A stretch of 18,311 nucleotides of DNA from an uncultured Thermococci archaeon (GCA_964487115.1 CAZAPD010000101.1:1-18311); one strand, 5' to 3'. Positions 1-18,311 are shown, counted from the stretch's first letter. Translations and numbers: made by a program. The notes: generated by a model not told the origin, from the letters alone.

Positions 1-54
1 GAGCGATGAAGACCTCTAGGGTATCTGAAGGATGATGAAGGTCAAAGACTGAGC

Positions 55-396
55 TCACTCCTTTTCCACTTCCTCTATCTCTTCCATTATGTGCTCGAAC
101 TTCTTATATTCTTCACTCTGCCCTATTAGGGTTATGAACTCGTCAATCTCCTTCTTTTCAAGAAAGGCTCCAGCAAGGAGTTTTCCTGTATAATGATTGT
201 TTTTAATCTCCCAGAACATGTAAAACTCTGGAAAGCTCTCTTTGATCTTCCTATAAGCAACGCCATATTTTGAATCCTTGAGAGGGTTCTGCTCAAGATA
301 GAAATGATTCGGCCCAAGCTCAATCATGTGGAGAATCGCTCCTCTTCGAGTTTTAACAAGCTTTATCTTGGCATTCCATTCCTTCAGAACTTTCAT
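55..396 (-). CDS. Hypothetical protein, 113 aa
   Basis: ORF with ATG and a strong SD (AGGAGGTGA, reverse complement of 401-409); 39 nt downstream of gcvH in the same orientation; no motif recognised. Confidence 0.8.
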   Translation of the reverse strand: MKVLKEWNAKIKLVKTRRGAILHMIELGPNHFYLEQNPLKDSKYGVAYRKIKESFPEFYMFWEIKNNHYTGKLLAGAFLEKKEIDEFITLIGQSEEYKKFEHIMEEIEEVEKE

Positions 397-435
397 AAAC
401 TCACCTCCTGGAAAGGATATAGAAATGAAGAAATG

Positions 436-840
436 TCAAAGACTCTCCAAATACTCCGCGTAAGCTTTAGCATCCATTAACTCCTTGAGCTCCTCTTCGA
501 GATTCTCTGGTTTGAGCTTAGCTATCCAGTTTGCGTAGGGATCTTCATTAATGAGCTCTGGGCTGTCTTCAAGTTCCTCGTTAACCTCTACAACCTCACC
601 GCTCACAGGAGCATATACTTCACTTACGGCTTTAACGCTCTCTACCTCACAGAGGACATCTCCTTTCTTGAAAGTTGCTCCAACTTCCGGAAGCTCCACA
701 TATGCTATATCTCCGAGCTCCTTCTGAGCGTAGTCACTTATTCCGACGAGAACAGTTCCATCTTCAAGAACCTTTGCCCATTCATGGTCTTTCGTATAGT
801 AAAGACCCTCTTCAACTTTATACTCTCCGACTTCGATCAT
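436..840 (-). CDS. gcvH: Glycine cleavage system H protein (lipoyl carrier)
   Basis: YTKDHEW, GISDYAQKELGDIAYVELP, lipoyl-lysine motif ESVKAVSE, and INEDPY..WI. Start moved to ATG 840, because GGTGGT at 845-850 is better read as the SD than as the GTG start at 849. Confidence 0.96.
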   Translation of the reverse strand: MIEVGEYKVEEGLYYTKDHEWAKVLEDGTVLVGISDYAQKELGDIAYVELPEVGATFKKGDVLCEVESVKAVSEVYAPVSGEVVEVNEELEDSPELINEDPYANWIAKLKPENLEEELKELMDAKAYAEYLESL

Positions 841-872
841 GAGAACCACCGAAAAGTTTTACACCTAAAAAC

Positions 873-886
873 AATTTAAACCTTCT
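873..886 (-). promoter_or_regulatory. Putative BRE-TATA for gcvH
   Basis: Minus strand reads AGAAGG-TTTAAATT, about 35 nt upstream of the ATG. Confidence 0.6.
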
Positions 887-970
887 GGTAGATAATCATT
901 GGTGTGCTTGACAATCCCCAGTTTGTGCTATACCAACTCTCCAATCGTACCCAAGCAACCCCAATCACCA

Positions 971-985
971 CAAAAGCATTATAAC
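971..985 (+). promoter_or_regulatory. Putative BRE-TATA for the Mrp operon (probably leaderless mRNA)
   Basis: CAAAAGCA-TTATAA ends 23 nt before ATG 1008, and there is no SD before that ATG. Confidence 0.6.
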
Positions 986-1007
986 ATTCAAATTCAAAAA
1001 TAAAAAT

Positions 1008-1613
1008 ATGAGCCGTATGCACTTTTATCTTAAGGAACGCCTTGAAGATGTCAGGAAAAGGGTTCTCTACGAACAGTATAAAGCCCAAAAAATACCTGTA
1101 TGGGAAAGAATTGCCTTAACCTGGGCTGTTTTATTTCCCTTCTGGCTGGTAGTTAGTGGAAACACTCATCCCGGCAATCTAATAATTGGAGCCGTTACAA
1201 CCCTCATAATCTCTTCCTTCATGAGGGATATGCTAACGAAAGATATACGGCCCAGGGGCAACATACTCCAGAAAGCTATATATTTCCTGCTGATATATGC
1301 CCCTCAGCTCACAGTGATCATGATGTTCAGAATTCTGGAGAGTAGCATCAAAGTTGCAAAGAACGTCATATTTATGGATATAAACCCAGGGGTAGTCAAA
1401 ATAAAAACTGACCTAAACTCAGATACTGGGATAGCTGTTCTTGCCAACTCCATAACCCTAACTCCCGGAACGTTAACCCTTGATGTTAAGAGGAAACTTG
1501 GAGAAACATATCTCTACGTCCACTGGATTGATGTTGAAACTCTGAATAGAGAAAAGGCTGGAGAAAAAATAAAGGGGGATATTGAGGAATGGTTGAAGAG
1601 AATCTTCTGGTAG
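1008..1613 (+). CDS. mnhE: Mrp/Mnh antiporter subunit E (MbhA-like)
   Basis: INPGVVKIKTDL, LANSITLTPGTLTLD and LYVHWID are the MnhE signature; two N-terminal TM helices. Confidence 0.93.
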   Translation: MSRMHFYLKERLEDVRKRVLYEQYKAQKIPVWERIALTWAVLFPFWLVVSGNTHPGNLIIGAVTTLIISSFMRDMLTKDIRPRGNILQKAIYFLLIYAPQLTVIMMFRILESSIKVAKNVIFMDINPGVVKIKTDLNSDTGIAVLANSITLTPGTLTLDVKRKLGETYLYVHWIDVETLNREKAGEKIKGDIEEWLKRIFW

Positions 1614-1861
1614 GAGCTGTTATGATACTGACATTTACCAGTCTATTGCTCACCTACCGCGTGCTTTTTGGTCCAACAACACCAGATAGAATAGTGGGAG
1701 TTAATACCATAACAACAAAAGTGGTAGTCATGCTTGCGATTTTTGCTGTTATCAGGGGAGAATACTACCTCCTTGATTTATCTATAGTCCTTTTGATGGT
1801 GAATTCAGTTGGAGGTCTAATATTCGCCAAATACCTTGAGAGGGGTGGGGCAATTGATTGA
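1589..1861 (+). CDS. mnhF: Mrp/Mnh antiporter subunit F (MbhB-like)
   Basis: YRVLFGPTTPDRIVG motif, 3 TM helices, ends AKYLERG. Confidence 0.92.
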   Translation: MVEENLLVGAVMILTFTSLLLTYRVLFGPTTPDRIVGVNTITTKVVVMLAIFAVIRGEYYLLDLSIVLLMVNSVGGLIFAKYLERGGAID

Positions 1862-2168
1862 GTATCCCATGCTGATCTTTGGGGAGACCATAATGATTTT
1901 CGGCGCTCTGGGAATACTCCGATTCCCTGATGTCTATACGAGACTTCATGCAGCGACCAAATGTGATACTGGAGGAGCCATGACAATTTTAATAGCTCTG
2001 GCTATAACAACCAATGCTCCCGCCCTTATAAAGTTCAAGTTTCTGGTTCTGGCATTCCTCATAGCTCTGGTTAACCCCATGGTCTCCCATGCAATAGCCC
2101 GGGGTGCATACAAATACGGAATAAAACCGAAAGTCGTGGTGGATATGTATGCTTGGGATAATCCATGA
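1854..2168 (+). CDS. mnhG: Mrp/Mnh antiporter subunit G (MbhC-like)
   Basis: GILRFPDVYTRLHAATK and NPMVSHAIARGA. Start placed at TTG 1854 after the GGGGTGGGG SD; the ORF track starts at 1836. Confidence 0.92.
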   Translation: MIEYPMLIFGETIMIFGALGILRFPDVYTRLHAATKCDTGGAMTILIALAITTNAPALIKFKFLVLAFLIALVNPMVSHAIARGAYKYGIKPKVVVDMYAWDNP

Positions 2169-2403
2169 TATCCTCCTGCTTATGATGGTAATTCTTTCAG
2201 TGGCAATAATAGAGGAGAAGAACCTCGTAAATGCTGTGGTTGAATACATTCTCCTCGGATTAACTTTTGCAGTTGTCTTGTTCCAGCTTGGAGCGCCAGA
2301 TGTGGCATTATCCGCCATAGTGGTTGGGGCTGTGGTAGTTGGACTCTTTCTCTTCACGATAGGGGAGGTGAGGAAGTGGGATTTGAATACAGATACAGAA
2401 TAG
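2149..2403 (+). CDS. MbhD-like small membrane subunit (DUF4040 type, MrpA C-terminal part)
   Basis: LGAPDVALSAIVVG motif, 3 TM helices, position in the operon. Confidence 0.85.
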   Translation: MLGIIHDILLLMMVILSVAIIEEKNLVNAVVEYILLGLTFAVVLFQLGAPDVALSAIVVGAVVVGLFLFTIGEVRKWDLNTDTE

Positions 2404-2636
2404 GGGGATTGGTTATAATCACCGCACTGGCAACCCTGCTGTTTTCCCTTGATTACTCAAGGAGCGGATTTGGAAGCTATTCCTATTATATCTCCAACTG
2501 GCAGGATGTTGGGATTCCAAACCTTGTAACGGCAATAGTTGCAGACTGGCGAGCCTATGATAGCCTTGGAGAGGCCACACTGCTCTTCACAGCTGTTACA
2601 GGTGTGTATCTCCTTTTAGGAGGGAAGAAAAAATGA
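2376..2636 (+). CDS. MbhE-like small membrane subunit
   Basis: PNLVTAIVADWRAYDSLGEATLLFTA matches the N-x-V-T-A-I-x-x-D-x-R-x-x-D-T/S-L-G-E motif. Confidence 0.87.
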   Translation: MGFEYRYRIGGLVIITALATLLFSLDYSRSGFGSYSYYISNWQDVGIPNLVTAIVADWRAYDSLGEATLLFTAVTGVYLLLGGKKK

Positions 2637-3040
2637 AGATGAGTCTGGTCGTTAGAACAACTACTAAACTCGTAAGCCCCTTCCTCGTAGCTTATGCAGC
2701 CTATCTGATGATTTATGGACAATTAAGCCCGGGAGGGGGTTTTCAGGCTGGTGTAATACTTGCTGTAAGCGTTATATTACTCGTCGTCTCCCAGGGATAT
2801 AAGAGCGTTAAAAAGAGATTCAAACTGAAAGAAGTCGGTGTAATCGAGGGGATTTCAGCCTTAGGTCTGGTACTCCTTGGATTAACCGGTACAATCTTTG
2901 GAGGATTTTTCTACAACTTCCTTAAAGGCACGTGGAACGGTGGTACTGTCCCACTCTTCAACATAAGCGTGGGGCTGAAAGTGGGAGCGGCCTTTGTGAT
3001 GGTTTTCTATGTTATGCTGAGGTGGGTTGAAAGTGATTGA
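2633..3040 (+). CDS. mnhB: Mrp/Mnh antiporter subunit B (MbhF-like)
   Basis: GQLSPGGGFQAG, IEG and NISVGLKVG motifs; 4 TM helices. Confidence 0.92.
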   Translation: MKMSLVVRTTTKLVSPFLVAYAAYLMIYGQLSPGGGFQAGVILAVSVILLVVSQGYKSVKKRFKLKEVGVIEGISALGLVLLGLTGTIFGGFFYNFLKGTWNGGTVPLFNISVGLKVGAAFVMVFYVMLRWVESD

Positions 3041-3326
3041 GGCTGAAATGGTAGGAATAACAATCATGCTGGTGGGGTTCTACGGTCTAATGAGCAAAAA
3101 GGATCCAATAAAGATAGTTCTTTCGATAAACATAGTTTCGGTGGGTCTGGTTCTATTTTTTGTCGGAACAGGATGCATAAAAGAGGCAAAGGCTCCAATA
3201 ATGCCTCGAAAGAGCGTTGTTGATCCACTGCCAGCGGCTCTGATGCTCACTACCCTCGTGGTTGATGTCGCCATAACAGCATTAGCACTTACGATAATAC
3301 TGAGGATGAGGAGGAGAATGACATGA
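3033..3326 (+). CDS. mnhC: Mrp/Mnh antiporter subunit C (MbhG-like)
   Basis: KKDPIKIVLSINI and VDPLPAALMLTTLVV. Start GTG 3033 or TTG 3027. Confidence 0.92.
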   Translation: MIEAEMVGITIMLVGFYGLMSKKDPIKIVLSINIVSVGLVLFFVGTGCIKEAKAPIMPRKSVVDPLPAALMLTTLVVDVAITALALTIILRMRRRMT

Positions 3327-4834
3327 TTTCCCTCCTCGTCTCGATACCCATGCTGTTTGCTTTCATGCTCGTTCTTGTCGATATTCTGGCTAAATCACAA
3401 AGAATTAAAACCAAACTTGTGCCTGCCATATATCTTCTCGGTTCATTTCTGCCGTGGCTGGTTCTGTGGACTTCCTGCAAAAACATGCCTGTAGACGAAG
3501 TAGTAGGTAACTGGACCAGAATGGGGGGCATTGAGATCGCTCTTGACAATTACAATTTTTATTTCATACTCGGAGCACTGGTGCTGTTCTCCATGGTCTC
3601 CATTTACTCTTTTGGACACTTCAGGGAAGGAAAAGCATATTCCGTCATCTTGCTTATGGAGGCAGGCGTACTTGGAGCGTTTATAAGCCGTGACCTTTTC
3701 AACTATTACATATACATGGAGATAGCATCAGTATGTGCATTTATCCTGACTGCACTTTCTGAAGAAAAGGGTGCAAAAAAAGCGGCCTTTCGTTATCTGG
3801 TTTTTTCTCTAACGGCTTCCTATCTCTTTATATTCGCCCTCGGCATTATATACCTGAAAACGGGCTATCTGAATCTAAACCTAATAAAGGGGTCTGCAAA
3901 TTCAAAGGAAATAAACGTGGCAATTGGCATAGCATTCTCAGCTCTCATTCTTAAAGCAGGGATATTTCCTCTCCACTTCTGGCTTCCGGATGCCCATTCC
4001 AAAGCCTCCACTCCAGCAAGTGCTCTCCTCTCAGGTGTTGTGGTCAAAGTCCCTATTTACGGCATGCTGCTCCTTTTCTACGCATTCCCTATTGGAGAAA
4101 TGATGCGAAAAGCACTCTTTACTGTTTCATTCCTTTCAATCTTCAGCGGACTACTCGGTGCCCTCCTTCAGATCAATGCAAAGAGGCTTTTGGCATATTC
4201 AACCGTATCCCAGCTCGGCTATGTCCTCCTCGGCCTTTCGACAGGTAGTATCTATGGAGCCATATATTACTCCTTTGCCCACATGCTCTTCAAAGGCGGC
4301 CTCTTTCTCGGAGTTGGCTCTCTAACTGATGCCCAAAGTACAAAAGACTTGAGAGAGCTCAGTTACAGAGGAAACAGGAGCATTATGATTGCTGTGCTGC
4401 TTTTGAGCCTGGCACTTTCAGGAGTCTCCCCCTTCATAACTGCCTATAGCAAAAAACTAATAATGGGAGATATCACAGGTTCAGGTCTTTTCTTGCTGTA
4501 TGCCGCCACAATTGGCACTATGCTATACGCCATCAAACTCAACTACCTCCTCTCAGAACCCGGAAGAAATGGAAGTGCAAAAGCTCCCTCTTCACTAATA
4601 CTTGCACTATTAACACTGCTCCTTGGTATCTATATGAATCCCTCGATGAACCCTGCCGATTGGGGACTTCTTGTACTGGCATCCGGTATTTTCATCCTCC
4701 TCAGGAAATTTAAAGTTCTGGAGGAGATTCCTCGGTTTGAACAGGTTCGAGAATTCGGAAGAGAACTCAATATATACATGGTCACCTTCTTTCTCTTTGT
4801 GCTTGCAATGATGCTAATACAGAGGCTTCAGTGA
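3323..4834 (+). CDS. mnhD: Mrp/Mnh antiporter subunit D (MbhH/NuoN-like proton-translocating subunit)
   Basis: DLFNYYIYMEI (conserved Glu), KAGIFPLHFWLPDAH, SALLSGVVVK, KRLLAYSTVSQLGY, HMLFKGGLF; about 14 TM helices. Confidence 0.94.
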   Translation: MISLLVSIPMLFAFMLVLVDILAKSQRIKTKLVPAIYLLGSFLPWLVLWTSCKNMPVDEVVGNWTRMGGIEIALDNYNFYFILGALVLFSMVSIYSFGHFREGKAYSVILLMEAGVLGAFISRDLFNYYIYMEIASVCAFILTALSEEKGAKKAAFRYLVFSLTASYLFIFALGIIYLKTGYLNLNLIKGSANSKEINVAIGIAFSALILKAGIFPLHFWLPDAHSKASTPASALLSGVVVKVPIYGMLLLFYAFPIGEMMRKALFTVSFLSIFSGLLGALLQINAKRLLAYSTVSQLGYVLLGLSTGSIYGAIYYSFAHMLFKGGLFLGVGSLTDAQSTKDLRELSYRGNRSIMIAVLLLSLALSGVSPFITAYSKKLIMGDITGSGLFLLYAATIGTMLYAIKLNYLLSEPGRNGSAKAPSSLILALLTLLLGIYMNPSMNPADWGLLVLASGIFILLRKFKVLEEIPRFEQVREFGRELNIYMVTFFLFVLAMMLIQRLQ

Positions 4835-5221
4835 CACCTCCCGGACCTCTTCAATCTCAGAAAGCTCTTTTTTGAGCTCCTCCACACCCACAGTCGCACC
4901 ACTTATATCCACAACAGCTACTATGGCGGCAAACCCTATATGCTCAAGCTCCTCTGCCTCGTTGAACAATATGTTGGCCCTGTTCCTTCCCAAGACATCA
5001 CTTATTTTCGCAAGAACTCCCGGTTTATCAAGAACAACGAGTTCTATCTCCACAAGCTTTTTTCCAGGCAGAGCAATTCTTTCGAGATGAATCTCGTTCA
5101 AATCAGTGTCCACCTCAACCAGAAAGTATGAACCTTCAAGCAGACCCACTTCATATGCATAATCCAGTGGAATTTCAATCCGACCTTTCTCCTTCACCCT
5201 GATAATCTCATAATGCCTCAT
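4814..5221 (-). CDS. AbrB-like N-terminal domain plus ACT domain protein, putative ligand-responsive regulator
   Basis: RVKEKGRIEIP...VGLLEG (AbrB/MazE-like) followed by DKPGVLAKISDVLGRNRANI (ACT). Overlaps the mnhD 3' end convergently by 21 nt. Confidence 0.8.
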   Translation of the reverse strand: MRHYEIIRVKEKGRIEIPLDYAYEVGLLEGSYFLVEVDTDLNEIHLERIALPGKKLVEIELVVLDKPGVLAKISDVLGRNRANILFNEAEELEHIGFAAIVAVVDISGATVGVEELKKELSEIEEVREVSLKPLY

Positions 5222-5310
5222 ACTGGAAGCTTGGAGAAAAAGTAATTAAGGTTTATGCCTCAATATTACTGCTACAGCATCCCCCTCTTATACCCAAAGG
5301 AGGCAGCCAA

Positions 5311-6456
5311 GTGAATGTAATTGGTTATGTCTTCATAATCATCGCCGTTGGAAGAATCCTTGCAGAGATATTTGAAAGGTTAGGATATCCTGGCTTTCTG
5401 GGCGAGATTTCAGCAGGACTTATTTTAGGTGTAATCTTTGTCGACCTGCCAAGGGATGAAATGAGTCTCTTAGCTCAGTTTGGGATCTTCTTCCTCATGA
5501 TATATGCCGGTCTTGAACTCACCCCTGAGGAAGTAAGGCTCGGGGGAAGGAAGAGTTTTCCGATATATGTAGCGACGTATTTAGTGATGCTCTTTATAAC
5601 GCTACCTTTCACTGGATATTCACTCTCATATGACAGTCTGGTCGTTGCTGCGATACTCTCTGTAGCATCTGCTCCAATAGTGATAACCCTTGCAAGATTC
5701 TTTGGGAAGGAATTTCTTCATGTTGCACTTTCCTATGCAGTTATAAGTGAAGTTGGGAGCCTTGTAATTCTATATCTCCTCATAAACTTCGAATTACACC
5801 ATCTCAGCTATACAGGCCTATTCCTTGAATTTGTGAAAGATATACTCTTCCTGGGTATCGTCCTCGGGTTGAATTACATTATAGGCATACAGCATAAGGT
5901 TCAGATAATCAGAGCCCTAAGGAGGCTCAAGAGCGATGAGGCAGTTTTTGGAGTATTCATGATACTCTCAACATCTCTGGCTCTTATAAGCGAGGAAATT
6001 GGCCTCCATTTCAGCATTGGTGGGTTTCTTGCAGGTCTGCTCCTCCACAGTGACCTCGTTGGCACAAAGCAGTTTGAGAGGCTTCATACCATAATATCAG
6101 GAATAACCTACGGCATCTTTGCTCCAATATTCTTTGCATGGAGAGGCATTAACTTTGAGACCGAATTTTCCCGCGAGGTGATATACTTCTTTGTGCTGAT
6201 TTACTTCGTTAGAGTACTCCTAACGACGCTCTTCGTGTGGAAAGATAACTTCAAGAGCTCGATAGTCCGAGCCACAGGAATAGCAAGCTTTGGTGTCCTC
6301 GGCTTACTCGTTGGAGAGCTCGGTTATGAGCATGGCATCTTAAGCGCCCACATGTATGCCTTGGCTTCCCTTGCCAGTATAATGGGAATATTCATCTCTG
6401 CAACAATCGGTCGTATAGTCTCATACATCAACGAAAGGCAGAACATAGAGATCTGA
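5311..6456 (+). CDS. Cation:proton antiporter, CPA2 (NapA/Kef-like), no RCK domain
   Basis: ERLGYPGFLGEISAGLILG, LMIYAGLEL, GLHFSIGGFLAGLLL, GIFAPIFF; 12-13 TM helices; SD GGAGG before the GTG. Confidence 0.88.
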   Translation: MNVIGYVFIIIAVGRILAEIFERLGYPGFLGEISAGLILGVIFVDLPRDEMSLLAQFGIFFLMIYAGLELTPEEVRLGGRKSFPIYVATYLVMLFITLPFTGYSLSYDSLVVAAILSVASAPIVITLARFFGKEFLHVALSYAVISEVGSLVILYLLINFELHHLSYTGLFLEFVKDILFLGIVLGLNYIIGIQHKVQIIRALRRLKSDEAVFGVFMILSTSLALISEEIGLHFSIGGFLAGLLLHSDLVGTKQFERLHTIISGITYGIFAPIFFAWRGINFETEFSREVIYFFVLIYFVRVLLTTLFVWKDNFKSSIVRATGIASFGVLGLLVGELGYEHGILSAHMYALASLASIMGIFISATIGRIVSYINERQNIEI

Positions 6457-6531
6457 TAATTTAATCAGTGTTCAGTGCCTTATTCTTGTTTTAACTTCCG
6501 AAAACTTGGCTATTTTTGATTTGGTCAAAAT

Positions 6532-6547
6532 CCGAAAGCTTTATAAG
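6532..6547 (+). promoter_or_regulatory. BRE-TATA for pdaD-speD-speE
   Basis: CCGAAAGC-TTTATAAG is a near-consensus Thermococcales promoter; it implies a 5' UTR of about 80 nt. Confidence 0.7.
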
Positions 6548-6650
6548 CAAACCATCGAGTAGCGACTAATTGAATTGAAAATTTTGGGATTACCACATAC
6601 CAAATCAAAATTGGAGGCTTTGTAATACTCTACAAAGGAGGTCGTGAGAG

Positions 6651-7124
6651 ATGAGCTGGACTACGCCCAAAAGGGCATTCCTTGGCGCTGCATCGGCCGA
6701 AGGCGGGACAAAACTAAATGCCTTTGATAATGCATTGTTAAAGCTGGGTATTGGAAATGTCAATCTCGTCAAGCTCAGCAGTGTTATTCCCGCACACATA
6801 GAATGGATGGATGAAGTGCATAACGTTCCAGTGGGTATGTTACTTCCGACAGTTTATGCCCATATAGAGAGTGATGAGCCGGGCTCAACAATAAGCGCAG
6901 CCTTAGGCGTCGGAATCAGCGAAGGAAACGAGGGTGGTCTCATATACGAGTACTCCGGCTACTGCACCAAAGAAGAAGCTGAAGAGATGGTGCGCAGAAT
7001 GGTTGAGGAAGGCTTCCGTGTCCGGGGATGGAAGCTCGGAGAATTTAAAGTAGCCTCAGCCGAAGCGACTGTTAAAGATAAGCCTGTCGCTGCTTTGGCA
7101 GTTGTTGTAATGTTTCCATACTAA
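6651..7124 (+). CDS. pdaD: Pyruvoyl-dependent arginine decarboxylase
   Basis: LNAFDNALLKLGIGNVNLVKLSSVIP contains the Ser-Ser self-cleavage site; ISAALGVG and GLIYEY; SD GGAGGT at 6637-6642. Confidence 0.95.
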   Translation: MSWTTPKRAFLGAASAEGGTKLNAFDNALLKLGIGNVNLVKLSSVIPAHIEWMDEVHNVPVGMLLPTVYAHIESDEPGSTISAALGVGISEGNEGGLIYEYSGYCTKEEAEEMVRRMVEEGFRVRGWKLGEFKVASAEATVKDKPVAALAVVVMFPY

Positions 7125-7174
7125 ATACCATGTCATTAAAAATTCAGGGGGTGGTCATATGGGAGGTGAGGACG

Positions 7175-7543
7175 ATGAAGGGTGTAGAAAGTCCGCTCGG
7201 GATGCATGTTATCCTCGACCTCTACGAATGCGATCCCGCTATTCTGGACAACATAGAAGAGATAGAGAGAATCTTAACAGAAGCCGCTGAAGTGGCGAAC
7301 TCCACAATTATTGATAAGCGTTTCCATAAATTTTCCCCGCAGGGTGTTTCTGGGGCTGTTATCGTTTCTGAAAGCCACATCACAATTCACACATGGCCAG
7401 AGCATAGATATGCATCAGTTGATGTTTACACCTGCGGAGATCATACGATGCCCCTTAAGGCAAGTGAGTATATAATTCGAGAGCTAAGGTGCAAACGGCC
7501 TGCTCTGGTTAAAGTTGACAGGGGTTTGCTCTTCAGAGAGTGA
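7175..7543 (+). CDS. speD: S-adenosylmethionine decarboxylase proenzyme (class 1B)
   Basis: GMHVILDLYEC, HKFSPQGVSG, SESHITIHTWPE (Glu-Ser cleavage) and DVYTCG. Start moved to ATG 7175 after the SD GGAGGTGA at 7162-7169; the ORF track starts at 7130. Confidence 0.92.
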   Translation: MKGVESPLGMHVILDLYECDPAILDNIEEIERILTEAAEVANSTIIDKRFHKFSPQGVSGAVIVSESHITIHTWPEHRYASVDVYTCGDHTMPLKASEYIIRELRCKRPALVKVDRGLLFRE

Positions 7544-7585
7544 AGTTTTTAAGCTCTCCCTCTTTTTCCCAAACAGGTGATGCTC

Positions 7586-8434
7586 ATGGGATTTAACGAT
7601 AAAGAAAGAGCCTTTATTGAGTGGTATCCGAGAGGTTATGGTGTTGGATTTAAGGTCAAAGAGAGGCTTTTTGAGATTCAAACTAAATACCAGAGGCTTG
7701 AACTTTATGAAACCGAAGGATTCGGAAAACTCCTTGTCTTAGATGGTACTGTCCAGCTTGTTGAGATTGGAGAGGAAAGCTACCACGAGCCCCTTGTCCA
7801 CCCTGTTATGCTCGCCCACCCCAATCCAAAAAGTGTTCTTGTTATCGGTGGAGGCGATGGAGGTACTCTGAGGGAAGTCCTTAAACATAAAACAGTGGAG
7901 AAGGTTGTAATGGTCGAGATTGACGACGCTGTTATTGAAGTTTCTAAACTTTACCTGAATATAGACAGAGGTGCCTTTGATGACCCAAGAGCGAAGGTTA
8001 TTGTGGGAGATGGTGTTGAGTATATCAAAAATGCCAAGGAAAAGTTCGATGTGGTCATCATAGACTCAACCGATCCTGTTGGTCCTGCGAGGATGCTGTT
8101 TTCCGAAGAGTTCTATAAAAATGTGTATAACGCTCTGGATGAAAAAGGATTAATGATAACTCAAGCTGGCAGTGTTTATCTCTTCACCAACGAGCTTTTA
8201 GATGCACACAGAGAGATGAAGAAAGTTTTTGAGAGGGTTTATTACTTCAGCTTCCCGGTTATTGGCTACGCCTCACCATGGAGCTTTCTTGTTGGAATTA
8301 AAGGGAGCATAGATTTTACAAAAGTCGACCTGAAAAGAGCCGAAAGTTTAAACTTGACATACTATGATCCAGAAAGACATGAAGCTCTCTTCCAGATGCC
8401 AAAGTACATTAGAGAACTTCTCGAAGGAAGTTAA
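7586..8434 (+). CDS. speE: Polyamine aminopropyltransferase (spermidine synthase family; probably acts on agmatine)
   Basis: [38 protein letters not shown]. Start ATG 7586 after AGGTGA. The agmatine preference is inferred from the known Thermococcales aminopropylagmatine route. Confidence 0.95.
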
Positions 8435-8754
8435 AGCATTCCCTTTGCCTCTTTTTCGAAGCTTTTTATAATTTCCTCCATTTTCGAGAGGAGGGAATCC
8501 AGAGCATCTTTTGGTGCTCTTGAACGGTAGATGTATCCCAACCATCCCCTGTTTATGAGCTCTCGCTCAATTAACCCAAGCTCAAGGAGGTGTTTCAGCT
8601 TTTCCCTGACGATTCTCTCAGATAGCCCAAGTTTTTTTGATATCTGCCTCGGTGTGAGCTGTTCCCTACGAAGGAGAGAGTATATTCTTATCTCGGAGCT
8701 TGTGAGTTCAAATTTCTCAATTGCCATGGACAGCGTTTTTAAAAGCTCCTCCAT
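8431..8754 (-). CDS. TrmB-like winged-HTH transcriptional regulator (DNA-binding domain only)
   Basis: [12 protein letters not shown]...[32 protein letters not shown]...YIY; C-terminal amphipathic helix. Start ATG 8754 or GTG 8763. Confidence 0.88.
8441..8469 (+). terminator. Possible oligo-T terminator for the polyamine cluster
   Basis: CCCTTTGCCTCTTTTTCGAAGCTTTTTAT just after the speE stop, inside the convergent gene. Confidence 0.35.
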
Positions 8755-8802
8755 CTCAACCACTTATGAAATTTTTTCTTCATACCTGTTCACATTTTTG
8801 TG

Positions 8803-8822
8803 GAAAGGTTTATAAACCTTTC
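8803..8822. promoter_or_regulatory. Perfect 20-bp palindrome, bidirectional BRE-TATA
   Basis: GAAAGGTTTATAAACCTTTC is its own reverse complement, so it reads GAAAGG-TTTATAAA on both strands between divergent genes. Confidence 0.8.
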
Positions 8823-8845
8823 AGAAGATGTTCAGTGGTGGTGCG

Positions 8846-9640
8846 ATGTTACGAGCAATGCTCAGAAATACAAGAATAATCGACGGCAGGTCTTTCATTG
8901 GAATGGGGCTCCTCGGTCTTGCTATGAATATCAGAAATTTTCCCGATGTTAAAAATGCTTCTATAGTCCTGATTTCCCTCATACTTTATGTTGCATATGC
9001 ATTCTCGCTCAACAACTGTTTTGATGTCGATACTGATGTTCTAAACCCAAGAAAGCGGAGTAAAAATCCCATAGCCAGCGGTGAGCTCAGCTTTAGAGCA
9101 GGAATTATTTTCTCCATGATACTGGCTGTTTCAGGAATTATGCTCGCCTCGCTTCTTGGCAAGGAAGAGTTTCTCATATACCTCTCGATGGTTCTTCTGG
9201 CAACTTTATATTCTGCTCCTCCAAGGCTGAAGGCGCAACCAATACTGGACGTAATTTCACACGGAATATTTTTTGGAATGATACCATTCTTCTATGGAGC
9301 TTGCTTTGATGGAGTATTGACCAGATATGAGGCTGTAATAGGCTTGGCCCTCCTGCTGTACTCTTTTGCTATGGAGCTGAGGAATCACCTTGAGGATTAT
9401 GAGAGTGATATAAAAGCCAGCCTCAGGACAACACCAATCACCATCGGAAAAAGCACATCAGAAAAGCTTGCCGCTATATTTTCCGGACTCTCGATAGCAC
9501 TACTCCTGATTAGCTTCAGCATCCCTTTTGGCGCCCTCGGCATCATGGTTGCAGGAATTAAAGTCAATTATAGAACTCTCGACAGCTTTATGGTCCTCCT
9601 TTTAGCTTTACATGCCATAAGAACATTATCGGGTACATGA
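8846..9640 (+). CDS. UbiA-superfamily intramembrane prenyltransferase
   Basis: NNCFDVDTD (first Asp-rich motif), NPIASG, YSAPPRLK, NHLEDYESD (second motif) and TTPI; about 8 TM helices. Start ATG 8846 after GTGGTGG; the ORF track starts at 8828. Confidence 0.9.
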   Translation: MLRAMLRNTRIIDGRSFIGMGLLGLAMNIRNFPDVKNASIVLISLILYVAYAFSLNNCFDVDTDVLNPRKRSKNPIASGELSFRAGIIFSMILAVSGIMLASLLGKEEFLIYLSMVLLATLYSAPPRLKAQPILDVISHGIFFGMIPFFYGACFDGVLTRYEAVIGLALLLYSFAMELRNHLEDYESDIKASLRTTPITIGKSTSEKLAAIFSGLSIALLLISFSIPFGALGIMVAGIKVNYRTLDSFMVLLLALHAIRTLSGT

Positions 9641-9656
9641 TAACGGGGGGTTGGCA

Positions 9657-10793
9657 GTGAAAATAGCCCTTGTAAGCGACTGGTACTATCCAAAAATCGG
9701 TGGCGTAGCAACACATATGCATCACCTCGCACTGAAGCTTAGGGAGAGGGGGCATGATGTTACCGTTGTGACAAACGGTAGGGAAACCAGCAGGGAAAGA
9801 GAGCTAAAAGAGCTTGGTATTGGACTCATCAAAATTCCCGGAGTGGTGAGTCCAATCCTTGAGGTTAATATCACATACAGTCTCAAATCCACAAAAGAGC
9901 TCAATGAGTTCCTGAAGGACTTCGATGTTATACACTCCCACCATGCCTTCACGCCCTTGGCTTTAAAGGCTGCAAAGGCTGGCAGGAAGATGAAAAAGGC
10001 AAGTGTACTAACAACACACAGCATTTCATTCGCCCACGAGTCAAAACTCTGGGAAGCTCTGGGCCTGACATTTCCCCTATTCAGTAATTACCTCAAATAT
10101 CCCCATAGGATAATTGCAGTCAGCAAAGCTGCCAGAGCATTTATAGAACACTTTACGGAAACTCCCGTGGAAATCATACCAAACGGTGTTGACGATGCAG
10201 TCTTCACTCCGAGAAGGGAAAAGGAGAAGATCAAGGAGAAGTTTGGTATTGAAGGAAAAGTCGTACTGTATGTAAGCAGAATGAGCTATAGAAAAGGACC
10301 ACATGTTCTGCTCAATGCATTTTCCCAGATTGATGATGCAGTTCTCATTATGGTTGGATCTGGAGAGATGTTACCTTTCCTCAGAGCACAGGCAAAATTT
10401 CTGAAAATCGAAAACAGAGTAAAATTTGTAGGCTACGTAAAAAATGAAATACTTCCAGAGATCTTTGGAATGGCAGATGTGTTCGTCCTCCCATCAATAA
10501 CAGCTGAAGCTTTTGGGATCGTAATACTCGAAGCCATGGCTTCAGGCTTACCTGTTGTTGCAACGGACGTTGGAGGAATTCCCGAAATTGTGAAGGAGAG
10601 CAAAAGCGGTTTGCTCGTTCCTCCCGGCAATGAACTTGAACTGAGAAATGCTATTCAAAAGCTCATTCTGGATGATGATCTCAGAGAATTGCTCGGGAGC
10701 AACGGCAGAAAAGCCGTCGAGGAAAGATACTCATGGAACAGAGTTACCGAAAAAATAGAAAAAACTTATGAGGATGTCATCTCAAAAATTTAG
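9657..10793 (+). CDS. GT4 glycosyltransferase, PIG-A/GPI3-like
   Basis: SDWYYPKIGGVATH, IHSH, TTHS, IIPNGVD, SRMSYRKG and EAFGIVILEAMASG (E-x7-E). Start GTG 9657 or TTG 9651. Confidence 0.92.
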   Translation: MKIALVSDWYYPKIGGVATHMHHLALKLRERGHDVTVVTNGRETSRERELKELGIGLIKIPGVVSPILEVNITYSLKSTKELNEFLKDFDVIHSHHAFTPLALKAAKAGRKMKKASVLTTHSISFAHESKLWEALGLTFPLFSNYLKYPHRIIAVSKAARAFIEHFTETPVEIIPNGVDDAVFTPRREKEKIKEKFGIEGKVVLYVSRMSYRKGPHVLLNAFSQIDDAVLIMVGSGEMLPFLRAQAKFLKIENRVKFVGYVKNEILPEIFGMADVFVLPSITAEAFGIVILEAMASGLPVVATDVGGIPEIVKESKSGLLVPPGNELELRNAIQKLILDDDLRELLGSNGRKAVEERYSWNRVTEKIEKTYEDVISKI

Positions 10794-10804
10794 CGGGGAT
10801 TAAA

Positions 10805-11515
10805 GTGCGCATGGAGAACATAACATGGGAGGAGTTCGATAAAATCAGAGAGAGCGTCAACACTGTGATTCTGCCTATTGGGAGTATTGAAGCACACGGA
10901 AGGCATCTGCCCCTCGGCACGGATGTCTTTGCTCCCGTGGAGATAGCAGAGAGAATTGAAGTAAAGCTGAGGGAGAAAGGCACAGAGATTCTAATTGCAC
11001 CTCCGATATGGTATGGGCACAGTTTTGTTCTCAACGTCTTTCCCGGTACCATAAATGTCAAGGCAGACACCCTGAGGAGATATGTGCGTGATATTATAGA
11101 AGAATTTGCAGAGGATGGATTTAGAAAGGTAATCCTGCTGAACGGCCATGGAGGAAACTACTATCCCCTTGTAGAGGCATGTGAGGATGTTGCCGAAGAA
11201 TACGAGGTAGAGATATGGCTCATAAATTGGTGGATAGACTTTAGGGAGGATATACTAAGCATATGTTCCTCCCAAGGGCATGCAGGGGAGGACGAAACCT
11301 CCGTTATCATGGCTATAAAACCAGAGCTCGTCAGGATTGAGAAAGCGGTCGGGGAGAAGAGAACCTCAAAGGTCAGAATAATCAGGAAGGATATTGGCCT
11401 TGAACTCTTTCCTGACGGAGTCAATGACAACCCAAAAGGAGCAACCAAAGAAAAGGGAGAAGCAATTCTGGATGTTATCAGTGAAAAAATCGCCCGTTTA
11501 ATTTTAGAGTCTTAG
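10805..11515 (+). CDS. Creatininase-family metal amidohydrolase
   Basis: PIGSIEAHGRHLPLGTD, NGHGGN and GHAGEDETS provide the full E/H/D/H/E metal-ligand set. Confidence 0.92.
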   Translation: MRMENITWEEFDKIRESVNTVILPIGSIEAHGRHLPLGTDVFAPVEIAERIEVKLREKGTEILIAPPIWYGHSFVLNVFPGTINVKADTLRRYVRDIIEEFAEDGFRKVILLNGHGGNYYPLVEACEDVAEEYEVEIWLINWWIDFREDILSICSSQGHAGEDETSVIMAIKPELVRIEKAVGEKRTSKVRIIRKDIGLELFPDGVNDNPKGATKEKGEAILDVISEKIARLILES

Positions 11516-11528
11516 AGGCGAAGTACCT

Positions 11529-12161
11529 ATGGAAACCGTACTTGAGGAGATAGAAAAAAGAATAAAGCGGCTTGAGGCTGAGATAGAGCTGGCCGAACTA
11601 AGCTTTGAACGTATGGAAAAAAGCTTGAAAGGAGAACAACTGCTTAAAAAAGCCAGTTCGTATTCTTTTTATTATCTTATCTTTATGGTTATATGGATGA
11701 TCGCTGGTTTGCTCTTTCTTGTTGGGCTTAAAAACAGACTGCCCACAACAAGCACTTTTCCTGTTGTTAAGTATGGACTGCTCTTTATTCTGATGTTTCT
11801 CATCCCTGTGGTCTACTTTGTGTGGATAAACAGAGAAACAGAGGAAATAACTACTGGAATAGAGCTCAGAGAAAAATGGGCGAGAACTGTAATCACTCGA
11901 TTTTATATTCCCCTGAGAGAGGCTTTGGAAAAAGGAGATGAGGCAAAACTTGCAGAGCTTGCAGATTCCCTTCTTGAGAATATGGAGCTCGCACAGGCTG
12001 TTGAGAAGGTTCATGAGGGGGATCCGAAGATAATGGCCTATGCCCTTTACCTCTACATTCGACGCTCCCCTGAACTGAAAAATGAGATCAGAGAAGTCTC
12101 GGAGAGAATTACAAATAAACCCCTAAAAAAACTCCTTCTGTTGGCTATGAAAGATTTATAA
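11529..12161 (+). CDS. Hypothetical membrane protein (N-terminal coiled coil, 2 TM helices, soluble helical C-terminus)
   Basis: 210-aa ORF 13 nt after the creatininase gene; heptad pattern LEEIEKRIKRLEAEIE; two hydrophobic segments. Confidence 0.8.
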   Translation: METVLEEIEKRIKRLEAEIELAELSFERMEKSLKGEQLLKKASSYSFYYLIFMVIWMIAGLLFLVGLKNRLPTTSTFPVVKYGLLFILMFLIPVVYFVWINRETEEITTGIELREKWARTVITRFYIPLREALEKGDEAKLAELADSLLENMELAQAVEKVHEGDPKIMAYALYLYIRRSPELKNEIREVSERITNKPLKKLLLLAMKDL

Positions 12162-12163
12162 CA
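12150..12163 (+). promoter_or_regulatory. Putative BRE-TATA for the gene at 12194
   Basis: GAAAGA-TTTATAAC overlaps the upstream stop codon, about 30 nt before SD GGTGGG / ATG 12194. Confidence 0.6.
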
Positions 12164-12193
12164 ACTTCGTTTTCATCCCCTTATGGTGGGAGT

Positions 12194-13000
12194 ATGAAAT
12201 TTGAGGTTCTAAGCAGGGACGATATGATAGAGCTTTCAAGAGAGCTCAGCAGAGCTGGCATAATGAACAAAACAAAGGAAGAAGTCAGATGGGAGGTACA
12301 GCATTTTATGACAGTCAGAGAGCGCTATTCTGAGCTCGTCAGGATATCAGAAAAGTATCCATTTATCTGGGAGAAGTTGGAGGATATTCGTCAGGCTTTT
12401 GATGCAATCCTCTCAAACTGGAAGCCCGGAGAGGAGAAAAAAGTAGAGGATCTGTTTGACGAAGCCGACATAAACAGGCTTATAGTTCTGACAGCACTAA
12501 TTGAGGGAAGTTATATTGAAAATGAGGAAAAGTTAAAGCTGCTCAAAAAACCTGAACTGGAAGAACTCATTCTTGAGCTTAGATTTCCTGTGGAAGAGAT
12601 TGAAGATCTTGAAGAATTTGAGAGAGAGCTCAATGGCAGTCTTGTAGCGGAATTCACCCTCATGAAGCACTACTATGTTGAAGTGATGGAGATTGAGAAG
12701 GAGCTCATACAGAGGGCTGTTGATATAGCAGAGGACTATGTAACCGAAGAATCCTTAGTTGATGCCCTTTTTGTTGGTATAGCAAAATCTGTGCTGGCTG
12801 ATGTAATACTTCAGCTGGCTGAGGAGAAGAGAAAGAAGAACGAGCTGATAGAGGCACTGCTCTCAAGAGAACCAATAGTGATTGAAGGCAGAAGAGAGAG
12901 AATAAACCTGTATTTTGACGAAGAAGCTATAGAAGACTTCCTAAAGGAACTGCAAGCTCTTGGATATCTTAAAATCAAAGGCAATAGAATATGGCTTTAA
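12194..13000 (+). CDS. Acidic hypothetical protein with possible C-terminal winged-helix-like segment
   Basis: 268-aa ORF with SD; very Glu-rich; ends IEDFLKELQALGYLKIKGNRIWL. Confidence 0.8.
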   Translation: MKFEVLSRDDMIELSRELSRAGIMNKTKEEVRWEVQHFMTVRERYSELVRISEKYPFIWEKLEDIRQAFDAILSNWKPGEEKKVEDLFDEADINRLIVLTALIEGSYIENEEKLKLLKKPELEELILELRFPVEEIEDLEEFERELNGSLVAEFTLMKHYYVEVMEIEKELIQRAVDIAEDYVTEESLVDALFVGIAKSVLADVILQLAEEKRKKNELIEALLSREPIVIEGRRERINLYFDEEAIEDFLKELQALGYLKIKGNRIWL

Positions 13001-13067
13001 GGAATAAGAGAGGAAGAGGGAAAAATCTTAAAAATCAATCCTCAAACTTCCGATGGGGGTGGAAGGG

Positions 13068-13223
13068 ATGGCGGTGCTCAAGGCCATAAAAATCAGAGAC
13101 AGAGATGGGGGGATATACTTCCGCTGCCCAAGATGCGGGATGGTCTTCAAAAAGAGTAAAGACTACATAAGGCATATAAACAGGGCCCACGTCCATCTCT
13201 TCAAAAAGCCTGATGTGAAATGA
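13068..13223 (+). CDS. Small C2H2 zinc-finger protein, 51 aa (not in the ORF track)
   Basis: Translated by hand: [51 protein letters not shown], which contains F-x-C-x2-C-x3-F-x8-H-x4-H. SD GGGGGTGG at 13055-13062; promoter-like GAAAAATCTTAAAA at 13020-13033. Confidence 0.9.
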
Positions 13224-13255
13224 AGAAAAGCCAAGACACTGGGAGCGGTCGACCT

Positions 13256-14257
13256 TCACTCCCTCATCCTTATCTCCTTTATTAGCCTGACTATGAATGT
13301 CTTACCTACCTTCTCCCTCGATACAAGCTGCTTCTTCTCAAGCTCCTGAATAATGCGGCTTATAGTGGGCCGTGAATATCCCGTGAGCTCGGGGAGATCC
13401 TCCTGTTTAACGATCCCGCCTTTTTCAAGCATTGCCTTTACAACGATTCTCTCTTTCTCAGTCAAAACTTCAATTGGAACCCTGTTTTCTCCCCACTTCT
13501 TCTTCGCCCAGTAGAGAACTATAGGAACGGTTATTGCGAGGGATATTAGGGCACCTATCAGATAGTACCACCATGGAGAAGTTTGCTCTTCCTTCTTTGG
13601 TAGGGTTATCTCAACATTTCTCCCGTACCAGAAGGTTTCATATCCCATGCTCTTGAGCTGTTTTTCCACATTTTCTGACAATCCGGCCCCTATCATGACA
13701 ACCAGAGTCGGTTTGAGCTTTTTCAGGGCAACCACGGTATATTCAGAGACCGTATCATTTCGGGTCAGTAGAAGGGGATAGCCATAGTTCATCGCATATC
13801 TGGCTGCTGCCAATGCAGAGCCATAGTCATTGGCACTTGCCAAGATAACGGTTTCCGAACCCTTAGGGAAGAATGCCTCAGCCAACCTAGCGGCAGTTTC
13901 CGTTCTAACCTCCCCACCAATCCTCTCAGTAATAAAACCTATACTCATAAGCTCGTCTTGAACAGTATCGCTTACAGCCTTGGAGTTTCCAATTATTAGC
14001 ACATGATTCCATCCAAACTGGGCATAGGACTGGAGCTGTGCCTGGGTTTTTATGTCGAGGTTTTTAGGATTAACAGGAAGAATTGGAACACCCAACTTCT
14101 TAGCATAAGGAAGCGCAACAATATAATCAATTAGATCATCATTCCTCACGATTATAAGATCATACTTTTTTTCATCACTCGCGGCATGTGTTGCAGGTAT
14201 CAGCAAGGGAGTGAGCATGAGTGTAACAATCAGGATAATCAAAGGGGCTCTCTTCAA
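13256..14257 (-). CDS. Membrane protein: signal peptide, cell-wall-binding-repeat-2-like domains, TM helix, C-terminal winged HTH
   Basis: Signal peptide ending THA-AS; GVPILPV, ERIGGEVRTETA and GYPLLLT (CWB2-like); TM WWYYLIGALISLAITVPIVLYWA; LTEKERIVV...QEDLPELTGYSRPTISRIIQELEKKQLVSREKVGK. Start TTG 14257 (SD GGTGGT) or 14269. Confidence 0.85.
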   Translation of the reverse strand: MKRAPLIILIVTLMLTPLLIPATHAASDEKKYDLIIVRNDDLIDYIVALPYAKKLGVPILPVNPKNLDIKTQAQLQSYAQFGWNHVLIIGNSKAVSDTVQDELMSIGFITERIGGEVRTETAARLAEAFFPKGSETVILASANDYGSALAAARYAMNYGYPLLLTRNDTVSEYTVVALKKLKPTLVVMIGAGLSENVEKQLKSMGYETFWYGRNVEITLPKKEEQTSPWWYYLIGALISLAITVPIVLYWAKKKWGENRVPIEVLTEKERIVVKAMLEKGGIVKQEDLPELTGYSRPTISRIIQELEKKQLVSREKVGKTFIVRLIKEIRMRE

Positions 14258-14289
14258 TCCGACCACCAAAGAAGAAGTAAAACGAGGAA

Positions 14290-14304
14290 CTTAAAAGGTT
14301 TTTC
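14290..14304 (-). promoter_or_regulatory. Putative BRE-TATA for the CWB2-HTH gene
   Basis: Minus strand reads GAAAAACC-TTTTAAG, abutting the stop codon of the upstream hydrolase. Confidence 0.55.
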
Positions 14305-14980
14305 ACAGCTCAAGAGTTTCCCCCGGCCTGAGGATCACAACCTCTGACAGGTTTCCAACAAGTTCTCTAAATTCTTCGGGATCCTTTGCAATTGGCGGCC
14401 AAGTGTTGTAGTGCATTGGAATGACGTATTTTGGCTTCAGCAACTCAACAGCCTTAGCCGCTTCCTTTGGTCCCATTGTGAAATGTCCTCCAATCGGAAG
14501 CAGGGCAACGTCAATACCATAGAGCTCGCCGAAGAGTTTCATGTCCCCGAAGACATAGGTATCTCCTGCATGGTAGATTGTTACACCATCAAGCTCCACG
14601 ATGTAGCCGCATGCATTGCCCACCATAAAGCCTTCCTCACCGCCACTTGAGTGCCATGCAGGAACCTGAACTATCTTCACCCCATCAACTTCCGTAGGAC
14701 CGTAATTCATTCCTATAGCTGTTATCCCCTTGTTCTTTTTAGCGAGATAGTTTGCTATATCAAACATCGCCACGATTTTTGCTCCTGTTTTCTGTGCAAT
14801 TTGCACAGCATCACCAACATGGTCGCCATGCATGTGGGTGACGAGAATCAAATCAACCTCCTCAAGGTCTTCCGGCTTCACTGCTGCAGCTGGATTTCCT
14901 GTTAAGAATGGGTCAATAAGGATTTTTCTGCTCCCTTCAATCTCAAAGGCGGCGTGCCCGAGAAATCTAATTTTCACCAT
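14303..14980 (-). CDS. Metallo-beta-lactamase-fold metal-dependent hydrolase (UPF0173-like), 225 aa
   Basis: FLGHAAF, ILIDPF, THMHGDH (HxHxDH), PAWHSS, YHAGDT, LLPIGGHFTMGP, IPMHY. Start ATG 14980 after GGTGGTGGAG. Confidence 0.92.
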   Translation of the reverse strand: MVKIRFLGHAAFEIEGSRKILIDPFLTGNPAAAVKPEDLEEVDLILVTHMHGDHVGDAVQIAQKTGAKIVAMFDIANYLAKKNKGITAIGMNYGPTEVDGVKIVQVPAWHSSGGEEGFMVGNACGYIVELDGVTIYHAGDTYVFGDMKLFGELYGIDVALLPIGGHFTMGPKEAAKAVELLKPKYVIPMHYNTWPPIAKDPEEFRELVGNLSEVVILRPGETLEL

Positions 14981-15157
14981 CTCCACCACCGGATATAATA
15001 ACCTCAGGCCATTACTTAAGTATTTCGCAGGAGAAGAGAGGGTAGCAGAAATGAAGATTAGTCTTTTTTCTATTTTTATCCATTGATGCTTTATTATGCT
15101 CATTAAAGCTTTGTTATTACATATCCATGCCCAAAAATACCTCACTGCACTCCTTAG

Positions 15158-15171
15158 GAAAGCTTATATAG
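15158..15171 (+). promoter_or_regulatory. BRE-TATA for acdA-iorA
   Basis: GAAAGC-TTATATAG about 35 nt before ATG 15206. Confidence 0.65.
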
Positions 15172-15205
15172 ACTTTCACCGAGGTTCATCACGGTGATTG
15201 TAAAA

Positions 15206-16579
15206 ATGCTTGACTATTTCTTCACACCAAAAGCCATTGCCGTTATAGGCGCTTCAAATGATCCCCTTAAACTCGGTTATGAGGTGTTTAAAAATCTAAA
15301 AAGCTACAAAAAAGGGAAGGTATATCCAGTAAACGTCAAAGATGATGTTGTGCAGGGAGTAAAAGCCTACAGGAGTGTCAGAGAAATACCAGATGATGTG
15401 GATTTAGCAGTTATCATTGTTCCAAAGAGGTTCGTTAAGCAAACAATAATCGACTGTGGCGAGAAGGGGGTTAAAGGAATAATCCTTATTACAGCCGGCT
15501 TTGGTGAAGTCGGGGAAGAAGGAAAGCGTGAAGAGCGCGAACTCGTTGAAATAGCCCATAAATATGGTATGCGTATAGTAGGTCCTAACTGTGTGGGCAT
15601 AATGAACACCCACAACAACATGAATGCAACTTTTGTCATGAATGCCAAAAAGGGAGATATAGCCTTTATAAGCCAGAGTGGAGCCTTAGGAGCAGGAATC
15701 CTATACAAAACAATTAAAGAAGGAATTGGATTTTCAAAGTTCATAAGCATAGGAAACATGGCGGATCTGGACTTTGCAGACTTAATGGAAGCTTTAGCCA
15801 ACGATGAGCAAAGCAAAGCCATAGCCTTATACATAGAAGGCCTGAAGGATGGGAGACGCTTCATGGAAGTTGGCAAGAGGGTCAGCAAAAATAAGCCAGT
15901 CATAGTACTTAAAGCCGGGAAGAGTGAAAGCGGAGCGAGGGCTGCTTCAAGCCACACAGGTTCTCTCGCTGGCTCCTACAGGATATATGAAGCTGCATTC
16001 AAGCAGAGCGGAGTTCTTGTTGCCGAAACTATAGACGATATGCTTAGCATGGCGAGGGCATTCACCCAACCACTTCCAAAGGGTAAGAGAGTTGCAATAA
16101 TGACAAACGCAGGTGGTCCGGGTGTTCTGACAGCAGACGCAATTGATAAGCATGGCCTCAAGCTGGCAGATCTTGAAAAGAAAACCATTGAAAGTCTCAG
16201 ATCATTCCTTCCACCAATGGCGGCTGTGAAAAACCCTGTCGACATGATAGCAAGTGCCAGAGGAGAAGATTATTACAGAACAGCGAAACTCCTTCTCGAA
16301 GACCCTAACGTTGATATGCTCATAGCAATTTGCGTTGTACCGACCTTTGCAGGTATGACACAGACTGAACATGCGGAGGGAGTTATTAAAGCCATGAAAG
16401 AAGTTAATAAGGGTAAACCTGTTCTTGGCCTCTTTATGGCAGGATATGTTAGCGAACCTGCCAAGGAACTGCTCGAGAAGAATGGAATTCCAAGCTATGA
16501 GAGGCCAGAGGATGTGGCTTCGGCTGCTTATGCCCTTGTAGAGTTTGCCACAAATACTGGAATTGTAAAGGAGGAATGA
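15206..16579 (+). CDS. acdA: ADP-forming acyl-CoA synthetase alpha subunit (probably ACS II, aryl-CoA type)
   Basis: AVIGAS, YPVN, ITAGFGE, GPNCVG, SQSGA, ASSHTGSLAG (phospho-His), TNAGGPG, NPVD. Start ATG 15206 after GGTGAT. The ACS II call is inferred from adjacency to iorA. Confidence 0.93.
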   Translation: MLDYFFTPKAIAVIGASNDPLKLGYEVFKNLKSYKKGKVYPVNVKDDVVQGVKAYRSVREIPDDVDLAVIIVPKRFVKQTIIDCGEKGVKGIILITAGFGEVGEEGKREERELVEIAHKYGMRIVGPNCVGIMNTHNNMNATFVMNAKKGDIAFISQSGALGAGILYKTIKEGIGFSKFISIGNMADLDFADLMEALANDEQSKAIALYIEGLKDGRRFMEVGKRVSKNKPVIVLKAGKSESGARAASSHTGSLAGSYRIYEAAFKQSGVLVAETIDDMLSMARAFTQPLPKGKRVAIMTNAGGPGVLTADAIDKHGLKLADLEKKTIESLRSFLPPMAAVKNPVDMIASARGEDYYRTAKLLLEDPNVDMLIAICVVPTFAGMTQTEHAEGVIKAMKEVNKGKPVLGLFMAGYVSEPAKELLEKNGIPSYERPEDVASAAYALVEFATNTGIVKEE

Positions 16580-16590
16580 GGTGATTCTGG

Positions 16591-18311
16591 ATGGCAAAGG
16601 TTACGGACATTGTGTTATGGGACAAACCGGGGGAAAAAGTTCTCCTTTTGGGTAATCAAGCAATTGTCAGAGGTGCTCTTGAAGGCAATATAGCGGTCTT
16701 TGCCGCCTATCCCGGGACACCAAGCTCTGAGGTTACTGACACGATGGCAGCTGTTGCAGAGAGAGCAGGCGTTTATATGGAGTATTCCACCAACGAGAAG
16801 GTTGCCTTTGAGACTGCCCTATCTGCATCATGGGCAGGATTAAGAGCAATGACAGCAATGAAGCACGTTGGATTAAACGTTGCAGCTGATACACTCCTCA
16901 GTGCCGTCGGCATGGGTGTTGAAGGTGGATTCGTCATAATGGTTGCTGATGATCCAAGTCAGTGGAGCAGTCAGAACGAGCAGGACACAAGAGTTTATGG
17001 AAAGTTTGCCCTTGTTCCCGTCTTAGAGCCAATCTCCCCTAATGAAGCAAAGGAAATGGTAAAGTATGCCTTTGAACTGAGCGAGAAATTCAAACACTTT
17101 GTGATACTGAGAACAACCACGAGGAGTTCTCATGCAAGAGGAGATGTTGAGCTTGGAGAACTCCCAGAAGAAATAAAACAGGCAAAGAGAAAATTTGGAG
17201 CATTCAAAAAGAATCCACAGAGATTTGTTGGGATACCTGCCCATTCAAGGCTTTTCCATCCCAAAATACTTGAGAAGATTGAACTCATAAGAAAGGAACT
17301 TGCAGAGTGCCCGTTCAATTGGATTGAAGGCGATGAAAACGCAAAATTTGGTATAATCGCTCCGGGATTGAGCTATGCATACGTAAAGGAGGCCTTAGCA
17401 TGGCTCGGTATTGAAAACCTCAAGATTCTTAAACTTGGCACTCCATTCCCGGTTCCGTACAAACTGCTTGAGAAGTTTTTTGATGGTCTGGAAAAAGTTC
17501 TCATCGTTGAGGAGCTTGAACCAGTCGTCGAGGAACAAGTTAAAGTATGGGCATTTGAAAACGATGTGAGGATACCAATTCATGGAAAAGACATCGTTCC
17601 AAGGATATACGAGATGACCACGAGAAGAGCTGTTGAGGCCATAGCAAAGTTCCTCGGCCTTGAGACTCCGATAAACTTCGAGGATCTCGACGAGAAGTAC
17701 AAGAAAGTTCAGGCAATGGTTCCGCCGAGGCCGCCTTCACTCTGTCCAGCTTGTCCGCACAGAAACACATTCTATGCCATAAAGAAGGCCGCAACAGCCA
17801 GAGCTATATTCCCAAGCGACATAGGCTGCTATACGCTGGGTGTACTACCGCCACTTAATGCTGTTGATACCACCGTAGCTATGGGAGCCTCCATCGGAAT
17901 AGGTCATGGCCTCAGCATAGCCCTGAACGGTTCCGTTGCAGAGGCGGAGCACAAAAAAGGTAAGGAAAAGAAGATCGTGGTTGCAACGATAGGCGACTCG
18001 ACGTTCTTCCACACAGGACTTCCGGCTTTAGCGAATGCTATCTACAACCGCTCCAACGTTCTCGTAGTAGTTGTCGACAACCTCGTCACAGCAATGACCG
18101 GCGACCAGCCCAACCCCGGAACCGGTGAAACACCACACGGAGCGGGCAAGCAGATAAAGATCGAGGAGGTCGCAAAAGCAATGGGCGCGGATTTTGTTGC
18201 CGTTGTCGATCCATATGATATCAAGACCACTGTTGAAACCATAAAGAAGGCTCTTCAAGTTGAAGGTGTTAGTGTGGTGGTCTCAAGACGTGTCTGTGCC
18301 CTCCACAGGAT
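16591..18311 (+). CDS. iorA: Indolepyruvate:ferredoxin oxidoreductase alpha subunit, 3'-truncated by the window edge (not in the ORF track)
   Basis: Translated by hand from ATG 16591 (SD GAGGTGA): MAKVTDIVLWDKPGEKVLLLGNQAIVRGALE, YPGTPSSE, NEKVAFE, MKHVGLNVAAD, SSQNEQD, RPPSLCPACPHR, DIGCY and the TPP motif IGDSTFFHTG...VVDN. The same frame reaches the window end. Confidence 0.95.
   Translation, partial: MAKVTDIVLWDKPGEKVLLLGNQAIVRGALEGNIAVFAAYPGTPSSEVTDTMAAVAERAGVYMEYSTNEKVAFETALSASWAGLRAMTAMKHVGLNVAADTLLSAVGMGVEGGFVIMVADDPSQWSSQNEQDTRVYGKFALVPVLEPISPNEAKEMVKYAFELSEKFKHFVILRTTTRSSHARGDVELGELPEEIKQAKRKFGAFKKNPQRFVGIPAHSRLFHPKILEKIELIRKELAECPFNWIEGDENAKFGIIAPGLSYAYVKEALAWLGIENLKILKLGTPFPVPYKLLEKFFDGLEKVLIVEELEPVVEEQVKVWAFENDVRIPIHGKDIVPRIYEMTTRRAVEAIAKFLGLETPINFEDLDEKYKKVQAMVPPRPPSLCPACPHRNTFYAIKKAATARAIFPSDIGCYTLGVLPPLNAVDTTVAMGASIGIGHGLSIALNGSVAEAEHKKGKEKKIVVATIGDSTFFHTGLPALANAIYNRSNVLVVVVDNLVTAMTGDQPNPGTGETPHGAGKQIKIEEVAKAMGADFVAVVDPYDIKTTVETIKKALQVEGVSVVVSRRVCALHR

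Follow-up and report, generated by a model that had tools for sequence, protein, structure and literature searches.

Which genes build the modified phosphoglycolipid head groups of the Thermococcales, and does one short gene run encode such a pathway? The question was raised by a stretch of 18,311 nt from an uncultured Thermococci archaeon (GCA_964487115.1 CAZAPD010000101.1:1-18311; genome 96.5% complete), hereafter the window, in which genes for a UbiA-family prenyltransferase, a GT4 glycosyltransferase and a creatininase-family amidohydrolase follow one another. An initial annotation, made from the sequence alone, read the three as a single pathway, with a glycosyltransferase similar to eukaryotic PIG-A making GlcNAc-archaetidylinositol, the amidohydrolase removing the acetyl group in place of PIG-L, and the UbiA enzyme prenylating the head group.

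Gene Run and Upstream Region

The genes for the UbiA-family membrane prenyltransferase (264 aa; positions 8846..9640, plus strand; PF01040, 118 bits), the GT4 glycosyltransferase, here called GT4a (378 aa; 9657..10793, plus strand; PF00534/PF13439), and the creatininase-family metallo-amidohydrolase (10811..11515, plus strand; PF02633, 218 bits) are indeed co-oriented and closely spaced. The first gap measures 16 nt (9641..9656, plus strand) and is the site of a gene for a ~305-aa flippase in most relatives; the second measures 11–17 nt, depending on the choice of start codon. The initial annotation ended the run at 11515, but two more co-oriented genes continue it after gaps of 13 and 32 nt, and the run therefore comprises five genes. 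The first, ds1 (11529..12161, plus strand), is a Thermococcaceae core gene found in 95/99 genomes, with no Pfam family and no Atlas match at 0.9; the second, ds2 (12194..13000, plus strand), is conserved in relatives and has no known family among Pfam and NCBIfam profiles.

A single promoter ahead of the trio, as had been proposed, is plausible because a TATA-like core at 8810-8815 is invariant in 14/14 aligned upstream regions. This core lies in a 20-bp perfect palindrome with a BRE/TATA-like promoter (8803..8822), which is not conserved as a whole and which could serve both directions. Farther upstream, two 6-bp arms flank an 8-nt spacer in an inverted repeat (8765..8784), whose right arm and three left-arm positions are invariant in 14/14 aligned regions. 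It is a candidate operator of the divergent gene at 8431..8763 (minus strand), which encodes a TrmB/Lrs14-like winged-helix regulator (PF01978, above cut-off). Scanning the window for sigma-70 promoters and terminators gave results at chance level, sigma-70 models being ill-suited to archaea.

A Conserved Module of UbiA, GT4a, and a Flippase

Each gene was searched in all 99 Thermococcales genomes, and counts were made from coordinates on ortholog-level matches, weaker paralog rows being dropped. GT4a orthologs were found in 66 genomes and creatininase orthologs in 57; the UbiA ortholog, also in 57/99, is not universal. GT4a is present in 56 of the 57 UbiA genomes, lying within 1.2 kb of UbiA in 54 and split from it over contigs in the other two, and UbiA is missing from 10 of the 66 GT4a genomes. 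An insert of ~0.9 kb separates the two genes in 36 of the 54 adjacent pairs and encodes a ~305-aa flippase-like protein of the LPG_synthase_TM (AglD2/YbhN) type (PF03706/TIGR00374). The flippase is lacking in the other 18 pairs and was not found in the window genome at its 96.5% completeness. Over the 75 genomes at least 95% complete, phi was 0.78 for UbiA and GT4a, 0.08 for GT4a and creatininase, and 0.29 for UbiA and creatininase, values that are descriptive because related genomes are not independent. The three genes are contiguous in 36/99 genomes, nine of them flippase-less. What is conserved, then, is the UbiA–GT4a pair, usually with the flippase; the idea of the trio as one conserved pathway unit does not survive the decoupling of the creatininase.

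Beyond the order, the survey comprised 45 named loci, all from MAGs and from species other than those with lipid data, and among these we found 11 close GT4 loci outside Thermococcales. Six (L157, L158, L160-L163) have both UbiA and the flippase beside the GT4, one has a flippase at the contig end, and four have neither. GT4a stands alone in three Sulfolobales loci. Open frames of 644-657 aa had the appearance of UbiA–GT4 fusions, which we discarded on finding an in-frame stop between the genes in 4/4 loci checked.

The regulator has orthologs in 39/99 genomes, head-to-head with UbiA in 37 of the 39, and accompanies UbiA also where the module sits away from speE and the creatininase gene; it probably belongs to the module. 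Taken together, UbiA and GT4a, usually with flippase and regulator, form a conserved module that likely acts on lipid head groups. The membrane glycolipid role first suggested for the locus is backed by this analysis, because a flippase is part of the conserved module.

The UbiA Prenyltransferase

The window UbiA has the features of its superfamily, namely the PF01040 domain, a helical membrane fold (model pLDDT 88) and the Mg/diphosphate-binding residues, and it passes no NCBIfam cut-off. Three UbiA genes exceed the Pfam cut-off in the window genome, and many Thermococcales genomes hold further UbiA paralogs; those of genus g3 have one or two UbiA genes each. The initial annotation would have given way if the window UbiA had been the genome's only DGGGP synthase. 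This is not so: on the DGGGP synthase profile NF009522 (cut-off 353 bits) it scores 77 bits, and the true DGGGP synthase, another gene (G000:C16), scores 495 bits.

Sequence and fold both place the window UbiA nearest, among solved structures, to AfUbiA (E 3.8e-24, TM 0.75-0.77), whose residues binding Mg and prenyl diphosphate have been shown (PMC4106721). AfUbiA R22, N68, D72, K146, D198, and D202 correspond to R10, N56, D60, K129, D184, and D188 of the window protein, and Y139/S140 to Y122/S123; the mapped ligand residues are invariant in 14/14 sequences (R10 by position, as it lies outside the printed alignment). This invariance predicts that the window UbiA is an active prenyltransferase. 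At an identity of 20–23%, it shares with AfUbiA (PDB 4TQ3-4TQ6) and DGGGP synthase (6M31) the fold (TM 0.73-0.78), the two Asp-rich motifs and a Tyr-Ser-Lys triad. DGGGP synthase is proof that the UbiA family can O-prenylate a hydroxyl on a lipid. AfUbiA, for which no acceptor is known, binds both GPP and DMAPP (PMC4106721). Sugars are not among the UbiA-family acceptors given in the excerpted text of a review (PMC9385802).

GT4a and Its Relation to PIG-A

The PIG-A-specific profile PF08288 has a cut-off of 27 bits and matches GT4a at 16.7 bits, over positions 50-85 of 90; in none of the 99 genomes does it exceed the cut-off (best 26.1 bits). The match is weak but selective, as GT4a is the sole match in its genome at E up to 1, and matches at E 0.05 occur in 2/14 control genomes. 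By eye, the relaxed archaeal motif CM1a fits GT4a, and it also fits GT4b and GT4c, paralogous GT4s of the relatives that are about 50% and about 29% identical; the strict eukaryotic motifs CM1, CM5, CM6, CM8, and CM11 tabulated in PMC2446393 are, again by eye, not exactly matched. To say, as the initial annotation did, that the protein follows PIG-A motif by motif was thus too strong: the likeness holds for CM1a and fails at the PF08288 cut-off and in the strict motifs.

Archaeal PIG-A-like GT4s have been described before and judged nearer to ordinary GT4s than to true PIG-A (PMC2446393). GT4a has in common with PIG-A and these archaeal proteins the GT4 fold, the weak selective PF08288 match and CM1a; unlike PIG-A, the 378-aa protein has no C-terminal membrane anchor. 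Among solved structures, BshA and PimA come closest to GT4a, and among the listed 50% representatives matched by the GT4 profile, where multi-domain GT4s dominate, nothing was recognizable as PIG-A. A quick tree of 96 GT4s, none of them a recognizable PIG-A, joins GT4a and the other UbiA-linked GT4s, including those from outside Thermococcales, in a clade (SH-aLRT 96), with GT4b as a neighboring or sister group. Because GT4b is linked to a CE4 deacetylase, this sister relation suggests that GT4a may use UDP-GlcNAc. We predict from these comparisons that GT4a is a lipid head-group glycosyltransferase of the archaeal PIG-A-like group; it may act on the head group as PIG-A does, and we do not file it as PIG-A.

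The Creatininase Homolog

The creatininase gene adjoins ds1 in 55 of its 57 genomes and GT4a in 39. It is missing from 13 of the 47 near-complete genomes with UbiA and GT4a, while GT4a is missing from 11 of the 46 near-complete genomes with creatininase; in three genomes both are present but far apart. In the stored flanks of the 11 close GT4 loci outside Thermococcales, it was found near none. The protein retains the binuclear metal ligands E27, H29, D38, H113, and E162, which are invariant and common to the creatininase/MftE/ArfB/IolN family (PF02633). A glycine replaces creatininase E122, the creatinine-binding glutamate, so that a substrate other than creatinine is likely. An assignment as creatininase (EC 3.5.2.10) was rejected on this residue and on a TIGR04448 score of 144 of the 235 bits called for; the protein falls below every NCBIfam cut-off. 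Decoupled from GT4a and tied to ds1, it was also rejected as a pathway member in our main reading, and is probably an optional neighbor of the speE-ds1 site that acts on another substrate.

A Paralogous Flippase–GT4–CE4 Module

A deacetylase of the CE4/NodB type is absent from the UbiA–GT4a module and present in a paralogous one, where the gene order is flippase, GT4b or GT4c, and CE4 deacetylase (PF01522). Full-length CE4 orthologs occur in 73/99 genomes (two weak rows dropped), and the window genome has GT4c and CE4 at G000:C8:12495-14427. A Methanococcoides MAG and gammaproteobacteria have the GT4–CE4 pair too, and GT4c clusters with their proteins (support 96 in the quick tree). The flippases of the UbiA-linked and CE4-linked modules form separate clades.

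Both modules resemble gpgSDF of Pseudomonas aeruginosa and hexSDF of Clostridioides difficile, operons with a GT4 and an AglD2/YbhN (UPF0104) flippase that modify lipid head groups (PMC12713373); gpgSDF has been demonstrated to produce first GlcNAc-PG, then GlcN-PG (PMC12713373). A GT4–flippase linkage of this type is found in the relatives (36/54) and not in the window genome. The three-part layout of these operons is that of the flippase–GT4b/c–CE4 module, whereas in the UbiA–GT4a module the prenyltransferase occupies the place of the deacetylase. Head-group operons with a GT4 and a flippase are thus already known, and the new element is a prenyltransferase replacing the deacetylase. GT4a itself is not a GpgS ortholog (NF053787, 115 bits against a cut-off of 480). 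The CE4-linked module would be a better source of hexosamine lipids than the creatininase. The substitution of the latter for PIG-L, central to the initial annotation, is disfavored by this CE4 pair, by the phi of 0.08, and by the lipids of T. kodakarensis considered below.

Genes and Lipids in Four Species

The head groups with HexNAc, hexosamine or an additional C5H8 that the initial annotation listed are confirmed in print, C5H8 being a mass assignment in the published data (PMC9294538, PMC3906577). T. kodakarensis has Hex-PI, Hex(NH2)-PI, and 68+Hex(NH2)-PI archaeol (PMC3906577, which cites a 1992 GPI-core lipid paper), with PHexHexNH2 at 41%, +C5H8 at 5% and PHexHex only in traces (PMC7356043). 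The excerpted text of the same study (PMC7356043) gives P. yayanosii PHexHex at 4-7% and its +C5H8 form at 5%, with neither the amino form nor a HexNAc two-sugar lipid, and gives P. furiosus none of the PHexHex, PHexHexNH2, and +C5H8 series, HexPI and HexNAcPI tetraethers being tentative. T. barophilus has both the hexosamine and the +C5H8 series at 1-1.5% (PMC9294538). Hydrolysis of its lipids released glucose and not inositol (PMC9294538), so that identity with the GPI core is disputed. No one-sugar +C5H8 species was reported when looked for (PMC9294538, in the part available), which fits the genetic link between UbiA and GT4a.

Among named records, UbiA orthologs were found for T. kodakarensis (P0027), P. 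yayanosii (P0023), and T. barophilus (P0465) in the best 120 of 171 matches, and none was seen for P. furiosus in these or among the members of 11 clusters. T. kodakarensis and T. barophilus have CE4 records (P0540 and P0600, respectively), with none seen for P. furiosus or P. yayanosii among the best 120 of 1950 matches. Among the members of 14 clusters, T. barophilus alone of the four species has a creatininase record (P0150); the other three, T. kodakarensis among them, showed none. UbiA therefore matches the +C5H8 lipids in 4/4 species, CE4 the hexosamine lipids in 4/4, and creatininase in 3/4, all absences being from named records; given UbiA in 57/99 genomes, the chance of a 4/4 UbiA match is ~8%, for four related species. 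When compared with the lipid inventories in this way, as the initial annotation had suggested, its claims divide: UbiA agrees, and head-group prenylation stands to the extent that the +C5H8 lipids have a good candidate in UbiA, while creatininase misses T. kodakarensis. From accession order and length, P0027 appears to be TK1324, a gene of 795 nt with its primary start site 8 nt upstream; it is followed by TK1323, a glycosyltransferase (PMC4247193 supplement). We found no paper assigning enzymes to the +C5H8 or hexosamine lipids in the open-access literature and the few supplements searched.

Proposed Pathway and Alternatives

In the scheme that we favor, every substrate and product is inferred from the module's anatomy and co-occurrence, its catalytic residues, and the lipids in print. 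We consider it an even chance that GT4a adds a hexose to the head group and UbiA then a C5 unit, yielding the +68 Da lipids. Archaetidyl-inositol or -hexose would first receive a sugar from GT4a, in all likelihood a neutral hexose; the co-occurrence of PHexHex and PHexHex+C5H8 without the amino form in P. yayanosii points to such a hexose. Through the usual Mg-assisted ionization of the allylic diphosphate, UbiA would then attach dimethylallyl (C5) to the resulting two-sugar head group to give the orphan +68 Da (C5H8) lipids, and the flippase would carry the prenylated product to the other side of the membrane. For the hexosamine lipids, the separate flippase–GT4b/c–CE4 module would be the source, with prenylation again by the same UbiA.

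Some observations sit less easily with this scheme. AfUbiA binds GPP and DMAPP alike, which makes the choice of a C5 donor by UbiA a candidate only; the flippase is missing from 18/54 pairs, the window genome included; and T. kodakarensis has the GT4 neighbor yet only traces of PHexHex (PMC7356043). HexNAcPI is tentatively listed for P. furiosus, GT4a and GT4b are sisters, the creatininase is in line with the module in 36/99 genomes, and GT4a occurs alone in the three Sulfolobales loci.

The last step could instead belong to another enzyme, with UbiA moving a long chain or serving another acceptor, such as the C25 chain of the C20-C25 diethers or a lipid-linked donor of the DPPR-synthase type. 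Most UbiA enzymes take long donors and hydrophobic acceptors, the window protein is weakly similar to DPPR synthase families and 8J8J, many genomes have further UbiA paralogs, and T. barophilus has C20-C25 (PSGD) cores (PMC9294538). Yet PSGD is not given for the UbiA-bearing T. kodakarensis and P. yayanosii in the excerpted PMC7356043, the +68 fraction yielded mainly the ordinary DGD core on hydrolysis (PMC9294538), the DPPR synthase score of 35 of 234 bits is far below the cut-off, and the one or two UbiA genes of the genus g3 genomes leave few alternative sources of the +68 Da lipids; we regard this reading as unlikely. The original proposal, in which GT4a makes GlcNAc-archaetidylinositol, the creatininase de-N-acetylates it instead of PIG-L or CE4, and UbiA prenylates the product, seems to us rather improbable. 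It draws on the sister relation of GT4a to GT4b, on intact metal ligands with the creatinine-binding glutamate changed to glycine, on adjacency to GT4a across five of six Thermococcaceae genus groups (39/57 genomes), and on T. barophilus, which has both P0150 and the hexosamine lipid. Against it stand the distributional evidence given above (phi 0.08, the 13/47 and 11/46 genomes with one partner missing, the three with the genes apart, and 0/11 loci outside Thermococcales), the lack of any creatininase seen in the T. kodakarensis records despite about 41% hexosamine lipid, and P. yayanosii, without a HexNAc or HexN two-sugar lipid (PMC7356043). This version is kept alive by 13 near-complete genomes with GT4a and creatininase and no CE4 match, and genus g4 likewise has both genes and no full CE4 match. 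More doubtful still is a role of GT4 and flippase in protein N-glycosylation or in a dolichol-borne surface polysaccharide, with UbiA incidental or supplying the carrier: AglD2/YbhN flippases and GT4s do occur in archaeal glycosylation, going by family names, and UbiA is missing from 10/66 GT4a genomes, but the module holds no further glycosylation genes, UbiA nearly always comes with GT4a (56/57) and moves with it, and the Agl16 score is 105 against a cut-off of 575.

Significance

Our favored pathway has a bolder form, to which we give somewhat less than an even chance: UbiA would be the first member of its family to prenylate a sugar, placing dimethylallyl on hexosyl- and hexosaminyl-archaetidylinositol, including a head group identical to the eukaryotic GPI core, and Thermococcales would have two parallel PIG-A-like modules, one ending with CE4 deacetylation and the other with prenylation. 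Reports of +C5H8 and hexosamine phosphoglycolipids in Thermococcales date from 2014 onward, and each step can now be given a single candidate gene. An orphan lipid modification thereby gains one candidate that can be deleted in a genetically tractable Thermococcales host. Action of UbiA on a sugar head group, if true, would broaden the set of acceptors within the family and offer a clue to the orphan AfUbiA branch. A direct candidate for the synthesis of an archaeal GPI-core-like lipid is the CE4-linked paralogous module, found also in Methanococcoides, with implications for how GPI biosynthesis arose.

Gene neighborhood of the module

Upstream of the UbiA–GT4 module, translations alone point to a cluster of Mnh/Mrp-type Na+/H+ antiporter subunits (window 1008–4834) and a separate cation/proton antiporter (5311–6456). 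A polyamine cluster encoding pyruvoyl arginine decarboxylase, SAM decarboxylase, and aminopropyltransferase comes next (6651–8434). In genomes devoid of the module, the creatininase homologue lies directly after speE, and its substrate may therefore be an amide in polyamine metabolism. A second, longer creatininase-family protein (~370 aa; L128:4141–5256), flanked by zinc dehydrogenases in six genomes, possibly has a role in sugar or inositol breakdown.

In the window, ds1 and ds2 (11529–13000) are conserved among Thermococcaceae and belong to no recognized family; ds1, a membrane protein, was found in 95 of the 99 Thermococcales genomes. Between speE and ds1, about 29 genomes keep a diverged copy of the module flippase (L091:568–1452; L117–L121, L124), whether or not the creatininase homologue is present and even when UbiA and GT4 are located elsewhere or missing.

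The GT4 of four genomes (L052–L055) starts immediately after the UbiA stop codon, in frame and with a 0-nt gap. The third UbiA paralogue of this genome, located behind an HTH gene (L003:1411–2334, contig C19 of G000), is nearest to PRK13591, with a score below the cut-off.

GT4–CE4 pairs

Outside Thermococcales (L166:3973–6891; L165, L169, L171–L177), we identified a flippase–GT4–CE4 layout in a Methanococcoides MAG and GT4–CE4 pairs in gammaproteobacterial MAGs, several of the latter having an MprF-like gene ahead; by NCBIfam assignment, their GT4s are not GpgS orthologues. This genome encodes a paralogous GT4, GT4c, paired with a CE4 deacetylase (L181:1496–3428, that is G000:C8:12495–14427). 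Such pairs are common across Thermococcus-type genomes, usually with the flippase 5′ of the pair, and, compared by eye, the N-terminal motif of GT4c matches the PIG-A pattern slightly better than that of GT4a, the window's GT4. The GT4c–CE4 pair is the best candidate for a hexosaminyl (GPI-core-like) archaeal lipid.
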